Shown here: positions 1-64,000 of the stretch, one piece after another | How positions within the stretch are numbered: position 1 is the first letter of the stretch | Layout: each line of letters begins with the position of its first letter | Origin: Acidobacteriota bacterium | Lineage (GTDB): Bacteria > Acidobacteriota > Thermoanaerobaculia > UBA5066 > Gp7-AA6 | DNA: 64,000 nt | NCBI GenBank assembly: GCA_039931865.1 | Contig: JBDTRB010000001.1 | Coordinates: 200 to 64,199 of the forward strand | Direction: 5' to 3' | Translations under genes and position numbers: made by a program | Notes under the pieces: model-generated | What the model saw: only the letters and a program-made list of their open reading frames with translations | What the model was told of the DNA's origin: nothing | The model's database searches: none

Positions 1-840
1 CACCTTGGACGATCCCATGCCTGCCAGGTGCTGGATCGCTCCGGAAATGCCCGCCGCCACATAGAGCGTCGGGGAGACGACCTTGCCGGTCTGCCCGACC
101 TGATGTTGATGGTCGATCCATCCGGCGTCTACGACCGCGCGAGACGCGCCGAGCGCGGCGCCGAGTGCCTCCTGCAGATCGCGCACCAACGGCCAGTTCT
201 CGGGACCCTTGATGCCGCGGCCGCCCGAAACGATCACGTCGGCCTCCGACACGTCGATCTCCTTCGTCTCCGACGCCTCGATGCGGACGACCCGCGCGCG
301 CGGCGCGACGGCGGGTATCTCGAGCGTTTCTATTCGAGGCTCCGCCTCTTCCGACGGCTCGGCTGGAAAGACGTTCGGCCGGGTCGTCGCGATCTGGACT
401 TTCGATGCCCCGCAGTCGACTTCCGCGCGCGCCTTGCCCGAGTACACCGGCCTCCATCCGACCAGCTTGTCCGCCTCCAACCGCAGCTCCATCACGTCGG
501 CGAGGACGCCCGAGTCGTGCCGCGCGGCGAACCGGGGAGCGACGTCTTTCCCCATGGCAGTCGCTGCGATGAGAACGGCGTCCGGCGATTCCTTCGCCGT
601 CGCGGCATCCAGCGCGCCGACATACCCCTGACTGCTGTAGAGGGCGAGCTCTTCGCGGTCGGCGACGTACACCACCCCCGCGCCATATTTCCCGAGGTCG
701 TTCGCGAGCGCCGCGACGCCCTTGCCCGGCAGGACGGCCGCCACGGGCCCGCCGGCGAGGCGCCGGGCCACCGATAGCGCCTCGAGCGATGCCTTCCGGA
801 TCTTTCCGTCCCGCTGTTCGATGAAGACGAGGAATTTCAT
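1..840 (-). CDS. etfA: Electron transfer flavoprotein alpha subunit (partial; C-terminus lies beyond window start)
   Basis: Minus-strand translation from ATG (revcomp of cat 838-840) gives MKFLVFIEQRDGKIRKASLEAL...VVDAGWIDHQHQVGQTGKVVSPTLYVAAGISGAIQHLAGM, a classic EtfA FAD-binding C-terminal signature. Open to the window edge, hence absent from the ORF track. Lies immediately downstream of etfB. Confidence 0.85.
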   Translation of the reverse strand, partial: MKFLVFIEQRDGKIRKASLEALSVARRLAGGPVAAVLPGKGVAALANDLGKYGAGVVYVADREELALYSSQGYVGALDAATAKESPDAVLIAATAMGKDVAPRFAARHDSGVLADVMELRLEADKLVGWRPVYSGKARAEVDCGASKVQIATTRPNVFPAEPSEEAEPRIETLEIPAVAPRARVVRIEASETKEIDVSEADVIVSGGRGIKGPENWPLVRDLQEALGAALGASRAVVDAGWIDHQHQVGQTGKVVSPTLYVAAGISGAIQHLAGMGSSKV

Positions 841-843
841 GAG

Positions 844-973
844 TGGCTTTCAGCTGTCAGCCTTCAGCTGTCAGCGGCTTTCTCCTGGATCGGTCACAAT
901 TCGCCTGTCGCCTCGCCTGGAACCCCTCGCCCCACGTGCAGAGAGCTGCTGGCTGACAGCTGACAGCTGACAG
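844..973. repeat. Intergenic inverted repeat built from CAGCTGTCAG / CTGACAGCTG units between etfB and etfA
   Basis: cagctgtcagccttcagctgtcagc (844-868) and gctgacagctgacagctgacagct (about 949-973) are near-perfect reverse complements and each contains the PvuII-like palindrome CAGCTG repeated. Could form a long stem between the two etf genes. Confidence 0.5.
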
Positions 974-1759
974 CTACAGAACCTTCGCTTCTTCCCGCAG
1001 GAGCCGCACCAGCTCTTTGGCCGCGGCGGCCGGGTCGTCCGCGGGAATCAGGCGCACCGCCTGGCGGGGAGCGGGAAGCTCGAGCTTGCGCCAGCGAGTC
1101 TTCGCGGCTGCCGGGTCCGCTTCGGGGATGCCGAGCTCCGCGAGCTTCTTCTCGGCGATCGGCTTCTTCTTCGCGCCCATGATCCCCTTCAGCGACGCGT
1201 AGCGCGGCTCGTTCAAACCCTTCTGAGCGGTTAGAACGACGGGGAGCGCGGATTCCACGATCTCGTGCGCGCCTTCGATCTCGCGGCTCGCCGTCACCTT
1301 CCCGTCTCCGATCTCGAGGTGCATCACGTTGGCGACGTGCGGCAGGTCGAGGAGCTCCGCCGTCATCGCTCCCACGAGCGACTCGTCGGGACCGACGCCC
1401 TTCTGCCCGAACCAGAAGAAATCAAAGGTCGCGGACTTCGCTACCGCGGCGAGGGCCTTCGAGATCCCGAGAGCGTCGAGGTTCTTCGTTTCCCCGGTAT
1501 CGACCCACACGGCGTCGTCGGCGCCGCGCGCCAGGCACTCGCGCAGCCCGGTCTTGACGCGTTCCGGGCCCACGGAGACGACGGTCACGGTTCCCGCGCC
1601 CTTCGCCTCTTTCGTCTTCAACGCCTCTTCGAGCGCGTACTCGTCGTAGGGCGAGACGATCCATTTCACGTCGGATTCGTCAATCGACTTTCCGTCCGCG
1701 GCGATCTTGATCTTCGACTCCGTGTCCGGCACGTAGGCGATGGCGACGAGCGAGTTCAT
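974..1759 (-). CDS. etfB: Electron transfer flavoprotein beta subunit
   Basis: 261-aa ORF, MNSLVAIAYVPDTESKIKIAADGKSIDESDVKWIVSPYDEYALEEALK... typical EtfB. etfB-etfA gene order. Confidence 0.9.
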   Translation of the reverse strand: MNSLVAIAYVPDTESKIKIAADGKSIDESDVKWIVSPYDEYALEEALKTKEAKGAGTVTVVSVGPERVKTGLRECLARGADDAVWVDTGETKNLDALGISKALAAVAKSATFDFFWFGQKGVGPDESLVGAMTAELLDLPHVANVMHLEIGDGKVTASREIEGAHEIVESALPVVLTAQKGLNEPRYASLKGIMGAKKKPIAEKKLAELGIPEADPAAAKTRWRKLELPAPRQAVRLIPADDPAAAAKELVRLLREEAKVL

Positions 1760-1796
1760 GGGCGCGGAGACTCCTTCGGGCGGGGCCGACGCAAGG

Positions 1797-3056
1797 TCAT
1801 TCGACTCTCTTCAGAATCAGGCTTCCATTCGTCCCGCCGAAGCCGAACGAGTTCGAGAGCGCATATCGGACTCTCGACTGCCGCGCCGTGTTCGGAACGT
1901 AGTCGAGATCGCAGGCCGGGTCGGGGTTGGTGTAGTTGATCGTCGGGGGCAGGACCTGGTGGAAGACGGTCAGCGCGCAGATCGCGGTCTCGAGGCCCCC
2001 CGCTGCGCCGAGGAGATGCCCGGTCATCGATTTCGTCGAGGACACCGCCATCTCGTAGGCGTGCGGCCCGAAGACGGTCTTGATGGCGAGCGTCTCCGCC
2101 TTGTCGCCCGCGGGAGTGGAGGTCCCGTGCGCGTTGATGTAGTCGATCGCATCGGAGGGGATCTCCGCATCGGCGAGCGCGTTGCGCATGACGCGCGCCG
2201 GACCGTCCCCGTCCTCGGAAGGAGCGGCGATGTGAAAGGCATCGCCGGAGAGCCCGTAGCCGACCAGCTCGGCATAAATCCGCGCGCCGCGCCGCGTCGC
2301 CCCCTCCCACTCCTCCAGGATCACGAGGCCCGCTCCCTCTCCGATCACGAAGCCGTCCCGGTCCCGGTCCCAGGGCCGGGAGGCGCGGAGCGGATCGTCG
2401 TTGCGCGTCGAGAGCGCGCGCATCACGGCGAAGCCGCCGACCGCGAGCGGCGTGATGACCGACTCGGTGCCGCCGGCGATCGCGGCGTCGGCGTCGCCGT
2501 ACTGGATCATGCGATACGCCTCGCCGACGGCGTGCGCCCCGGTCGTACAGGCGGTGACGGTCGCGAGGTTGGGCCCCTTCATCCCGTACTTGATCGAGAT
2601 GTTGCCGGCCGCTTCGTTCACGATGAGGCCCGTGATGAAGAAGGGGGAGATGACCTTCGGGTTTCCGCCGCTATCGAAATACCGGCGGGCCGTCTCCTCG
2701 ATCAAAGGAAGTCCGCCGATCCCCGACCCGATGATGACGGCGACGCGCTCCCGGTTTTCGTCCGTCACCTGGAAGCCCGAGTCCTCCATCGCGAAGTGGG
2801 CGGCCCCCATCGCGTAGTGGATGAAGGTGTCCATCTTCTTGATTTCCTTCTTCTCGATGTAGAGAGAAGGATCGAAGCCCTTCACCTCGCCGGCGATCCG
2901 GCAGGTGAGGCGCGAGGCGTCAAAGCGGGTGATCGGGCCTATGCCGTTCCGGCCCGCGAGAAGGGCGTCCCAGTTTTCCGCGTTGCCGATGGCGAGCGGA
3001 GAAACCAGGCCGACCCCCGTCACGGCCACGCGGCGGGGAGAGGCGAAGCGGGGCAT
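1797..3056 (-). CDS. fabF: 3-oxoacyl-ACP synthase II
   Basis: 419 aa with the KAS II hallmarks (..ATVTACTTGAHAVGEA.., ..INAHGTSTPAGDKAE.., GHLLGAAGG). Sits downstream of acpP. Confidence 0.95.
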   Translation of the reverse strand: MPRFASPRRVAVTGVGLVSPLAIGNAENWDALLAGRNGIGPITRFDASRLTCRIAGEVKGFDPSLYIEKKEIKKMDTFIHYAMGAAHFAMEDSGFQVTDENRERVAVIIGSGIGGLPLIEETARRYFDSGGNPKVISPFFITGLIVNEAAGNISIKYGMKGPNLATVTACTTGAHAVGEAYRMIQYGDADAAIAGGTESVITPLAVGGFAVMRALSTRNDDPLRASRPWDRDRDGFVIGEGAGLVILEEWEGATRRGARIYAELVGYGLSGDAFHIAAPSEDGDGPARVMRNALADAEIPSDAIDYINAHGTSTPAGDKAETLAIKTVFGPHAYEMAVSSTKSMTGHLLGAAGGLETAICALTVFHQVLPPTINYTNPDPACDLDYVPNTARQSRVRYALSNSFGFGGTNGSLILKRVE

Positions 3057-3062
3057 GTTTCG

Positions 3063-3302
3063 TCAGGCTTGCGAGGAGTTCTTCTGAATGTACTCGACGG
3101 CGTCCTTGACCTTCTGGATCTTCTCCGCGGCCTCGTCCGGGATCTCGATGTTGAAGGCTTCCTCGAAGGCCATGACGAGCTCGACCGTGTCCAGCGAATC
3201 GGCGCCCAGGTCGTCGACGAATGACGCTTCGGGCGTCACCTCGTTGGCATCGACGCCGAGCTGCTCGACGATGATGCTCTTGACCTTCTCTTCCACACTC
3301 AT
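3063..3302 (-). CDS. acpP: Acyl carrier protein
   Basis: 79 aa, [62 protein letters not shown], with the DSLD phosphopantetheine site. GGAGG RBS 8 nt upstream. Confidence 0.95.
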
Positions 3303-3379
3303 TTCGATCCTCCCCTTCCCTGCGAAAATACCGCCCTGTTTCTATCCGATGCGCCCGGCCCGGGCGGCGGGGCCCAACC

Positions 3380-3406
3380 GTATAAGGGAAGGGCGCGGGA
3401 GGTCAA
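3380..3406 (-). promoter_or_regulatory. Candidate sigma-70-type promoter for acpP (TTGACC-15 bp-TTATAC on minus strand)
   Basis: The revcomp of 3380-3406 reads TTGACCtcccgcgcccttcccTTATAC, about 75 bp upstream of the acpP start. Assessed by eye only. Confidence 0.3.
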
Positions 3407-3419
3407 ATCGGAGCAGGTT

Positions 3420-3565
3420 CGGGAATCGGGAGCCGAGCGACCAGCGGGAGCGAGACGGCCGCGGTACTCCGCGGTCAACTCGCCTTGCCTGATCGGGAAT
3501 CGGGAAACCCGGGGTTAAGAATTTCCTCGCCCTTCGATTCCCGATTCCCGATTACCGATTCCCGG
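3420..3565. repeat. Interspersed repeat element copy A: (CGGGAAT)2 - 58-bp GC-rich hairpin core - (CGGGAAT)2 - about 30-bp spacer - (GATTCCC)4
   Basis: Core is GGGAGCCGAGCGACCAGCGGGAGCGAGACGGCCGCGGTACTCCGCGGTCAACTCGCC, containing the CCGCGG-TACT-CCGCGG hairpin. Near-identical cores recur at 25072-25246 (two tandem copies), 25572-25661 (reverse orientation) and 43117-43230. Heptamer arrays at the two ends are in inverted orientation, TIR-like. Lies between fabG and the acpP promoter. Confidence 0.7.
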
Positions 3566-3581
3566 CGAGGCCCCGCCCCGG

Positions 3582-4322
3582 CTAGATCAACAGCCCCCCC
3601 GACACATTCAGCACGATCCCGGTCACGTAGGCCGCCTCTTCCGACGCCAGGTAAGCGACTGCCGACGCGACGTCGGAGGGCTCGCCCAGCCGGCCGAGCG
3701 GGATCTGGCCCGAGAGGGTCTGCCGCGCCTCTTCCGTCATTTTCGACGTCATCGCGGTCGCGATGAAGCCCGGAGCGACCGCGTTGCAGGTGATGTTTCG
3801 GGAGGCGAGCTCCCGCGCGACCGACTTGGTGAAACCGATCACCCCGGCCTTCGAAGCCGCGTAGTTGGCCTGGCCCGCGTTGCCCATCATGCCCACTACC
3901 GACGTGACGTTGACGATCCTCCCGTAGCGCTTCTTGACCATGGACTTGATGACCGCCTGAGTGAGGAGAAAGACGCCGGTCAGGTTCGTCCCGATGACCC
4001 GGTCCCACGACTCCCGGGACATGCGCAGCAGCAGGTTGTCCTCGGTGACCCCGGCGTTGTTGACGAGCACGTCCACCGGCCCCTCCGCGAGGGCGGATTT
4101 TGCGCCAGCTTCGATGGATGTGGCATCCGAAAGATCCAGCGGGAGCGCCCGCGCCCGGCCGCCCGCCTCCGTGATTCCAGCGACCACGCGCTCGAGATCC
4201 GCGGCCGTTCTCGCCGCCGCGACCACGAACGCTCCCTCGGAGGCGAGCCGGCGCGCCACGGCCTCCCCGATGCCCCGCGACGCCCCGGTGACGAGCGCGG
4301 TCCTGCCTTCGAAACGGTTCAT
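3582..4322 (-). CDS. fabG: 3-oxoacyl-ACP reductase
   Basis: 246-aa short-chain dehydrogenase (SDR), TALVTGASRGIGEAVARRLA... ...NAVAPGFIATAMT, in fab cluster context. Confidence 0.9.
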   Translation of the reverse strand: MNRFEGRTALVTGASRGIGEAVARRLASEGAFVVAAARTAADLERVVAGITEAGGRARALPLDLSDATSIEAGAKSALAEGPVDVLVNNAGVTEDNLLLRMSRESWDRVIGTNLTGVFLLTQAVIKSMVKKRYGRIVNVTSVVGMMGNAGQANYAASKAGVIGFTKSVARELASRNITCNAVAPGFIATAMTSKMTEEARQTLSGQIPLGRLGEPSDVASAVAYLASEEAAYVTGIVLNVSGGLLI

Positions 4323-4341
4323 GTCTCCCCCACTCCGGATC

Positions 4342-5328
4342 CTACTCGGGCTTCGCCGTCACGTCCGGCAGGGCGCGCGTCCAGGCCGCGACGATCGCGC
4401 GCGCCACGTCCGCGATCGCGAGAATGGAGGGATGGTCAGCGGACGAGGCGCTGTCGGAATCGCTTCCGTCCGTCAGGATCGCGATCGCGAAGCGCCCCTT
4501 CTTGGTCCGCAGGATGCCGGCGTCGTTTCGGACGCCGTGCATCGAACCTGACTTTCCGGCCCACAGATCTTCGGAGGAAAACCGGCGTGCGATCCGCAGC
4601 CGGGTCGGCTCTTTGTCGAGATACGCAAAAATGCGAAGGGAGGAAGCTCGGTCGAGGAGCTCTCCCCGGGCGACGCGCGCCATCCACTCCGCCGCGTCGC
4701 GGGGAGTCAGGAGGCCCAGCCGAAACCCTTTCCACGGCGAAGGCGTTTCGGAGGAGCGCGTCAACGCCGGGAGCTTTGCGAACAGCCGGTACCGGGGAAA
4801 GCCGAGCGCGGCCATCCGGGCGTTGATCCTTTCGATCCCGAGACGGTCGATCCACGCGTTCGTGGCGGTGTTGTCGGACGGGCCGATCATCAGGGTCAGG
4901 AGGTCGTTCCACGTCGGGCTCAACCCCGGGTCCAGGATCAAAAGGGTGCCAGATCCGCTCGCTTTCTTCTCGTCGGTCAGCGTCCATCGCCCGGCGAGGT
5001 CGATCTCTCCGTCGCGGACCCGCGCCATCGCTTCGGAGAGGATCCCGATCTTGACCACGGACGCCGCTTCGAACTCCTGGTCCGCCCTGTTTTCATAAAC
5101 GCGACCGCTCTCGAGATGCCGCGCCGAGACCCCGATGCGGCACCCGCAACGCCGTGAGGCCGCCGCGACGGCGCCGTCGAGCGCCGCCGCGCTTCCCTCC
5201 GGAATTGTGCCGGTGGTCGCGCAGGAGGAGACGAGCACCGGGACCAGGAGGAGGACAGCCCGGGCGGAGCCGCTCCACGCCCGCGCGAGACCCCTGAAGA
5301 CGCTCCCGGAAGCCCGGCTCGCCGTCAT
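4342..5328 (-). CDS. Class A beta-lactamase-family serine hydrolase, predicted lipoprotein
   Basis: 328 aa. Signal/lipobox (LLLVPVLVSSCATTG); SxxK (ASVVK), SDN (GPSDNTATN) and KSG (AGKSGSM) motifs in class A order and spacing. Start ATG overlaps the fabD stop (ATGA at 5327-5330). Confidence 0.75.
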   Translation of the reverse strand: MTASRASGSVFRGLARAWSGSARAVLLLVPVLVSSCATTGTIPEGSAAALDGAVAAASRRCGCRIGVSARHLESGRVYENRADQEFEAASVVKIGILSEAMARVRDGEIDLAGRWTLTDEKKASGSGTLLILDPGLSPTWNDLLTLMIGPSDNTATNAWIDRLGIERINARMAALGFPRYRLFAKLPALTRSSETPSPWKGFRLGLLTPRDAAEWMARVARGELLDRASSLRIFAYLDKEPTRLRIARRFSSEDLWAGKSGSMHGVRNDAGILRTKKGRFAIAILTDGSDSDSASSADHPSILAIADVARAIVAAWTRALPDVTAKPE

Positions 5329-6230
5329 CAGGCGAAGTTCTCCAGCCGGATCGAGCGGTCGATGCGTTTCACCAGCCCCGAAAGCACCGTCCCCGGACCG
5401 ATCTCCAGGACGCGGTCGACGCCGTCGGCGGCCAGGCGCCGGACGGTCTCGACCCAGCGGACAGGCCCGTCGATCTGCCGGCCGAGCGCGTCGCGCAGCT
5501 CACCGGCGTTCACGACCGGCCGCGCGTCCACGTTCGTGACGACCGGAATCCGCGCGTCCGCCATAGCCGCGTCGCGCAGGAGTGGCTCCAGGCGCTCGCG
5601 CGCGGGCGCCATCAGCGCGCAGTGGAAGGGAGCGGAGACCGCCAGCGGGATTGCGCGCTTTGCGCCCAGCGCCGTGCACGCCAGGCAGGCCCGGCCGACC
5701 GCCGCGGAGTGCCCCGCGATGACGGTCTGTTCCGGGGAGTTGAAGTTCGCGGGCGCGACGATCTGGCCCTGCGCCGCTTCCGCGCACGAAGCCTCCACGT
5801 CCTCCGCGGAAAGGCCGAGAATCGCCGCCATGGAACCGACGCCGGGAGGGACCGCCTCCTGCATGAACCGGCCGCGCTCCCGCACGAGCCGCAGGGCGTC
5901 GGCAAAGCTCAGCGTCCCGGCGGCCACGAGCGCAGAGTACTCGCCGAGAGAGTGTCCCGCGGCGAACGCGACGTCCGAGAGCCTTTGCGGCGACGCCGAT
6001 TCGAGCTCGCGCAGCGCGGCGATCGAGTGCGTCAGGATCGCCGGCTGAGTGTTGATCGTCGAGCGGAGCTCTTCTTCGGGCCCTTCGAAGCAGAGGGCAG
6101 AAAGCTCGAATCCGAGCGCCGAGTCGGCCTCCGCGAAGACGCGCCGCGCCGCCTCCGAGGCCTCGTAGAGCGCCTTTCCCATCCCGACGGATTGCGAGCC
6201 CTGGCCGGGAAAGAGAAGTGCCAGCGACAT
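5328..6230 (-). CDS. fabD: Malonyl-CoA:ACP transacylase
   Basis: 300 aa, MSLALLFPGQGSQSVGMGKALYE..., GHSLGEYSALVAAG active-site motif. Confidence 0.9.
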   Translation of the reverse strand: MSLALLFPGQGSQSVGMGKALYEASEAARRVFAEADSALGFELSALCFEGPEEELRSTINTQPAILTHSIAALRELESASPQRLSDVAFAAGHSLGEYSALVAAGTLSFADALRLVRERGRFMQEAVPPGVGSMAAILGLSAEDVEASCAEAAQGQIVAPANFNSPEQTVIAGHSAAVGRACLACTALGAKRAIPLAVSAPFHCALMAPARERLEPLLRDAAMADARIPVVTNVDARPVVNAGELRDALGRQIDGPVRWVETVRRLAADGVDRVLEIGPGTVLSGLVKRIDRSIRLENFA

Positions 6231-6289
6231 GCGAAGAGCCTAACGCCGAACGGGTCGCGGGCCGAAGCGCGCCGCGCAGGCGGGCCGTC

Positions 6290-7273
6290 TCACCAGCGTA
6301 CCAGGACGGATCCCCAGACGAGGCCGGCGCCGAAGGCCGTCATCAGGATGAGATCCCCGCTCTTGATCATTCCGCCGCGCACACACTCGTCCAGAGCGAT
6401 CGGGATCGAAGCTGCCGAGGTGTTTCCGTAGCGGTCGACGTTCTTGAAGACCCGGTCGGCGGGAAACTTCATCCGCTCTCCGACGGCGTCGATGATCCGC
6501 GCGTTCGCCTGGTGCGGAATGAAGAGCCGGATTTCCTCCTTTTCGAAGCCCTGCTCCGCGAGCAGCTCGGAGCTCACGTCCGCCATCGCCTTCACCGCGA
6601 CCTTGAACGTCTCGTTGCCGCGCATCCGGATGAAGGAGAGCCGGTCCTCTTGCGTTTTAGGGTCGTTCGCCGGATGGTTCGATCCCCCTCCCGGCATGGA
6701 GATGAAATCGCTGTAGCTCCCGTTCGACTTCATGCGGCTGCCGAGAATGCCGTGGTCGCCGCGGGTGGCCTGGAGGACGACCGCCCCGGCGCCATCGCCG
6801 AAAAGGACGCAGGTCGAGCGGTCCGTCCAGTCGACGTACCGCGACAGGATCTCGCCACCGATCACGAGGACGTTCTCCGCCTTGTGCGACTGGATGAGCC
6901 CGTCCGCAAGATGCAGCGCGTAGAGAAACCCGACGCAGGCCGCAGACACGTCCGACGCCGCCGCCCGGGTCGCGCCGATGTTGCGCTGCACCAGGCACGA
7001 CGTCGCCGGAAACAGCATGTCCGACGAAATCGTCCCCACGAGGATCATGTCCAGGTCTTCGGGCTTCACCTTCGCGCGCTTCAATGCCTCCAGAGCGGCG
7101 TGCGTGCAGAGGTCGGAGAACTTCTCGCCGGGAGAGACGATGTGCCGCTCGCGGATCCCGGTGCGGTCCCGGATCCACTGATCGGAGGTGTTGACGAGCT
7201 TTTCGAGATCGGCGTTCGTCAGGAGCTTCTTCGGAACCCCGGCGCCGGTTCCGATGATCTTCGCGCGCATCAT
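6290..7273 (-). CDS. fabH: 3-oxoacyl-ACP synthase III
   Basis: 327 aa, MMRAKIIGTGAGVPKKLLTNADLEKLVNTSDQWIRDRTGIRERHI..., KAS III. Confidence 0.9.
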   Translation of the reverse strand: MMRAKIIGTGAGVPKKLLTNADLEKLVNTSDQWIRDRTGIRERHIVSPGEKFSDLCTHAALEALKRAKVKPEDLDMILVGTISSDMLFPATSCLVQRNIGATRAAASDVSAACVGFLYALHLADGLIQSHKAENVLVIGGEILSRYVDWTDRSTCVLFGDGAGAVVLQATRGDHGILGSRMKSNGSYSDFISMPGGGSNHPANDPKTQEDRLSFIRMRGNETFKVAVKAMADVSSELLAEQGFEKEEIRLFIPHQANARIIDAVGERMKFPADRVFKNVDRYGNTSAASIPIALDECVRGGMIKSGDLILMTAFGAGLVWGSVLVRW

Positions 7274-7316
7274 GGCGCGGCTCGCAATTCGATCCCCGCC
7301 GGAAGCAGAGGAGCGC

Positions 7317-8333
7317 CTACCCCTGCGCCTGCGCGTCGCGCGTGTGCAGCTCGGCGATCGAGGACTGGATCTTCTCGGCGAGATTCTGGCGGGAAAACTC
7401 GGCCGCGAGGCGAATGGCGTTCTTGATCGCCTTCGCGCTCGAGCGGCCGTGGCAGATGATCACGCATCCCTTGAGACCCAGAAGCGGCGCCCCGCCGTAT
7501 TCGGAATAGTCGAGTCGCGTCTTGAAGCTCCGGAACGCGGAGCGCGACAGCAGGAAGCCGACGGAGGCCTGAAGCGTCTTCTTGATCTCCTCACGGAGAA
7601 GCTGTTCGACCATTTCAGACAGCGATTCCGACACCTTCAGGATGACGTTGCCCGTGAACCCGTCGGTGACGATGACGTCCACCTTGCCGGTGAAGACATC
7701 CCGCCCCTCGACATTGCCGATGAAGTTCAGCCCCGCTTCCTTGAGCCCTTTGAAGGCCTCCTTCGTCCGATCCGTTCCCTTCGAGTCCTCCTCGCCGATC
7801 GACATGAGCCCGATCGAAGGATTCGGCTTCCCGAAGGCGAGCTGGGCGTAGAGCGATCCCATAACCGCGAATTCCTTGAAGTGGGACGTCTTCGCTTCGG
7901 GGTTGGCTCCGACGTCGAGCAGCAGACAGTGTCCGGAGAGATTGGGAAGCACGGTCGCGAGCGCCGGCCGGTCGACGCCCTCGATGGTGCCGATCACCAT
8001 TTTCGCCGAAACCATGGCCGCGCCGGTGTGGCCTGCGGACACGAGCCCCGCGGCCCTCCCGTCGCGAACGCAGTTCGCCGCGATGCGGATGGAGGAATTG
8101 CGTTTCTTCCGGATCGCCGCCGTCGCCGGATCGTCCATTTCGACCACCTCGGTCGCTTCGACGATCTCGATCTGCCGTCCGGCGTCACCCGCCGCCGCGA
8201 GAAGCGGCTCGAGCGCCGCTGGCTTTCCGACGAGGAGCGAGGAGATTCCAAACTCCCGCGCCGCCGCGATGGCGCCGTCCACGTTCACGCGCGGCGCGTG
8301 ATCGCCGCCCATCGCATCGACCGCGATCCGCAT
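7317..8333 (-). CDS. plsX: Phosphate acyltransferase PlsX
   Basis: Track ORF 7317-8360, but the conserved N-terminus begins at the internal MRIAVDAMGGDHAPRVNVDG, so start placed at 8333. rpmF-plsX-fabH synteny. Confidence 0.85.
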   Translation of the reverse strand: MRIAVDAMGGDHAPRVNVDGAIAAAREFGISSLLVGKPAALEPLLAAAGDAGRQIEIVEATEVVEMDDPATAAIRKKRNSSIRIAANCVRDGRAAGLVSAGHTGAAMVSAKMVIGTIEGVDRPALATVLPNLSGHCLLLDVGANPEAKTSHFKEFAVMGSLYAQLAFGKPNPSIGLMSIGEEDSKGTDRTKEAFKGLKEAGLNFIGNVEGRDVFTGKVDVIVTDGFTGNVILKVSESLSEMVEQLLREEIKKTLQASVGFLLSRSAFRSFKTRLDYSEYGGAPLLGLKGCVIICHGRSSAKAIKNAIRLAAEFSRQNLAEKIQSSIAELHTRDAQAQG

Positions 8334-8542
8334 GATCAGAGAGTGAACCTCGTTCGGCACGCTCCCGGGATTATAGCGAGAGGGAATCGAGGCGGAAGGG
8401 GGCAGGAAGGCGAAGGGCGGAGAAGGCGAACGTGACAGGCGACAGGAAAACTGGAACAGGGGCCGGACGTTTCAGGAACACACCTTTCAGAAACGCCCTG
8501 CGCCGTTCGCCCTACCCCCTTCGCCTGCGTGAGCGAGCGCGC

Positions 8543-8716
8543 TCACGCATTGATCGTCTGCTTGCCTTTGTAGTGTCCGCAGTGCGGGCACACGCGATGC
8601 GGCTGCTTCATCTCCTGGCAGTTCGGGCAGCCGGAAAGCGCGGGAGGCGTCAGGGCATCGTGCGCGCGGCGTTTGTCGCGGCGGGCTTTGCTGTGGCGGC
8701 GTTTGGGATTGGGCAT
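8543..8716 (-). CDS. rpmF: 50S ribosomal protein L32
   Basis: Hand-translated (below the track's length cutoff): MPNPKRRHSKARRDKRRAHDALTPPALSGCPNCQEMKQPHRVCPHCGHYKGKQTINA. L32 N-terminal motif and Cys4 zinc ribbon. Sits between yceD and plsX as in most bacteria. Confidence 0.85.
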   Translation of the reverse strand: MPNPKRRHSKARRDKRRAHDALTPPALSGCPNCQEMKQPHRVCPHCGHYKGKQTINA

Positions 8717-8723
8717 CGTAGAC

Positions 8724-9251
8724 CTACACTTTCTTCAGTTTCTGCAGCGCTTCCCAGCGCGGGTCTATGGTTTTTTCGTTGCATGGGCACGTCGCGGCAT
8801 TCAGGTCCTGGCCGCACTGGACGCAGAGGCCCTTGCAATCCTCGCTGCAAAGCGGCTTCATGGGCACGGCCATCTGAATCCGCTCTTCGACGATCGGCTC
8901 GACAGGGACTTCGGGCTCCTCGAAGAAATACACGTCGAGCTCTTCCCGCTCGAGCTCGCGCTCTTCCTCACCCGCCGGCTGGCGAGGATACAGAACGAGA
9001 GAGAACTCCTCGTCGGACCGGAACGGGTAAGCCACGAGGCAGCGGCTGCACTCGAGCCTGCCGCCCCAGCCGAGATCCGCCTGGAGGGCAAAACCCGCTT
9101 CGATCGGGGTCACCTGCCCCGCAAAGCGCACGGGAGAGATCTCGACGAGCGGTTCCCGATCCAGCGCTTCTAAGGGAAACGTGAGCTGGAAATCGAAATC
9201 GACCGGCTGGCCGTGTGCCGCTTCGAGCGAAATGGTGTTTGCGTCTTTCAT
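8724..9251 (-). CDS. yceD: YceD/DUF177 family protein (large-subunit ribosomal RNA accumulation protein)
   Basis: 175 aa with C-terminal CxxC...CxxC pairs (SEDCKGLCVQCGQDLNAATCPC). Canonical position immediately upstream of rpmF. Confidence 0.8.
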   Translation of the reverse strand: MKDANTISLEAAHGQPVDFDFQLTFPLEALDREPLVEISPVRFAGQVTPIEAGFALQADLGWGGRLECSRCLVAYPFRSDEEFSLVLYPRQPAGEEERELEREELDVYFFEEPEVPVEPIVEERIQMAVPMKPLCSEDCKGLCVQCGQDLNAATCPCNEKTIDPRWEALQKLKKV

Positions 9252-9336
9252 GGGTCACTCAACGAAAAAGAACCCGTCGATCTTCCGACGGAACGGGCGA
9301 TTCTAGCAAGAGAAGGCGCAAGAGGGAACCGGGGCC

Positions 9337-9445
9337 GTCAGGGGTGAGGCGTGAGGGGTGAGGCGTACGGGGGGGGTCCCGCGGGGGGGGCCCGGCTCCC
9401 GCCTGGACGTCCTCACCCCTAACCCCTGACCCCTCACGGCTCCGG
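9337..9445. repeat. G-rich/C-rich inverted-repeat element (G-quadruplex-capable hairpin), copy 1
   Basis: gtcaGGGGtgaggcgtgaGGGGtgagg...acGGGGGGGGtcccgcGGGGGGGGcccgg...cctcaCCCCtaaCCCCtgaCCCCtcacggctccgg. The arms are reverse complements built from (T/G)NAGGGG units. Shares cctcacccctaacccct(c/g)acccctcacggctccg with 14425-14544. Sits in the divergent yceD / GT1 intergenic region. Confidence 0.6.
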
Positions 9446-9483
9446 CCTCCCGGCGACGGCTCCCGCCTGATACGTTCATCGCA

Positions 9484-10608
9484 ATGCGGATCGCCATTGA
9501 CGCCCGGGGCCTCCTGCCGCAGGCGACCGGGATCGGGACCTACACACGGGGCATCGCGGCCGCCCTGGCGGGGCGCAACGGGGACACTGTGGGGCTTTTC
9601 TCCCCGAGGCCCCTGCCGGAGGGACGCGAGATCGGTCCGTGGACGGTTTCCGCGGACTCCCACCCGTTCGGGATGCTCTGGGCCCAGACGACCCTCCCGG
9701 TCCGGGCGCGCGAGTGGGGCGCGGACGTCCTCCTGTCGGCACTCACGATCGGGCCTTCCGCGTCTGATGATCCGCCCTTCGTCTCGGTCGTCCACGACCT
9801 GACGCCCTGGACGAATCCTGAGTGGCATGCGCGCCGGACGCTCGTGGGGTTTCTTCCCCTCTGGGAGCGCACCTTAGAGCGCGCCTCGCGGCTCCTCTGC
9901 GTGTCGGAGACCACCGCCCGCGAGCTTCTGCTGCACTACCCGGAGGCCGCGCCGCGGATCCGGGTGGCCCGAAACGGCGTGGACGCGGACCTCTCCCCGG
10001 GACCCTGGCCGCCCGGCGCGGAAGCGGAGAAGACACGAAGGCAGCACGCGAACGGGGCGCGCTTCGTGCTCTCGCTCTCGACACTCGAGCCGCGCAAGAA
10101 CATCGAAAGCCTCGTCGTCGCCTGCGAACGTCTCTGGAGCCGGCGCCGCTCGCGCCCGGACCTCGTCCTAGCCGGAGGCGTGGGGTGGAAATCGGGGCCC
10201 CTCCTTCGGCGGATCGGGCGCTCCCCGTTCCGCGACAAGATCCACGTCCTCGGGTACATGCCGGCGCGCGCCGCGCGCGAGCTGTACAGGGCGGCGGAGG
10301 TTTTTGTCTATCCCTCGCTGTCGGAGGGATTCGGACTGCCCGTGCTCGAGGCGATGGCGTGCGGCGCTCCCGTGGTGGCCTCCACCGCCCCCGCGCTCGT
10401 CGAGGTCGGAGGCGACGCGGTTCTCTACGCGCCTCCCGGCGACATCGCCGAGCTGACGCGGCAGATCGAGCGCGCGCTCGAGGAGGAGCCCCTGCGCGCG
10501 CGTCTTCGCGCCGCCGGACCTCCGCGCGCTGCTCAGTTCTCCTGGGCCGCAGCCGCGGAAGCGACTGCGGCCGTGCTCGAGGAAGCGGTCCGGGAAAGGC
10601 GCCCGTGA
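9484..10608 (+). CDS. Glycosyltransferase family 4 (GT1-fold, RfaB-like)
   Basis: 374 aa, MRIAIDARGLLPQATGIGTYTRGI..., C-terminal EGFGLPVLEAMACGAPVV motif. Confidence 0.85.
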   Translation: MRIAIDARGLLPQATGIGTYTRGIAAALAGRNGDTVGLFSPRPLPEGREIGPWTVSADSHPFGMLWAQTTLPVRAREWGADVLLSALTIGPSASDDPPFVSVVHDLTPWTNPEWHARRTLVGFLPLWERTLERASRLLCVSETTARELLLHYPEAAPRIRVARNGVDADLSPGPWPPGAEAEKTRRQHANGARFVLSLSTLEPRKNIESLVVACERLWSRRRSRPDLVLAGGVGWKSGPLLRRIGRSPFRDKIHVLGYMPARAARELYRAAEVFVYPSLSEGFGLPVLEAMACGAPVVASTAPALVEVGGDAVLYAPPGDIAELTRQIERALEEEPLRARLRAAGPPRAAQFSWAAAAEATAAVLEEAVRERRP

Positions 10609-10610
10609 GC

Positions 10611-11801
10611 ATGGGCATGAGCCGACAACGGCAAGCCGCCCCGCCGCGGATCGGCATCGACGCCCGAAAGGTGAAGGACTACGGGATCGGTTCCTACATC
10701 CGCGACCTGCTCGACGCGATCGGCCGCCGCGCCGAGTCCGAGCAGTACCGATTTCTGGTGTACGTCGGGTCCGCCGACCGCGACGCGCTGCCCGCGCTCC
10801 CGCCGCACTTCGAGATCACCGCGGAAGAAGCCCCCGGATATTCGATCGCGGAGCTGACGGGATTCGCGTGGCGGATCTTCCGCGACCGGCTCGATCTCTT
10901 TCACGCCACCCACTACGTGCTGCCGCCCCTTCCCGGCACGAAGTCCGTCGTCACGATTCACGACATCATCCATCTCCTCTACCCGCAGTTTCTTCCGAGC
11001 AGGGCGGCCCATCTCTACGCGCGTTTCATGATCCGGCGCGCCCTCCAGCGCGCGGATCGAATCATCACCGTCTCCTACAACAGCAAGCGGGACCTGACGG
11101 ACTACTTCGGGATCCCGGGCTCTCGGACCGAAGTCATCTACAACGGAGTCTCGCCGCGCTTCCACCCCGACGTTTCCCCGAAGGAGCGGCGTCGGGTCGC
11201 CGAGCGGCACGGGCTGCCCACGCCGTACCTTCTCTTTCTCGGGGGCGAAAAGCCCCACAAGAACGTGCAGAATGTCGTGCGCGCGTTCGCCGAGGCCCGC
11301 CGCCGGCAGGAGCTTCCTCAGACTCTGGTCCTGGCCGGGCCGATGCCGGCCAACGAGGGGCGCCTTGAAGCGCTCATCTCCGCGCTCGACCTCTCCGGCG
11401 CGATCCGACGGCCGGGCATCGTCGACGAAGCCGACCTGCCCGGGCTTTACGCCGGCGCGGACGCACTCCTTTACCCCACGCTGTACGAGGGATTCGGGCT
11501 GCCCGTCGTGGAAGCCATGGCGTGCGGCGTCCCCGTCCTCACCTCCTCGACCTCCGCCCTTCAGGAAATCGCGGGCGGATACGCCTGTCTCGTCGACCCG
11601 ATGGACGTCGATGCGATCGCGAACGGGATCGTTCAGCTGGCAACGGACCCGCGGGTCCGCGCGGACTATTCACTTCTCGGCCGCAAGCGCGCGCTCGACT
11701 TCTCCTGGGAAAAAGCCGCGGAGAGGACGCTCGAGGTGTATGCCTCGGCGCTCGCCGGGGCGCCCCGCCGCCGGGACCCCGCCGAGGGGCGGACGGAGTG
11801 A
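10611..11801 (+). CDS. Glycosyltransferase family 4
   Basis: Real start MGMSRQRQAAPPRIGIDARKV... at 10611 (track ORF 9822-11801 is an upstream in-frame extension overlapping GT1). EGFGLPVVEAMACGVPVL motif. Confidence 0.85.
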   Translation: MGMSRQRQAAPPRIGIDARKVKDYGIGSYIRDLLDAIGRRAESEQYRFLVYVGSADRDALPALPPHFEITAEEAPGYSIAELTGFAWRIFRDRLDLFHATHYVLPPLPGTKSVVTIHDIIHLLYPQFLPSRAAHLYARFMIRRALQRADRIITVSYNSKRDLTDYFGIPGSRTEVIYNGVSPRFHPDVSPKERRRVAERHGLPTPYLLFLGGEKPHKNVQNVVRAFAEARRRQELPQTLVLAGPMPANEGRLEALISALDLSGAIRRPGIVDEADLPGLYAGADALLYPTLYEGFGLPVVEAMACGVPVLTSSTSALQEIAGGYACLVDPMDVDAIANGIVQLATDPRVRADYSLLGRKRALDFSWEKAAERTLEVYASALAGAPRRRDPAEGRTE

Positions 11802-11916
11802 GGACTCCGCGGGACTCGAAGAACCGGACTTCGCGACCCGGCTTTCGCCCTTCGCCTTTCCCGTTTCGCCCGCGTGCTTCGCCTTCCGCCCTTTGCCGTT
11901 CGCCCTTTGCCCGAAA

Positions 11917-13026
11917 ATGAGAACCGCCGTCGTCCACGACTGGCTGAACGGCATGCGCGGCGGAGAGAAGGTCCTGGAGGCGATTCTCGAAACGGTTCCC
12001 GACCCGACGATCTTCACGCTCTTTCACGTTCCGGGCGCCGTGTCACCGGCGATCGAGCGATTCCCGATCCAGGCGTCCTTTCTGAACCGCATGCCTTTTG
12101 CGGAAAAGCGCTACCGCGAGTACCTCCCGCTCTTTCCCCTTGCGGTGGAGTCCTTCGACCTCTCGAGCTTCGATCTCGTTGTCTCCTCGTCTCACTGCGT
12201 CGCAAAGGGTGCGGTCGCGCCGTCCGGCGTCCCGCATCTCTGCTACTGCCACACTCCGGTGCGATACGCGTGGGACCAGTTCGACGCCTACTTTCCTGCC
12301 GGTACAACGCGGTTCCGCGGCGTGAAGCGCGCGCTCGTCGAGCGTCTGCGGGAGTGGGATCTCGAAACAGCGGGACGCCCCTCACGCTATCTCGCCAACT
12401 CGGGCGCGGTCGCGGAGCGGATCCGCCGGCACTACGGCCGGGACGCCGAGGTCTGCCATCCGCCCGTCGACGTCGTGTTCTACGAGGGGAACGGACGCGT
12501 CCGGGAGGACTTCCTGCTCGCGGTCGGCGCTCTCGTCCCGTACAAACGGTTCGAGCACGCGATCGAGGCGGCTGCCCAGGTCTCCAGGCCGCTCGTCCTT
12601 GTCGGGAAGGGGCCCGAGGAAGCGCGCCTTCGCGCCGCCGCGGCCCGCCTCCACAGGAGAGGCGCGTCTTCCGTAGACGTAGACATCCGGATGGACCTTC
12701 GACCGGCGGAGCTTCGAGATCTCTACCGCCGCTGCGCCCTCTTTGTGCAGCCCGGGGAGGAGGACTTCGGGATCGCGGCCGTGGAGGCCATGGCGTGCGG
12801 GGCGCCGGTCGTGGCTCTCGCGCGCGGAGGGGCGCTCGACATCGTCGCGGACGGCGAAAGCGGCATCCTCTTCGCGGAAGAGGGCGCGGCCGGCCTCGCC
12901 GCCGCCATCGAGCGCGCGCTTCCCCTCGCCTTCGACTACACTCGACTTCGCGACCGGGCGCTCCGGTTTGGCCGGCCGCGATTTCTCGAGGACTTCCGCC
13001 GCCAGATCGAAGGCGTTCTCCGATGA
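11917..13026 (+). CDS. Glycosyltransferase family 4
   Basis: MRTAVVHDWLNGMRGGEKVLEAIL... ...EEDFGIAAVEAMACGAPVVA. Start chosen at the first conserved Met; the long track ORF from 11272 is an in-frame extension. Confidence 0.8.
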   Translation: MRTAVVHDWLNGMRGGEKVLEAILETVPDPTIFTLFHVPGAVSPAIERFPIQASFLNRMPFAEKRYREYLPLFPLAVESFDLSSFDLVVSSSHCVAKGAVAPSGVPHLCYCHTPVRYAWDQFDAYFPAGTTRFRGVKRALVERLREWDLETAGRPSRYLANSGAVAERIRRHYGRDAEVCHPPVDVVFYEGNGRVREDFLLAVGALVPYKRFEHAIEAAAQVSRPLVLVGKGPEEARLRAAAARLHRRGASSVDVDIRMDLRPAELRDLYRRCALFVQPGEEDFGIAAVEAMACGAPVVALARGGALDIVADGESGILFAEEGAAGLAAAIERALPLAFDYTRLRDRALRFGRPRFLEDFRRQIEGVLR

Positions 13027-14423
13027 TCCGACAGACGCGGCGCCGCGCGGCGCTCTTCCTCGCCTCCGACCTGGCGGCTTCGCTCCTCGCTTTGACCTCC
13101 GCGTACGCCCTGCGATTCGGCCTCGAGATCGTCCCCGTGCGCCACGGCGTGCCGGGGGTATTCGCGTACCTGCGCCTCTTCCCGCTCATTGCGGTGCTGT
13201 GGCCGGTCGTGTACTCCTTCTATGGTCTCTACCAGGTGCGGCGTCATCGCTCCCGCCTCGACGAGGGGATCGCGGTGCTGGTCGCGACCGCGCTCGCGAC
13301 GTTGCTTCTCGTCAGTCTCGGGAGCTTCTTCCGCGGGTTCTCCTACTCGCGGCTCGTCCTTCTTCTCTTCTCCTCGAGCGACGTGCTCTTCGTGTTTGCG
13401 GGCCGCACGGCGATCCGCCGCTACTACGAGGAAGCCTTCCGCCACGGGATCGGCGTCCGGCAGGCGGTGGTCGTCGGTGCCGGGCGGCTCGGCCGCGCTC
13501 TGGTCGACAAGCTGATCGAGCATCCCGAGGCGGGGCTCTCAATCGTCGGTTTCCTCGACGACGATCCCGGAAAGCAGGCGGAGATCTACCGCGGGATCCC
13601 GATCGTCGGTACGACCGCCGAGACGGCGGCGGTGGTCGATGCGCGCGCGATCGACACCGTCTTTCTGGCGCTGCCGCTCGACGCGCACCGCACGATGCTA
13701 TCGGTGCTCCAGGAGGTCGGCCGGACCGTCGCGGACGTGCGGGTCGTGCCGGATCTCCTGCAGCACATCACGTTCCGCGCCGGGATTGAGGACCTCGACG
13801 GCCTTCCCGTCGTGCACCTGACCTCGGTGCCGCTGACCGGATGGACCGGGCTCGTGAAACGTTCGCTCGACGTGGCCATTTCCGCCGCGGCTCTTCTCGG
13901 CACTTCCCCTGCTCTGGCGGCGATCGCGCTAGCGATCCGGATCGAGGACGGCGAGCCTATCTTCTACAGGCAGCTGAGGATGGGTCTCGACGGCCGGCCC
14001 TTTGAAATCGTCAAGTTCCGATCGATGCGCGTGGGCGCGGAAGACGAATCGGGTCCGACCTGGGCGGTCCGCGACGATCCACGGCGCACGCGCGTCGGCC
14101 GCTTCCTTCGGCGCACGAGCCTCGACGAGCTGCCGCAGCTCTGGAACGTGCTCCGGGGAGAGATGTCTCTCGTCGGCCCGCGCCCGGAACGGCCCGAATT
14201 CGTCCGCGCGTTCAAGCACGAGTTCCCGCAGTACATGCTGCGCCACCGCGTCCGCGCCGGGATCACGGGCTGGGCGCAGGTGCACGGATGGCGCGGCAAC
14301 ACGAGCCTGACGAAGAGGATCGAGTACGACCTGTACTACATCGAGAACTGGTCGCTCTCCCTGGATCTGAAAATTCTATGGCTCACGGCAAGGCACGGAT
14401 TCCGGCACAGGAATGCTTATTGA
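13023..14423 (+). CDS. Undecaprenyl-phosphate sugar phosphotransferase (WbaP/EpsB-type exopolysaccharide priming enzyme)
   Basis: [22 protein letters not shown]... N-terminal TM segments, central Rossmann-like block ([13 protein letters not shown]), C-terminal bacterial sugar-transferase domain ([12 protein letters not shown]...[21 protein letters not shown]...GITGWAQV). Start ATGA-overlaps the GT3 stop. Confidence 0.85.
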
Positions 14424-14424
14424 C

Positions 14425-14544
14425 GTGAGGGGTTAGGGGTCAGGGGTCAGGGCGGGGGGATAAGGCTTAACCCGGTCCGCCCTCACCCTCACCCTTCACC
14501 CCTCACGGCCTCGGTTCCCCTCACCCCTAACCCCTCACGGCTCC
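14425..14544. repeat. G-quadruplex/hairpin-forming inverted-repeat element, copy 2; likely bidirectional terminator between convergent genes
   Basis: GTGAGGGGTTAGGGGTCAGGGGTCAGGGCGGGGGGA (four or more G4 tracts with 3-nt loops), then the C-rich complement ...ccctcaccctcacccttcacccctcacgg...cccctcacccctaacccctcacggctccg. Fills the entire 127-bp gap between the sugar-transferase stop (14423) and the transglutaminase stop (14551). Confidence 0.6.
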
Positions 14545-14550
14545 GTTCGG

Positions 14551-16584
14551 TCACGCCAGCTTCCGTAACCTCTTCAGCCTTCCGCCGAGCTCCGCTTCGA
14601 TTTCGCGGCCTGTTTCGCGGCCTCCGAACGCGCTTTCGCAATAGAGGGTCACGACCGCTCGCGCGTCTTCCGCCGCGGCGGGAATGGCTTGCGCGAAGAG
14701 ACGCGCGACTTCCGCCGGCGGGATCGACGGCGCGATGCGGCCCAGGCGGCGGGCGAGGAGGCGGCGCAGCGCGAGGTACGCGCGCGTGGGCGGCGGGATC
14801 GCCCGGCGGCGCCCACGCCCGTACTTCAGGAGCGCGGTGAGAGCGCCCAGAGCCGCGAGCGCCGCAACGCCCAGGTACAGGTCGCGGCTCCAGACGTGAT
14901 TCCACGAGCCGAACCGCTCCGCCGCGCTCCCGACGCCCTGGCGCGCCGCATCGAGGAACTGTCCCTGGTCGAAGGAGTCGAAGCCCAGGATCCGCCGGTC
15001 GTAGAAGAACTCGATTTCCCGGCCGAAGCTGCTGACGCGCTTCCACCAGGATCCTCGCGATGTCGCCGACGGAATTCCGGACGGCGGCGTGGGATCGAGA
15101 ACCGAAAAACCTGTCCCGTCGACGTCCGCTTCGACCCACGCATGCAGGTTCGTGCCGCGGACGACGACGGCCGACGAGAGAAAGCTCATCTCACCGCCGT
15201 AGGACCCGGTCACGAGCCGCGCCGGAATGCCGCGTGAGGTCAGCATCAGAGCGGCCGCGGACGCGAAGAACTCGCAGTGGCCCGACTTCGACCGCAGGAG
15301 GAAGTGAACGACCGGATCGCCCGACGTGCGCGGCGGATCGAGCGTATAGACGAAGTCTCTGGCGAAGTGCTCGCGGATCCGGTCGTAGATCTGCCGCGGA
15401 TCGGACAGGTCGCCCGTCAGCTTCTGCGCGTACGCGCGGATCTCCGGCGGAACGACGCGAGGATCGATCGCGGTGGCGCCGATCCCGCGCGGCTCCGCTT
15501 TCCGGACTCCGGACGTGTAGCGCACGGTGCGGCGTCGGGTCGGGAGGCGCACGATTCCGTCGGAAAGAGAGACGGGGAATCCCCGGTCGAGCTCGAGTCC
15601 CACCGCCTCGTACGGAAGAAAGAGAAATCCGTTCGTGAAGGGATTCAGATCGATCGAAATCTTTCCGGCGACCCCATCCCCCGGCCTCTGTTCCGGAATC
15701 GAGGAGTCCTGGCGCGCCATTCGGGACCGCAATCCTCGCGAGTAAGGGTTGCGCGTCCACGATCCCGTCGAGTAGTCGGTGAACACCGCCTCCCGGAGCC
15801 GGAGCACACGGGGCAGCATCCGGTCAGGCGACACCTCCATCCGAAGGACGACCTGGTCGCTCCGCTTCGCGGCGCCGAACGACTCGAGATCCACCCGATC
15901 GGCCGCGAGCGCGCTCGAGAGAGCGTCCTCGACCCGCATCGGAGCGGTCACGAACGGGCTGTGCAGTCTCGGGAGCGAGTAGAAGAGCGGCGTCGCGATG
16001 AGAGCTGCCGCGAGGAGGAGGGTCGCGGCCATCCCGCCCGTCGGCACCGCGCGCAGGACCCGATCCGGGGGCGCGTCTTCGAAGTCCGCGAGCACGGCCA
16101 GGCGGCCGAGCGCGCGAAACGACAGGAACGCCATCCCGGCGAAATAGAAGAGAGAGGAGACGTGCGTCGCCGACGAGGCGGAGGCCAGCGTGACCAGGAA
16201 CAGAACGAGCAACGCGGTGCGCGCTTCGCCCGGACGCTTCAACGACGCGAGCTTCGCGATCGTCGTGAAGAGGAGAAGGTGAGAGACGGAACGGAGGAGT
16301 CCCGGGTGGAAGAGAAAGACTTCCGCGCCGAGCCAGAGAAAATAGGAAAGCCCGATCGCGTTTAAGAATCCGTCGGAGAGCCGGACCGGGGAACCGGCGC
16401 GAGCCCGCCACCAGAGCAGGAAGAGCGCGCACTCGTACGCCGCCAGCGCGACCGGAACCGCGCCCTCTGTCCAGAAGAGAGGCACGGGAGCGAGCGCCGC
16501 GAGCGGGGCCAGCACGAGAAGGTACGCGCGCCGCAGGCCCGTCGGGATCTCCGCGACCTCGCCGCGCAGGAGGTTGCCCGTCAC
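14551..16584 (-). CDS. Transglutaminase-like membrane protein (DUF3488 N-terminal TM domain plus TGc core)
   Basis: TGc catalytic region ...GHCEFFASAAALMLTSRGIPARLVTGSYGGE...HAWVEADV... Start taken as GTG overlapping the DUF58 stop (GTGA at 16581-16584); the track's 784-aa ORF extends antisense into DUF58. Confidence 0.8.
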   Translation of the reverse strand: MTGNLLRGEVAEIPTGLRRAYLLVLAPLAALAPVPLFWTEGAVPVALAAYECALFLLWWRARAGSPVRLSDGFLNAIGLSYFLWLGAEVFLFHPGLLRSVSHLLLFTTIAKLASLKRPGEARTALLVLFLVTLASASSATHVSSLFYFAGMAFLSFRALGRLAVLADFEDAPPDRVLRAVPTGGMAATLLLAAALIATPLFYSLPRLHSPFVTAPMRVEDALSSALAADRVDLESFGAAKRSDQVVLRMEVSPDRMLPRVLRLREAVFTDYSTGSWTRNPYSRGLRSRMARQDSSIPEQRPGDGVAGKISIDLNPFTNGFLFLPYEAVGLELDRGFPVSLSDGIVRLPTRRRTVRYTSGVRKAEPRGIGATAIDPRVVPPEIRAYAQKLTGDLSDPRQIYDRIREHFARDFVYTLDPPRTSGDPVVHFLLRSKSGHCEFFASAAALMLTSRGIPARLVTGSYGGEMSFLSSAVVVRGTNLHAWVEADVDGTGFSVLDPTPPSGIPSATSRGSWWKRVSSFGREIEFFYDRRILGFDSFDQGQFLDAARQGVGSAAERFGSWNHVWSRDLYLGVAALAALGALTALLKYGRGRRRAIPPPTRAYLALRRLLARRLGRIAPSIPPAEVARLFAQAIPAAAEDARAVVTLYCESAFGGRETGREIEAELGGRLKRLRKLA

Positions 16585-17570
16585 GAGACCATCACCCGCG
16601 CCTCGCCCGGACGAAGGTCCGGAAATGCGGGCGCCTCGGCCGCCGCAGCGGGAGAAAGCCGCGCGAGCGCCTCGAGCACCCGGGTCCGCTGCATCGGTCC
16701 GAAACCGGAAGCCACGCGGATCCCCCGCGCCTGGAACCCGACCTCCGCCCCCTGGGACAGAAGGGAGATCGCTCGTCCGGCGCATCGCGAGAGCGCCCCT
16801 TCGAGGTCCGCGAGCAGGACCGGGTCCGACGGATTCGCTAGGGCATTGTCGACGGTCAGCACGACGGCTCGGTCCCGCTCCGCTTCTCTCTCGCGGACGA
16901 TCCATTTCCCCATCCGGGCCGACTGCTTCCAGTGGACGTCGCGCGGATCATCTCCCGCGACGAACTCCCGCAGCGCGCGGATGTCCGAGCCGCCTCCCCG
17001 CCGGCGCGGATGGGGCCTTCCGCCCCGCCCGTCCTCCGGCGGCGGCTCTTCGAACCGCGCCGACTCGAGCGCCGGATAGACCACGACTTCCCGGGGCAGA
17101 TGCGCTCTCCGGTACTTCCGGAAGAGCCCGAGCGGAAAACGCGAGAGAAGTCCCGCGTCGGCCTCCCGCACGACTCCGCGCCTTCCAAACGACCCTTCGA
17201 CGAGGACCTCCCGCACTTCACCGGGGGCGAGCGGGTCGATCCAGAGCGGCCCGGGCAGGCCTTCGTGCAGAAAGAAGATCGCCTGCGCGGTCGCGCGCCG
17301 CAGCTGGCTCTCGACGCGCACTTTGAGAAGCGCAGGTTGTCCGGCAAAGACTTCTCCCACGGTTTCGATGTCGCAGGAGACGCCCCGCACGTTGCGCCGG
17401 GACACGAGCCCCGAGACGACCATCGAGGAGAGCATCGCAGCGAGGACCAGGTAGAGCCCGTTGTTGCCCGTGTTCGTCGCCCCGATCGCAACGACCAGAC
17501 AGAGGAGGATGTAGCCGAGCCCGAAGTTCGTGATTCGGATTTCCCATTCGGGGATGACGCGGGACATCAC
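16581..17570 (-). CDS. DUF58 family protein (MoxR-associated vWA-like)
   Basis: 329 aa. N-terminal TM region (GYILLCLVVAIGATNTGNNGLYLVLAAMLSSMVVSGL) typical of DUF58. ATGA overlap with the moxR stop. Conserved MoxR-DUF58-TGase gene order. Confidence 0.8.
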   Translation of the reverse strand: MMSRVIPEWEIRITNFGLGYILLCLVVAIGATNTGNNGLYLVLAAMLSSMVVSGLVSRRNVRGVSCDIETVGEVFAGQPALLKVRVESQLRRATAQAIFFLHEGLPGPLWIDPLAPGEVREVLVEGSFGRRGVVREADAGLLSRFPLGLFRKYRRAHLPREVVVYPALESARFEEPPPEDGRGGRPHPRRRGGGSDIRALREFVAGDDPRDVHWKQSARMGKWIVREREAERDRAVVLTVDNALANPSDPVLLADLEGALSRCAGRAISLLSQGAEVGFQARGIRVASGFGPMQRTRVLEALARLSPAAAAEAPAFPDLRPGEARVMVS

Positions 17571-18508
17571 ACCGGCACCGGCACCTGCGCGAGCAGCTTC
17601 CGGACCGCCTCACGCTCCCGCCCGCCCGGGCCGAAGCCGTCCGACGCGGCGGAGAGGACCCTGTGAGCGAGAACGGGCTCCGCCACCGCGTGGACGTCGT
17701 CCGGCGTGGCGTAATGACGCCCGGCGAGCAGCGCGTAGGCCTGGGTCGCTCGGAAGAGCGCCTGCGCGCCCCGCGTCGACACCGGGAGTCGCAGATCGGG
17801 AGCGCGGCGCGAAGCCGACACGAGCGCATGGAGGTAGTCGAGGAGCCGGTCAGACACGGTGATCCGCTCCGTCTGGTCCTGCAGTCCCACGAGCTCGGCC
17901 GGACCGAGGACAGCGGGGATCGCCGCGAGCGCCCGTTCCGTCCCTCCGCGCCTCAGCAGCATCTTTTCCTCTTCGGCGGTCGGGTACCCGAGCGACAGGC
18001 GAATGAAAAACCGATCCATCTGGGACTCGGGCAACGGGAAGGTTCCCAGGTATTCGACCGGATTCTGCGTCGCGACGACCATGAAGGGCTGCGGAAGAGG
18101 CCGTCGTTCGGCGTCGAGTGTGACCGCGGCCTCGTTCATCGCCTCGAGCAGCGCCGACTGCGTCTTGGGCGTCGCCCGGTTGATCTCGTCCGCGAGCACG
18201 ATGTTCGCGAAGATCGGGCCGGGATGAAACTCGAACCTTTCGTTCGCCGACTGAAAGACGGTGACGCCGAGAACGTCCGCCGGCATGGTGTCGCTCGTGA
18301 ACTGAATCCGGCGGAACTCGAGCGAGAGGCTCTTTCCGAGCGCCCGCGCGAGCGTCGTCTTGCCGACCCCGGGCACGTCTTCGATCAGGACGTGTCCCCG
18401 GGCGAGGAGGGCGGTCAGGACGAGGTCCACCGCCCGCTTGTCGCCGCGGTAGACGAGGCGGATGTTGTCGCGGAGGCGGTCGAGTCCCGTCGTGACGTCG
18501 GTCTGCAT
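17567..18508 (-). CDS. moxR: MoxR-family AAA+ ATPase
   Basis: 313 aa from MQTDVTTGLDRLRDNIRLVYRGDKRAVDLVLTALLARGHVLIEDVPGVGKTTLARALGKS... Walker A (GVGKT), Walker B (IVLADEINRATPKTQSALLEAMNE). Track ORF 17567-19591 is an antisense-overlapping extension. Confidence 0.85.
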   Translation of the reverse strand: MQTDVTTGLDRLRDNIRLVYRGDKRAVDLVLTALLARGHVLIEDVPGVGKTTLARALGKSLSLEFRRIQFTSDTMPADVLGVTVFQSANERFEFHPGPIFANIVLADEINRATPKTQSALLEAMNEAAVTLDAERRPLPQPFMVVATQNPVEYLGTFPLPESQMDRFFIRLSLGYPTAEEEKMLLRRGGTERALAAIPAVLGPAELVGLQDQTERITVSDRLLDYLHALVSASRRAPDLRLPVSTRGAQALFRATQAYALLAGRHYATPDDVHAVAEPVLAHRVLSAASDGFGPGGREREAVRKLLAQVPVPV

Positions 18509-18537
18509 GCCGCTGAATTCCTCCGGGGTGTTCAGTA

Positions 18538-19539
18538 TCAACGCAATTTGCCCGAAGCCTGTTCCCGCCGGAGCGCTTCGACCGCGGCTTTCAGCTCCCG
18601 TTCCCGGTCGAAAGGCATCACCAGGACCCCTTCCGGGCCCACCACGATCGCGGCGTTCGAGATTCCCGGCGCGATGACCGGCTGGTCCGAAATCACCAGG
18701 TTTCCGTGGGCATCCGACGCGCCCTTGAGCTCCCGGACGGCTCTCCAGGTGCCCGCGTCGCTCCATCCGGCGCGCAGGGGGACGGCTCGGACCCGGGCGG
18801 CTTTCTCCATCACGGCGTAGTCGATCGAGATGTCCGGGAGCGCCTCGTACAGAGCGGCGGCCCGCGGCAGATCGCCCGAGGCCCGGGCCGACTCGGAGGC
18901 CTCGACCGCAGCGACTAGATCCGGCGACACACGCCGCGCCTCCGCGAGAAAACGCGAGGGACGGAAGACGAAGATCCCGGCGTTCCAGAGACAGCCCAGC
19001 CGGACCAGCTCTTCCGCGCGGCCGGGCTCGGGTTTCTCCACGAATCTCAGGACGGCGAGCGAAGACGACTTCGCGTCCGGCCGCACCTCGAGGTATCCAA
19101 AATCCGTTTCCGGGCGAGACGGCGGGACCCCGAGCACCACGACCGACGCCGTGTCGGCTGCGTCGCCGGCGGCGGAGAGCGAAGCGCGAAAGGCCGCGTC
19201 GTCGGCGACGGTCTGGTCCGAGGGCACGGCGGCGGTGACCGGATCGCCGTCGCGGGCGAACGCGATGGCGGCGGCGAGGACCGCGGGGCCCGAGTTGCGC
19301 CGGAAGGGCTCTGCCAGGATCCGCTCGGCGGGGACCCGCGGCAGCTCCTCGCGCACCCGCGCCGCATGGCGCTCCGAGGTCGCGACGTAGATCTCCGAGG
19401 TCAGCGGCGTGAGCCTTGCCGCCGTGTCGGCCAGGAGCGAGCGCCCGGACAGGAGGGCCAGAAACTGTTTCGGCGTCTCTTCCGTCGACAGCGGCCACAG
19501 CCGTGTCCCTCCTCCGCCGGCCAGGAGAAGGATTCTCAT
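18538..19539 (-). CDS. Mannose-1-phosphate guanylyltransferase-like nucleotidyltransferase
   Basis: 333 aa from MRILLLAGGGGTRLWPLSTEETPKQFL... (NTP-transferase G-x-G-T-R-L-W-P-L-S signature). Start ATGA-overlaps the murB stop. Confidence 0.75.
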   Translation of the reverse strand: MRILLLAGGGGTRLWPLSTEETPKQFLALLSGRSLLADTAARLTPLTSEIYVATSERHAARVREELPRVPAERILAEPFRRNSGPAVLAAAIAFARDGDPVTAAVPSDQTVADDAAFRASLSAAGDAADTASVVVLGVPPSRPETDFGYLEVRPDAKSSSLAVLRFVEKPEPGRAEELVRLGCLWNAGIFVFRPSRFLAEARRVSPDLVAAVEASESARASGDLPRAAALYEALPDISIDYAVMEKAARVRAVPLRAGWSDAGTWRAVRELKGASDAHGNLVISDQPVIAPGISNAAIVVGPEGVLVMPFDRERELKAAVEALRREQASGKLR

Positions 19540-20435
19540 CGTTTCCAGGAGATGCCGAGCATGTCCACCTCGGGAGAAAGGGTAATCGCAAACCGGGCGG
19601 CGACCTCGTCTCGCATTCGTTCCACGAGCGCCAGAACGTCTTTCGCGGTCGCGCCCCCCCGATTGACGATCACGTTGGCGTGCCGCTGCGAGATCTCCGC
19701 TCCGCCGACCCGCACGCCCTTCAGGCCGCACGCTTCGAGCAGCCGCCCGGCGTGGTCGTTCGGAGGGTTCTTGAACACGCTCCCGGCGTTCGGCTCCGAG
19801 GGGAGAGCGCCCCGCCGTTTCGAGGCGACCTCCCGCGTTTTTGACTCGATCGTCTCTCGCGGCGCCGTCGAAAGACGCAGCCGGGCCGACACGACAATCT
19901 CGCCCGTGTCGCAGAGCCGCGTCCAACGGTAGCCGTGCGGTATCTCTGCCGCCGCCGCGGTCCTCGCCTCCCCGGAGCGCTCCATCAGCCGGACGGATTC
20001 GAGGACCTGGAAGATTTCGCCGCCATAGGCGCCCGCGTTGATGCGGACGGCCCCGCCCATCGACGACGGAATGCCGGAGATCGCCTCGATCCCGGAGAGC
20101 CCGGCGCGCGCGGCCGCCGCGCAGACACCGCCAAGAGCCGCTCCCCCGCCCGCCTCGAGCATCTCTCCTTCTACGGAGACCCTCAGAAAATTGCCGTCGA
20201 GCCGGACGACGAACCCGGGAAACCCTTCGTCCGCCGCCAGGACGTTCGACCCCATGCCCAGAAGCGCCAGGGGGGCCTGCGAGGACGACGCCTCGCGAAG
20301 GACGCTGGAAAGCCCGGCCTCGTTGCGCACGCGGCAGAACCAGCGCGCGGGGCCTCCGATGCGCCAGGTCGTGTGACGGGCGAGCGGCTCGTTCTCGAGC
20401 ACGACCCCTTCTTCCGGGGAGAGCGTCCAGGTCAC
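19536..20435 (-). CDS. murB: UDP-N-acetylenolpyruvoylglucosamine reductase
   Basis: About 299 aa from GTG (VTWTLSPEEGVVLENEPLARHTTWRIGGPARWF...GSNVL...) with the conserved MurB C-terminus ...SVFKNPPNDHAGRLLEACGLKG... GTG overlaps the pgpA stop (GTGA). Confidence 0.8.
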   Translation of the reverse strand: MTWTLSPEEGVVLENEPLARHTTWRIGGPARWFCRVRNEAGLSSVLREASSSQAPLALLGMGSNVLAADEGFPGFVVRLDGNFLRVSVEGEMLEAGGGAALGGVCAAAARAGLSGIEAISGIPSSMGGAVRINAGAYGGEIFQVLESVRLMERSGEARTAAAAEIPHGYRWTRLCDTGEIVVSARLRLSTAPRETIESKTREVASKRRGALPSEPNAGSVFKNPPNDHAGRLLEACGLKGVRVGGAEISQRHANVIVNRGGATAKDVLALVERMRDEVAARFAITLSPEVDMLGISWKR

Positions 20436-20980
20436 CCGGCGAGCGCCTTTCCGGCTACGAGGGTGACGCCGGCCGCGAGCGCGCCGGCCAGAACGTCGTC
20501 GATCATGATTCCGAAGCCCCCGGGAAGGTTCTGAAGCTTGTGAATCGGGCCCGGCTTCCAGATGTCGAAGAGTCGGAAGGTGAGAAAGGAGATCAGCCAG
20601 AGAAGCCCCTCCCGAAACGGCGACGCGAATGCGAAGAGCGGAACGGCCGAGCATGCGATCCACTGACCCGAGATCTCGTCGAGCACGATCATTCCCGGAT
20701 CCTTCGCGCCGATCGCCCGGCTCGCGCGCGTCGTGAGGGGCACGCCGATCGCGCCGGCGGCCAGCCCGGACATCAAAAGTCCGAGTGCTGCCGCCATGCT
20801 CGGTCCGTGTTGCGAGCGATGCGCGAGAGCGACGGCGGCGGCCGCCAGCCCGAGAGCGAGAAGAGATCCGGCGGTCCCGGGCGCGATCGGAGAAAGCCCG
20901 ACGCCAAATCCGGTCGAAAGCAAAGTGGCGATCGGCTGCTCGCGAAACGCTCGTGCGATCGAGGGCGTTGACTCTGCCAT
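20432..20980 (-). CDS. pgpA: Phosphatidylglycerophosphatase A
   Basis: 182 aa from MAESTPSIARAF...LLSTGFGVGLSPIAPGTAGSL...DEISGQWIA...RLFDIWKPGPI...GGFGIMIDDVLAG (PgpA signature). Track ORF begins further upstream at 21133; an alternative start at MRTPPSS is possible. Confidence 0.75.
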   Translation of the reverse strand: MAESTPSIARAFREQPIATLLSTGFGVGLSPIAPGTAGSLLALGLAAAAVALAHRSQHGPSMAAALGLLMSGLAAGAIGVPLTTRASRAIGAKDPGMIVLDEISGQWIACSAVPLFAFASPFREGLLWLISFLTFRLFDIWKPGPIHKLQNLPGGFGIMIDDVLAGALAAGVTLVAGKALAG

Positions 20981-21030
20981 CGGCGGGGGAGAAGATGGCG
21001 GCGTCCTCATCGGCTTTTCAGCCCCGAGTC

Positions 21031-21036
21031 TATAAT
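21031..21036 (+). promoter_or_regulatory. Consensus TATAAT -10 hexamer in the pgpA/recA divergent intergenic region (candidate recA promoter)
   Basis: gagtcTATAATtgcgcgcaccacgcgcacg, about 63 bp upstream of the recA ATG; followed by a GCGCAC-CAC-GCGCAC direct repeat. No convincing -35 element or known LexA box seen. Confidence 0.3.
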
Positions 21037-21098
21037 TGCGCGCACCACGCGCACGATTTCTCACTTGCCTTTTCAGATGACCAGAAAGGATTGAGGAC

Positions 21099-22208
21099 AT
21101 GTCGAGCGTGAAACCCACGGACGCCAGCATCAAGTCGACGGAAAAATGGCGCGCGATCGAGACCGCGCTGACTCAGATCGAACGCCAATTCGGCAAAGGC
21201 TCCATCATGCGGCTCGGCGATCAGCCGGAGACCGTCATGCAGGTCATCCCCACCGGCTCCCTTGCGGTCGACGCGGCACTGGGCGTCGGCGGAGTTCCCC
21301 GGGGCCGCGTCATCGAGATCTTCGGCCCGGAATCCTCCGGTAAGACGACGCTTTCTCTTCAGATTATCGCGCAGGCGCAGAAAACGGGGGGCCTGGCGGC
21401 CTTCATCGACGCCGAGCACGCGCTCGACGCCGAGTATTCGCGCAAGCTCGGGGTCGATACCGATAACCTGCTCGTCTCGCAGCCGGACAACGGAGAGCAG
21501 GCGCTCGAGATCACCGAGATGCTGATCCGATCCGGGGCCGTCGATGTCGTGGTGATCGACTCAGTCGCCGCGCTCGTGCCGAAGGCGGAGATCGAAGGCG
21601 AGATGGGAGAGGCCCAGATGGGCCTGCAGGCGCGGCTCATGTCGCAGGCGCTGCGGAAACTGACCGCCATCGTCTCGAAGTCGAAGACCAGCCTCATCTT
21701 CATCAACCAGATCCGCGAAAAGATCGGAGTCATGTTCGGCAACCCGGAAACGACGACCGGCGGTCGGGCGCTCAAGTTCTATTCCTCCATCCGGATCGAC
21801 ATCCGTCGGATCGCCTCGATCAAAGATGGCGACACGGTTGTCGGCTCGCGGACGAAGGTCAAGATCGTCAAGAACAAGGTCGCCTCTCCTTTCCGGCAGG
21901 CGGAGTTCGATATCAACTACGGCGAGGGGATCTCCCGCGAGGGCGAGCTTCTCGACATGGGCATCGAGGCGAAGATCGTCGAGAAGTCGGGCGCATGGCT
22001 CTCTTACGGAGACCTGCGCATCGGCCAGGGCCGCGAGAACGCAAAGCAGTTCCTCCGCGAAAACCCGGAACTCTCTAACGAGATCGAGACGAAGCTGCGG
22101 AAGCACCTGGGACTTCTGCCTCCCGATCCGATCGACAAGACTCCCCCGCCGGCTCCCGACGCCGCCGCGCACGAAAAAGCGGCGGCCGCCGAGAAGGCCC
22201 GGCGTTAG
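21099..22208 (+). CDS. recA: Recombinase A
   Basis: 369 aa, ...[27 protein letters not shown]...[10 protein letters not shown]... Unmistakable RecA. Confidence 0.95.
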
Positions 22209-22284
22209 AGACCCCGAGGTCTTCGCCGGCGCGCGGCCCGGGACCCGGGAAGGATCTTTCGCCTTCCGGGGTTTCGCGGCCGCG

Positions 22285-25065
22285 ATGATCCGATTTCCGG
22301 GCGCCCGCGCCGCTGCGGGCGCTTTTCTCTCGGTTCTCTTTCTTCACGCCCTCCCGGCAGTTGCGGCTCCGCGGGTCCGGCTGGCGGTCGAGCGCTCGGA
22401 CGGGGCGTGCCCCGGCAAGTCGGCCGTCCTCGGCATTGCGCGCCTGAACGGGGCGCGGACTCCCTCGGGCGATGTGTCGGGCTGCGTGCTGCTGGTCGAG
22501 GCGGGAGATCTTTCGGAGGCGCCGTTGTCGGAGCTCGCGTCGCGGCTTTCCCGCTTTCCGAAGCTCTCCTTCGTGCTCCTCGACCTCTCGTCCGCGACCG
22601 GCGAGCCCGCGCGGATCGCGTATGCGGTCAAGAAGCTCTCTTCCGCCGCCCGCGGCGTGTCTCCCGACGCCTCGATCGGGCTCGATCTCGGAACCCGCCC
22701 GGCGGGCGACGAGGACCTGTCGCCATACGCCGACGCTCTCGTGCCGCGCCGCGAAGGCGTCGTTGCCGGCGTCGAGGCGCCGCTGCCCGGCCGATGGCTC
22801 GTACGACCGCTCGAGGGCTTTCCCGCGTCCGACGCGCTGCGCGCGATGGAGCCGTTCCCGCGAGACGAGCTGGGAAGCGTCCGCCTGGTGGCGGTGACCG
22901 GCAACCCGGCGGGAACTCCGCGCCTGGACGACGCCGGCGTCCCGGGTCTCGAGCGGCTGCAGTCGTACTTCACCGACGACGTATCGCCCGACCCGACCCG
23001 GACCGCGATCAGCCTCCCCGACCAGACGTACGACGCGCTGCGCTTCTTCGACGCGAAGAAGTTCACGCCGGTCATCTTCCTCCATCAGTCGCCGCGGGTG
23101 CAGCTCGCGGTTTCCGACGGCGCGTGGACCTCGGCCTCTGTCGAAAACCTCGTCACCGGCGCGCGACGCGACTTCGACCTTCGGGGCGCGAAGACGCTGG
23201 CGCTCGATCCTTCCGCCGGTCCCCTCGCGGTCGTCCTCCACCCGGCGGAGAAGCCCGGCGGAGAGACGCGCAGCGCAGTCGAGGTCGGCGCCACACGCGG
23301 CCTGACCGCCGAAGAGATCGTCGCCCGCGAGCGGGCCTGGGAGGCGGGCCAGAGGGAGCGCGTCGAGTCGTACGTGGGCGACATGAACGCGTCGCTGCGC
23401 TTCCGCGTGGCCGACGTGAACGAGACGTTCGACCTGACGATCCGGGGACCCTTCTTCTACCGGCGCGGTGAGGCCGCGGACTGGCAGTGGAACGAGTTTT
23501 TCTTAAACGGAGTGAAGTGGAAGGGAAAGACGCTGCCGAAGCTTCCCATCCTCCAGCCTGAGAAGGTGACCACGCTCCCGCTCGATCTGCGCCTGTCCGA
23601 GGACTATGCCTACGAGCTGAAAGGTGAGGGCGCGGTCGAGGGGCGGCGCGCGTACCACGTCGCGTACACCCCGAAGAGCTCCGTGGCCACGAAGGCCGTC
23701 TACCGGGGCAGCGTCTGGATCGACAAGCAGACGTTTGCGCTGCTGCGGCGCGATTCGATCCAGATGAATTTGAAGGGAGAGACGCTCTCGAACGTCCAGA
23801 CGGAGCACTACCGGCCGGTTCCGGGACATCCGGACCTGATGCTTCCGCTCGAGATCACCGGCACGCAGGTCTTCTCGACCGCGGGCCGCACGACCGCGAT
23901 CGAACGGGACGTCGTGCTGCAGTCCGTGGAAGTGAACTCTCCCGACTTCGTCGAGCGGCGCGCAAAGGCCTACGCCTCCGAGTCGCAGATGATCCGGGAC
24001 ACGGACATCGGGATGCGCAACCTGATACCCGACCCCGCGACGCCGGGCGCGCGCATTGTCGAGACCAAGGTTTCCAGGAAGAGCACGTTCGCAATCCTGG
24101 GCGGCTTCTACGACAAGTCCCTGGACTACCCGATTCCCCTGATCGGAATTCAGCACTTCAACTTCGACCTGTTCGGAAAGGGGAAGCAGCTTTCCGTGTT
24201 CTTCGCGGGAGCCCTGCTCACGACGAATTACTCCGACCCGGCGTTCCTCGGGAGCCGATTCGACTTCGGCGCTGATCTTTTCGGCGCCGCGGTGGCGTTC
24301 GGCGACGTGTCGTACCGGAACGGCGCGCAGGTCACGGCCGAAAAAATCAAACACCTGCCGGCGGTTCTCCAGTTGAATCTCGGCCATCCGCTCGGGCCGT
24401 ACCTCAAGGCGTCTCTCGGAGTTTTCGCGAAGTACGACAACTACCAGCGGGACAAGGACACCGGCCCGAACTTCGTGACTCCCGTCGACACGATCACGAA
24501 CGGAGCGGAGTTAAAGCTCGTGGCCAACCTCTCGGGGTTCAACGCGTCGGTTTCGGGCAACTACTTCCGGCGGGGGAAATGGGAACCGTGGGGCGATCCC
24601 GCGACCTCGGAGTACCAGCCGTCGCAGAAGGACTACTTCCGCTGGGACGCGAACATCTCGAAGGACCAGTATTTCTCGGGCTTCCGAAAGCTCCACGTCG
24701 GGCTCTCGTATCTCGGCGGCACGGACCTCGACCGCTTCTCGAAGTACGAGTTCGGCGCGTTTTCCGGTCATCCGCTGCGCGGCTTCCAGAGCGGAAGCCT
24801 CCGGACCGAGCGCGCGTACCTCGCCAACGTTTCCTACGGGATCAACATCGAGGACATCATCCGGTTCGAAGGGTTCTACGACCAGGCGCTGTTGAACGAC
24901 AGGGTGTCGGGTTTCAAAAACACGTATTTTTCCGGCGCGGGCCTCCTCGCGTCGCTGAACGGCCCGTGGAAGAACTCGCTCTTCCGCGCGGAGATCGGCG
25001 TGCCCGTCGTGTCGCACGGCGTGTCGGGGTATGTGATCAATGTGCTTTTGTTGAAGCTGTTCTAA
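22285..25065 (+). CDS. Large outer-membrane protein: signal peptide, N-terminal region, LolA-like middle domain and C-terminal beta-barrel (ends ...NVLLLKLF)
   Basis: Start MIRFPGARAAAGAFLSVLFLHALPAVAA (signal peptide) at 22285; the track ORF from 21826 overlaps recA. Alternating amphipathic beta-strand pattern in the last ~400 aa and a C-terminal aromatic residue (F), typical of OMP barrels. 926 aa. Confidence 0.7.
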   Translation: MIRFPGARAAAGAFLSVLFLHALPAVAAPRVRLAVERSDGACPGKSAVLGIARLNGARTPSGDVSGCVLLVEAGDLSEAPLSELASRLSRFPKLSFVLLDLSSATGEPARIAYAVKKLSSAARGVSPDASIGLDLGTRPAGDEDLSPYADALVPRREGVVAGVEAPLPGRWLVRPLEGFPASDALRAMEPFPRDELGSVRLVAVTGNPAGTPRLDDAGVPGLERLQSYFTDDVSPDPTRTAISLPDQTYDALRFFDAKKFTPVIFLHQSPRVQLAVSDGAWTSASVENLVTGARRDFDLRGAKTLALDPSAGPLAVVLHPAEKPGGETRSAVEVGATRGLTAEEIVARERAWEAGQRERVESYVGDMNASLRFRVADVNETFDLTIRGPFFYRRGEAADWQWNEFFLNGVKWKGKTLPKLPILQPEKVTTLPLDLRLSEDYAYELKGEGAVEGRRAYHVAYTPKSSVATKAVYRGSVWIDKQTFALLRRDSIQMNLKGETLSNVQTEHYRPVPGHPDLMLPLEITGTQVFSTAGRTTAIERDVVLQSVEVNSPDFVERRAKAYASESQMIRDTDIGMRNLIPDPATPGARIVETKVSRKSTFAILGGFYDKSLDYPIPLIGIQHFNFDLFGKGKQLSVFFAGALLTTNYSDPAFLGSRFDFGADLFGAAVAFGDVSYRNGAQVTAEKIKHLPAVLQLNLGHPLGPYLKASLGVFAKYDNYQRDKDTGPNFVTPVDTITNGAELKLVANLSGFNASVSGNYFRRGKWEPWGDPATSEYQPSQKDYFRWDANISKDQYFSGFRKLHVGLSYLGGTDLDRFSKYEFGAFSGHPLRGFQSGSLRTERAYLANVSYGINIEDIIRFEGFYDQALLNDRVSGFKNTYFSGAGLLASLNGPWKNSLFRAEIGVPVVSHGVSGYVINVLLLKLF

Positions 25066-25071
25066 GCAGAC

Positions 25072-25246
25072 CCGAATCGGGAGCCGAGCGAACAGCGGGA
25101 GCGACGGTACTCGGTACTCCCCGGTCAACTTGCCTTGCGGGCCTGGATCCGTAATCGGGAATCGGGAGCCGAGCGACCCAGCGGGAGCGAGACGGCCGCG
25201 GTACTCCGCGGTCAACTTGCCTCGCGGGCCTGAATCGGGAATCGGC
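25072..25246. repeat. Interspersed repeat element, copies B1+B2 (two tandem cores, forward orientation)
   Basis: B1 is degenerate (cgaatcgggagccgagcgaacagcgggagcgacggtactcggtactccccggtcaacttgcc). B2 is near-canonical (gggaatcgggagccgagcgacccagcgggagcgagacggccgcggtactccgcggtcaacttgcc) and is followed by tgaatcgggaatcgg. Begins 7 bp after the OMP stop. Confidence 0.7.
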
Positions 25247-25251
25247 GAAAA

Positions 25252-25500
25252 CTAGTCCGACAGCACGGCCTTCTGCACGTCGAACACGAGGACGCCCTCC
25301 TGCTCTCCGCTTGTGATCAGGCCCGCGCCCGTCTCGCGACAAAACGCGTCTACGTCGGCGGCAGCCGCAGGGTCCGTCGCGAGAAGACGGGCCCGTGCGC
25401 CCGGAGGACAGCACCTCAACGCCGCAGCGAGCCGCAGGACAGGAATCGGGCAGTAAAGGCCCCGGGCATCCACCTCGACGACTGTTTCAAGCTTTTCCAC
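25252..25500 (-). CDS. TusA-like sulfurtransferase (CPxP motif)
   Basis: About 82 aa from GTG: (M)EKLETVVEVDARGLYCPIPVLRLAAALRCCPPGARARLLATDPAAAADVDAFCRETGAGLITSGEQEGVLVFDVQKA. The LDxRGLxCPxP motif is diagnostic of the TusA/SirA family. The track ORF (143 aa) runs on into the repeat. Confidence 0.6.
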   Translation of the reverse strand: MEKLETVVEVDARGLYCPIPVLRLAAALRCCPPGARARLLATDPAAAADVDAFCRETGAGLITSGEQEGVLVFDVQKAVLSD

Positions 25501-25571
25501 GACCCCATCGTCTCGCGATCCGGACCATTCAGCGAATTGTTTTCGTCCCTGACACGCCCCGTTGCCCTCCT

Positions 25572-25661
25572 CGATTCCCGATTCCCGATTCCCGATTCCC
25601 GGAGGCGAGTTGACCGCGGAGTACCGCGGCCGTCTCGCTCCCGGGGGGTCGCTCGGCTCTC
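25572..25661. repeat. Interspersed repeat element, copy C (reverse orientation): (GATTCCC)4 + core
   Basis: cgattcccgattcccgattcccgattcccggaggcgagttgaccgcggagtaccgcggccgtctcgctcccggggggtcgctcggctctc is the reverse complement of the copy A/B/D core plus heptamers. Together with B2 it brackets the tusA-like gene in inverted orientation. Confidence 0.7.
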
Positions 25662-25715
25662 TTTTTTTCCCTGGCCGACTCACGATCCATCAGGGCATGG
25701 CTATATCCTCCGCGG

Positions 25716-27290
25716 ATGCCGGAACCCAATCAGTCCCCCGCCGCCGTCTCCCCGGTGCGGCGGGCGCTCCTCTCTGTTCACGACAAGACGGGAGTGGCGG
25801 AGCTCGCGAGAGAGCTTTCCTCGCGCGGCGTCCGGCTCGTTTCGACCGGCGGCACGGCCGCGCACCTGAAGCAGTCGGGGCTCGAGGTCTCCTTAGTCGA
25901 AGACGAGACCGGCTTCCCGGAGATCCTCGGCGGACGCGTCAAGACGCTGCATCCGAAAATCTTCGGCGGCGTGCTCGCAGACGAGACGCGTCCGGACCAC
26001 GCCCGGGAGCTCGCCGAAGGAGCGATCGAGGCATTCGACCTCGTGGTGGTCAACCTGTATCCGTTCGAGAAGACGGTGGCGTCGGGCGCCACGCCGGCCG
26101 AGTCGATCGAGATGATCGACGTGGGGGGCGCGGCGCTGATCCGCGCGGCGGCCAAGAACCACGCGCGGGTGGCGGTCGTCGTCGACGCGGCGGATTACCC
26201 GGTCCTTCTCGATGAGATGCGCGCAACCGGAGGGACGACGCTCGCGACCCGGCAGCGTCTGGCCGCACGGGCGTTTGCCCGGACGGCCGCGTACGACGGC
26301 GCGATCGCGCGGTATCTCGCGGCGGACGGCGGATCCGATGACAGTTTCCCCGAGAATCTCGTGCTCTCCTTCGAGAGGCTCGGGTCGCTTCGGTACGGTG
26401 AGAACCCTCACCAGCGCGCGGCGGTCTATGGCGACCCGCAGGCCCGGCCCGACGCTCTCATCCGCTACCAGATGCTCCAGGGCAAGGAGCTCTCGTTCAA
26501 CAACCTCCTGGATCTCGACTCGGCCGTTACCCTCGCGCGGGATTTCGAGGGCCCCGCCGCGGTCATCGTGAAGCACAACAACCCCTGCGGCGCCGCGATC
26601 GGCGACTCGCTCGTCGAGGCGTTCGGTCGCGCGTTCGCGTGCGACCCTCTGGCGGCGTTTGGAGGCATCATCGCGATCCGCGGCATCGTCGACGGCGCGA
26701 TCGCTTCGCTCGTCCTCCAGCACTTCGTGGAAGTCGTCGCGGCCGACGACTTCACCAGGGAGGCGACCGATTTCTTCGCGAAGAAGCCGAACATCCGCCT
26801 GCTCAGGCTGCCCGTCTCGCGGCGGCCGGCCCCCGGCATCGACTGGAAGCGGATCGACGGCGGGCTCCTGGTCCAGGACGCGGACACTGAAATGGATCAA
26901 CCGCGCGCGTGGCGGACGGTTTCCCAGCGCAAGCCGACGACGGTGGAACGCGCCGCCTGCGAGCTCGCGTGGCGGGTCGCTCGCCGCGTGAAGTCGAACG
27001 CGATCGTGCTCGCGAACGCCCGCCAGACGATCGGGATCGGGGCCGGACAGATGAGCCGCGTCGACGCCTGCCGGCTCGCGGCCACCAAGCCGGTCCTGCC
27101 GGTCGTCAACTGCGGCGCGGCGTCGGACGCGTTCTTTCCCTTCCGCGACGGCGTGGACATCCTCGCGCAGGCCGGTGTCACCGCCATCGTGGCTCCCGGC
27201 GGGTCGATCCGCGACCAGGACATCGTCGCGGCAGCGGACGAGCACCAGATGGCCTACATGATCGCTCCCCGGCGCCACTTCCGGCATTGA
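25716..27290 (+). CDS. purH: Bifunctional AICAR transformylase / IMP cyclohydrolase
   Basis: 524 aa, ...RRALLSVHDKTGVAELARELSSRGVRLVSTGGTAAHL...KTLHPKIFGG... Start may be slightly downstream of the track ATG. Confidence 0.95.
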   Translation: MPEPNQSPAAVSPVRRALLSVHDKTGVAELARELSSRGVRLVSTGGTAAHLKQSGLEVSLVEDETGFPEILGGRVKTLHPKIFGGVLADETRPDHARELAEGAIEAFDLVVVNLYPFEKTVASGATPAESIEMIDVGGAALIRAAAKNHARVAVVVDAADYPVLLDEMRATGGTTLATRQRLAARAFARTAAYDGAIARYLAADGGSDDSFPENLVLSFERLGSLRYGENPHQRAAVYGDPQARPDALIRYQMLQGKELSFNNLLDLDSAVTLARDFEGPAAVIVKHNNPCGAAIGDSLVEAFGRAFACDPLAAFGGIIAIRGIVDGAIASLVLQHFVEVVAADDFTREATDFFAKKPNIRLLRLPVSRRPAPGIDWKRIDGGLLVQDADTEMDQPRAWRTVSQRKPTTVERAACELAWRVARRVKSNAIVLANARQTIGIGAGQMSRVDACRLAATKPVLPVVNCGAASDAFFPFRDGVDILAQAGVTAIVAPGGSIRDQDIVAAADEHQMAYMIAPRRHFRH

Positions 27291-27349
27291 TTGCTCCCGC
27301 GCCCGGACCCCGCCGAAATGAGCCGGCGCCCTCCCGCGTTAGGGGACGC

Positions 27350-28003
27350 ATGACTACGTGGATCGCGGCCGCTCTGCTCGCAGCCTCACCGCTGCTCGCG
27401 CAGACGGAGGCCGTGCGTCCCGGCCTTCCTCCGGAGGTCTCCGGCGCGTTCGCGCGGGCGGCCACGGCCTATACCGACGGCTCCGCGCACGGGGCTCCGT
27501 TCACCCAGATCTACACGCCTTCCGGTTTCACGACCGCGCGCCGCGAATCGGGCACGCTCTGGATCCAGGCGCCGCAGCGGCTGCGTTTCGATTACGACGC
27601 CCCGGAGAAGAAGACGTTTACCTACGACGCGGGCGAGGGCCGGCTCTTCACTCCGGAGGACAAACAGCTCACGATTCAGCGGCTCTCCCCGGAAGAGCGC
27701 GCACGCCTGCCGATCGTGTTTTTGTCGGATCCGGCCGATCTCGCGCGGGAGTACGCCATTTCGGGCGAGGCCGGCGAGCTCGGGTCGACCCGTGTGCTGT
27801 TGAAGCCCCGCGCGCCTCGGCCCGAGCTTGCCTGGCTGCGGTTGTCGCTCGCGAAGAACGGCGACGTCGCCGAGCTCTCGTACGAGGATGGGTCCGGAAA
27901 CCGCACCGAGTTTCGGTTCGAGGGCTGGCACAAGGAGAAAGCGCGGCCCGCCGGGGACTTTCGCGTTTCAGGACCGCCCGGGACGAGGATCCTCCAGAAT
28001 TAG
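27350..28003 (+). CDS. LolA-like outer-membrane lipoprotein carrier protein
   Basis: 217 aa from MTTWIAAALLAASPLLAQTEA (signal peptide), ...GTLWIQAPQRLRFDYDAPEKKTFTYDAGEGRLFTPEDKQLT... LolA fold pattern. Track ORF from 26909 overlaps purH. Confidence 0.7.
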   Translation: MTTWIAAALLAASPLLAQTEAVRPGLPPEVSGAFARAATAYTDGSAHGAPFTQIYTPSGFTTARRESGTLWIQAPQRLRFDYDAPEKKTFTYDAGEGRLFTPEDKQLTIQRLSPEERARLPIVFLSDPADLAREYAISGEAGELGSTRVLLKPRAPRPELAWLRLSLAKNGDVAELSYEDGSGNRTEFRFEGWHKEKARPAGDFRVSGPPGTRILQN

Positions 28004-28060
28004 CTCGGCGCTGCGCGGCGCCGCGTTTCGGAAACGGCCTGAAATAGAATATGGCCCGCC

Positions 28061-28558
28061 ATGGCAACCGAATTCTCGTTCGACGTGGTCTCCAAGGTGG
28101 ACCTGCAGGAAGTCTTGAACGCGGTCCAGCAGGCCTCCAAGGAGATCACGACCCGCTTCGATTTCCGCGGCAGCGCCTCGAAGATCGAATGGAACGAGAA
28201 GGAGCTCGAGCTGACGCTGACCTCCGACGATTCCCACAAGCTGAAGTCGGTGGTCGACATTCTCGAGACCCGGCTCGTCAAGCGCGGGATCGCGGTGAAG
28301 GCCCTCGACTTCGGCAAGATCGAAGACGCCGCCGGCGGGACGGTCCGTCAGATCGTCAAGATCCAGCAGGGAATCGTCTCCGAGAAAGCTAAGGAAATCG
28401 TCAAGGCCATCAAGGACAAGAAGATCAAAGTGCAGGCCGCGATCCAGGGCGACCAGGTTCGCGTCTCGGGCCGCAACAAGGATGACTTGCAGAGCGCGCA
28501 GACACTCCTGCGCGCCGCCGATTTCGGCGTGCCGCTGCAGTTCACGAACTACCGATGA
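28061..28558 (+). CDS. yajQ: YajQ family nucleotide-binding protein (UPF0234)
   Basis: 165 aa, MATEFSFDVVSKVDLQEVLNAVQQASKEITTRFDFRGSASKIEWNEKELELTLTSDD... Highly characteristic YajQ sequence. Confidence 0.85.
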   Translation: MATEFSFDVVSKVDLQEVLNAVQQASKEITTRFDFRGSASKIEWNEKELELTLTSDDSHKLKSVVDILETRLVKRGIAVKALDFGKIEDAAGGTVRQIVKIQQGIVSEKAKEIVKAIKDKKIKVQAAIQGDQVRVSGRNKDDLQSAQTLLRAADFGVPLQFTNYR

Positions 28559-29559
28559 GCGTGCGTCGCCTCGCGAACCCGCGATTCGCGCGCGCGTACG
28601 ACCTCATCTCGGACAAGCTCGCCCTCGTCGAAAAAGAGCTGGCGCTCCACTTTCGCTCCGCCAACCCGACGATCGACGGCATCGGGAGCTATCTCGGGTC
28701 AGGGGGCGGCAAGCGGCTGAGACCCGCGCTGCTTCTGCTCTCCTCGCGCCTGCTCGGGTACGACGAGGGAGAGAAGGACGTCCGATACGCCGCGGTCGTC
28801 GAGTTCATTCACACGGCGACCCTCGTCCACGACGACATCATCGACGAGGCCCGGCTGCGCCGCGGCCGCACGTCTGCAAACGCCCGGTGGGGAAACAACC
28901 TGACCGTGCTCTTCGGCGACTACCTGTACACGAAGTCGATGGGAATCGCGCTCGATGAAGGCGATTTGACGATCCTGAAGGTCCTCTCCGACACGACGCT
29001 TTCGATGATCGAGGGCGAAATCATCGCCATCGAGAAGACCGGGGACATCGAGGTCACCCGCGACGAAGCTCTCGACATCATCCGCCGCAAGACCGCGGAC
29101 CTCTTCTCCGCGGCCTGCCGGCTGCCCGCGCATTTTGCCCCGAGGGGCGACCTCTTCGCCGCCGAGCATCTCGCCGAGTACGGCCGATGCCTCGGCGTCG
29201 CATTCCAGCTCATCGACGACATGCTCGACTACACCGGCAGCGAGGAGTCGATCGGGAAGCCGGTGTTGAATGACCTGCGCGAGGGCAAGCTCACGATGCC
29301 GTTGCTCCTCGCGCTTCCCCGCGCGACGGCGAAGGAGCGCGAGGCCGTCGCCACGGTCGTCAAGGAGCGAGAATTCCGAACCGTCGCTCCCGCCGAGATC
29401 CTCTCGATCGTTGAGCGTCACAAGGGGATCGCCGACACCCGCGCTCTCGCCCGCGACTACGCCGGAGCTGCCCGCGTCGCCCTGGGCTCCTTTGCGGACT
29501 GCGAGGCCAAGGACGGTCTCCTGCTCGCCACCGAGTCCGTCATCGACCGAGTCAGCTGA
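28555..29559 (+). CDS. Polyprenyl diphosphate synthase (trans-isoprenyl diphosphate synthase, IspB/GGPPS-like)
   Basis: 334 aa with the first and second Asp-rich motifs (LVHDDIIDE and FQLIDDMLD). ATGA overlap with the yajQ stop. Confidence 0.85.
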   Translation: MSVRRLANPRFARAYDLISDKLALVEKELALHFRSANPTIDGIGSYLGSGGGKRLRPALLLLSSRLLGYDEGEKDVRYAAVVEFIHTATLVHDDIIDEARLRRGRTSANARWGNNLTVLFGDYLYTKSMGIALDEGDLTILKVLSDTTLSMIEGEIIAIEKTGDIEVTRDEALDIIRRKTADLFSAACRLPAHFAPRGDLFAAEHLAEYGRCLGVAFQLIDDMLDYTGSEESIGKPVLNDLREGKLTMPLLLALPRATAKEREAVATVVKEREFRTVAPAEILSIVERHKGIADTRALARDYAGAARVALGSFADCEAKDGLLLATESVIDRVS

Positions 29560-29758
29560 AAAGAGCTCGAGACGACCGGTCCGACGACCCCGCCTCGTGG
29601 ATCTGACACAACTTCTCCGAATAAGAGATGGCATTAGCCGTGCCAGAACCACTCGAACGCGCGGCAAACTGCCATCGATGCCAATAAAGATTGGTCAATA
29701 TCACTTCAAGCCTATTCCTTATAAAAAAAGGAAAATCGTTCTCGTTACCTAAATAACT

Positions 29759-29787
29759 ATTGCCGCCGGCCGATAAGCTGCCTACAA
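29759..29787 (+). promoter_or_regulatory. Candidate sigma-70-like promoter (TTGCCG-17 bp-TACAAT) inside an unusually AT-rich about-200-bp island
   Basis: ttgccg ccggccgataagctgcc tacaat, about 10 bp before the start of the small TPR gene. Upstream 29600-29760 is about 40-45% GC in a 70%-GC genome and includes an A7 tract. Coordinates may be +/-1 (local print/track discrepancy). Confidence 0.35.
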
Positions 29788-29797
29788 TCAGCACAAT

Positions 29798-30157
29798 ATG
29801 TCGCGCGCCCTCCCCTGGAGCGGTATCACCAGCAAATTCAAGACTTTAGCCAGGCCGGCTGCCCCCGTCGCCGCCGAGGAATCCCGGCTCTATTACAGGC
29901 GGGCCTGCCTTGCTGCCGCCGAGGAACGGTTCGACGTCGCCCTGATCTTCTGCGCCAAGGCGCTCGAGCTCGAACCGCTGGATCTCGCGACCCGTCTTCT
30001 CGTCGGAAAGATCCACGACCGCGGGCTCGCCGACGTCAGCGCGGCCGTCACCGCCTACCGGAAGGTCATCGCGCTCGCGTCCTACGACCCTCACGACCCG
30101 TACTGCTCCGCCGCGCAAGCGGCGCTCGATCAGCTCGTCCAGGCTCAATCCGACTAG
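29798..30157 (+). CDS. Small TPR-like hypothetical protein
   Basis: 119-aa ORF with normal codon usage and amino-acid composition, MSRALPWSGITSKFKTLARPAAPVAAEESRLYYRRACLAAAEERFDVALIFCAKALELEPLD... TPR-like helices. Promoter-like element just upstream. Confidence 0.5.
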   Translation: MSRALPWSGITSKFKTLARPAAPVAAEESRLYYRRACLAAAEERFDVALIFCAKALELEPLDLATRLLVGKIHDRGLADVSAAVTAYRKVIALASYDPHDPYCSAAQAALDQLVQAQSD

Positions 30158-30169
30158 CCGCCCTTCGGG

Positions 30170-30850
30170 CTACGGCCGACCTTTCTCCCTCTCTCTTACC
30201 GCGCCCGGGGTGAACGGTGAACGACTGTCCGTCGGGGCTCTTGAGGAGCCTGCCCTTTCTGTCGTCAGCGCGCGCCATCCCCAGGGATGCAGGGGCGGCC
30301 GTCCGAGAAGGGCGGCCTTTTCGCGGCCTGGAGGGTCGAGACGCCGGCCGTCCGGGTCAATCGTCCAGCCCGGCCCGCTGACCAGCGCGGGCGCTCCGCC
30401 GCCCAGGTCGAGGGCGAAGAGAATCCCTCCGATCCCTTCGGGGCTCTCGGCCAGGATCGCGACGGAATTGCGTCCGGCGCGCAGCAGCGACGTGACGTCG
30501 ACCGCCCGCGCCGGGTCTCCGGGCCGTTGACCTCCCAGAGCGGCTCGCACGCCGTTGATCGACAGCTCGTAGCGCCGGTCGACGAAAACGCGCGCGACGG
30601 CCAGTCGGGGGACCGCCGTCAGAGAGATCGCGGAGAGAGCCGTGAAGCGGGCCGGCTGCCGCTCGGGGCTCGAGGAGAACCAGATCCAGTGCGCCCCGGC
30701 AAACCCTGCCCGGCGCTCCCGCGACGCTCGAAGGAGCGAGAGCACGCCGTGCGAAAGGACCGCCAGAAAGAGGACTGCGAATAAGCCCGGGGCGACGCGG
30801 CGCCAGGAAAGCGCGACGGCGCCGTTGTTCGAGGAGCTCAGTTGACCCAA
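30170..30850 (-). CDS. Hypothetical membrane-anchored protein
   Basis: About 226 aa if started at TTG (MGQLSSSNNGAVALSWRRVAPGLFAVLFLAVLSHGVLSLL..., one TM helix, then a soluble domain ...YELSINGVRAALGG...NSVAILAESPEGIGGILFALD...). The track ORF extends antisense into kdsB and that part is rejected. Start uncertain. Confidence 0.4.
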   Translation of the reverse strand: MGQLSSSNNGAVALSWRRVAPGLFAVLFLAVLSHGVLSLLRASRERRAGFAGAHWIWFSSSPERQPARFTALSAISLTAVPRLAVARVFVDRRYELSINGVRAALGGQRPGDPARAVDVTSLLRAGRNSVAILAESPEGIGGILFALDLGGGAPALVSGPGWTIDPDGRRLDPPGREKAALLGRPPLHPWGWRALTTERAGSSRAPTDSRSPFTPGAVREREKGRP

Positions 30851-30882
30851 GGCGCGCCAGAGAATACACTCTTCTTCCCGAC

Positions 30883-34144
<3,262 letters not shown>

Positions 34145-34338
34145 GGGCCCTCTCGCCAGGCAGGCCTGGATGTGGAATCGGCCGCGCTGCACCTGCTGAA
34201 GGAACCCGAGGTGCGGCCGAAGGGATCCACGAGTGGAGAGACGCGCAGCCGGATCGATCGACGCCTGGACGCGGGGTGTCCCCTTCCGCCTCGCCCGCTC
34301 GACCGACTCTGACAAAATCGCCACAATCGGAGGTTTCG

Positions 34339-36009
34339 ATGTTTTTCTCCTCCCTCGGCATCACGGCAGCCTGCCTTCTCGCCGCGGCCACGCTCGTCGC
34401 AGGACCCGAAGGTCGGCCCTCCGCCTCGTCGAAACGAAGCGCCTCGTACGAAGACCTGGCTTCCTTCTTCCGGGAGTGGCGCTCGTTCCAGAAACCGAAG
34501 CTCGTCGACGGCGTCCCCGACTACACCCCGCGCGCGATGGCGGCGCAGCGGACCGAACTCTCTTCCTGGCAAAGCCGCCTCGCGGCGATCGACCCTCACG
34601 GCTGGCCCATTCCGGAGCAGGTCGACTACCAGGTCGTCCGCGCCGAGTTGAACGGCCTCGATTTCGATCACCGGGTGTTGAAACCCTGGGCAAACAATCC
34701 CGCCTTTTACGTGACGGTCTTCACGGAAGAGAGCGACCAGCCCGCGCGCGAGGGCCCGTCGGCGCTCGGCGCGGTGGAGCTCTGGAGTTACCGGTTCCCG
34801 CTCACCGACCAGCATGCGGAACAGATGAATTCAGGGTTGCGCGCGATTCCGAGGCTTCTCACTCAGGCGCGGACCAACCTCACGGGCAATGGCAGGGATA
34901 TGTGGACGTACGGCGCGAAAAGCATCCGTCAGCAGAGCGCGGACCTCGCGGCCCTGGCCGTGCAGCTGAAGGGCGGTCCAGCGAGAACCTCCGCGGTCCG
35001 GGAACTCGAGACGAGCGTCGCGCATGCGAAACAGGCGACCGACGACCTCGCGGCCTGGCTCGACGCGCAGGCGCCGTCGAAGACCGGCTCCTCCGGCGTC
35101 GGAATCGTAAATTACAACTGGTACCTGAAGAACGTCCAGCTCGTCCCCTGCATGTGGCAGGACGAGGTGACGCTCATGGAGCGAGAGCTCGCGCGCTCCC
35201 ACGCCCTTCTCGCCATGGAAGAGCAGAAAAACGCGAAGCTGGCTCCGCAGGCGCCAATCGCGACTGCCGAAGAGCACGCGCGCGGCTTCTCCTCGGGCGT
35301 CACGGATTACATGACGTTTCTCCGCGACCACGACATCCTCGCGGTCGAGGACTGGATGGACTCCGCGCTGCGGGCGAGGACCGGCGCGTTCCGCGGCGGC
35401 GCGCGCGAATTCTTCACCGAGGTCGACTATCGCGATCCCGAAGTGATGCGCACCCACGGGTACCACTGGTTCGACAAGGGCCGCATGGCGCGCCAGCCCC
35501 ACCGGAGTCCGATTCGCCGGGAGGCGCTTCTCTACAACATCTTCAACACACGGACCGAGGGGCACGCAACCGGGTGGGAAGAACTGATGATGCAGGCCGG
35601 AATGTTCGATGCGCGGCCCCGGTCGCGCGAGCTCGTCTACATCCTGCTGGGAGAGCGGGCGGCGCGCGCGCTGGGCGACCTTCGCATGCACAGCAACGAC
35701 TGGACCCTGGAGCAGGCGGCCGCGTTCGCCTCCGCAGAGACGCCTCGCGGATGGCTTCGAATGGACGGAGACCTGGTCCGCTCCGAACAGCATCTGTACC
35801 TTCAGCAGCCCGGGTACGGGACCAGCTACGTCATCGGAAAGATCGAGATCGAGAAGCTCCTCGCGGAGCGGAAGCAGCAGCAGGGCGACGGGTTCGCGAT
35901 GAAGGCCTTCATGGCGGAATTCGACGCTGCGGGACTGGTTCCCGCGGCCCTGATCCGATGGGAGCTGACGGGGCGCCTCTCAGACGAGCTGACGCGGATG
36001 CTCAAATAG
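34339..36009 (+). CDS. DUF885-family secreted/lipoprotein
   Basis: 556 aa from MFFSSLGITAACLLAAATLVAG (signal peptide) with a GGAGG RBS; DUF885-like sequence pattern. Track ORF from 33769 overlaps kdsA. Confidence 0.65.
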   Translation: MFFSSLGITAACLLAAATLVAGPEGRPSASSKRSASYEDLASFFREWRSFQKPKLVDGVPDYTPRAMAAQRTELSSWQSRLAAIDPHGWPIPEQVDYQVVRAELNGLDFDHRVLKPWANNPAFYVTVFTEESDQPAREGPSALGAVELWSYRFPLTDQHAEQMNSGLRAIPRLLTQARTNLTGNGRDMWTYGAKSIRQQSADLAALAVQLKGGPARTSAVRELETSVAHAKQATDDLAAWLDAQAPSKTGSSGVGIVNYNWYLKNVQLVPCMWQDEVTLMERELARSHALLAMEEQKNAKLAPQAPIATAEEHARGFSSGVTDYMTFLRDHDILAVEDWMDSALRARTGAFRGGAREFFTEVDYRDPEVMRTHGYHWFDKGRMARQPHRSPIRREALLYNIFNTRTEGHATGWEELMMQAGMFDARPRSRELVYILLGERAARALGDLRMHSNDWTLEQAAAFASAETPRGWLRMDGDLVRSEQHLYLQQPGYGTSYVIGKIEIEKLLAERKQQQGDGFAMKAFMAEFDAAGLVPAALIRWELTGRLSDELTRMLK

Positions 36010-36070
36010 CCCGCCTCGTCCGGGTGGAGAAGGAGCCCGCGTCTGACCGGATTTCAGGGAGACTGACCGC

Positions 36071-37084
36071 GTGAACGACCGACCTCGGACGCAGGAGTTC
36101 GACATCCTGATCATCGGCGCCGGGCCTGCCGGGATCGCGCTCGCGGCCGAAGCGCGGGCGGCGGGAGTCGGACCGGGCCGGATTCTCGTCCTCGAACGCG
36201 CGCCCGAGCACTCGTGGATCATCCGCAAGTACTATCCGCCGTCCAAACCCGTGCTCGCCAACTACAAGGGAATCGATGCGAAGTGCGAAGGAGTGCTCTG
36301 CATCCCGGACCTCACTCGCGAGCAGACCCTGACTTACCTCGACGCGGCGATTCGCGATTCGGGCGCGCAGGTGCGTTACCAGGAGGAAGTGTTCCGGATC
36401 GGGAGCGAGCCCGACGAGCGCCTTCGCGTCGAATCGACCGGCGGAGTCTTTCTCGCCCGCGTCGTCGTCATCGCGATCGGGATCCTCGGGCGGCCCGCGA
36501 AGCCGTCCTACCCGATTCCCGGCTCCGTCAAGGCCCGGATTCTCTTCGACGTCACGAGCGAGGAGTTGTCGGGCCAGGACCTCCTCGTGGTCGGAGGCGG
36601 AGATACCGCCACCGAGTACTGCCAGTTCCTCGTTCAACAGGGCAACCGCGTCGTCCTCTCCTATCGCGGAGCGACTCTCTCGCGTCCCAACCCGATCAAC
36701 CGCGATAGCGTGCTCGCGCTCGCGAGGCAGGGAAAGCTCGAGTTGCGCCTGTCCTCCGACGTGACGGGGCTCGAAGCGGCCGAGGAGAAGGTTTGCGTTC
36801 GATTCGGCGGGACGGAACAGCCGCTTCTGGCCGTCGACCGGGTGATTTACGCGCTCGGCGGCACGACGCCCCAGAATTTCCTGAAGTCCGCGGGCATCGA
36901 GTTCGACGGCCCGCAGCCGAAGCTTACGGAGCGGTTCGGCACCAGCGTCCCCGGGCTCTTCCTCGCCGGAGACCTCACGGCCGGAAGGACGGGGGGATCG
37001 ATCATTCTCGCCTTCAACACGGCCGCCGCGGCGATGCGCCAGATCTGCGAAGACCATGGCATCTGCGAAATCGGAGGGGCCTGA
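36071..37084 (+). CDS. FAD/NAD(P)-binding oxidoreductase, YpdA / thioredoxin-reductase-like
   Basis: 337 aa, GTG start; N-terminal GxGxxG (DILIIGAGPAGIALA), second Rossmann motif (LLVVGGGDTATEY), C-terminal GLFLAGD motif. Confidence 0.75.
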   Translation: MNDRPRTQEFDILIIGAGPAGIALAAEARAAGVGPGRILVLERAPEHSWIIRKYYPPSKPVLANYKGIDAKCEGVLCIPDLTREQTLTYLDAAIRDSGAQVRYQEEVFRIGSEPDERLRVESTGGVFLARVVVIAIGILGRPAKPSYPIPGSVKARILFDVTSEELSGQDLLVVGGGDTATEYCQFLVQQGNRVVLSYRGATLSRPNPINRDSVLALARQGKLELRLSSDVTGLEAAEEKVCVRFGGTEQPLLAVDRVIYALGGTTPQNFLKSAGIEFDGPQPKLTERFGTSVPGLFLAGDLTAGRTGGSIILAFNTAAAAMRQICEDHGICEIGGA

Positions 37085-37144
37085 TCGGGGGAAGCGGAGG
37101 ACGGCAACCGCGCGCCGGGCGCGGGGGAGCGGAAGGACGGCGCT

Positions 37145-37306
37145 TCAGCTCCCCGAGGCGAGCTTCGGCGGCAGCTCTTCCGAGTCCTCTACGGGGAATC
37201 CCGCCGCGAGCCACGCGTCCAGCCCCCCGGCGAGCGGCCGCACGCGAGTGAATCCCCTCTCCATCAGCGCGCGGGCCACACGGGCCGCCGAGGCCTCATT
37301 GGGTCA
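37145..37306 (-). other. In-frame TGA (37304-37306) followed by 52 in-frame codons that complete the rhodanese fold (candidate selenocysteine codon, or nonsense/sequencing artefact)
   Basis: The continuation reads PNEASAARVARALMERGFTRVRPLAGGLDAWLAAGFPVEDSEELPPKLASGS then TGA. Against a canonical rhodanese (IVLYC-RSGRRS-ALAAQALRELGF...LEGGMLAWEEAGLPV) it aligns without gaps. The TGA falls at the catalytic-Cys position. Confidence 0.6.
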
Positions 37307-38173
37307 CGTGCAGTAGAGAACGATCTCCCGGTCCGCGGGAAGTGTCGAGGCCTTCGCCTCGATCTCCCCGTACTGGAGCACCCGGGCCCCGGGGATCCGC
37401 CGGGGGTCGGCCATCCGCGCGCCCTGCGTGCGCACGTCCAGAACGACGGGGGCGCGATCGCCGGCGAGGAGAGGCCGCAGCTCCTCGACCGAGATGCGCG
37501 CCATGCGCAGGACCCGATAGAAGCGGCGCCTCTGCCACCACTTCAGCAGCATGAAGAGGACAAGCGCAGTCGCCAGAAGGGCGAACGCGCCCGTTCCGAT
37601 GCTGGTCAGGAACGCGAGAGCCCGATCGACGGCGCGGTGGAACAGTCGTCCGAGGAGGACGGCGCCGCCCGCCCAGAGGAGCGACCCGCCCGCGTCGTAA
37701 ACGAGAAACGCGGCGGGACGCCGTCCGATCGCGCCCGCGAGCGGCGGGGCGACGGTGGAAAACCCGGGGATGAACTTCGCGACGAGCAGGGACGGCATTC
37801 CCCAACGCTCGAACGCGCTCGACGTCTGGCGCACGCACGAATCGGGCGAGAGGGAGACCCGGCACAGCGTCTTCAGAACTCCGAGCCCGAGGCGGGCGCC
37901 GAGCGCGTACCAGATCGAGTCCGCGATCAGGCACGCGAGGAGCGCGACGAAGAGGACGCTCGTCACGCGTATGTCGTGCTCGACCGTCAGGGCGCCGGCG
38001 ACGATCAAAGTCGGGACTGCCGGAATGGGCAGCCCGATCTGCTCGAGGAGGACGTTCACGAAGACGAGAGGCAGCCCGTACCGCAGGACCGTTTCGACCA
38101 GGGGGTGCACGAGCAAATCGTATGACGAACCCGAGATTGGAGCCGAGCCGGTTGAGCGCCGAGCGTTCCGCAT
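37304..38173 (-). CDS. DedA-family membrane protein fused to a C-terminal rhodanese domain; reading frame interrupted by an in-frame TGA at 37304-37306
   Basis: From ATG 38173 (MRNARRSTGSAPISGSSYDLLVHPLVETVLRYGLPLVFVNVLLEQIGLPIPAVP..., DedA/SNARE-associated core) to ...ISVEELRPLLAGDRAPVVLDVRTQGAR...ADREIVLYCT followed by TGA. The N-terminal ~200 aa of the 492-aa track ORF are rejected as extension. Confidence 0.75.
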   Translation of the reverse strand: MRNARRSTGSAPISGSSYDLLVHPLVETVLRYGLPLVFVNVLLEQIGLPIPAVPTLIVAGALTVEHDIRVTSVLFVALLACLIADSIWYALGARLGLGVLKTLCRVSLSPDSCVRQTSSAFERWGMPSLLVAKFIPGFSTVAPPLAGAIGRRPAAFLVYDAGGSLLWAGGAVLLGRLFHRAVDRALAFLTSIGTGAFALLATALVLFMLLKWWQRRRFYRVLRMARISVEELRPLLAGDRAPVVLDVRTQGARMADPRRIPGARVLQYGEIEAKASTLPADREIVLYCT

Positions 38174-38436
38174 TGATCGGGCGGGGTGAGGCGGGCTCCG
38201 GCCCGCGCGCGGCCCGAACGGCGCCCGCCAGGTGGGGAGGCCGCCGGGCCGCCGGGCCGCGCAACGTGGTGGGCGCCCATTTGTCTCGGCACTTCCGGAC
38301 ACTCGACGCTGAACGCTGAAACCCTCAACCGGGCGGGGTGTACGTTCCGTCATCCGAATGCCCTCCGCCGCCCGCACCGCGAATAGAGCCCCCTCTCCGG
38401 CTAACCATCGGCCGCAAGCCCCGTCTAACTGATCGG

Positions 38437-38997
38437 ATGGAAGGGATCGACCGAGCGGCCGTCCTGCGGGCGAAGGCCGGCGACCGGGAGGCCTTCCGGG
38501 AGATCGTCGAATCGCACAGCCGGCACGTTTTCGGGCTGGCGTTTCGGATGATGGGCAACGAAGAAGACGCGGAGGACGTGGTGCAGGAGACATTCCTGAA
38601 GGCATACCGGGGGCTGGCGCGGTTCGAGGGAAGCTCCGAGGTTTCGACCTGGCTCCATCGGATAGCCGCCAACTGCGCGGTCGACGTCCTCCGCCGCCGC
38701 AAGGGCGGGCTCTCCGAATCCGCGGGCTCCGACGACACGGATCTGCTGCCGGACGCCCGATCTGGCCCGGAAGCCGCGGCACTGGGATCGGAGATCGACC
38801 GGCGCCTCCAGGCCTCGCTCGGCCGGCTGTCCGCGATGGAGCGCGCCGCGTTCACGCTGCGGCATTTCGAGGGGCGGTCGATCGGGGAGATCGCCGGCGT
38901 TCTCGGCGTTCGCGCCGGGGCCGCGAAGAACTGCGTGTTCCGCGCGGTCGCGAAGCTGCGAGAAGACCTGGGCCCCGTTCGGACAGCCGCGCGATGA
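38437..38997 (+). CDS. ECF-type RNA polymerase sigma factor (sigma-70 family, regions 2 and 4)
   Basis: 186 aa from MEGIDRAAVLRAKAGDREAFREIVESHSRHVFGLAFRMMGNEEDAEDVVQETFLKAYRGL... ...RSIGEIAGVLGVRAGAAKNCVFRAVAKLRE. Confidence 0.85.
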   Translation: MEGIDRAAVLRAKAGDREAFREIVESHSRHVFGLAFRMMGNEEDAEDVVQETFLKAYRGLARFEGSSEVSTWLHRIAANCAVDVLRRRKGGLSESAGSDDTDLLPDARSGPEAAALGSEIDRRLQASLGRLSAMERAAFTLRHFEGRSIGEIAGVLGVRAGAAKNCVFRAVAKLREDLGPVRTAAR

Positions 38998-39779
38998 AGC
39001 ACTCGACGGACCAGGATCTGCTGACCTTCCACTGGGACGCGGACCGCACCACGGGCGCGCACGTCGCCGGCTGCGCCTCGTGCGCCGCGCGGCTTTCGGA
39101 ACTCCGCGCGGTGCTGCGCGCCGCCGAGGAAGCTGCTGTCCCCGAGCGCGGGGAAGGGTACGGCCGGGACGTCTGGGCGCGCTTGGCGCCCTCGCTCCCC
39201 GACACCGCTCCCCGCGCGCGACTGTGGGACTTCGGGTTCCGGCGCCTCGCGGCGGCCCCCGCGGTGGCAGCGCTCGTTCTCGTGCTCGTGCTTGTGCTCG
39301 TGGCCGCCGGGTTCCTGGCAGGGCGGCTCGGCACGCCGCGCCCGACCGCGGCGGCGGAGCTGGCCGAGCTGGCCGAGCTGCGGCAACGGGTTCTCTTCGC
39401 CGAGCTCTCGGAGCATCTGGCGCGATCGGAAGCAGTGCTCCTGGAGCTCGCGAACGCGCCGCCGGGAGCCGTGGACGTCTCCGCGGAGCAGGCGCGACTG
39501 ACCGAGCTCCTGCCGGCAAACCGCCTCTACCGCCAGGCCTCGCGCCGGGCAGGCCAGCCCGCGATCACGGGGGTCTTGGACGAGCTCGAGCGTGTTCTTC
39601 TCGACGTCGAGCACGGGCCTTCTCAGCTGACCGGGGCAGAGCGCGACGCGCTCGCCCGACGCATCGAAAACGACGGGGTGCTCTTCCGCCTCCGCGTCCT
39701 CTCGTCGCGCATTCGCGCGGGCGGAAAGACGCCGCCCTCCCCCGCATCCGATTCCCTCCCCGAAAGGAAACGCGCATGA
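38994..39779 (+). CDS. Anti-sigma factor (zinc-binding HxxxCxxC, single TM)
   Basis: 261 aa, ATGA overlap with the sigma stop. N-terminal H-x3-C-x2-C (HVAGCASCAARL) anti-sigma motif; one TM helix (AAPAVAALVLVLVLVLVAAGFLA). Confidence 0.7.
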   Translation: MKHSTDQDLLTFHWDADRTTGAHVAGCASCAARLSELRAVLRAAEEAAVPERGEGYGRDVWARLAPSLPDTAPRARLWDFGFRRLAAAPAVAALVLVLVLVLVAAGFLAGRLGTPRPTAAAELAELAELRQRVLFAELSEHLARSEAVLLELANAPPGAVDVSAEQARLTELLPANRLYRQASRRAGQPAITGVLDELERVLLDVEHGPSQLTGAERDALARRIENDGVLFRLRVLSSRIRAGGKTPPSPASDSLPERKRA

Positions 39780-41014
39780 ATCCACGGCTCGTTGCTCTTC
39801 TGTTTCTGGTTTCGGCGTGCGCCGCCCCCCTGGCCCCCGCGCTTTCACTCGACGCTCTGTTCGCAATCGACGCCCGCGAACCGGAAGAACGCACGGCGCG
39901 CGTATCCGAGAGTTACGACCGGGGGACTCGCGCGTTGGACGACGGAGACTGGGAAGAGGCGATCAAGGCGTTTCGAGAGGTCGCCGAGATGCACGGCGCC
40001 CGCGCGGACGGCGCGACGTACTGGATCGCCTACGGGCTGAACAAGCAGGGGCGCCCGGATGCGGCGCTGGAGATTCTGCGCGGCTTTGCGTCGGCATACC
40101 CGAAGAGCTCGTGGCGCAAGGAAGCGCGAGCCCTGGAGCTCGAAATACAGCCCGGCTCCGGCCGTGCCGTGCTGCGCGAGGGCGGCGACGACGAGGACCT
40201 GAAGCTGATGGCGATCAACAGTCTCATGAATACGGATCCGCAGCGCGCGCTCCCCCTTCTCGAAAAAGTACTGAACGGGCCCGCCTCTCCGAAGCTGAAG
40301 GAGCGGGCGCTCTTCGTCCTCGCGCAGAGCTCCTCAGCCCGCGGGCGGGAGATCCTGGCCGCGACCGCGCGCGGGAAGTCCGGGCCGGATCTGCAGGAAA
40401 AGGCGATCCACTATCTCGGAGTCTTCGGAGGGAAGGACAACGCGCAGCTGCTGTCCGAAATCTACGACTCCGCCACCTCGAACGAGGTCAAGGAGCGGGT
40501 CCTGCACGCCTTCATGGTTTCAGGGAACAAGGAGCGCGTCCTCGGCGCGGCGCGCAACGAGAAGAGCCCCGACCTGCGGGGCGCGGCCGTCCACCAGCTC
40601 GGCGTGATGGGCGCGCGCTCGGAGCTCTGGCAGATGTACCGCAGCGAGCAGGCGGAGAGCGTCAAGGACTCGATCCTTCACGCGATGTTCATCGCCGGGG
40701 ACGTCGACCATGTTCTGGAGCTCGCCCGGACGGAGAGCGCGCCCGCGCTCCGGCGCGCCGCGATTCATCGCCTGGCGCTGATGGACCACGCGCATGCCGG
40801 GCCCGCCCTGCTGTCGATCTATCGTGGAGACCGGGACGCCGACGTCCGCAAGGCCGTCCTCCAGGGACTTTTTCTGCAGAACGACGCGCACGCGCTGGTC
40901 GAGATCGCGCGCTCGGAAAAAGACCCGCGGCTGAAGAGCGAAGCCGTGTCGAAGCTGTCGCTGATGCGCAACAAGGAAGCCACCGACTACATGCTCGAAA
41001 TCCTGAATCGCTGA
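39776..41014 (+). CDS. Secreted HEAT-repeat (PBS-lyase-like) protein
   Basis: 412 aa from MNPRLVALLFLVSACAAPLAPA (signal/lipobox), ATGA overlap with the anti-sigma stop. Repeated ...A(L/I)xxLGxxGxxxAxxxLxxxxxDxxxxVRxxA... units (e.g. DLRGAAVHQLGVMG, APALRRAAIHRLALMD, DADVRKAVLQGLF). Confidence 0.7.
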   Translation: MNPRLVALLFLVSACAAPLAPALSLDALFAIDAREPEERTARVSESYDRGTRALDDGDWEEAIKAFREVAEMHGARADGATYWIAYGLNKQGRPDAALEILRGFASAYPKSSWRKEARALELEIQPGSGRAVLREGGDDEDLKLMAINSLMNTDPQRALPLLEKVLNGPASPKLKERALFVLAQSSSARGREILAATARGKSGPDLQEKAIHYLGVFGGKDNAQLLSEIYDSATSNEVKERVLHAFMVSGNKERVLGAARNEKSPDLRGAAVHQLGVMGARSELWQMYRSEQAESVKDSILHAMFIAGDVDHVLELARTESAPALRRAAIHRLALMDHAHAGPALLSIYRGDRDADVRKAVLQGLFLQNDAHALVEIARSEKDPRLKSEAVSKLSLMRNKEATDYMLEILNR

Positions 41015-41037
41015 CCGAAATGAAAAGGGAGGACACG

Positions 41038-42009
41038 ATGCTCCGAGGAACCGCCATCGCGCTGATCGCGCTCGCCGCCGCCGCAACGGCCGCTACGGCC
41101 GCCACGGCCGCCGCCGGCACAGGGCACTGGTCTCAGCAGGGGTACAACATGAACGTCTCGACGGCGAACGACGAGGTCCGTTCGTGCAGCGACATCACGG
41201 TGCGCTGGAACGACCGCGATGCGGCGCGCGCGGAGGAGCGGTTCACCGCGCCCGCCGGGCGCGACGGCCTGACGACCTCGCTTCCGCGAAACGCCGGGGC
41301 GTGGTTCCGAAGCGCGGCGCGGAACGACTGGAGCGTCCTCGCCTGCAAGGCCGCGCGGTCGCCGGACCTCCTCCCACAGATCTCGGCAAGTGTCGGCCGG
41401 AGCGGAGAGCTCCAGGCGCAGGGGCCCGCCGGTGACGACTGGACCGTGTTCTTCGTCGTCGAGGGGCCCGCGTCGGGCAGTCTGAAGGCGGACTCGGCGA
41501 ATGGACCGCTCCACTTCCAGGGATTCTCCGGAAAGATCACCGCGAGTGTTCAGAACGGACCCGTCTCCTTCCGGGACTGCTCCGCGTCGATTGAGGCGCG
41601 CGCGCAAAACGGACCGATCTCCCTGGTCGGGACGACCGGGGACGTGGATGCGCGGGCCGACAACGGTCCGATTTCCGTGTCCGGCGATTCCGGCAACCTC
41701 CGCCTGAAGACGTCGAACGGACCGATTTCCGTCCGCCTTTCGGGCTCTTCCTGGAGGGACGGCAAGCTCGAAGGTCACGCGGTCAACGGCCCTGTGACGC
41801 TGCACATCCCGGACGGCTACCGCTCGGCGACGCTCGTCGAGAGCAATGGACATTCCCCTCTCCACTGCCGCGCCTCGGCGTGCGACTCCGCGCGGAAATC
41901 CTGGGACGACGATTCCCGGCGGATCGAGTTCGGTTCGGGAACCCCCGTCGTGACGCTCTCAACCGTCAACGGCCCCGTCTCGATCGACTCGCAGATGAGG
42001 GCCGACTGA
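41038..42009 (+). CDS. DUF4097-family putative adhesin / beta-helix repeat protein
   Basis: 323 aa from MLRGTAIALIALAAAA (signal) with a strong RBS AAGGGAGG 6 nt upstream. C-terminal half has 6 or more repeats of the NGP(I/V)S unit (ANGPLHF, QNGPVSF, QNGPISL, DNGPISV, SNGPISV, VNGPVTL, VNGPVSI), typical of DUF4097. Confidence 0.7.
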   Translation: MLRGTAIALIALAAAATAATAATAAAGTGHWSQQGYNMNVSTANDEVRSCSDITVRWNDRDAARAEERFTAPAGRDGLTTSLPRNAGAWFRSAARNDWSVLACKAARSPDLLPQISASVGRSGELQAQGPAGDDWTVFFVVEGPASGSLKADSANGPLHFQGFSGKITASVQNGPVSFRDCSASIEARAQNGPISLVGTTGDVDARADNGPISVSGDSGNLRLKTSNGPISVRLSGSSWRDGKLEGHAVNGPVTLHIPDGYRSATLVESNGHSPLHCRASACDSARKSWDDDSRRIEFGSGTPVVTLSTVNGPVSIDSQMRAD

Positions 42010-43116
42010 TGCTCCGCCGACTCGCGGTGGCGATGCTCTGTGCCGGCGCCGCCGTCTCGCTCGCCGCGCAGACGCCACCCGCCGGCCTGATCAACGCGCA
42101 CGCCGAATCGCGGGACGCTTCAATGGGTCTCGACCGGGCGTTTCGCGCGGCCGCCGCTTCCGCTGCCCCGATCTGGGTCGGCTATGCCGTGAGTTCCCCG
42201 GAGGGTCACCGGGTCTGCTGCGGAGGATCGTGGGACGGCGGCGGGTGTTCCGGGCGGTGCTCTCTCGAGGAGGACTCGAGCTCCAGGAGGTTCGAGACAT
42301 CGACGAAGGGCGAGCTCGAGTCCGGCTCCCGCACTCTGATCTTCTACCGGCTCGAAAAGGGCCGCCCGACCCGCGTACGCCTTTTTCCCGACGCCTGCTC
42401 GATCGACGGAGGTGGAAGGCCCGTCGTGTGGTTGACCGGTGTCAAACCTTCCGAGAGCGTGGCGCTTCTCTCGGCCATGGTCGCCGAGGGTTCCCCGGCG
42501 GACGGCCGGGACTCGGACGACGGCGAAGCCCCGCGGCCCGGACGCGAGGCCCTGACGGCGATTGCCCTCCATGCCGACCCGGCGGCCGATGCCGCTCTCG
42601 AGCGGTTCGCGCTTCCTCCGTCCGGGGAGTCCATCCGCAAGAAGGCCATTTTCTGGCTCGGCAATTCGCGGGGCCGCCGAGGATACGACGTGCTGAGAAG
42701 GCTCGCCGTCGAGGAGTCGAGCGGCGACATCCGGAAGCACCTGACGCTTGCGCTCTCGCAGAGCCCGGTTCCGGAAGCTCTCGGGACCCTCTTCCAGATG
42801 GCGAAGCGCGACGCGAGCCCCGCCGTCCGGGGACAGGCGCTCTTCTGGCTCGCGCAGAAGGCGGGCCACCGCGCGGCGGAGGCGATCAACGACGCGATCC
42901 GCGACGACCCCGAAACCGAGGTCAAGAAGAAAGCGGTTTTCGCGCTCACCCGGCTCCCATCCGAAGAATCGACCACGCAGCTGATCCACGTCGCGCGGAC
43001 CAACCGCAACCCGGTGGTGCGAAAGCAGGCCCTGTTCTGGCTGGGGCAATCGAGGGACCCTCGAGCGCTCGGATATATCGAAGAGGTGCTGACGAAGGAG
43101 GCGGGGACCGGACGCG
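42009..43116 (+). CDS. Secreted HEAT-repeat protein 2; 3' end undefined (no in-frame stop before a repeat element)
   Basis: From MLRRLAVAMLCAGAAVSLAAQ (signal); start overlaps the DUF4097 stop (TGATG). HEAT/PBS-like repeats (AIFWLGNSRGRRGYDVL, AVRGQALFWLAQKAGHRAAEAI, VVRKQALFWLGQSRDPRAL). The frame stays open through repeat copy D and on to 44147, which is biologically implausible. Confidence 0.55.
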
Positions 43117-43396
43117 GGAGTCGGGAATCGGGAGCCGAGCGACCCCCGGGAGCGAGACGGCCGCGGTACCCCGCGGTCAACTCGCCCTGCGGGTCTGGAT
43201 CGGGAATCGCGAATCGGGAATCGCTAATCGGAAAGCGAAGGGCAGGACAGCGACGCTCTTCGTTCCCTGATTCGTGGACGGATGGCAAAACGGCGCCTCG
43301 TCGGCGTGGAGTCACGCGGCAAGGCTCCCGGAGTCGTTCGATTCCCCATTCCCGATTCCCGATTCCCGGCTCCCGGCTCCCGATTCCCGGCCCCGG
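43117..43396. repeat. Interspersed repeat element, copy D: heptamers + core + (GGGAATC-like)4 + 107-bp spacer + (GATTCCC)n
   Basis: ggagtcgggaatcgggagccgagcgacccccgggagcgagacggccgcggtaccccgcggtcaactcgcc...ggatcgggaatcgcgaatcgggaatcgctaatcgg...[107 bp]...tcgattccccattcccgattcccgattcccggctcccggctcccgattcccgg. Ends 15 bp before the kdsD start. Confidence 0.7.
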
Positions 43397-43410
43397 TAAT
43401 ATGACCCCCA

Positions 43411-44367
43411 GTGATCCTCGAAGCAGCGCGCCGGGTCCTCCAGATCGAGGCGGACACCGTCCGGGAACAGATCGGCAACCTGGGACCGGCGTTCGAGCGC
43501 GCGGCGGAAGCGATCGGGCGGTCGAACGGACGCCTCTGCGTGACGGGGCTCGGCAAGTCCGGCCTCGTCGGACAGAAGATCGCCGCCACTCTCGCCTCGA
43601 CCGGGACCCCCGCGTATTTCCTGCACGCGGCCGAGGCGAGCCACGGCGATCTCGGCATGCTGGTCGCGGGCGACCTCGTGCTGGCGCTCTCGTACTCCGG
43701 CGAGACTCCGGAGGTGGTGCGGCTCCTCGAGTTCGCGCGCGCTCGGAAGCTGACCACGATCGCGATGACGGGGACGGAGGGGTCTTCGGTGGCTCGATCG
43801 GCGGACATCGCGCTCGCGATCACCGTGTCGCGCGAGGCTTGCCCGTTGAACCTCGCCCCGACTGCCTCGACGACCGCCATGCTCGCCGTCGGGGACGCCC
43901 TCGCGATGGCGCTCTCCGAGATGCGAGGGTTCCGCGAAGAGGATTTCGCCGCGCTCCACCCCGGCGGCGATCTCGGGCGCCGCTTTCTGAAGATCAAGGA
44001 CCTGATGCGGACGGGCGAGCGGGTCCCCCGGGTCACGGAGGGGACGCCGATGGCCGAGGCGATCCACGAGATGTCCCGGAAGATGATGGGCATCACCGCG
44101 GTCGTCGACGCCGGGGATCGCCTCCTCGGCGTGATCTCCGACGGTGACCTGCGCCGCCTCCTCGAAAGAGATGCGGGCCTCCTCTCGCGCACGGCCGGCG
44201 CGTGTCTTCATCCAGGCGCCCGTACGGTGGGCGCGGAGGAGTTCGCGTCCACGGCGCTCGCGACGATGGAGGTTTCCCGCATTACTTCTCTCTTCGTCGT
44301 CGAGGACGGGCGCCTCGCCGGGGCCGTGCACCTGCACGACCTTCTGTCCGCGGGAATCACCGCGTGA
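43411..44367 (+). CDS. kdsD: Arabinose-5-phosphate isomerase (SIS + tandem CBS domains)
   Basis: 318 aa, GTG start, ...GRLCVTGLGKSGLVGQKIAATLASTGTPAYFLHAAEASHGDLGM... C-terminal CBS pair. Confidence 0.9.
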   Translation: MILEAARRVLQIEADTVREQIGNLGPAFERAAEAIGRSNGRLCVTGLGKSGLVGQKIAATLASTGTPAYFLHAAEASHGDLGMLVAGDLVLALSYSGETPEVVRLLEFARARKLTTIAMTGTEGSSVARSADIALAITVSREACPLNLAPTASTTAMLAVGDALAMALSEMRGFREEDFAALHPGGDLGRRFLKIKDLMRTGERVPRVTEGTPMAEAIHEMSRKMMGITAVVDAGDRLLGVISDGDLRRLLERDAGLLSRTAGACLHPGARTVGAEEFASTALATMEVSRITSLFVVEDGRLAGAVHLHDLLSAGITA

Positions 44368-44891
44368 GCGCTCGATCTCGCCGGGCGGGGGCGGGGGCGG
44401 ACGTTCGGATCCGCGCGCTCTTTTTCGACGTGGACGGCGTGCTCACCGACGGCCGCATCTATCTCGCGGACGACGGAAACGACTTCAAGGTCTTCGACAC
44501 GAAGGACGGGCACGGTATCAAGCTGGCCATCGGCGCGGGGATGCGCGTCGCCTGGATCTCCGGCCGCACCTCCCGGGCGACCGCACGCCGGGCTCGGGAG
44601 CTCGGTGTCCGCGACTGCCGCCAGGGCGTCGCACACGATGGGAAGCTCGCCGTTTACGGCGACCTCTGCAGGAAGTTTGGAGTCACGCCGGCGGAGACGG
44701 CGGCGATGGGCGATGACGAGCCCGACATTCCACTGTTGGAAGCGGCGGCGTTCTCCGCCTGCCCCGCCGACGCGGTTCCCGCCGCGCGGAAAGCTGCCGG
44801 CGTGATCCTCAAAAACCGGGGCGGCCGGGGCGCCGTCCGGGAGTTCATCGAGCTCGTGCTGGCGCGCAACGAGCGGCTGGCGAAGACCTGA
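44364..44891 (+). CDS. kdsC: Kdo-8-phosphate phosphatase (HAD family)
   Basis: About 175 aa from GTG overlapping the kdsD stop (GTGA): ...IRALFFDVDGVLTDGRIYL...GHGIKLA...GDDEPDIPLLEAAAFSACPADA... KdsC HAD motifs. The track ORF from 44202 is an in-frame extension inside kdsD. Confidence 0.8.
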   Translation: MSARSRRAGAGADVRIRALFFDVDGVLTDGRIYLADDGNDFKVFDTKDGHGIKLAIGAGMRVAWISGRTSRATARRARELGVRDCRQGVAHDGKLAVYGDLCRKFGVTPAETAAMGDDEPDIPLLEAAAFSACPADAVPAARKAAGVILKNRGGRGAVREFIELVLARNERLAKT

Positions 44892-44916
44892 AACCCGATT
44901 CCCTCCGGAGTCGGGC

Positions 44917-45693
44917 TCAGCTCGACGAAGTATCGCGCCGCTTGAAAATCCACGCCACACCGACTCCCAGGAGATAGAGCGCGATCATCGGAAGGGCGAA
45001 CACGCACTGCGTCGCGATGTCGGGGGTGGGCGTGATGATCGCGGCGATGATGAAGATGACCAGGACGGCGTACTTGAATTTTTTCATCAGCCAGGCGGGC
45101 GTGACGATTCCGATCCGTGCCAGGAAGAAAATGAAGATCGGCGTCTCGAAACAGAGGCCGAGGCCGAAAATGAGCTTCGACGCCGTCGAGAGGTACTCGT
45201 TGATCGTAATGACGGCGTTGAAGTGGCTGCCGACGTTTCCGACTAAGAACCGCACCACCCCGGGGAAGGCGACGTAGTACGCAAAAGCGCACCCGGCCAC
45301 GAAGAACAGGACCCCGAAGATCACGAACGGCCAGATGTATCCGCGCTCGCGGCGGTAGAGCGCGGGCGCGATGAACAGCCACACCTGCCAGAGGATGACG
45401 GGGGACGCCAGGATCACTCCCGCGTACATGGCGACGCGGAAGTACATGAGGAAGGGCTCCGTCATCGTCGTGTAGGAAAGGTTCTGACCGGGGGGAAGGG
45501 TCCGGCGAAGCGGAGCGGCCAGGAAGTCAAAGATCTCCGGAGCCCAGTTCCACGAGACCAGAAACGTCACGAAAACGGCGATGAGGCAGACGATGAGGCG
45601 CTTCCGGAACTCTTCGAGGTGATCGAAGAACCCCATACGGGGAAGCTCTTCCTCCCCCTCGTCGCGGAGCCGGCCCGGCGCGTCTTCGTTCAA
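44917..45693 (-). CDS. tatC: Twin-arginine translocase subunit TatC
   Basis: 258 aa, ...MGFFDHLEEFRKRLIVCLIAVFVTFLVSW... six-TM TatC pattern. True start may be the internal MGFFDHLEE (45636). Confidence 0.85.
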   Translation of the reverse strand: MNEDAPGRLRDEGEEELPRMGFFDHLEEFRKRLIVCLIAVFVTFLVSWNWAPEIFDFLAAPLRRTLPPGQNLSYTTMTEPFLMYFRVAMYAGVILASPVILWQVWLFIAPALYRRERGYIWPFVIFGVLFFVAGCAFAYYVAFPGVVRFLVGNVGSHFNAVITINEYLSTASKLIFGLGLCFETPIFIFFLARIGIVTPAWLMKKFKYAVLVIFIIAAIITPTPDIATQCVFALPMIALYLLGVGVAWIFKRRDTSSS

Positions 45694-45760
45694 GCGCGCC
45701 GCGCCGGCCGAAGGAAGTCATGCCCCGGGGAGACCCCCGCGGCGGCCGTCGCGCTCGGGC

Positions 45761-46102
45761 TCAAGCGGGGTGAATCGGACGCGGGTCGGCGGTCGAGGGA
45801 GCGGGATCGCCCAGGGCGACCGAGGCCGGGTCCGCGGGCATGGCGGGAACGGTCTCGGCGGCGGGCGGAGAGATCAGGCTGTTTTGAACGGACGCGACGT
45901 GATCCTTGACGGCGGCGACCTCCGCCTTGCTCTGCTCGATTTCCGTCTCGATCGTTTTCTTCAGCTCGTCGGACGCTTTCTTGAACTCGGCCAGCCCCTT
46001 GCCGAGGGATTTGCCGATCTCCGGCAGCTTCTTGGGACCGAACACGAGGAGGGCCACGACGAAGATCAAAACCAACTCGGGCATACCGATGGAGCCGAAC
46101 AT
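45761..46102 (-). CDS. tatA: Twin-arginine translocase subunit TatA/TatB
   Basis: Start at the internal [43 protein letters not shown] (canonical TatA N-terminus). The track ORF has 12 extra N-terminal residues. Confidence 0.8.
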
Positions 46103-46220
46103 GTTTCCCCCTGCGCAGGCGATTCTAACCCCGTGCACGGCGAAGGCCGATTCCCTGCCGATTTCGAAGTCGGCGTGTCAGAATGTGGATTCTCCCAGGC
46201 TCTGGGGGCAGGAGGTTCGA

Positions 46221-47855
46221 GTGAGCCAGCCACGGTCTCGATTACTGGTCTCGATCGCGCTTCTCGCGGCGGCCACCCTTCTCGGTGGGGCGCTCGGGAG
46301 CAAGCTCTTCGCCTCTCCGGAGCGGGAAGTGCCCCCGCTCGATGAGTACGCGGACATCCTGACGACCCTCGGCGAGTGGTCCCCGGAAGCCGTCGCCCCT
46401 GAGAAGTTCGTCTATGCCTCGATCCACGGAATGCTCGCTCGTCTCGACCCGCACACCGCGTTTCTCGAACCCGACGAATACGCGGCGATGCGTGAGAAGC
46501 AGCAGGGCTCGTTCTTCGGTCTCGGCATCCAGATCCAGAAGCGGATGGGCAAGATCACCGTGATCGCCCCGATGGAAGGGACCCCCGCCTACAAAATGGG
46601 GGTCCGCGCCGGAGACGTGATCACTCACATCGAGAGCGAGGAGATCAAGGAAGACGCCTCGACGGACGACGTGGTGAAGAAGCTTCGCGGGCCCAAGGGA
46701 ACCGCCGTCCACATCACGATTCACCGGACCGGCCTGGACGAGCCCCTTCAGATGACGATCACGCGCGCCGAGATCCCCACTCTCTCCGTGCCGTATGCCT
46801 TCATGCTGAATGCGGACACGGGCTACATACTCCTCCGCGATTTCACGCACACTTCCAGTCGCGAGCTGATTGCCGCACTCGGCAAGCTCGAGAAGCTCGG
46901 CATGAAGAGGCTCGTCCTCGACCTCCGCGGAAACCCGGGGGGCGTGCTGGATCAGGCCGTCGACGTTTCAGACGTCTTCCTCCCCAAGGGCTCCAAGATC
47001 GTCTACACCCGCGGTCGGACTCCCTCGTCGGCCCAGGATTTCTACGCCCCCGGGGACGGTCCCCATTTCGACCGGCCGCTCGTCGTGCTGATCAACCGCG
47101 GCTCCGCGTCGGCCTCCGAGATCGTCGCCGGCGCAATCCAGGACCATGACCGCGGGCTCCTGGTAGGCCAGCGAAGCTGGGGCAAGGGCCTGGTGCAGAG
47201 CGTCTATACGCTGCCCTACGGCGCCGGCCTGGCGCTGACGACCGCGCGCTACTACACGCCCTCCGGCCGCTGGATCCAGAGGGATTACAGCGATCTGCTC
47301 GCCTACGTCAATCCCGAGGACCCGGACGCCGTCGCACCCGCGACCGGAGACGCCGTCGCGGAAGCTCCGCGAACGGCCGGTCAGACGTTCTACACCGACG
47401 CGGGCCGCACCGTGTACGCCGCCGGCGGGATCACCCCCGACGTCGCGATCAAGAGCGGGTTTGCCGAATCGAAGCTCCTTTCGCAGTTTCTCGCCCGCAA
47501 CCTTTTCTTCAATTTCGCGGTCGACTACCTCTCGAAGCACCCCGAGGTGAAGCTGAGCTTCGAAGTCACACCGGAGCTGCGCCAGCAATTCTTCAAGTTC
47601 GCGGAAGCCAGCAAGTTCTCGAGCGTCGAAGAGCTCACGCGCCAGTGGGAGGCTGAACCGAAACGTTCCATCGTGGACCTCGCCGTGAAGGTCGAGATGG
47701 TGAACGCGAAGTTCGGGCTCGAGGCCGGCCGCAAGGCGCAGTCCGAGGGTGACACGCAGCTCCAGAAGGGGCTCGCGATGTTCGATGAGGCGGCGAGAAT
47801 TGCCGCGCTCCCGAAGAAGCCGGCACCCGCGCGGGCGGCGAAACAGGGCAGCTAA
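46221..47855 (+). CDS. Carboxyl-terminal processing protease (S41 family, PDZ domain)
   Basis: About 544 aa from GTG (VSQPRSRLLVSIALLAAATLLGG, signal) with a GGAGG RBS. PDZ region (GLGIQIQKR...VIAPMEGTPAYKMGVRAGDVI) and the S41 catalytic region (...LINRGSASASEIVAGA...). The track ORF from 45906 overlaps tatA antisense. Confidence 0.85.
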   Translation: MSQPRSRLLVSIALLAAATLLGGALGSKLFASPEREVPPLDEYADILTTLGEWSPEAVAPEKFVYASIHGMLARLDPHTAFLEPDEYAAMREKQQGSFFGLGIQIQKRMGKITVIAPMEGTPAYKMGVRAGDVITHIESEEIKEDASTDDVVKKLRGPKGTAVHITIHRTGLDEPLQMTITRAEIPTLSVPYAFMLNADTGYILLRDFTHTSSRELIAALGKLEKLGMKRLVLDLRGNPGGVLDQAVDVSDVFLPKGSKIVYTRGRTPSSAQDFYAPGDGPHFDRPLVVLINRGSASASEIVAGAIQDHDRGLLVGQRSWGKGLVQSVYTLPYGAGLALTTARYYTPSGRWIQRDYSDLLAYVNPEDPDAVAPATGDAVAEAPRTAGQTFYTDAGRTVYAAGGITPDVAIKSGFAESKLLSQFLARNLFFNFAVDYLSKHPEVKLSFEVTPELRQQFFKFAEASKFSSVEELTRQWEAEPKRSIVDLAVKVEMVNAKFGLEAGRKAQSEGDTQLQKGLAMFDEAARIAALPKKPAPARAAKQGS

Positions 47856-47882
47856 ACGTCGCTGCCGCTCGCTGCGGGATCT

Positions 47883-47906
47883 GCCTTCGCCGTGTGCGGC
47901 GAAGGC
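47883..47906 (+). terminator. Perfect 10-bp stem / 4-nt loop hairpin 28 bp after the S41 protease stop (candidate intrinsic terminator, no U-tract)
   Basis: GCCTTCGCCG-TGTG-CGGCGAAGGC. A second perfect hairpin, CCTCTCCCCG-CGAT-CGGGGAGAGG, lies at 48002-48025. Confidence 0.35.
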
Positions 47907-48226
47907 ACCGGCGGGCGGGTCGGCCGGATGCGGCCTCCACCGCCCGCCTGATCCCTCCGTTCGCTCTCGCTCCCGCTTAGCCACCACCGTGGTGAAACCT
48001 CCCTCTCCCCGCGATCGGGGAGAGGGCCGGGGTGAGGGGCCCCGCAGGGAGTTGGTGTGGCTTCGCCGGGCAGATGGCTGCGCCGCTCACTCCGACTCCG
48101 GGAAACCGGCGTCTTCTCCTTGGTTTCCTTGAGAGCCGCTCGCGCCATTTCTGTGGCCCGATCCATGCACCGCCGCGGACCTTGGCTTTTCCGGGGGCGC
48201 TGCGCACCAATACCCGCAACTCCCGC

Positions 48227-49012
48227 GTGCCGCAGGCCGAGGATCTCCCGGCCGCCGCGAGGCGATGCCGGAAGAAGTTCCGTCGATTCTTTCCGGGAGG
48301 ATTTCGCGACGAGACCTATCTCGACTGGGAGCGCAACTACAAGGCGGCCGCGCACGATCAGTGGGAGCAGTCGCTCGGGCACGATCAGTACCGGACGCTT
48401 TTGAAGGCGGGCCGTTTCGAAGAGATCGCGGCGCTCGCGGTCCGGATCGAGTCGAAGACCAACCTCCTGTTCTCGTTCGAGAAGATGGCTCTCCGGGACG
48501 CCGTCAAGCCGGCCGCGGGAGCGCGGCTCTTCGCGGAAGGGCTGTACGAATTTCTCCACGGCGACCGGAATCCGGAAAAGAGCTTCGAGCGATGGTGCGC
48601 CGTCGTCGGCTCGCTCCCCCGGCGGCAGACCCGGGTTCTCACGTGGCCGGTCGTCACGGTCTTCGGAGAGCCGCCTGAAATTCGCCGGCCGGGTCCGATC
48701 AGATTTAAAGGACCTGCGGCCGAAAGACATGATCGACCTCCAGTCCTTCCTCTGGGTGCAGGGGTCGGACGAGTACGCCTGACCGTCGCCTCCGCTCACT
48801 CCGGGACGTGCCGTTCGCCGTGCGCGAACCGCACCGGCGAGTCCCATTCGACTTCGGGCTCGACCGCTCGCCTCCTTCCCGCCGGCTCCCGCTTCGCCTC
48901 CCTTTCGACGACGGGCACCTGTGCTCCTGTTCCGCTCCTCACCGCGCGCGCCGACGGCCGGGTGAAGGGGAGATTTTGGCTGAGACGGTCCTGGGGGCCG
49001 ACTGACCCCTGA
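48227..49012 (+). CDS. Hypothetical protein (frame, start and end uncertain)
   Basis: The frame of track ORF 48032-49012 encodes protein-like sequence ...DETYLDWERNYKAAAHDQWEQSLGHDQYRTLLKAGRFEEIAALAVRIESKTNLLFSFEKMALRDAVKP...LYEFLHGDRNPEKSFERWCAVVGSLPRRQTRVLTWPVVTVFGEPPE..., but it has no ATG; GTG at 48227 is a possible start. The C-terminal part is Arg/Pro/Ser-rich and may be non-coding. Confidence 0.3.
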   Translation: MPQAEDLPAAARRCRKKFRRFFPGGFRDETYLDWERNYKAAAHDQWEQSLGHDQYRTLLKAGRFEEIAALAVRIESKTNLLFSFEKMALRDAVKPAAGARLFAEGLYEFLHGDRNPEKSFERWCAVVGSLPRRQTRVLTWPVVTVFGEPPEIRRPGPIRFKGPAAERHDRPPVLPLGAGVGRVRLTVASAHSGTCRSPCANRTGESHSTSGSTARLLPAGSRFASLSTTGTCAPVPLLTARADGRVKGRFWLRRSWGPTDP

Positions 49013-49062
49013 CCCGACCCGTCCGGCCGCTGACCTTCGCCGGGGGGCGCGGTGTCGACGCC

Positions 49063-49092
49063 GCAAAAACAAGAACCCCGCCGTGGCGGGGC
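49063..49092 (-). terminator. Rho-independent terminator (GC stem followed by U-tract) for the Ig-like repeat protein gene
   Basis: Minus-strand RNA reads AGCCCCGCCACGGCGGGGUUCUUGUUUUUGCGG, 25 nt after the TAG stop at 49117-49119. Confidence 0.6.
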
Positions 49093-49116
49093 TCTTGAGA
49101 GGAACCGAGAGGGTCC

Positions 49117-50901
49117 CTAACTCTTGATGAGCGAGTTGTTGACCACCACGAATTTGCGCCGGCCGATCTCGGTCCTGCGCGGGGCGACGCCGCCCGGGTT
49201 GTCGTAGGCGTAGATCACCAGGTCGTGCTCCGTGTCCGTCATGTGCGTCGTGTCGATCGGGAAGAAGAAACCGACGTCCGGGGTCGGGACGCGGATGTCG
49301 TTGTCCGGTACGTCCGGGCGGTACAGCCCGTAGGTTCCGGAGGGGACGTCGAGGGTCGCCAGAACCTGACCGTCGACGTCGAGCTCCAGGCGGGAGATCC
49401 CGCCGTCGAAGTCATAGGCCCAGCCGGAGACGAGGAACGTCTGGTTGATGAACTGGTACTCGTACGGAGAGTCGACGTACCCGAACGCCGGCCGGTCGGG
49501 GTTGATGTTGGAGAGGTCGCAGAGGATGTCGACCGACATGGCCGCGATCTGGATGACCGTCGCCTCGTCGTCGCCGACCCGCAGAGCGAGAGTGTGCTTG
49601 CCCGAGTTGGTCAGTCCGGTCACCTGGGCGCCTCCGGCCGCGGCCGGGATCACCACCTGCAGGAGGCCGGTGGACGAGTCCTGCTGGAGGGCGAACGCGA
49701 AGTTGAAGCCGGCGTTGTCCGCGTTCACGTAACCCGAATAGGCGCGCGCGACGTCGGGGCGATTGACGCCGTAGCAGTTCAGGAGCGCCGTCCCCAGCCG
49801 GACGCAGTCCCGGCGGCTGTTGGAGATCGGCTCGCCATCCAGGAGCAGCTCGACGTAGGCGACCTGGCCCTTGTCCAGCCGCGATCCCGTGTCGAGGGCC
49901 CAGCCCTTGACGATGTTGCTGAAGAAGGAGACCGGGAGAGCTGGAGTTCCGCTCGGGCCCGGCGGGAAGCACGGGGACGGGCAGACGTTCGGGGGCGGCA
50001 CGATCGTGAAGGGTGGCTGGCAGTTCAGCGAAGCCTTGTCGAGGGGAAAGTCGATCCTCCCGAAAGGCGCCAGATTGCTGCCGTTGTTGATGATCTGGAC
50101 GGTACGCGTGCCGATCACTCTTGCCGTTCCAGTCGAGTCCGTGACGCGCACCGAGAAGACGTGCACGCCATTTAAAAGCTTCGTCGTGTCGACGTTGGCG
50201 ACGAATCCCGAAAAGAGCGCGAACGGCACGTCGGGAAACGCGGCGGCTACGTCGGGCCGGGTCGTCCCGTAGGTGGCGGTCTGCGGGTTCGTCCCCCCGG
50301 AGCGGCCGCGGCCGGCGTCGCCGACCCGTCCGATCGCTCCCGCGACGATCTGGCCGTCTACCAGAAAGTCGATGTGGTCGATCCCCTGATCATCGAGGGC
50401 CCATCCCACGATCGGGTAGGAGCCGTTGGCCCCCTCGGTCACGTTGTCGGCGGGCGTGTCGATGTATCCGAAGGCCGCCTGGTTGATCGTATTGTCGACG
50501 ATGACCGAGACGGGCCCGAGGGTGAAGGTGCTGCCCGACGATTCGGTCACGCGGATCGAGATCGAGTGGGTGCCGTTCGAGAGCGATCGCGTGTAAAACG
50601 AGGTGATGTACCCCGGTTTGGGCGTCGCGCTGTTGGCGTAGTTCGGAAACGCGTTCAGAACGTCGATGCGCGGCAGGTTGAAATCCGCCGTGTTCGTGGG
50701 GAGGGAGTTGCCGTCGACGAACAGATCGATCCGGTCGACCTTGTTGAAGTCGAGAACCCACCCTGCGACGCGAACGACGCCGGAGACCCGCTGCCCCGCC
50801 GTGGGCTCGTCGATGACTCCGATCGGCTGCGCGGCCGCCAGTGCGGACATGAGCAGACCGGCTCCCGCCAGAAGCGCCAGATGCCGGGGCGCCGTCTTCA
50901 T
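49117..50901 (-). CDS. Secreted protein with four tandem about-130-aa Ig-like/beta-sandwich repeats
   Basis: 594 aa, signal peptide MKTAPRHLALLAGAGLLMSALAAAQP. Four repeats each begin G(V/Y/R)(I/V)D and carry a GW(V/A)(L/Y)D...I(D/S)...(L/F)xVDGQ core (GVIDEPTAGQ...VAGWVLD...IDLFVDGN; GYIDTPADN...IVGWALD...IDFLVDGQ; GRIDFPLDK...VKGWALD...VELLLDGE; GYVDSPYEY...VSGWAYD...LELDVDGQ). GGAGG RBS. Confidence 0.7.
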   Translation of the reverse strand: MKTAPRHLALLAGAGLLMSALAAAQPIGVIDEPTAGQRVSGVVRVAGWVLDFNKVDRIDLFVDGNSLPTNTADFNLPRIDVLNAFPNYANSATPKPGYITSFYTRSLSNGTHSISIRVTESSGSTFTLGPVSVIVDNTINQAAFGYIDTPADNVTEGANGSYPIVGWALDDQGIDHIDFLVDGQIVAGAIGRVGDAGRGRSGGTNPQTATYGTTRPDVAAAFPDVPFALFSGFVANVDTTKLLNGVHVFSVRVTDSTGTARVIGTRTVQIINNGSNLAPFGRIDFPLDKASLNCQPPFTIVPPPNVCPSPCFPPGPSGTPALPVSFFSNIVKGWALDTGSRLDKGQVAYVELLLDGEPISNSRRDCVRLGTALLNCYGVNRPDVARAYSGYVNADNAGFNFAFALQQDSSTGLLQVVIPAAAGGAQVTGLTNSGKHTLALRVGDDEATVIQIAAMSVDILCDLSNINPDRPAFGYVDSPYEYQFINQTFLVSGWAYDFDGGISRLELDVDGQVLATLDVPSGTYGLYRPDVPDNDIRVPTPDVGFFFPIDTTHMTDTEHDLVIYAYDNPGGVAPRRTEIGRRKFVVVNNSLIKS

Positions 50902-51107
50902 TCGCTATCCTCCCGAAAAAGTAAGAAAAGAATGGCCAAATTTCTGCGGAAAGTCAAGTGTTCGAAGATGTTCGCCTCATTTTTTTAGGCAAAAGCGCTT
51001 CTGAAATGCTAAAACTTGGTGGCAAACCGATGTTCGTGCCCTCCCCTTTTCCGTTGGTCCCGGCCTCCCGAGCCGGCCGCCGGGCCACGGCCGGAGGCTA
51101 GGCGCGC

Positions 51108-52130
51108 ATGCGTCCGTTCTGGAGATCTCGCGCGGCGCAGGTGGCCCTGTCCCTCCTTCTCGCGGGGGTGCTGCTCTTCCTTTTTCTCCGACAGGTCCGT
51201 TTCAAAGAGCTCGGCGCCGCGCTTGCGGCCGTTTCCCCCGGGTGGGTCTTCGGCGCAACGGCGATCGCCATTTCGACATTCGGGCTGCGAGCCATCCGCT
51301 GGACGTGGCTGCTCCGCCCGCTCGCGCGCGTCCCGTTCCTTCCCGCGTTTGCCGCGACCTCCGTCGGATTTGCCGCCAACAACCTCCCGGGAAAGGTGGG
51401 CGAGGTCCTGCGGCCGGCGTTCCTCGCGCGGTCGCGACGCCTGCCGTTTTCGCCGCTTCTCGCCTCGATCGTGCTCGAGCGGGTCTTAGACGGCGTTTCG
51501 GTGGTCGTCTTCTTCGCCATCGCGATGGCCGCCGGCCTTCCCCGAGCCGGCGGGCTCGGACAGCTCGCCTTCCCCGCCGTCTTCATGGTCGGGGCCGTCG
51601 GCGTCGTCGTCTTCGCTGTCTTCCAGCGCGCCCGAACCGAGGCGCTGCTCGACCTCATCTGGCGCCGCCTCCCGATACGGATGCAGCCCCGGCTGCGTTC
51701 CTTCGCGGGATCGTTCATCGACGGCTTCGCCACACTGCGCGACCCCGCGCTCTTCATCCTGGTCGCGGCGGGATCTCTCGCGATGTGGTTCGTGATCAAC
51801 GTTCAGGTCGCGGCACTCTTCCGCGCGTTCCATCTGCCGCTGCCCTTCTCCGCCGCTTTCGTGGTCACGACGTTCGCGGTGCTCGGCCTGATGGTCCCGA
51901 CCCCGGGGGGGCTCGGCTCGTACCACGTCGCCGTCCAGTTCGCGCTGACCTACTTCTACGGGGTGAACGTCGCGACGGCGTCTGCCGTGGCTCTCCTCGC
52001 GCACGCGATCTCGTTCGTGCCCATCACGCTGATCGGACTCGTTTTCCTTCTCGCCGCTCCGGCAGCCGAGACCACCGTTCCGGACGCGGGCGCTCGCGTG
52101 CCCCCGCCTCCGGACGGTCCCCGGGGCTGA
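51108..52130 (+). CDS. UPF0104 / lysylphosphatidylglycerol-synthase-TM-like (flippase-like) membrane protein
   Basis: 340 aa polytopic membrane protein with the family's conserved ...[21 protein letters not shown]... segment. Confidence 0.65.
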
Positions 52131-52168
52131 GATGGCCGACAGGGGCGGCACGCGATACTCTTGGGGCA

Positions 52169-52642
52169 ATGCGTTGCCCTTTCTGCGGGGGAGGAGACGA
52201 CCGGGTCGTGGACTCCCGCGAAGGACGCGACGGAGAAGTGATCCGGCGCCGGCGGGAGTGCGTCTCCTGCGGCCGCCGATTCACCTCATACGAAACGATC
52301 GAAGAGATCCCCTACATGGTGGTGAAGAACGACGGGCGGCGAGAGAGCTTCGACCGCAAAAAGCTTCGCGGCGGGCTCGTGAAGGCAGTCGAGAAGAGAC
52401 CCGTCGCGCCGGCGAAGCTCGACGCGATCGTGGACGAAATCGAGACGCGCCTGCACGATTCGGAAGAGCGCGAAATCGCGACCAGCCAGATCGGATCCGT
52501 CGTGATGGAGCGGCTCCGGGAGCTCGACAAGGTCGCCTACGTCCGCTTTGCCTCGGTCTACCGGAAGTTCGAAGACGTGGATGAATTCCTTCACGAGCTG
52601 AAGGACCTGATCGGCCGCGCGGAAACGAAAACCTCCGGATAG
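52169..52642 (+). CDS. nrdR: Transcriptional repressor NrdR
   Basis: 157 aa from [66 protein letters not shown] (zinc ribbon plus ATP-cone). The track ORF from 51242 is an overlapping extension. Confidence 0.9.
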
Positions 52643-52656
52643 GAGACACCGATCGT

Positions 52657-53130
52657 ATGAGACGTTCCGGAAAGTTCTACGGCCCCATGGTCGAGCTCTC
52701 CCGCCTCCAGAGCGAGTTGAACCGCCTCTTTGCGACGTTCGTCGAGAGCAACCAGGGCACCGCGACGACCGCGACCTCGTGGGATCCGAACGTCGACGTG
52801 ATGGACGACGGACAGAGGCTTCGGATCTTGATCGAGGTGCCGGGCGTCGACGCCGAAGACGTGCGGGTCACGGTGAGAGGCCGCGTGCTGACCGTCCGGG
52901 GCACCAAGAGAGGCCGCACGCGATCGCGCGAAGGCATCCGATTCTTCTGCATGGAGCGCTACTTCGGAGGCTTCGTCAAATCAGTCGCGCTTCCCCGCGC
53001 GGTGAACACGCACCAGGCGAACACGGTGCTCCGGGAAGGTCTTCTCGAGATCGTGCTTCCTCACGTTCCGGACCAGAGAGAGAAGGAAACCGAGATTCCC
53101 GTCCGCGCCGAAGAGGAGCGGCGGGAATGA
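52657..53130 (+). CDS. Hsp20/alpha-crystallin small heat-shock protein
   Basis: 157 aa, ...WDPNVDVMDDGQRLRILIEVPGVDAEDVRVTVRGRVLTVRGTK...FERSVALP... alpha-crystallin domain. Confidence 0.85.
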   Translation: MRRSGKFYGPMVELSRLQSELNRLFATFVESNQGTATTATSWDPNVDVMDDGQRLRILIEVPGVDAEDVRVTVRGRVLTVRGTKRGRTRSREGIRFFCMERYFGGFVKSVALPRAVNTHQANTVLREGLLEIVLPHVPDQREKETEIPVRAEEERRE

Positions 53131-53204
53131 GCGGGTCCGTTTCCCGATTTTCAACTGCCATAACCACGAGTCCCCGACAGAGGACAGAACGGAACGTCTG
53201 AACC

Positions 53205-55664
53205 ATGCCTGAAACGGAAGAAAAAGAAGTCGCATCCGAGAGGGAGCACGAGCTTCCGATACCGGACATCCTCCCCGTCCTGCCTCTGAAGGACGTGGTG
53301 GTGTTCCCGTTCATCATTCTCCCGCTCTCGGTTTCGCGTGAGAAGTCGATCACGGCGGTCGACGCGGCCCTGGCTGAGCAGCGCATCATCATGCTCGTCG
53401 CGCAGCGCGACGCGCAGAGTGAGACGCCGCGCCCGGAAGAGCTCTTTCCGGTCGGGACGGTGGCGGCGATCATGCGGATGTTGAAGCTTCCCGACGGCCG
53501 GATCCGTCTGCTCGTGCAGGGGCTTTCCCGCGCGCGAGTGGACTCGTTCCTATCGGAGGAGCCGTACCTCAAGGCGAAAATCACGAAGCTCGAAGAGCCG
53601 CCGACCCCCAAGGTCCTTCCGCCCGAACAGGAAGCGCTCCTGCGCAGCGTCAAACAGAATCTGGAGAAATCGGTCTCTCTCGGGAAGAACATTTCGCCGG
53701 AGGTCATGGTGATCGCGGCGAACCTGGACGACCCGGCGCGCCTCGCGGACCTCGCGGCGTCGAACCTGGACCTGAAGCTCGAGGACGCTCAGAAGGTGCT
53801 CGAGTCGACCGATCCGATCGAGCGGCTGCGGCTGGTCAACGACAGCCTGAGCAAAGAGATCACGGTCCTGACCATGCAACAGGAGATCTCGTCTCAGGCG
53901 CGCGGGGAGATGGACAAGTCTCAGCGCGAGTACTACCTCCGCCAGCAGCTGCGCGCGATCCAGCAGGAGCTCGGCGAGGGCGAGGAGATGTCGGAAGACG
54001 TCGCGCAGTTCCGAAAGCTCGTCGCCGAAAAGAAGATCACGCCGGAAGCGGCCGGGGAGATCGAAAAGCAGATCAAGCGGCTCGAGAGAAGCCACCCGGA
54101 TTCCGCGGAGACGGCAATCATCCGCACGTACCTCGACTGGCTGACCGGTCTCCCGTGGGGCAACATGTCGGAAGACTCTGCCGACATCGACCGCGCCCGG
54201 GAGATCCTGGACGAGGACCACTACGACATCGAGAAGGTCAAGGAACGGATCATCGAGTACCTGGCGGTCCACGCGTTGAAGAAAACTCTCAAGGGACCGA
54301 TCCTGTGCTTCGTCGGGCCTCCGGGCGTCGGAAAGACGTCTCTCGGGCGCTCTATCGCCCGCGCGCTCGACCGCAAGTTTGTCCGGCTCTCTCTCGGCGG
54401 CGTCCGCGACGAGGCCGAGATCCGCGGTCATCGGCGCACGTACGTAGGGGCGATGCCCGGGCGCATCGTTCAGGGGATTCACCAGGCGGGGACCTCGAAC
54501 CCCGTCTTCATGCTCGACGAGATCGACAAGATCGGGGCGGACTACCGGGGAGACCCCTCGTCGGCGCTCTTAGAAGTGCTCGACCCCGAGCAGAACTTCT
54601 CCTTTCGCGATCATTACCTGAGCGTGCCGTACGACCTCTCGAAGGTGCTCTTCATCGCGACGGCGAACATCCTCGATCCCATCCAGCCCGCGTTTCTCGA
54701 CCGGATGGAGGTCATCCGGCTGTCCGGGTACACGATGGAGGAAAAGCGCACGATCGCGCGGCGCCACCTGATCCCGAAGCAGCTCGAGGAGAACGGCATC
54801 GGCGAAGGAAACCTCGAATTCACCGACTCGGGCGTCGAGAAGATCATCGAGGGCTACACGCGAGAGGCGGGGCTTCGGAATCTCGAGCGGGAGATCGGCT
54901 CGGTCTGCCGGAAGGTCGCTGTCGCCGTGGCCAAGGGGAAGAACCGCCGGTATCGCATCACGGCCGCGTCGGTCGAGAAGATGCTCGGACCCGTCAAGCA
55001 TTTTGCCGACGAGCTCCTCAAGAAGGACGAGATCGGGGTTTCGACGGGCCTCGCGTGGACTTCCGTCGGCGGAGACATCCTTTTCATCGAGGCGCTCGCC
55101 GTCCGCGGCAAGGGAGGTCTGCGCCTGACCGGTCAGCTCGGCGACGTGATGAAGGAATCGGCACAGGCGGCGATGTCGTACGCCCGCGCGCACGCCTCGG
55201 ACCTCGGAATCCCCGACGACTTTTTCGAGACACACGATGTCCACGTGCACGTCCCGGAGGGCTCGATCCCGAAAGACGGCCCCTCCGCCGGAATCACGAT
55301 GGCCACCGCGATGATCTCCGCCTTCACCCAGAGGCTCGCCCGGCGTGACGTCGCGATGACGGGAGAGATCACCCTGCGCGGGGAAGTGCTGCCGATCGGA
55401 GGGGTCAAGGAAAAGGTGCTGGCCGCCCGTCAGGCGAACATCAAGACGATCATCCTGCCGAGGTTGAACCGCCGCGACGTCATCCAGGTGAACCCCCGGA
55501 TCCTCCACGGTATGCAGTTCGAATACGTCGACAACGTGGATCAGGTGCTCGACATCGCCCTGTTTCCGCGGGAACCGCGAAACGCCCCTCCCGCCGCGGG
55601 AGCGCCCCCACGCGAGATCCCGGTCACTCCTCCCTCCCGTCCCCCCGTGCGGCCGAATCCCTGA
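53205..55664 (+). CDS. lon: ATP-dependent protease Lon
   Basis: 819 aa. N-terminal LON domain, Walker A ([15 protein letters not shown]), C-terminal serine-protease region ([20 protein letters not shown]). Confidence 0.95.
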
Positions 55665-55703
55665 GGCGGGCCGCCGCGGCGGGTTCGTGAATAATGCGCC
55701 CGC

Positions 55704-56681
55704 ATGAGGGCGGAAGACCGGTTCGTTGAGCGCCTTCGGCAGATGCTGCCGCCCGACGAGGCGCTCCTCCTCGGACCCGGGGACGACGCGGCCGTGCTGC
55801 GCCGCGCGCCAGGCGACGGCATCGCTACGACGGACATGCTCGTCGAGGGAGTCGATTTCCTGGCCGGGGAAGACCCCGAGCGCCTCGGACGCCGCGCGGT
55901 TTCCGTGAATCTGTCGGACGCCGCCGCGATGGGCGCCCGCCCCCGCTCCTTTCTGCTCTCGATCGCCCTGCCACCGGACCGCGACGAGGAATTCGCCCTC
56001 GCGGTCTGCCGCGGGGCGATTGCCCGCGGCCGGGAGCATGGAGCCGGGCTCGCGGGAGGCGACCTGTCGCGAGCGCCGTGCGTGTTCGTTTCCGTGACCC
56101 TCTGGGGCGACGTCGAGGGCGCGCCTCTCACGCGCTCCGGAGCGGTCGCGGGCGATCTCCTCTACCTGTCCGGGGCCACCGGCCGCGCGGCGGCAGGTCT
56201 GCGCCTCGCCCGGGCCGGGATCGGGGCCTCGGAGTTTCCGGGAGCCGGTGAGCTGCTCGACGCGTACCACGACCCGGAGCCGCGGGTGGCCCTGGGTCTC
56301 GCGCTCTCGAGGTCGGGACTCGCGCACGCGGCGATCGACGTCTCCGACGGGCTCGGCGTCGATTCCGCGCGCATCGCGTCGGCGTCGGGGGTCCGGGTCG
56401 TTCTGGAGCGCGAGCGGATCCCGGTGGCGGCGTCCGTCGCGGCGGCTGCCAGGCGCCAGGGCGTCGATCCGCTCGAATGGGTCGTGTCGGGTGGCGACGA
56501 CTACGAGATCCTCTTCGCGATCCCGGAAGGCGCCGCCTCGGCCGTCGCGTCTCTGGGCGGAGGAGTCCCTCTCACGCGGATCGGCCGGGTCGAGACGGGA
56601 TCCGGCGCGGTCCTGCGCGATGCCTCCGGCGAGACGGACCTTTCCCGAGCGGGATACGACCACTTCGAGAAGCTCCCGTGA
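55704..56681 (+). CDS. thiL: Thiamine-monophosphate kinase
   Basis: 325 aa, ...DMLVEGVDFLAGEDPERLGRRAVSVNLSDAAAMGARP... AIR-synthase-related fold typical of ThiL. Confidence 0.85.
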   Translation: MRAEDRFVERLRQMLPPDEALLLGPGDDAAVLRRAPGDGIATTDMLVEGVDFLAGEDPERLGRRAVSVNLSDAAAMGARPRSFLLSIALPPDRDEEFALAVCRGAIARGREHGAGLAGGDLSRAPCVFVSVTLWGDVEGAPLTRSGAVAGDLLYLSGATGRAAAGLRLARAGIGASEFPGAGELLDAYHDPEPRVALGLALSRSGLAHAAIDVSDGLGVDSARIASASGVRVVLERERIPVAASVAAAARRQGVDPLEWVVSGGDDYEILFAIPEGAASAVASLGGGVPLTRIGRVETGSGAVLRDASGETDLSRAGYDHFEKLP

Positions 56682-56689
56682 AACTTCCG

Positions 56690-57307
56690 ATGAGTCGCGC
56701 CTTCCGGCGCAGAAAAGTTCACCGCTGGAGGCTGCGCCGCCGCTGGCGCGTGCTCGTGCTCGACCTTCTCGGCCGCGAGGAGTCACCCGAGAGGGTCGCC
56801 GCGGCGATCGGGCTCGGCATCGCAATAGGCTTCTCGCCGTTCGTCGGTCTGCACCTGGTCCTCGCGCTGGCCCTGGCTCTCCTTTTCCGGTTGAACAAGC
56901 TCGACGCCGTCCTCGGCACCCTGGCGGGGAATGTCCCGACCTGGGGTGTCGTGTTCCCGCTCGGTTTCAGTCTCGGCCGCTGGATCCTCCGTTATGACCG
57001 CCGGATCGTCCCCCGCATGAACCTGGAGCCGCTCCTGCACAGCGACTTCACCTGGATCTTTCACCCGGTGCGCACGCTCCACGTGGTCTTCGGACATCGG
57101 GCTCTGTGGCCCCGGCTGCTGTCCTTTCTGGTGGGCACGACGATCCTGGCGATCGCCTTGGGCGTCGTCTCCGCGCTCGTCGCACGCGCCATCCTGCGCC
57201 TGTACCACGAGCGTCATCCGCGGGTCGCGGTCCGCGCCGCCAACCGACGGCGCGCCGCAAACGATGAGCGCACTACGGACCGGGAGAAATCGGAGGAGGA
57301 GAAGTAG
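56690..57307 (+). CDS. DUF2062-domain membrane protein
   Basis: About 205 aa from MSRAFRRRKVHRWRLRRRW...ESPERVAAAIGLGIAIGFSPFVGLHLVLALALALLFRLNKLDAVLGTLAGNVPTWG (DUF2062 core). An alternative GTG start at 56678 overlaps the thiL stop. Confidence 0.65.
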   Translation: MSRAFRRRKVHRWRLRRRWRVLVLDLLGREESPERVAAAIGLGIAIGFSPFVGLHLVLALALALLFRLNKLDAVLGTLAGNVPTWGVVFPLGFSLGRWILRYDRRIVPRMNLEPLLHSDFTWIFHPVRTLHVVFGHRALWPRLLSFLVGTTILAIALGVVSALVARAILRLYHERHPRVAVRAANRRRAANDERTTDREKSEEEK

Positions 57308-57313
57308 TCGCGT

Positions 57314-59329
57314 TCAGCCTGGGGCGCGGGCGCTCTCCCGCCTCAGCCGCTCGAAGCGGCCCCGGTACGCGGGGCTCTCGCGCGCGATCTCTTCCAGTGA
57401 CCGCAGGTCGCTGGCGTCGCCTGACGCACGCCAGGCTTTTTCGACAGCGAGCGCCTGCGCGAACGTCCGGTGAGATGAGGCGGCGAGGCGCGCCAGAACG
57501 CGCAGAGCCGACACCGCGTTCGGGTCGAGACGGAGCGCCGTGCGCGCTTCCTGCTGCGCTTCCAGAGCGCGGCCCGTCGCGATCAGCCACTCCGCGCGGT
57601 CCGCGTGCACGGCGGCGGAGCGCGGGCCGAGCTCGAGGGCGCGCTTCCAGGCCGCGGCGGCTTCCGGCGCGGACTGTCCCGAAAGGACCATCGCGAGGCG
57701 ATATGAGAGCGGCAGCGAACCCGGGTTTGTCGCGAGCCCTCGCCGGTAGTTCGCCGCCGCCTCGGCCAGCCGGCCCTGCGCTTCGAGAACGACGCCCAGG
57801 CCGAAAAACCCGTTCTCGTAGGACTGGTTGACCGCGAGCGCATGGCGATAAGAGGCCTCGGCTTCTGACAGCAGGCCGAGCTCCTTTTCGGAGCGGCCCT
57901 TGCCCGCCCAGGCATCCCAGTAGCCGTCGTAGAGAGAGACGGCGCGCGAATACTCCGCGAGTGCTTCGCGGGGCCGGCCTGTCTCGACGGACACATAACC
58001 CTGGTTGTAGTGGGTCTTCGCGCTCTCGGGCGATGTGCGTACGGAGTTTGCGAAGATCGCGGAATCGCTCCACCAGACCGGATTGCGGAGGACCGTTCTC
58101 GCGGCGAAAGCGATCGCGATCACGGCCGCCGCCGCGCGCGCCCGGGGACCGAGATCGCGCAGGCTGTTTGTGCTTGTGTTCGCTCGCCCCGAGCAGACGG
58201 ACGCCAGCACAAGGCACAGCCCGGCCGACGGAAGGTACGCCGTGCGCTCGCCGAAGATCGTGCCGATCGGGTAGAGGACGTTCGCCGTCGGGAGAAATGC
58301 CGCTCCGAAAAAAAGCACGCCGAGCGCCGTCGACGAGCCGGTCGAAAACCGGCGCAGCGCAAGAGCCGCGGCGGCGGCGATTAAAGCCGCAGCCGCAATT
58401 CCGGCAATCGAGCCGCCGGAGACCATCCGGATCGACCAGGCCGACTCGTCGGCGGAGAGATGGAGCGGGAAGAGCGTGCGGCCGGCGTATCTCAGCAGCA
58501 GCAGGGACGCGTTCAACACGCGTCGCCCGACGCCGAGAGCCGCGAGCGGATTCTCGACTTCGAAGATCCCGGTGTCGCGCGCGCGAAGCACGCCGCCGAG
58601 CACCCACGACCGGAGCGCAAGGGTCCCGGCGAGCACGGCGGCGGCGCCAATGAAGGCCGGCAGACCTTTCCAGAGGACGGCGCGGAAACGCGTCCAGAGG
58701 CCGCCGCCCGCCCGCCAGGCGAGAAGCAGGAAAAGCAGCGCGGGGGCGACGGCCGCGCTTTCCTTCGTCAGCACGGCCAGGCCGTAGAAGAACAGAGCGA
58801 CGCAGAGCCGGCCCCGGCGCCTCGGCGGTCCCGAACCGCCGAGGGCAACGTGGAGAAAAGCGAGCGCCAGGACCGCCGCGAGCGTTTCGCCGCGGCCGAC
58901 CAGGCTCGTGACCGCCTCGACGTGCACGGGCGCGACCGCAAAGAAAAGCGAGGCGAGCGCCGCGGTCGCGCCGGGGACCCCGACCCGAAGCAGCACGGCC
59001 CCGAAGAGCAGCGTCGCGCCCGCGTGCAGAAGGACGTTCACGACGTGGAAGGCCTCCGGGACCCGGCCGTGGAGCCACCACTGCACAGCGTACGAAAGGA
59101 GCAGAACCGGCCGGTACGCCGTTCCCGAGCCGCGAGGGCCGCCGAAGTATGGCGTCGAGAAGAGCTCGGAAACACGGTCCGGCGACCGGATACGCGGGTT
59201 GTCCCGGATGATCGCCTTGTCGTCGTAGGTGAAGGTCCCCGTCATCCCGTTCGTGTGGGCCACCAGGCAGAGGACGACGAGCAGAAAGGCCCAGGCCCTC
59301 CGGTCTCGGGGGGAGGGGACTTCGGTCAT
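57314..59329 (-). CDS. TMTC-like membrane glycosyltransferase (GT-C fold, PMT_2/DUF1736 region) with C-terminal TPR repeats
   Basis: 671 aa. Multi-TM N-terminal half with the DDKAII(R)DN motif near the N-terminus, typical of TMTC-like/ArnT-like GT-C enzymes; the C-terminal ~200 aa are TPR repeats (...AEASYRHALAVNQSYENGFFGLGVVLEAQGRLAEAAANYRRGLATNP...). Confidence 0.75.
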   Translation of the reverse strand: MTEVPSPRDRRAWAFLLVVLCLVAHTNGMTGTFTYDDKAIIRDNPRIRSPDRVSELFSTPYFGGPRGSGTAYRPVLLLSYAVQWWLHGRVPEAFHVVNVLLHAGATLLFGAVLLRVGVPGATAALASLFFAVAPVHVEAVTSLVGRGETLAAVLALAFLHVALGGSGPPRRRGRLCVALFFYGLAVLTKESAAVAPALLFLLLAWRAGGGLWTRFRAVLWKGLPAFIGAAAVLAGTLALRSWVLGGVLRARDTGIFEVENPLAALGVGRRVLNASLLLLRYAGRTLFPLHLSADESAWSIRMVSGGSIAGIAAAALIAAAAALALRRFSTGSSTALGVLFFGAAFLPTANVLYPIGTIFGERTAYLPSAGLCLVLASVCSGRANTSTNSLRDLGPRARAAAAVIAIAFAARTVLRNPVWWSDSAIFANSVRTSPESAKTHYNQGYVSVETGRPREALAEYSRAVSLYDGYWDAWAGKGRSEKELGLLSEAEASYRHALAVNQSYENGFFGLGVVLEAQGRLAEAAANYRRGLATNPGSLPLSYRLAMVLSGQSAPEAAAAWKRALELGPRSAAVHADRAEWLIATGRALEAQQEARTALRLDPNAVSALRVLARLAASSHRTFAQALAVEKAWRASGDASDLRSLEEIARESPAYRGRFERLRRESARAPG

Positions 59330-59350
59330 TGCGGGGAGAGTGTAGACGCA

Positions 59351-59380
59351 CGACGGCGACGGCGACGGCGACGGCGACGG
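59351..59380. repeat. Hexanucleotide simple-sequence repeat (CGACGG)5
   Basis: cgacggcgacggcgacggcgacggcgacgg, 22 bp upstream of the TMTC-like gene start (59329, minus strand). Confidence 0.9.
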
Positions 59381-59472
59381 AGCGTCGCGCCCGCTTCTCG
59401 AGGCCGCGACTTCTGGGGTCGGACCGAGATGCCCACACCCCGTCTCCCGTTTCGCGGCCCCGGAACCTCGGA

Positions 59473-62400
59473 CTAGGACGGTCGAACGAAGCCGGATTCG
59501 CCGGGCCGGGTCGTGACCTTCAGCTCGCGGATCAGATACAGAAGCGCCTGCCGCGATAACTTCAGCTCGCGCGCCGCCCGGCTGCGATTCCCTCCCGAAC
59601 GCTCCAGCGCTTCCATGATCAGGTCGCGCCGGTGCGCATCGACGCGGGTGCGGTACCCGTGGCGCTGATCGGCGGGCCGGACCGATCTGCGCACCGCTTC
59701 GGGCAGAAGCGCCGCCGCGATCCGGGTCCCGTCCGCGAGAGCGGCGGCCTGGCCGATCGCGCTCTGGAGCTCGCGGACGTTGCCCGGCCAGGAATGCGCC
59801 AGGAGCGCCGCCGCGGCGTCCGGCGCGAGGCCGAGAGCGCCGCGGCCGTACTCCTTCGACGCCTGCGCCAGAAAGTGGCGTGCGAGAAGCAGGACGTCCC
59901 GCCCGCGCTCCCGCAGGGACGGCAGCCGGACAACCGCGACGTGCAGCCGGTAGAAAAGATCCTCCCGGAATCGCGCCGCGTCGACCTCCCGGGCGAGGTC
60001 GCGCGACGTGGCGGAGACAACGCGCACGTCGATCCGGCGCGCGCGGTTCTCTCCGACCCGGCGGATCTCCCGGTCCTGCAGCGCCCGAAGGAGCTTCGCC
60101 TGCGAGTCGAGCGCGAGGTCGCCGATCTCATCGAAGAAGATAGTCCCGCGCGCCGCCTCTTCGAGAAGCCCGGGGCGATCCCGCTCGGCGCCCGTGAAGG
60201 CGCCGCGTGCGTGGCCGAAGAGCTCGCTTTCGAGCAGCGCCTGCGGGATCGCAGAAACGTTGACCGCGACGAAGGGTCCGGATGCGCGCGGCGAAAGCGC
60301 ATGGACCGCGCGCGCGACCGCCTCCTTTCCGGATCCCGACTCGCCGAGGATGAGCACCGTCATCGTGCGAGGCGCGAAGCGGAGAAGCCGCTGGTACGGC
60401 TCTTCCATGGCCGGGTCTCCCGCGACCACGCCGAAGCGGCGCCACCCTTCCGCGAACCCGCTCGGAGCCGAGGCGGCCGCCGGCCGAAAGAGGAGCGTCT
60501 CGACGACGAGCGCTGCGGCGCGGAGCACCTCTGGCGAAGGCGGCGGAGTAACGCGGAGCGCGTATTCGTCGCAACCGGCGCGGAGAGGCTCGGAAACTCC
60601 CTCCGAGACGCCGATTGGAACGCCGAGCGACAGGACTTCTTCTCCCCGGTCGTTTGTCACGCACAAGCCGGTCAGGCCGAGGGGAAGCTTTCCTTCCGGG
60701 GACTCGCCCGTCAGTCCGAGGGCCACCATTTCCCGAAGCGAGCGGACGCCGTGCCCGTCGGTGCGGTCTTCGCCAGGGAACCCGCAATCGGCGAGGGCCG
60801 CCCCACCGCGAGAACGGAGAAGGGCTGCGGCGGCCTGAGCGAGCGGCTTCGGGACGACGCCCGGCCGCAGCCGGTTCCAGCGGGCCACGGATTCCGCGGC
60901 CTCGTACTCGCCGCGTTCGATGGCCGCCGCCGCGGCGGCATGGAGCTCCGCCGCCGCACTCTCGCCGAGGCCGATCGCGTCGAGCTCCGCGAGCCGCCGG
61001 GCGGCGCGAAGGTGCGTGTCGCAGCGATCCGGCGGGTCCGCGGCGCCGCGCTCCCACGCCCGGCGCGCGGCGCCCTCGTCGCCGAGAAGGGCGCACCGGT
61101 CCCCCTCTTCGAGCCAGAGCTCGCCGATTTCCAGCCGGTCCTCGAGCTGCGCCGAGAGCTCGCGCGCCGCGGCGTTGTCACGCGCGGCGTCGTCGAGCCT
61201 GCCGATGCGGAGAGCGAGGCGCGATCGGTGATGCAGGCCGACGAGGATCCACGTCCGCTCCCCTTCCCTGCGCGCACTCTCGAGGAGCGCCTCGCCGGAT
61301 GACGACGCGGACGCCCAGTCGCACGCCGCGATCGAAGCCTCGACGAGGTTGCTTCGCGCGATGCGCGCGAGGTCTTCGCGGCCCGCCCCGACGGCCACCG
61401 ACGCGGCGTGCTCGAGCAGCGGCGCGCACCGTTCGCGCCGGCCAGCATGGTAAAGGGTACCCGCCAGGTCGATCGACAGCTTCGCGCGTTCGACCGGATC
61501 GTCGCGCACGATCGCGAGCGCCTCCTCCAGCCGCCGGATCGCGGGGTCGAACTCTCGCCGGTCCGCCAGTCCGAGGGCCTCCGCCGCGATGAGGCGCGCC
61601 GCGAGCCGTTCGTCGCCGGAATCACGGGCGAGAGGTCCCGCCTCCGCATACATCGCCGCCTCCTCCTCGAAGCGTCCCGCCCGCGACAGCACGGCCGCGC
61701 GGCACAGCACGATCTCGAGACGCTCCGAAGCCTGGCGTGAGTCCGAGACTCGCCATGCGTCGTCGAGCCGCCCCAGAGCGCGCGCGGGCTCCCCTTCCCG
61801 GGAGTCCTCTGCCGCCTCGACCAGGAGCGCGCGCACCATCTCGCGCGCAGGCGCTTCCGCATGCGCTTCCCGCCACGCGCGGACGGCGTGTGCCGCTTCG
61901 CGGCCGCGGCCCCGCTGCGCGGCGACTTCCGCCAGCCGGAGGGAAGCGGCGCGGCGCTCCGCTTCTTCCGCGCACGGCGATCCGGCGACCGCGCGAAACC
62001 TCGACTCCGCCGCCTCCGCCCGCCCACCGGAAAGCTCCCTCTCGCCCTCGAGCATTTCGAGCCACCGGGGAAGCGGGCGTGCGGCGAGCGAAAGGGCGGC
62101 GGCGAGAAGGGCGCTCATCTCGAAGGATCGCGGCACCGGGAGATCCGTCGAGGCGACCCGTCGGCCTTCGGCGACCGCGTCATCGAGCGCCCCCGCGCGC
62201 AGGAGCCTCTCGACGCGCACGGGCCCTGAGGCCGCCGCCGCCCACGCGCGCAGCCACTGGGATCGGGCAGCGGAATCGACCGTGAGCGAGCCCGCCGGCG
62301 CCAGCCGTCCCGAAGCGTCGACGAGGAATGAGCCGGCGCGCACGAGGGCGGCCGCTGTTCTGACGGCGGAGCGTCCCGGAAAGAGAGCCGATATCTCCTC

Positions 62401-63618
62401 GCGGGTAGCGGGCTCTCCGAGAGCTTCCAGCGCCTCGAGGAGTTTCCGTCGGGCGGGAGAACCGAAGGCTTTGGCGGGAGCGGCCGCGGGCGGTTCCGCG
62501 AAGACGGGCAACGGAGCGTGACCGGTCGGGTCGGCGACGCAGGAGCCCCATGTCTCGTGAGCGACCATCTCGCGCGCCGCCGACACGGCCGCGGCGCTTC
62601 CGGAACGGCCCGCGATTTCCGCGACCCTCTCGAAGAACCGGAGCGAGGCGCGTACCGCGCCGCAGGGGACCGCGAGCTCCTGCCGCCAGTCTTCCGGGAG
62701 CGTCGGGCACTTTACCGCCGCCGGCACGGAGACGACCTCGGGTGCCCCGGGAAGGCAGAGCGAGCCCGCCGCGATGGCGGCCCGGGAGGTCGGATCCCAG
62801 CTCTCGAGATCTACGCAGATCCAGACCGCGGGACCGGGATTGCCGGCCGCCTCCTCCTGCTCCCGGAGCGCGCGAATTCCTGCGGCGAGGTCTTCTGGTG
62901 CCTCCCCGGGCCGCTCGAAGATTCGCGCCGCCTTTCCGTGGAGAAGCGCGCGGCCGGCCTCGATGCGCGCGCGGACTTCCGCGGTCCGCAGAAGGCTCCC
63001 CGTCCGGCCGATCGTCGAGAGGCGGACAGCCGCTCCGGTCGCGGAAGACAGCGCGGGAAAAAAGCGGTAGGCACAACCGACCCAGAACTCGGCCCGTCGA
63101 AAGGAGGCGTCCGGCGACGAGAGCGACTCGAGGAGCAGCAGGGCGCCGGCGTCGCGGATCCGTCCGCGCCGGGCGAACACCCGCTCGACGAGCGCGGCGA
63201 GCGCAAGCGAGGCCGCTCCGGCGCAGGATCCGTCACGCACGGCGGCAGGAGTCCTCGCGACGCGCAGGGCGGCGGTTCCGGCGGCAATTTCCCAGACGGC
63301 GTCGTCGAGGTCGTCTCGCGACGCCGTGAAACCCGCTGCCTCCAGGGCGGAGAAAAACGAGGCAGCCTGCAGAATGAGGGCTGCGGCGTGGGGGACAGGA
63401 ATGCGGCCGTCCGCGACGCGCCGCCGGGGCAGAGGCGGACGCCACACCAGAAAATCAAGGCCGTCACGGCCGTAAGCGAGGGGCAGCGGGAGCGCGGGGT
63501 GCTCGAAGCAGAGAAATGCCTCCCAGCGTTCGAGGACCGTCGGGAGCGGAAATCGCTCGACGAAGGTCCCCGCGTCGAGCGGCCCGTGAAACGACCCGTT
63601 CGCGAAGGACGTGTGCAT
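59473..63618 (-). CDS. Giant sigma-54-dependent transcriptional activator: about 1000-aa N-terminal TPR-rich sensory region, AAA+ sigma-54 interaction domain, Fis-type HTH
   Basis: 1381-aa uninterrupted ORF (chance expectation at this GC is about 50 codons). C-terminal ...[19 protein letters not shown]... (Walker A), ...[15 protein letters not shown]... (GAFTGA sigma-54 contact motif), ...[12 protein letters not shown]... (Walker B), ...[12 protein letters not shown]..., and a terminal HTH ...[35 protein letters not shown] before the ATG at 63618. Confidence 0.8.
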
Positions 63619-63696
63619 GTCTTCTCCCGGTACGCGACACCCCAGATTGTCGCGAAGCGGAACGCGGGACGGCGAGATCCGGGAATCCTTCGCGTT

Positions 63697-64000
63697 TCAG
63701 CGGCGGCAGAGCGCTTCGAGGTCGCGGAAGAATCCGGGGTAAGACTTCGAGACGCAGTCGGGATTCTCGATCAATGCGCGGGGGCGGGCGAGGGAAAGGA
63801 GAGCTGCCGCCATCGCGATCCGGTGATCGTCCGCGGTGGGCAGGACGACGAAATCGCCGGCCTCGGAGGCTCCGCCGCCCTCGATCGAGAGCCCATCCTC
63901 GTCCGCGACGGCCCCCGCTCCGGCACGGCCGAGAAGCGTGGACAGCGCCGCGAGGCGATCGCTTTCCTTCCAGCGGAGGTGAGCGATCCCATGGAATCTC
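63697..64000 (-). CDS. aroA: 3-phosphoshikimate 1-carboxyvinyltransferase (EPSP synthase), C-terminal fragment; N-terminus beyond window end
   Basis: Minus-strand translation ...EAGDFVVLPTADDHRIAMAAALLSLARPRALIENPDCVSKSYPGFFRDLEALCRR then TGA (stop = revcomp of tca 63697-63699). The DHR(I/M)AMA and PDCVSK(S/T)(Y/F)P motifs are diagnostic of AroA. Confidence 0.8.
   Translation of the reverse strand, partial: RFHGIAHLRWKESDRLAALSTLLGRAGAGAVADEDGLSIEGGGASEAGDFVVLPTADDHRIAMAAALLSLARPRALIENPDCVSKSYPGFFRDLEALCRR

Follow-up and report, generated by a model that had tools for sequence, protein, structure and literature searches.

A GTNAGGG repeat hairpin between convergent genes in an Acidobacteriota bacterium is one copy of a class of heptameric arrays

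Introduction

What kind of element is a G-rich tandem repeat that, together with its C-rich inverted partner, occupies the space between two convergent genes of an Acidobacteriota bacterium? The locus lies in a 64,000-nt stretch of a metagenome-assembled genome (hereafter the window), where a gene for an undecaprenyl-phosphate sugar transferase, named undecaprenyl-phosphate glucose phosphotransferase in the source record, faces a gene for a TgpA-type transglutaminase. The original prediction took the whole gap to be a telomere-like G-quadruplex motif with a reverse-complementary partner, and proposed that it is an unusual, bidirectional terminator for two convergent operons. As judged from its sequence, the focal element is a member of a genome-wide class of intergenic 7-nt arrays, of ~3-5 units each, that occur as inverted pairs. 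Below we set out the layout of the gap, the siblings of the element in the window, the fate of the orthologous gap in related genomes and the polarity of the paired arms, and weigh the explanations that these observations allow.

Results

The gap holds a G-rich heptamer array and a duplicated C-rich partner

The strings quoted in the original prediction were present in the sequence, and the gap between the two convergent stop codons measured 127 nt by ORF coordinates, both as claimed. The G-rich arm consisted of four GTNAGGG heptamers followed by a degenerate fifth unit, CGGGGGG, which contains a G6 run (Table 1), and TRF reported positions 14428-14452 as a repeat of period 7 with 3.6 copies and 94% matches. 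The predicted C-rich reverse complement was also there, but not as a single arm: it was present in two copies, with 14486-14509 and 14518-14541 forming a 32-nt direct repeat that TRF placed at 14486-14548. The proximal copy was the poorer partner of the G-rich arm (78-86% complementary), whereas the second copy was its best partner and, on both strands, made up the outer stem of the MFE structure. The best inverted pair joined 14424-14446 to 14517-14539 over 23 nt at 96% complementarity, with the arms 70 nt apart. With two C-rich copies available, the G-rich arm could pair with either and form one of two alternative hairpins.

RNA folding of the focal region gave -67.4 kcal/mol (z = -3.1) for the plus strand and -81.5 kcal/mol (z = -5.8) for the minus strand, in keeping with the long hairpin proposed for both strands and, together with the inverted pairs, bearing out the view that the entire convergent gap is one structured element. 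The proposed plus-strand G-quadruplex likewise had strong in-silico potential, with a canonical G3+L1-7 motif at 14429-14452 and a G4Hunter score of 2.48 at 14420-14470, the highest of the window. Rfam covariance models gave no match at gathering score across the whole window, and a tRNA scan found nothing.

Table 1 Features of the focal gap and its main siblings in the window (positions are those of the window)
Feature	Position	Strand	Basis or remark
Undecaprenyl-phosphate sugar transferase gene	13023-14423	+	Pfam Bac_transf, 5.9e-71
TGA stop codon of the sugar transferase	14421-14423	+	Next base already belongs to the G-rich arm
Focal element, whole	14424-14541		Begins 1 nt past the sugar transferase TGA
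G-rich arm, C GTGAGGG GTTAGGG GTCAGGG GTCAGGG CGGGGGG	14424-14459	+	TRF, G4Hunter
Spacer (loop), G-rich arm to first C-rich copy	14460-14476		
C-rich arm copy 1, CCGCCCTCACCCTCACCCTTCACCCCTCACGGC	about 14477-14509	+	Inverted pairs and direct repeat
C-rich arm copy 2, CCCCTCACCCCTAACCCCTCACGGC	14517-14541	+	Inverted-repeat search, fold
Stop codon of the TgpA-type transglutaminase	14551-14553	-	9 nt from the element end
TgpA-type transglutaminase gene	14551-16584	-	Pfam TgpA_N, Transglut_core, DUF4129
Sibling, GCTGTCA / GCTGACA inverted arrays, non-G4 unit	843-979		In etfB-etfA operon (Pfam ETF); z = -3.6
Sibling, GGGAATC-unit inverted arrays and one ~87-nt core repeat copy	3419-3571		Between fabG stop and acpP
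Sibling, GTGAGGG/GTGAGGC arm, then CCTCACCCCTAACCCCTGACCCCTCACGGCTCCGG	9329-9445		Fold -90.2 kcal/mol, z = -5.0
Sibling, GGGAATC-flanked ~87-nt repeat, two tandem copies (+) and one inverted (-)	25074-25660		Bracket a small tusA-like gene
Sibling, GGGAATC-unit inverted arrays, up to 7 units, around one ~87-nt core repeat	43115-43396		

Period-7 arrays recur in the non-coding DNA of the window

Allowing at most one mismatch, the window contained 13 matches to GGGGTNAGGGGT, where 0.89 would be expected and none of 100 shuffles had more than 4. This search, which had been put forward as a check on whether the motif is a one-off, led to a second locus at 9329-9445, between the divergent starts of yceD (9251, minus strand) and a glycosyltransferase (GT) gene (9484, plus strand), both assigned by Pfam. 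The terminal motif CCCCTCACGGCTCCG was common to this locus and the focal element.

The recurrence extended well beyond this unit. A period scan, in which runs were counted at a score of at least 8, detected 16 tandem runs of period 7, of which 15 fell in the non-coding 16% of the window; the block-shuffled window would give 2.4. Most of these arrays formed inverted pairs. Periods 4, 5, 8, 10 and 11 gave 0-1 non-coding runs each, and the runs of periods 6, 9 and 12 were mostly coding. Array density reached 0.25-0.29 per kb in the window and its syntenic relatives, as opposed to 0.07 per kb in unrelated metagenome loci, which were distant relatives (at most 54% identity) from a protein search with the sugar transferase. 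With 16 period-7 arrays in 64 kb and a class that is already in the literature (see Discussion), the element cannot be called unusual.

The siblings occupied several kinds of site, namely within etfB-etfA, between fabG and acpP, between the divergent yceD and GT genes, between a divergent tusA-like gene and purH, and between convergent stops. The GGGAATC arrays enclosed a conserved core of ~65 nt, of which the window had five copies. Every sibling tested folded as a long hairpin, with z-scores from -3.1 to -9.0.

Inverted pairing, not G-quadruplex potential, is common to the arrays

A reverse-complement partner was found at most 250 nt away for 26 of the 37 arrays of the clade, including 15 of the 22 arrays whose units lack a G3/C3 tract and 11 of the 15 built from G-tract units. 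Pairing was thus equally frequent without G-tracts, and it is the hairpin, not the G-quadruplex, that is the common feature of the arrays. In addition, arrays of G-tract units had a median length of 3.6 units and the remaining arrays one of 3.8; G-rich and AT-rich units are therefore alike both in architecture and in a length of about four units, which undercuts a G-quadruplex reason for that number. The window had 15 canonical G4 motifs and its shuffled versions 20.7 ± 4.1, so that there was no enrichment. The predicted G-quadruplex potential of the focal arm is real, yet it does not define the class. Strand-specific stability offered no further signal: among ten operon-internal hairpins, the sense RNA was the more stable in four and the antisense RNA in three, and the two were equal in three.

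The orthologous gap and its neighbours turn over among relatives

Apart from a 100% identical protein from an Acidobacteriota metagenome-assembled genome, the nearest relatives of the sugar transferase, Thermoanaerobaculia among them, shared 75-84% protein identity with it, and the order and orientation of the sugar transferase gene and the convergent TgpA gene were kept in eleven related contigs. These eleven loci represent nine distinct ones, given that L122 repeats L121 and that L124 and L125 are identical, L123 differing by 1 nt. The internal position of the focal element between two syntenic genes, in a gene order kept in all eleven contigs, led us to reject a telomere repeat, and the likeness to telomeric units that had been pointed out is a resemblance of sequence only.

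The focal element was absent from all 11 orthologous gaps, which measured 0-237 nt. The gap was 38 nt in L121 and L122, with a one-armed GGGAGTC/GGGGGTC array; 36 nt in L123-L125, without an array; 140 nt in L126, with three direct arrays (GTGAGGC, GGGAAAC and AACTGAT) that have no inverted partner; 237 nt in L207, with two GCTGTCA-like units (GCTGTCAGCCGTCAGC) and unrelated sequence; 10 nt in L208 and 20 nt in L209, with no array in either; and 177 nt in L210, with a different repeat, while in L211 the two genes overlap and the gap is 0 nt. The orthologous gap thus varies by lineage, to the point of lacking a spacer in some, and the focal element is not conserved.

Elsewhere in the syntenic segments, arrays were plentiful. 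The 21-kb loci L210 and L211 were rich in inverted heptamer hairpins with the units AAAATCC, AAAACGT, GCTGTCA, CGTAAGG, GACTGAG and AGTTTTC, and TAACTGA-like units were present in L126 and L211. The AT-rich units of these relatives showed the same architecture as the focal element and cannot form a G-quadruplex. At single gaps, the unit differed between genomes: the gap between yceD and the GT gene held GGGGTGA in the window and GCTGTCA in L210 and was empty in L211, and moxR and DUF58, which overlap by 4 nt in the window, were separated in L210 and L211 by hairpins with different units. Between yceD and the GT gene, the end of the right arm of the L210 array kept the register of a CCTGATAGCTT motif, of which L211 and the window each have a single copy. 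This suggests that the array may have grown in place from a local seed. A TTTCCCG-type array was shared by the window, L126 and L207 at the gap between two GT genes, and its presence in three genomes indicates that some arrays persist for long. These comparisons show that, among relatives sharing 75-84% protein identity, one and the same gap can gain an array, lose it or switch its unit.

The G-rich arm precedes the C-rich arm

When one genome per species was scanned with GGGGTNAGGGGTNAGGGG, at least 120 loci in many phyla matched, with the source genome not among the matches listed; given that the length of the pattern would yield ~300 chance matches in 596 Gb at uniform composition, the scan says little on distribution. 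Clear inverted GGGGTNA hairpins were seen, among the matches listed, in Gemmataceae, Vicinamibacterales, Chloroflexia, Gammaproteobacteria, Alcaligenaceae and Oceanisphaera.

The loci examined, from several phyla, contained 67 inverted heptamer pairs, comprising 52 with the G-rich arm first, 6 with the C-rich arm first and 9 that were neutral, so that the G-rich arm was 5' in 52 of the 58 skewed pairs. After five duplicate listings were removed by eye, the counts were about 48 and 5 (binomial p ~1e-9). The inverted pairs that Rehm et al. (2015) called 'convergent' have this same arrangement (PMC4692102). Because the polarity is identical when read on either strand, the direction of replication or of transcription cannot be its cause; it needs an intrinsic 5'-to-3' cause, such as the order of co-transcriptional folding, fold-back of a nascent strand or a polar enzyme. 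We speculate that the G-first order reflects selection against exposing C-rich, G-poor RNA, a Rho loading site, early and before its partner.

Slippage and hairpin-templated copying as the probable origin

We consider it rather probable that the focal element is a copy of this class produced by slippage in 7-nt steps, hairpin-templated copying of an arm and homogenisation of the units, and that it amounts to a strong hairpin without specificity for its locus. Heptamers have been described as the most over-represented long SSRs in many bacteria by Mrázek (2007), as cited in later work, with polymerase slippage as the proposed origin (via PMC4692102, PMC4679880). Along these lines, replication slippage with a 7-nt step would expand a local seed, intrastrand hairpin-templated copying would create or keep the complementary arm, and the units of each array would homogenise afterwards. 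The product would be an element with no locus-specific conserved function, which both convergent transcripts would carry as a strong hairpin of a generic kind. A generic effect of such a hairpin on the transcripts is possible, in that it may protect 3' ends or act as a pause or weak termination site that does not depend on a U-tract, and the G-rich arm, transcribed first from either side, might adopt a short-lived RNA or DNA G-quadruplex in competition with the hairpin. The observations that support this reading are the 7-nt periodicity specific to non-coding DNA, the inverted pairing regardless of unit, the turnover, the mixed contexts and the G-first polarity.

Slippage leaves the 7-nt step size unexplained. 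It also leaves unexplained why sites and phyla with no relation to one another have identical units (GGGAATC, GCTGACA, GGGGTNA and TAACTGA-like) in common, and why AT-rich units such as AAAATCC and AAAACGT occur in a genome of 67% GC; recurrence and AT-rich units together could point to dispersal or to a sequence-specific partner. Moreover, the presence of CCCCTCACGGCTCCG at both GTNAGGG loci is more easily explained if both were copied from one source than if each arose by slippage of its own. The recurring units, the AT-rich units and the shared flank motifs fit slippage less well and keep a mobile element or dedicated machinery in consideration.

Mobile hairpins, termination and other readings

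If the arrays were the terminal inverted repeats of small non-autonomous elements of the MITE or REP kind, possibly mobilised in trans, then identical units at several sites of one genome, the presence or absence of arrays at orthologous gaps and AT-rich units that are compositional outliers would all be expected. The flank motif CCCCTCACGGCTCCG / GGNGCCGTGAGG occurs at both GTNAGGG loci as well as in L126 and L210, and the conserved core between GGGAATC arrays is present five times in 64 kb. The GTNAGGG copies themselves, however, had inverted arms but neither a conserved interior, as the sequence between the arms was unrelated in the 9.3-kb and 14.4-kb copies, nor a target-site duplication visible at the flanks of either copy. 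The copies of the GGGAATC sub-family do have a core in common, and a mobile origin may apply to them. One-armed (L121) and purely direct (L126) arrays exist as well, and the register of the L210 right arm with a conserved local motif points to growth in situ. We therefore regard mobility as an unlikely origin.

We hold it equally unlikely that the element is a G-quadruplex or hairpin terminator serving both convergent operons, the role assigned to it in the original prediction. The location would suit such a device: the element fills the whole convergent gap, 1 nt from one stop and 9 nt from the other, presents its G-rich arm first from whichever side transcription enters, combines the top G4Hunter score of the window with strong hairpins on both strands, and leaves the gap with no other terminator-like site. 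Related GGGAATC arrays are transcribed and form G-quadruplexes in vitro, and most of them are found no more than 50 nt from a stop codon (PMC4692102). Like an intrinsic (Rho-independent) terminator, the focal element is a GC-rich hairpin right after a stop codon, but its stem is 23-27 rather than 5-14 bp long, its loops measure 21-70 rather than 3-8 nt, and it has no U-tract. Indeed, no U-tract followed the hairpin on either strand, the plus strand running on as GGCTCCGTTCGG and the minus strand as TCAATAAGCATTCC, and a terminator consensus scan found no site in the focal gap, although canonical hairpin-plus-U terminators do occur in the window, for example at 49060-49100 on the minus strand directly after a stop. 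Orthologous convergent gaps of 0-38 nt without a focal-type element were found at 8 of the 11 loci (6 of the 9 distinct ones), which argues that no termination device is required there. Matching architecture was also found within two operons, etfB-etfA and fab, and between divergent promoters, as well as with units that cannot form a G-quadruplex, and canonical G4 motifs showed no enrichment in the window over shuffles. Taking the missing U-tract and the mixed contexts of the siblings together, a dedicated terminator role is unsupported.

Somewhat more doubtful still is the idea that the arrays are the product of a dedicated process, spread across many phyla, that advances in steps of 7 nt and is intrinsically polar from 5' to 3'. 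Such a process could be fold-back synthesis on a nascent G-rich strand, or could involve a hairpin-specific enzyme or mobile system; if true, it would explain at once the strict period, the G-first rule, the recurrence of units across phyla and the replacement of units at a given gap.

Ribbon-helix-helix repressors of the omega type bind heptad iterons, and the arrays might by analogy be binding sites in a 7-nt register, either DNA iterons or sites for an RNA-binding regulator of the kind proposed for TAACTGA repeats. The period is strictly 7 for every unit, and the arrays adjoin start and stop codons. Deletion of heptamer repeats in Nostoc is reported in a preprint to have altered recO/recF reporter expression, and a binding partner was postulated there (10.1101/2022.06.06.494920), and binders of the S1, Csp or CsrA type have been proposed by MacGregor (PMC4679880). 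This reading is nevertheless a long shot, as the eight or more unrelated units of the clade would call for many different specificities, relatives differ in unit at one and the same gap, and no candidate binding protein was identified in the analysis. An assembly artefact, either a chimeric palindrome or a collapsed repeat, is hardly credible even for a metagenome-assembled genome and despite the frequency of heptamer arrays at contig ends in other assemblies, since flanking gene order and orientation were alike in eleven independent contigs and the class is also found in megabase long-read contigs and in the finished genomes of Xanthomonas and Nostoc.

Discussion

For the locus itself, the analysis changes little: it is one more copy of a class described between 1990 and 2015. 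The points that merit follow-up concern the class, and these are the polarity of the arms, the turnover of units at fixed gaps and the siblings that cannot form a G-quadruplex. Specialists may find it useful that one gap can carry hairpins of different units across related genomes and that the G-rich arm is nearly always 5', and the Acidobacteriota lineages would provide good material for the question of the 7-nt step.

For the role of the hairpin, the REP and BIME elements of enterobacteria offer the most plausible working analogy. These are abundant intergenic hairpins within or after operons that act as stabilisers of mRNA 3' ends and as weak terminators. REP sequences consist of a conserved, imperfect palindrome of 20-40 nt with a GTAG-type head and have a dedicated RAYT transposase. 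Their arms are not made of tandem 7-nt units, whereas those of the focal element are tandem heptamers without a REP consensus.

Heptameric repeats have been reported repeatedly. The cyanobacterial STRR heptanucleotide repeats were described by Mazel et al. (1990), as cited in later work (via PMC4692102), and MacGregor (2015) described TAACTGA arrays beside start codons in Beggiatoaceae, Cyanobacteria and Bacteroidetes (PMC4679880). Both resemble the present class in being short intergenic 7-nt arrays of patchy phylogeny, often abutting start codons, but the TAACTGA sets are almost all direct (169 direct, 1 indirect), whereas the inverted pair is the rule in the present clade. In Geobacter metallireducens, Aklujkar et al. 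(2009) described multicopy elements of four or five tandem heptanucleotides, including GGACCGG and MTYCTGA (PMC2700814). These also number dozens per genome, were in part drawn as strand-switching (hairpin) sites and were proposed to be regulatory; they differ in their units and in being partly intragenic, and were described without an analysis of turnover across species (PMC2700814).

The closest match is the class of Rehm et al. (2015), who found ~185 arrays of the GGGAATC type in each Xanthomonas genome, and arrays of GGGGA(C/T)T in Nostoc, ~90% of them intergenic and near ORF ends, with a mode of four units and 70-75 convergent inverted pairs per genome that are capable of forming stem-loops (PMC4692102). 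Those heptamers formed G-quadruplexes and i-motifs in vitro, were mostly transcribed and varied in length and sequence across species, and no function was identified for them (PMC4692102). The defining features of that class, namely tandem 7-nt G-tract units, an intergenic position near an ORF end, dispersal and an inverted partner, are all present in the focal element, and the Xanthomonas unit GGGAATC occurs identically at four loci of the window. Given that the window carries this unit and that the focal element shares the published array features, the element belongs to the known class. It differs from the published arrays in its unit, GTNAGGG (GGGGTNA), in its host, an Acidobacteriota metagenome-assembled genome, and in the duplication of its C-rich arm. 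Furthermore, the G-rich units of the present clade are part of a larger set that includes AT-rich ones, which weakens the G-quadruplex reading given in that work. What is new here is thus a lineage and a unit variant of known heptameric repeat hairpins, which extends the class to Acidobacteriota at a high density of about 0.25 arrays per kb.

Arm polarity of inverted heptamer pairs

Among the 67 inverted heptamer-array pairs pooled from all fetched loci, the 5′ arm was G-richer in 52, C-richer in 6 and neutral in 9, a polarity that is identical on either strand and extends to units without G-tracts (ATTTTGG, AGTGATT and GACTGAG). The exceptions belonged mostly to the CCCCTCTCCC...GGGAGAGGGG repeat type. 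The CCCCTCTCCC/GGGAGAGGGG hairpin together with GGGGTGAGGGG units also occurred in loci from Anaerolineales, Alphaproteobacteria and Planctomycetaceae (L056, L065 and L092), suggesting that this hairpin joined to GGGGTGAGGGG is a second widespread repeat type tied to these heptamers. The window carried the same hairpin at 48000-48042, where CCCTCTCCCC-gcgat-GGGGAGAGGG led into GGGGTGAGGGG.

A dispersed ~87-nt repeat family with GGGAATC flanks

The 64-kb window contained five copies of a dispersed ~87-nt repeat family, which returned no match in Rfam. Its layout comprised a conserved core, GAGCCGAGCGACC..GCGGGAGCGAGACGGCCGCGGTACTCCGCGGTCAACTCGCC, with GGGAATC heptamers on either side and a CCGCGG-TACT-CCGCGG hairpin within the core. 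In one copy, the core varied to CGGTACT CGGTACT at 25105-25119.

Copies of the ~87-nt repeat family in the window
Feature	Position	Orientation
~87-nt repeat copy	3419-3506	
~87-nt repeat copy	25074-25160	
~87-nt repeat copy	25155-25245	
~87-nt repeat copy	25572-25660	reverse
~87-nt repeat copy	43115-43223	

Between inverted copies of the repeat lay a small ORF (25252-25480, − strand), missed by the crude gene map, which contained a CPxP motif (...RGLYCPIPVLR...) and, judged by eye from its sequence, is tusA/SirA-like. As listed, this ORF runs upstream through the ~87-nt repeat, making its true start uncertain. A + strand frame with a HEAT-repeat-like C-terminus (42990-43230) appeared to continue into the GGGAATC/87-nt repeat and to end only at the TAA at 43226, and the repeat may have lengthened the 3′ end of a gene there. 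In this region, the crude gene map instead called 42344-43009 on the − strand as an ORF, but its GC2 was odd (0.70) and it matched nothing in Pfam. An 863-aa ORF on the + strand (22474-25065) had a coding-like GC3 (0.87) and no Pfam match at 1e-5.

Hairpins followed by U-tracts

A canonical intrinsic terminator on the − strand (49060-49100; CCCCGCC-ACG-GCGGGG, then TTCTTGTTTTTG) immediately followed the stop codon that ends the 49117-50850 gene, showing that ordinary hairpin and U-tract terminators are in use in the source genome. In the 5′ leader of the yceD-rpmF-plsX-fab cluster, a terminator-like hairpin with a U-tract (TCCGTCGGAAGATCGACGGG TTCTTTTTCG; 9263-9292, − strand) preceded the yceD start codon by a distance of only about 10 nt and is possibly an attenuator or leader structure; it was absent at the corresponding position in the related contigs L210 and L211.

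Array persistence and repeat turnover

Immediately upstream of a glycosyltransferase start (11917), about ten TTCGCCC/TTTCCCG heptamers made up an array at 11842-11912 that was degenerate and had a single arm. TTTCCCG-type inverted arrays were present in the orthologous gap of the relatives L126 (1786-1898) and L207 (302-386), and from this sequence comparison the array in the window seems to be old and now decaying. In L210, the counterpart of the convergent sugar transferase/transglutaminase gap (11405-11581) was occupied by another kind of repeat, GTCATCCTGAGCCCTTCG.../GTCATCCTGAGCGCAGCGAAGGATCTG, in two and a half copies, showing that this gap has taken in different repeat classes. The L210 repeat is a REP-like sequence common in soil bacteria.

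Follow-up and report, generated by a model that had tools for sequence, protein, structure and literature searches.

Does the TGA codon that interrupts a DedA/VTT-rhodanese fusion gene inside its rhodanese domain end the protein, or does it encode a residue in the middle of a longer one? The question is raised by a minus-strand open reading frame in the 64,000-nucleotide stretch of DNA analysed here (the window, from whose first letter all positions are counted). The upstream part of this frame reads to ...ADREIVLYCT, where it meets an in-frame TGA at 37306-37304; past this internal TGA the frame continues for 52 sense codons (PNEASAARVARALMERGF...KLASGS; the full downstream peptide is PNEASAARVARALMERGFTRVRPLAGGLDAWLAAGFPVEDSEELPPKLASGS) and then reaches another TGA at 37147-37145. 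The sequence-only reading that drew attention to the site had described the end of the frame and its 52-codon continuation in the same way, and both its coordinates and its sequence proved correct. The public annotation presents the gene as a 268-aa “VTT domain-containing protein”, shortened at the TGA.

If the TGA is read through, the recoded CDS extends over 37145..38110 (minus strand), from a GTG start at 38110-38108 to the TGA that closes the downstream part, and encodes a protein of 321 aa with selenocysteine (Sec) at position 269. The GTG start agrees with the database protein P0001, which is 99% identical and begins MHPLVETV. The read-through product has Cys residues at positions 60, 83, 92, and 267, to which the recoded position 269 is added. 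Comparison of the homologous sequences leads us to suggest, with a probability of about 0.87, that this DedA-rhodanese gene is a genuine selenoprotein gene, in which the internal UGA is recoded as Sec.

The two halves of the fusion are recognisable from the read-through product. Residues 29-155 (37646..38026, minus strand) form a DedA/VTT membrane domain (Pfam PF09335, 42.5 bits against a cutoff of 33.9), which is also matched by the NCBIfam DedA and UptA models, well under their cutoffs. The rhodanese domain is placed by Pfam at residues 208-302 (37205..37489, minus strand; PF00581, 42.6 bits against 22.2), and it therefore spans the TGA; its membership in the rhodanese family is indicated both by the PF00581 score above the gathering threshold and by the Cys that opens the active-site loop. 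Modelled by AF2 with good overall confidence (pLDDT 82), a Cys-form relative, P0005, has a C-terminal domain that matches solved rhodanese folds. The membrane domain carries a Cys83...Cys92 pair (37835..37864, minus strand; motif LCRVSLSPDSC); neither residue varies among the 35 aligned fusion proteins, whether Sec or Cys forms, and the loop between them has low pLDDT in the AF2 model. The last hydrophobic helix is followed by the basic stretch KWWQRRRFYRVLR (KWWQRRRFYR). Under the positive-inside rule, a basic stretch after a membrane helix lies on the cytoplasmic side, and its place after the last helix suggests that the rhodanese domain faces the cytoplasm.

One line of evidence for recoding comes from the distribution of the codon itself. 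DNA was sampled from the loci of two shortened proteins, from 80 metagenome loci, and from 80 loci of species-representative genomes; after removal of duplicates, 57 distinct sequences with TGA and 91 with TGT/TGC at this site were obtained, which answers the question, posed in the sequence-only reading, of whether orthologues have TGC/TGT or TGA at this codon. The TGA carriers are almost all Thermoanaerobaculia/Acidobacteriota MAGs, and the TGT/TGC carriers are mostly Proteobacteria. Neither TAA nor TAG was found at the site among the fetched homologous sequences. The 57 TGA-carrying genes terminate with various stops (TGA in 31, TAA in 15, and TAG in 11), while the internal codon is TGA in 57/57; this means that TGA serves as an ordinary stop in these genes and that the internal TGA has been selectively maintained. 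Among the best 120 protein matches, 103 are of about 268 aa, end in ...LYCT, and cover 81-83% of the query at 63-99% identity; the other 17 are longer and extend past the site, most of those inspected continuing as ...CTCPNEA.... The string LYCT-TGA-PNEA aligns with LYCTCPNEA of the Cys-form homologues, and the motif was read in the TGA forms (LYCTU in 48, VYCTU in 6, LYCTUPSEA in 2, and LYCAU in 1).

The region downstream of the TGA is, to judge from its pattern of divergence, evolving as coding sequence. Over 45 downstream codons, the mean pairwise divergence of the TGA forms at codon positions 1/2/3 is 0.21/0.20/0.48, and that of the Cys forms in the same region is 0.24/0.24/0.55; the low divergence at positions 1 and 2 indicates purifying selection on the protein encoded past the TGA. 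No frameshift was found downstream of the TGA in any of the 57 sequences, at 50-99% protein identity. The first downstream stop occurs 39-62 codons after the TGA, past the ...G[FY]P[VI]E motif in which the rhodanese domain ends.

The TGA was originally proposed to stand exactly at the position of the catalytic Cys, on the strength of a gap-free alignment with the canonical rhodanese loop. This assignment has to be corrected. In HMMER alignments, the catalytic Cys of the solved rhodaneses 6mxv and 5ve3 aligns with the C of LYC, i.e., with Cys267, whose TGC codon is located at 37310..37312 (minus strand). In 5ve4 the residue corresponding to C267 is Ser; the entries 5ve4 and 5ve5 are both described as Cys mutants in which the rhodanese is inactivated. 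The full-length homologues read LYCTCPNEASAARVA, with two Cys in the loop; since the catalytic one is the first of them (C267), the TGA replaces the second, at +2. The canonical catalytic Cys is thus retained, and the earlier alignment was shifted by two residues; the proposed Sec269 (37304..37306, minus strand) would belong to the motif C-T-U-P-N-E.

A second line of evidence is provided by a short hairpin just downstream, which we consider a candidate bacterial SECIS core (37271..37288, minus strand). It has the sequence GCGGCC-CGUGU-GGCCCGC, with a 6-bp stem, one bulged C, and the loop CGUGU; it begins after a 15-nt spacer from the TGA, and its apical loop lies 21 nt from the TGA. The bSECIS constraints (PMC13188914) comprise four criteria, among them a UGA-to-loop range of 16-37 nt, and the hairpin agrees with all of them: a 5-nt loop with G then U at positions 2-3, a 6-bp stem, a distance of 21 nt, and an MFE of -7.8 kcal/mol. 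The consensus of the TGA forms over the hairpin is GCS GCC CGU GUG GCS CGC (18 nt, six codons), and the divergence at the third positions of these codons is 0.22 in the TGA forms versus 0.60 in the Cys forms, which vary at the equivalent codons even in protein (AAQVAK, AALVAK, AARAAK, and others). Across 55 distinct sequences, 98.8% of the cells are paired. The pair 33:45, which joins two synonymous third positions of Ala codons, is GC in 28 sequences, CG in 16, GU in 9, and unpaired in 2; the loop-closing pair 36:42 has one compensatory CG-to-GC change (L134). Neither the shuffle controls nor the slid registers attained the actual pairing or covariation score of the hairpin.

Folding energy, on the other hand, gives no independent support, because the hairpin with its wider context is no stabler than shuffled sequences (single-sequence MFE -7.8 kcal/mol, z = -1.0; 34 of 200 shuffles fold as well). 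The case for the hairpin is based on the contrast of the TGA forms with the Cys forms and not on thermodynamics. Clear covariation is confined to one hairpin pair, and as the TGA sequences are related, part of this signal could be inherited. The RNAalifold consensus includes a possible 3-bp extension of the lower stem, GGC...GCU (37266..37295, minus strand), weakly supported because its pairs, though kept, change at just one of their two sides. A search of the whole window against Rfam gave no family at the gathering threshold, and within 37100-37400 there were two chance-level matches only, with E of about 5. The hairpin had at first been judged unconvincing, which is right for the single sequence (z = -1.0) but not across the homologues, where the comparison makes it a convincing candidate SECIS that is specific to the TGA forms.

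A neighbour-joining tree built from 150 distinct proteins gathers the TGA forms into one large clade, which also includes one Methylomirabilota MAG and one “Gammaproteobacteria” MAG. The Cys forms from Beta- and Gammaproteobacteria (Dyella, Herminiimonas, Collimonas, Thermithiobacillus, and others) are placed outside it. Two Cys forms, L102 (the locus of P0005) and L020, are nested within the TGA clade with the hairpin sequence still present, which matches what a recent Sec-to-Cys reversion would leave. The topology of these sequences shows a single change from Cys to Sec near the base of an Acidobacteriota clade, followed by a few reversions to Cys.

The use of Sec by these bacteria has some precedent in the literature. 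Acidobacteria had selenoproteins in a 2006 survey (PMC1794560), three selenoproteins are known from Occallatibacter riparius (PMC12013277), and MAGs of Acidobacteriota and Methylomirabilota contain hydrogenases of the Sec type (PMC13582414). These reports suggest Sec use at the level of the phylum Acidobacteriota only. Within the window and all fetched flanks, a scan for in-frame TGA between segments with coding GC3 revealed no other TGA-interrupted coding region; the remaining matches of the scan were neighbouring genes in a common frame or antisense frames and were rejected.

Several readings compete with Sec insertion. One of them, which had been listed among the early alternatives, takes the TGA for a sequencing or assembly error or for a very recent nonsense mutation in one genome. 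It has only its prior in its favour and is refuted by assemblies made independently of one another, from many samples and pipelines (NCBI MAGs, ENA, JGI, Logan), that contain the same TGA; the codon recurs in the 98%-identical MAG L086 (Thermoanaerobaculia bacterium, JBBROA01) and in long-read single-contig MAGs, which excludes a sequencing error and a private nonsense mutation, so that its probability is negligible. If the TGA were instead a real stop, the product would be a 268-residue DedA protein with a dead half-rhodanese, and the downstream region would be a decaying remnant or a separate small ORF. Gene callers and NCBI do annotate the gene in this way, and one caller predicts a 47-aa downstream ORF in L002. 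The same reading is favoured by the lack of Sec machinery in the window and all fetched flanks, in which E. coli SelA, SelB, and SelD gave no tblastn match; likewise, by ARAGORN, the window contains no tRNA gene and the fetched loci lack tRNA-Sec. A remnant, however, would gain frameshifts, stops, and non-synonymous changes, while here the frame is intact in 57/57 sequences with divergence of the coding type; the internal stop is always TGA, no conserved start codon is present downstream of it, and a rhodanese fold cut within its active-site loop would yield two non-functional pieces. We regard termination at this codon as highly improbable.

Slightly more weight, though still very little, is due to the possibility that the UGA is read through as something other than Sec, either as Cys by a SECIS- and SelB-dependent tRNA(ReC)/SelC* or by a suppressor allo-tRNA or near-cognate leaky decoding. 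UGA followed by C is a weak termination context, and the base directly 3' of the UGA is always C, which fits such a read-through; moreover, the identity of the residue at position 269 is deduced from sequence comparison. tRNA(ReC) inserts Cys at a UGA that is followed by a SECIS (Vargas-Rodriguez 2018, as cited in PMC13582414), and Acidobacteria have unusual allo-tRNAs that were proposed to be suppressors (PMC5389517). Nevertheless, selC* genes have been reported in other phyla and not in Acidobacteria, and a Cys product needs only TGC or TGT, which makes a costly TGA with its hairpin hard to explain when both are kept clade-wide; leaky read-through, for its part, would need no conserved hairpin. 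We rate this account low because a TGA would be pointless where a TGC suffices and because selC* is unreported in Acidobacteria. The Sec reading of the UGA, with which the sequence-only reading had started, is strongly supported by the combination of a clade-wide TGA, Cys in the homologues, coding-type sequence downstream, and a hairpin restricted to the TGA forms.

In bacterial Sec insertion, SelB with Sec-tRNA(Sec) binds the SECIS hairpin and decodes UGA. By this mechanism the UGA at 37306-37304 would be recoded as selenocysteine, the hairpin at 37288-37271 would act as a bacterial SECIS and recruit SelB carrying Sec-tRNA(Sec), and translation would proceed through 52 codons to the TGA at 37147-37145, producing the 321-residue protein. 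In rhodanese chemistry the active-site Cys carries a persulfide; by analogy, Cys267 may carry a persulfide or a bound selenium species, and Sec269 could serve as a highly nucleophilic partner two residues away, forming a selenenylsulfide with it. The loop C267-T-U269-P-N-E would thereby do more than carry sulfur and become a faster site of redox or transfer chemistry. More speculatively, C83 and C92 might serve as a relay for sulfur or selenium species that connects the membrane domain with the rhodanese loop, and the protein might capture or move a chalcogen compound at the membrane. The persulfide and selenenylsulfide chemistry, the C83/C92 relay, and the cytoplasmic orientation are features that we only infer.

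A bolder proposal would be that we are dealing with the first DedA-family selenoprotein working as a membrane-coupled chalcogen relay, in which the DedA domain moves or presents a sulfur or selenium species (thiosulfate, selenite, or similar) that passes from the Cys pair to the Cys-x-Sec loop. We consider this proposal as a whole unlikely; if true, it would fit older genetic work that connected DedA with the uptake of selenite in Cupriavidus metallidurans (Ledgham 2005, as cited in PMC2744661).

The genomic neighbourhood had also been taken as a hint of sulfur/selenium relay chemistry. The flavoprotein gene invoked in this connection does exist: a convergent Pyr_redox_3 gene at 36071-37084 ends 60 bp from the fusion gene. 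Such a neighbour is found only in L086, L087, and L089, the three closest relatives, and hence it provides no evidence of a functional partnership, which we reject as unsupported. The tusA-like gene is present in the window as well, as an ORF near 25252-25503 (minus strand) that is a true member of the TusA family; its proposed link to the fusion gene lacks support, as it is located 12 kb off, beside purH in a housekeeping synteny (purH, CTP synthase, KDO8P synthase). A sulfur-relay operon with the flavoprotein or the tusA-like gene is thus not supported. At least 19 TGA-form loci have in common, upstream of the fusion gene, a divergent ECF sigma factor gene together with the one that follows it; this conservation may simply reflect shared ancestry.

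The practical consequences concern annotation and experiment. The 268-aa mis-annotation affects at least dozens of species-level Thermoanaerobaculia/Acidobacteriota genomes as well as many contigs from soil metagenomes, while the real product is probably a selenoprotein of 310-330 aa with an intact rhodanese domain. Use of selenocysteine is thereby suggested for a class of soil bacteria that is abundant but little studied. For most of the widespread DedA proteins the function is unclear; a DedA subfamily with a Cys-x-Sec/Cys rhodanese loop and two invariant membrane Cys residues offers a testable handle on sulfur and selenium handling at the membrane. Genetics should be feasible, since Cys-form orthologues occur in the culturable Dyella, Herminiimonas, Collimonas, and Thermithiobacillus.

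How does this protein relate to the selenoproteins and SECIS elements already described? The remark in the sequence-only reading that rhodanese-type sulfurtransferases are a reported selenoprotein family was accurate: five forms are listed in PMC13188914. Form 3, with the CxU motif, corresponds to the NCBIfam model NF041203, “rhodanese_LYCAU” (PMC13188914, PMC9312934), and because this form is already modelled, the type of site observed here is known. The best NCBIfam match of the window protein is indeed NF041203, “rhodanese-related (seleno)protein” (85.5 bits, E = 2e-24, residues 202-309), although the curated cutoff of 115 bits is missed both by it and by eight Cys-form fusion homologues (63-82 bits). 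The two share a homologous rhodanese domain and the L-Y-C-x-U arrangement, in which the catalytic Cys is kept and Sec follows at +2; one relative of our protein, L116, even reads LYCAU. They differ in architecture: NF041203 describes a stand-alone protein of about 126 aa, and here the rhodanese domain closes a polytopic membrane protein of 321 aa at its C-terminal end. A literature search for DedA with selenocysteine or selenoprotein returned no report of a DedA selenoprotein, and the word “DedA” is absent from the two selenoproteome reviews examined, including PMC13188914. In short, the C-x-U rhodanese loop is a known type of site and the DedA-fused architecture is not catalogued, so that a membrane-anchored architecture is added to the known CxU rhodanese selenoproteins.

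The candidate SECIS resembles the E. coli fdhF type and the bSECISearch consensus in being a coding stem-loop just 3' of the UGA with a small loop containing G then U. It differs from the fdhF-type element in that its sequence is unrelated, its stem is short (6 bp), and its bulge is on the 3' side.

An analogy may also be drawn with the YeeE-YeeD(TusA) system of thiosulfate uptake, in which a polytopic membrane protein with conserved Cys residues works together with a small sulfur-carrier domain. The DedA-rhodanese protein likewise pairs a polytopic membrane part containing conserved Cys with a sulfur-carrier domain, but the folds are unrelated on both sides (DedA/VTT versus YeeE, and rhodanese versus TusA). 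A Sec form of the YeeE/YedE thiosulfate transporter family, found in some lineages, is listed in PMC13188914.

Counterparts of the window protein with Cys at the site are the fusions annotated as “DedA family protein/thiosulfate sulfurtransferase GlpE” in Beta- and Gammaproteobacteria, for example in Thermithiobacillus tepidarius, Dyella, and Undibacterium. They are full-length orthologues with 50-58% identity and the same architecture, they have the invariant C83/C92 pair in common with it, as well as the matching loop, LYCTCPNEA, and they differ from the gene described here in carrying TGT or TGC in place of the TGA, without the conserved hairpin.

Within the clade of TGA forms (homologues with TGA at the codon of the proposed Sec269) are nested two Cys-form genes that have TGC at this codon, namely those of the homologous loci L102 (L102:10795-10850; protein P0005, from the Acidobacteriota MAG CAVULG01) and L020 (L020:2921-2975). 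Both retain the sequence of the TGA-form hairpin, the candidate SECIS (GCCGCCCGTGTGGCGCGC and GCGGCCCGTGTGGCGCGC, respectively), and by this sequence they look like recent Sec-to-Cys reversions carrying a relic SECIS.

TGA forms were also detected beyond Acidobacteriota, in a “Gammaproteobacteria” MAG (L134, JBGQGU01) and in a Methylomirabilota MAG (L110, JBKPCB01), which could be due to horizontal transfer or mis-binning. L134 has a variant hairpin, GCGGCG CGUGU CGCCCGC, whose loop-closing pair has undergone a compensatory change.

At 38338-39779 (plus strand), in divergent orientation to the DedA-rhodanese gene (38110-37145, minus strand), an ECF sigma-70 gene (Sigma70_r2/r4) is followed by a 261-aa ORF, which has no Pfam match and is possibly an anti-sigma factor. 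This arrangement is kept in at least 19 TGA-form loci (47–96% identity); L001, L002, L086, L090, L096, L111, L117, and others have it, and it was not found beside the proteobacterial Cys forms.

On the other side, the sequence-only reading had placed a flavoprotein gene converging on the DedA-rhodanese gene across a 60-bp gap, and this is confirmed by a Pyr_redox_3/Pyr_redox_2 gene at 36071-37084 (plus strand). In L002, the DedA-rhodanese gene is immediately followed by KDO8P synthase, and by this comparison of gene order the flavoprotein gene and its upstream neighbour, a DUF885 gene, appear to be an insertion relative to L002. A tusA-like gene had been taken as a hint of sulfur/selenium relay; a TusA-family ORF with a CPIP motif is indeed present (about 25252-25503, minus strand; Pfam PF01206, 58.8 bits), adjoining purH, and it lies in housekeeping synteny common to the window and L002; nothing evident connects it with the selenoprotein gene.

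The DedA domain contains the LC[RK][IV]SLSPDSC motif (37835-37864, minus strand), both cysteines of which are kept in 35/35 aligned fusion proteins, whether of the Sec or the Cys form; the loop separating them has low confidence in the AF2 model of P0005. As to the active-site loop, P0023 has lost both of its cysteines and reads YYTYSDE, P0030 has YCSMCLDE, and P0054, probably an assembly chimera judging by its sequence, matches the family identically through ...ILYC and thereafter has an unrelated low-complexity tail (RSEEHTSELQSRPHLVCRLLLEKKNK...). The loop has therefore been remodelled or inactivated in some lineages.

In all TGA-form loci, the base following the UGA is invariably C (+1, from a Pro CCN codon; column 16 of alignment A2). 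This context might aid recoding, UGA-C being a weak termination context in bacteria.

Follow-up and report, generated by a model that had tools for sequence, protein, structure and literature searches.

An operon of Acidobacteriota that couples an ECF sigma factor and its predicted anti-sigma factor to exported HEAT repeat proteins

In Escherichia coli, the rpoE-rseA-rseB-rseC operon brings together in one tightly coupled unit the genes of an autoregulated ECF sigma factor, a single-pass anti-sigma factor and exported accessory protein(s), and the promoter of the sigma-E operon is composed of an AAC-containing -35 element and a TCTAA-like -10 element separated by a 16-nt spacer. In Bacillus subtilis, sigma-W is paired with RsiW, a ZAS protein that is anchored in the membrane and has an extracytoplasmic part; in membrane-anchored ZAS proteins (RsiW, RslA) the zinc site is structural and control is exerted from outside or by proteolysis. 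HEAT repeat proteins include the designed alphaRep proteins and also CpcE/CpcF and NblB, which are cytoplasmic and act on phycobiliproteins. Toastrack proteins such as LiaG, YvlB and LiaX are partners of envelope-stress systems, and operon links between Toastrack domains and sigma factors have been described in a survey of PSP partners (PMC11237479).

The locus analysed here lies in a window of 64,000 nucleotides (the whole stretch of Acidobacteriota DNA under study), where reading of the open reading frames from position 38437 onward gives five genes on the same strand (g1 to g5, Table 1). The initial annotation had described this arrangement, and the coordinates of g1 to g4 and the start of g5 were reproduced, together with the four junctions: ATGA overlaps between g1 and g2 (38994-38997) and between g2 and g3 (39776-39779), a Shine-Dalgarno sequence (AAGGGAGG) ahead of the g4 start codon, and a TGATG overlap between g4 and g5 (42007-42011). 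Across species, overlaps are found at the g1-g2 junction in 45 of 63 cases, at g2-g3 in 35 of 71, at g3-g5 in 31 of 72 and at g4-g5 in 7 of 11; no sigma-70-type promoter was found inside the operon, terminator-like sites are not in excess there, and signal sequences are present at the N-termini of g3, g4 and g5 across orthologues. The five genes are a real, tightly coupled ECF sigma/anti-sigma operon. Its organisation is like that of the E. coli system (a putatively autoregulated ECF sigma factor, a single-pass anti-sigma factor and exported accessory proteins), although here the accessory proteins are HEAT repeat proteins and not RseB, the anti-sigma factor is predicted to be of ZAS type with an unrelated extracytoplasmic domain, and the transcript is apparently leaderless. 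Searches of Pfam and NCBIfam detected no RseB/MucB homology in g3, g4 or g5, so that the resemblance is one of operon position only. In the same way, HEAT and Toastrack genes are absent from the B. subtilis sigW-rsiW operon, and the extracytoplasmic domains of RsiW and g2 are unrelated.

Table 1. Features of the operon and its immediate surroundings, in positions of the window
Feature	Position	Strand	Basis
Putative ECF-type promoter motif, CTAACC-N16-GTCTAA	38401..38428	+	Conservation upstream of the sigma gene
g1, ECF (group IV) sigma factor, 186 aa	38437..38997	+	Pfam
g2, predicted single-pass membrane anti-sigma factor, 261 aa	38994..39779	+	ZAS motif, one transmembrane segment
g3, exported TPR-HEAT protein, 412 aa	39776..41014	+	Pfam, N-terminal signal sequence
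Shine-Dalgarno sequence AAGGGAGG of g4	41023..41030	+	Direct reading; ATG 41038 lies 7 nt downstream
g4, predicted exported DUF4097/Toastrack-like protein, 323 aa	41038..42009	+	Transitive homology
g5, exported HEAT protein, conserved part 363 aa	42009..43097	+	Pfam, homologue alignment
Inverted CGGGAAT heptamer array, dispersed repeat element	43103..43397		Inverted repeats, folding

The comparison set is composed of 80 genome loci found through g5 and 120 metagenome loci. Among the former, g3 is present in 76, the anti-sigma gene in 68 and the sigma gene in 62, almost all the absences falling at contigs that end too early, and in 76 of the 80 g3 immediately precedes g5 or the g4-g5 pair. An independent metagenome set, anchored on the promoter motif, contains g2, g3 and g5 together in 19 of the 22 loci with enough sequence, which agrees with the initial view that the HEAT proteins belong to this sigma system: the two exported proteins are conserved companions of the sigma and anti-sigma factors. 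At least 588 species, most of them Acidobacteriota, contain a relative of g5. The four-gene core g1-g2-g3-g5 is near-universal where the contig permits testing, and the operon is kept across hundreds of soil Acidobacteriota species. In a genome of 68-70% G+C, long spurious ORFs and frequent NTGA tetramers are to be expected, and the genes could be argued to be same-strand neighbours that overlap by chance and form no single functional unit. However, the core gene order is constant across classes of Acidobacteriota while the flanking genes vary, the same order is recovered independently starting from the promoter motif, and every product has hundreds to thousands of homologues, which makes this explanation extremely improbable; a cluster of unrelated adjacent genes is refuted by synteny.

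The identification of g1 as a sigma factor was confirmed by its matches to Sigma70_r2 (73.5 bits) and Sigma70_r4_2 (42.4 bits) in Pfam, with no other domains in its 186 residues. The ECF superfamily model TIGR02937 (99.3 bits, cut-off 42.9) is the only NCBIfam model that it passes, and no equivalog reaches its cut-off, the two SigW equivalogs giving 115.7 and 102.3 bits against cut-offs of 209 and 243. The nearest solved sigma factors are 8z6g/6in7, Mycobacterium tuberculosis SigE, B. subtilis SigW and E. coli sigma-E, so that the sigma factors of both model systems are among the relatives of g1. The protein belongs to the ECF (group IV) sigma-70 family, and a cognate anti-sigma gene follows directly 3' of it, an arrangement found in 62 to 68 of the 80 loci. 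A HEAT neighbourhood is not mentioned in the main text of the ECF classifications (Staron 2009; Casas-Pastor 2021).

Upstream of g1, a weak promoter had been proposed at 38300-38345, but that stretch is not conserved, and the conserved ECF-type motif is situated closer to the gene, with its -35 element CTAACC at 38401-38406 and, after a 16-nt spacer, its -10 element GTCTAA at 38423-38428. Motifs of this type (AAC in the -35 and GTC in the -10 element) precede g1 in all lineages examined: of 60 loci, 51 have the TAAC-N17-GTCT dyad 5' of g1, and the others have a relaxed version of it. The strict motif occurs as a single copy per locus in 57 loci and is absent elsewhere in 1.05 Mb, the window holds one copy even when two mismatches are allowed, and in the metagenomes this sigma gene is located directly behind 80 of the 120 exact motif matches. 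Within the sequences scanned, the motif is almost exclusive to the sigma/HEAT operon. The scans covered locus, window and metagenome sequences, and regulon members with less perfect motifs would escape them. We consider it the putative promoter by which the sigma factor drives its own operon, and its architecture is like that of the E. coli sigma-E promoter. The motif ends 8 nt before the g1 ATG in the window and 7-9 nt before it across loci; in 55 of 62 loci the first ATG comes 7-9 nt past the -10 element, and in 61 of 62 it shares the frame of the sigma gene. This spacing implies that the operon mRNA would be leaderless or near-leaderless. An upstream GTG (38338) was rejected as the start of g1 in favour of the ATG at 38437, because the conserved promoter motif falls within that extension.

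The g2 product contains a predicted N-terminal class I anti-sigma domain followed by one transmembrane helix and a conserved, helical extracytoplasmic C-terminal domain of about 130-150 residues, which has no match in Pfam or the PDB. Its N-terminal domain carries the ligand motif of ZAS proteins (H3 and H23-x3-C27-x2-C30, read as HVAGCASC in the window), and these four residues are nearly invariant across 27 orthologues. The family profile matches the anti-sigma domain of RsiW (5wuq_C, E=1.1e-5) and, weakly, ChrR, DdvA and 3hug_B, which we take to be RslA (E between 0.02 and 0.04). On the other hand, the zf-HC2 profile of Pfam gives no match in the g2 of the window, and all its orthologues remain below the cut-off of 22.2 bits, the best of them reaching E=2e-4 and 15 of the 27 having E<0.1. 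The presence of H-x3-C-x2-C and the upstream histidine points to g2 as a predicted class I anti-sigma factor of the ZAS subfamily. A zinc site of this kind could work as a cytoplasmic redox switch that frees the sigma factor on thiol oxidation, as in RsrA; the input would then be oxidative or electrophile stress in the cytoplasm, with the exported proteins as unrelated passengers or outputs. The near-invariance of the four ligands and the matches to ZAS anti-sigma domains are in line with such a switch, but the best structural-sequence match is RsiW and not RsrA, membrane-anchored ZAS relatives use zinc structurally, and the extracytoplasmic domain of g2 is strongly conserved, which argues for an external input; this switch is, in our opinion, improbable.

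The Pfam searches suggested in the initial annotation identified both exported repeat proteins. The g3 product contains, after its signal peptide, TPR repeats (about residues 43-117; TPR_16, TPR_6 and TPR_19 above or near their cut-offs) and then HEAT_2 repeats (70.6 bits); a lipobox-like LVSAC is found in its signal peptide only in the window. The g5 product is composed of a signal peptide, a beta-rich N-domain (about residues 26-145) and PBS-type HEAT repeats (HEAT_2 87.9 bits, HEAT_PBS 33.8 bits). Both are HEAT repeat proteins by the Pfam cut-offs, and their HEAT regions are distant paralogues (25% identity, E=6e-8). The AF2 model of g5 (pLDDT 85) gives an alpha-solenoid whose HEAT part matches the alphaRep and CpcE/F (5n3u) structures with a Foldseek probability of 1.0, so that g5 shares with CpcE/CpcF, NblB and alphaRep the repeat type and the fold, but, unlike CpcE/CpcF and NblB, g3 and g5 have signal peptides and their genes accompany an ECF pair, and g5 has, unlike PBS-lyase-type HEAT proteins, the additional N-domain. 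The model of this domain (pLDDT 82) finds no fold match in the PDB (best E=0.09, TM<0.2), and it contains four conserved cysteines (Cys70, Cys71, Cys84 and Cys130). It has 713 representatives at 50% clustering; among the 150 of them listed its start falls no later than about residue 115, mostly between 20 and 60, in proteins of up to about 430 residues. We predict it to be a novel, family-specific, cysteine-bearing and beta-rich domain.

Between these two genes, g4 encodes a protein with about seven 18-residue repeats of the type NGP(I/V)S, in which N-G-P is invariant, and with four cysteines that are invariant in the alignment. It had been annotated as a DUF4097 protein, and in the window it does not match PF13349 even at E<=5, giving only weak matches to DUF7330 (E=0.0017) and to the C-terminus of LiaX (E=1.9e-5). 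However, a homologue with 64% identity (P0129) passes PF13349 (28.3 bits, cut-off 22.9), and several other homologues are annotated as DUF4097; because of P0129, g4 was assigned to the DUF4097/Toastrack family by transitive homology, and the family assignment holds on this indirect ground. The family profile has no sequence match in the PDB, and the repeats suggest that this exported protein has a fold like a single-stranded beta-helix. The likeness to the Toastrack partners LiaG, YvlB and LiaX has limits: g4 is free and exported, with no fusion to PspC, LiaI-LiaF-TM or an anti-sigma domain; neither PspC, LiaI-LiaF-TM nor PspA was found in g4 or in the neighbouring genes, which separates the locus from Lia/Psp modules; and, unlike in other Toastrack systems, g4 is optional and lineage-restricted here. 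Within the module its presence is confined to the clade of the window (L001-L005, L015, L027, L081, L084, L085 and L087), while solitary paralogues elsewhere adjoin futalosine-pathway genes. In most lineages g5 follows g3 directly, and a HEAT-DUF4097-HEAT arrangement as a conserved unit, as had been envisaged, is not sustained; g4 is a later, lineage-specific insertion between the two HEAT genes.

The 3' end of the operon is altered in the window. The end of g5 had been placed at 43116, which is not a stop: every homologue of g5 terminates in YIEEVLTK at about 363 residues, and the codon at 43098-43100, TAG in a 93%-identical relative (L084), reads GAG in the window. Because of this change the reading frame passes through the next gene and stays open as far as 44147, and the window's copy of g5 may be impaired, if the loss of the stop is real rather than an assembly error. 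The lost stop abuts an array of inverted CGGGAAT heptamers inserted between g5 and a kpsF-like gene, which has a predicted folding energy of -185 kcal/mol (z=-7.6) and may act as the 3' hairpin of the operon; arrays of the same heptamer are located in the window at about 3420-3564 and 25149-25601, and L084 has only a short right arm of the array and a 71-nt spacer.

The reading that we favour, about which our confidence is evenly balanced, is that the locus is a self-contained and self-regulated ECF envelope-signalling operon in which the HEAT pair acts with the periplasmic domain of g2. The sigma factor would drive its own operon from CTAACC-N16-GTCTAA on a leaderless mRNA and, in the resting state, would be kept at the membrane by the N-terminal anti-sigma domain of g2. 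A signal from the envelope, outside the cytoplasmic membrane, would free it, probably by proteolysis of g2 in the manner known from RsiW and RseA (the module itself contains neither a site-1 nor a site-2 protease gene), and the resulting burst of expression would yield stoichiometric amounts of sigma factor, anti-sigma factor and HEAT pair, this pair being presumably the main product of the regulon. By operon logic and analogy with rpoE-rseABC, the HEAT proteins would most likely form a periplasmic complex that docks on the extracytoplasmic domain of g2 and sets or resets its sensitivity, a role like that of RseB played by unrelated proteins, and g4 would be an added envelope component specific to its lineage.

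The HEAT pair (with g4 where present) could instead be purely an output: as periplasmic scaffolds, chaperones or binding proteins, they would protect the envelope or remodel it, and g2 would sense alone, by means of its extracytoplasmic domain. HEAT solenoids are generic binding scaffolds, the HEAT genes are downstream of the sigma factor's own promoter, and the motif does not recur nearby or elsewhere in the window. In addition, two Bryobacteraceae loci (L076 and L078, which count as one observation because they are closely related) contain a second g3'-g5' pair, with no sigma or anti-sigma gene, behind the near-consensus motif CTAACC-N16-GTCCAA followed by a Shine-Dalgarno sequence and an ATG, as a regulon target would look, suggesting that the HEAT pair is a target of the sigma factor. 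But the frequent g2-g3 overlap and the strict co-inheritance of the pair with the anti-sigma gene across classes fit a physical partnership, and a pure output leaves the near-inseparability of the pair from its regulator unexplained; this reading is possible although, to us, on the unlikely side, and both roles at once are compatible with the data. A stronger form of our favoured reading, in which the HEAT pair and the extracytoplasmic domain of g2 would constitute a new periplasmic sensor complex that gates anti-sigma proteolysis, RseB-independent, ancestral and near-universal in Acidobacteriota, with the conserved cysteines giving redox or metal input in the periplasm, is put forward as a doubtful proposal. 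One partner in such a complex would be TPR-bearing (g3) and the other would have a cysteine-bearing N-domain (g5).

Acidobacteriota are among the most abundant bacteria in soil and, to our knowledge, next to nothing is known of the ways in which they perceive their environment. Thousands of metagenome protein clusters were found, and the matches listed bear no other name than 'HEAT repeat domain-containing protein' or 'hypothetical protein'; the module includes two domains without known relatives, the extracytoplasmic domain of g2 and the N-domain of g5. It is compact and has a recognisable dedicated promoter that could be used as a reporter, making it a good entry point, and a leaderless, autoregulated sigma gene is a clear, testable prediction on gene expression in this phylum. 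Should the HEAT pair turn out to control the anti-sigma factor, it would represent a new class of accessory regulator in ECF signalling; if it is only an output, it would still be a conserved exported machinery in a major phylum.

The ORF reading of the window gives five ORFs on the plus strand between 38.4 and 43.1 kb (Table), which code for an ECF sigma factor (g1), a ZAS-type anti-sigma factor (g2), an exported TPR-HEAT protein (g3), a DUF4097/Toastrack-like protein (g4) and a second exported protein with an N-terminal domain and HEAT repeats (g5). G+C content in the window is 62.5-73.4% per 2-kb window, mostly 65-71%. The anatomy of the module proposed in the initial annotation is largely right, and the sequence gives exactly the four junctions that it had claimed. 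Start/stop overlaps are also present in homologous loci from other genomes (45/63 for g1-g2, 35/71 for g2-g3, 31/72 for g3-g5 and 7/11 for g4-g5), these counts being upper estimates because start-codon choice favours short distances. Within the operon, no sigma-70-type promoter was found and terminator-like sites were not in excess over shuffled sequence. The coding regions of the module are tightly coupled, and its single conserved promoter-like motif is all but confined to this operon.

Table. Genes, junctions and promoter-like motif of the ECF module (window positions)
Feature	Position	Strand	Size or detail
Promoter-like motif, window copy	38401-38428		8 nt before ATG 38437
g1	38437-38997	+	186 aa
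g1/g2 junction	38994-38997	+	ATGA
g2	38994-39779	+	261 aa
g2/g3 junction	39776-39779	+	ATGA
g3	39776-41014	+	412 aa
g3/g4 junction		+	AAGGGAGG, ATG 41038 7 nt later
g4	41038-42009	+	323 aa
g4/g5 junction	42007-42011	+	TGATG
g5	from 42009	+	conserved part 363 aa

A profile scan with g5, using one genome per species, identified at least 588 relatives, and the best 80 were fetched as loci whose gene content was scored by tblastn and ORF comparison. Seventy-four of the 80 are labelled Acidobacteriota (Thermoanaerobaculia, Terriglobia, Vicinamibacteria and Bryobacterales); the other six carry other phylum labels and their sequences resemble the Terriglobia type, suggesting that these labels may be binning errors. 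When cultured-strain orthologues were sought with a Terriglobia query, the best 120 matches were all MAGs or metagenomes. Among these 80 best loci g3 was found in 76, g2 in 68 and g1 in 62, almost all absences being contigs that end inside the module, and the core order is always g1-g2-g3-g5. The ECF sigma/ZAS anti-sigma pair is strictly co-inherited with two exported HEAT proteins. This answers one of the two objections foreseen in the initial annotation, that the HEAT proteins might not be conserved partners across genomes: they are. The emphasis that had been placed on HEAT-DUF4097-HEAT as a unit is not sustained, because g4 is confined to the clade of the window (loci L001-L005, L015 and L027, and the separately fetched L081, L084, L085 and L087): the conserved unit is sigma/anti-sigma/HEAT/HEAT, and the Toastrack gene was inserted among these four genes in this lineage alone, as an add-on. 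The flanks, too, are kept in this clade, dedA-like on the upstream side, and kpsF, kdsC, tatCA and a gene for an S41 protease on the downstream side; outside it g5 directly follows g3 and the flanks differ (for example, in locus L030). In the window, the divergent dedA/VTT-like gene (37304-38200, minus strand) seems to carry a fused rhodanese-like C-terminus, and the envelope genes at 43411-47855 code for a kpsF-like arabinose-5-phosphate isomerase, a kdsC-like phosphatase, TatC, TatA and an S41 C-terminal protease. L087 has the same dedA-to-S41 flanks, and L081 and L084 have part of them.

g1 contains Sigma70_r2 and r4_2 domains (Pfam), and the only NCBIfam model that it passes is that of the ECF superfamily, with no equivalog passing. 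Its nearest solved structures are the 8z6g/6in7 sigmas, M. tuberculosis SigE, SigW and E. coli sigma-E (E 1e-18 to 1e-25). An unbiased spaced-dyad search of the 260 nt upstream of g1 recovered TAAC-N17-GTCT in 51/60 loci; the remaining loci have a relaxed version. The promoter-like consensus is CCTAACC-N16(17)-GTCTAA. The weak promoter GAAAC...CGTT of the initial annotation, at 38300-38345, was rejected: its AAC-to-CGT spacing is about 20 nt, and the sole conserved dyad lies at 38401-38428 instead. In its strict form the motif is present in 57 loci, a single time in each, with no other copy in 1.05 Mb of loci, and no second copy was found in the 64 kb window even with two mismatches. In 55/62 loci the first ATG follows the -10 element by 7-9 nt, and in 61/62 it shares the reading frame of the sigma gene. 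Because the motif in the window respects this conserved spacing with respect to ATG 38437, this codon is taken as the g1 start; a start at GTG 38338 is ruled out by the conserved promoter lying inside that extension. A ribosome-binding site does not fit into 7-9 nt, from which we infer that the g1 transcript is leaderless or near-leaderless. Locus L052, from Thermoanaerobaculia, has the promoter-like motif twice in tandem, at about 117 and 42 nt before the sigma gene; both copies have an ATG 8 nt downstream, and the -10 of the second reads GTCTGA.

As an independent test, metagenome contigs were scanned for CCTAACCG-N15-GTCTAA. A g1-type sigma gene directly follows the motif in 80 of 120 matches, with an ATG 7-9 nt downstream in 68 of these 80, and, where 4.2 kb or more of downstream sequence is available (22 loci), g2, g3 and g5 are all present in 19. 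No common gene follows the remaining 40 matches, which look fortuitous. The motif is thus almost dedicated to this operon.

g2 combines an N-terminal anti-sigma domain and a single transmembrane helix with a conserved helical domain of about 130-150 aa outside the cytoplasm, whose conserved motifs include RERILLVAVGDHLERSQMV, NRLYRQTA and VLDxLERVLLEIAHSP. The window protein has no Pfam or NCBIfam match, zf-HC2 included, and its ZAS-like assignment, as initially made, rests on the family instead: H3, H23, C27 and C30 (H-x3-C-x2-C) hardly vary across 27 orthologues, and the family profile matches the anti-sigma domain of RsiW (E=1.1e-5) and, weakly, ChrR, DdvA and 3hug_B, presumably RslA (E 0.02-0.04), among PDB sequences. 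This search matched the anti-sigma domain only, and neither Pfam nor the PDB offers a relative for the extracytoplasmic C-terminal domain. A cytoplasmic redox switch acting through the ZAS motif of g2 is possible but less likely, given that g2 is membrane-anchored and has a conserved outer domain, a judgement based on RsiW and RslA as compared with RsrA. In the mechanism that we favour, the sigma factor would transcribe its own operon from the CTAACC-N16-GTCTAA motif, and a signal perceived outside the membrane would inactivate the anti-sigma factor. The HEAT pair, produced in step with the latter, would form a periplasmic complex acting on the extracytoplasmic domain of g2, a role like that of RseB in rpoE-rseABC, although the HEAT proteins are outside the RseB family.

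The main rival explanation is that the HEAT pair is only an output of the system. Two related Bryobacteraceae loci (L076 and L078) carry a second g3'-g5' pair without sigma or anti-sigma genes, preceded by CTAACC-N16-GTCCAA and then by a Shine-Dalgarno sequence and an ATG (5788-5841 and 4792-4845, respectively). This near-consensus motif suggests that sigma factors of this type target the HEAT pair, which fits an output role, and the g3'-g5' pair is likely a trans-regulated paralogue. Feedback on the anti-sigma factor, the role that we propose, and output may both apply at once.

Both HEAT proteins, like g4, have signal-peptide-like N-termini in the window and in orthologues; a lipobox-like LVSAC in g3 is not conserved among orthologues. 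g3 contains TPR repeats (residues 43-117) and HEAT_2, and g5 contains HEAT_2 and HEAT_PBS (Pfam). Their HEAT regions are distant paralogues (25% identity, E=6e-8) whose C-terminal ends are alike (-YMLEILNR for g3, -YIEEVLTK for g5). Outside the clade of the window, in L030 (5517-6887) and other Terriglobia/Bryobacterales orthologues of g3, a long low-complexity linker follows the signal peptide; it is either charged (DREQEKRDRE-type) or proline-rich (PPLPP-type), and it accounts for the 250-500 bp "gap" between g2 and g3 tblastn matches. The AlphaFold model of g5 is confident (pLDDT 85); its C-terminal solenoid matches alphaRep and CpcE/F structures, and the full-length fold search returned HEAT proteins only. 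The N-terminal domain of g5 (residues ~26-145) is beta-rich with two helices, has two invariant (Cys84, Cys130) and two nearly invariant (Cys70, Cys71) cysteines and, modelled alone (pLDDT 82), gave no meaningful fold match in the PDB (best E=0.09, TM<0.2). The domain has 713 cluster representatives; the 150 listed reveal no further architecture, with the domain beginning no later than residue ~115 (mostly 20-60) and protein lengths not exceeding ~430 aa. The g5 homologues listed, where they have a database name, are annotated simply as "HEAT repeat domain-containing protein", "HEAT repeat protein" or "hypothetical protein".

All g5 homologues are ~363 aa long and end in ...YIEEVLTK, and the end initially assigned to g5 in the window, 43116, has no stop codon. 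At the stop site, the 93%-identical relative L084 has AAG TAG where the window has AAG GAG (43098-43100), either a real stop-loss mutation or an assembly/sequencing error. The frame stays open to 44147, 349 codons beyond the lost stop, running through a repeat element and therefore overrunning, out of frame, the kpsF-like gene (43411-44367). Directly 3' of the lost stop there are ~240 extra bases with inverted CGGGAAT heptamer arrays (43103-43397), predicted to fold into a 290-nt hairpin (-185 kcal/mol, z=-7.6); further arrays lie at ~3420-3564 and ~25149-25601, with 21 matches to the heptamer element versus 0.3 expected by chance. Because the copy after g5 is largely absent from L084, this dispersed element looks like a REP/MITE-like mobile or expanding repeat.

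The DUF4097 identity of g4 holds by transitivity: the window protein itself does not match the Pfam model even at E<=5, with weak DUF7330 and LiaX C-terminal matches only (Pfam/NCBIfam), whereas a 64%-identical homologue (P0129) passes the PF13349 cut-off and other homologues carry the DUF4097 domain or name. The alignment has about seven 18-residue repeats with an invariant N-G-P, plus four invariant cysteines, and the profile matched no PDB sequence. Solitary g4 paralogues (~40% identity; L082 6001-6912, L086 6001-6993) adjoin futalosine (menaquinone) genes (MqnA-like, radical SAM) in a conserved position, with neither an ECF module nor a motif copy nearby; TAACA-N12-GTCTAT at the L082 paralogue was rejected because of its wrong spacing and lack of a position-weight-matrix match.

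An autoregulated ECF sigma factor with its anti-sigma factor and accessory proteins is a well-known general plan. Links between Toastrack proteins and sigma factors have been described in a survey of PSP partners (PMC11237479). Our literature search yielded no paper that connects exported HEAT-repeat partners to ECF systems and nothing relevant joining ECF systems with DUF4097, HEAT_2 or leaderless transcripts. The main texts on ECF classification (PMC7826278 among them) do not mention a HEAT neighbourhood; the classification itself may already include this group and its gene context. The module is real, conserved and uncharacterised; it is phylum-wide, includes two domains lacking relatives and makes testable predictions, namely that the sigma gene has a leaderless start and is autoregulated, that the regulon is minimal and that the HEAT pair feeds back on the anti-sigma factor.
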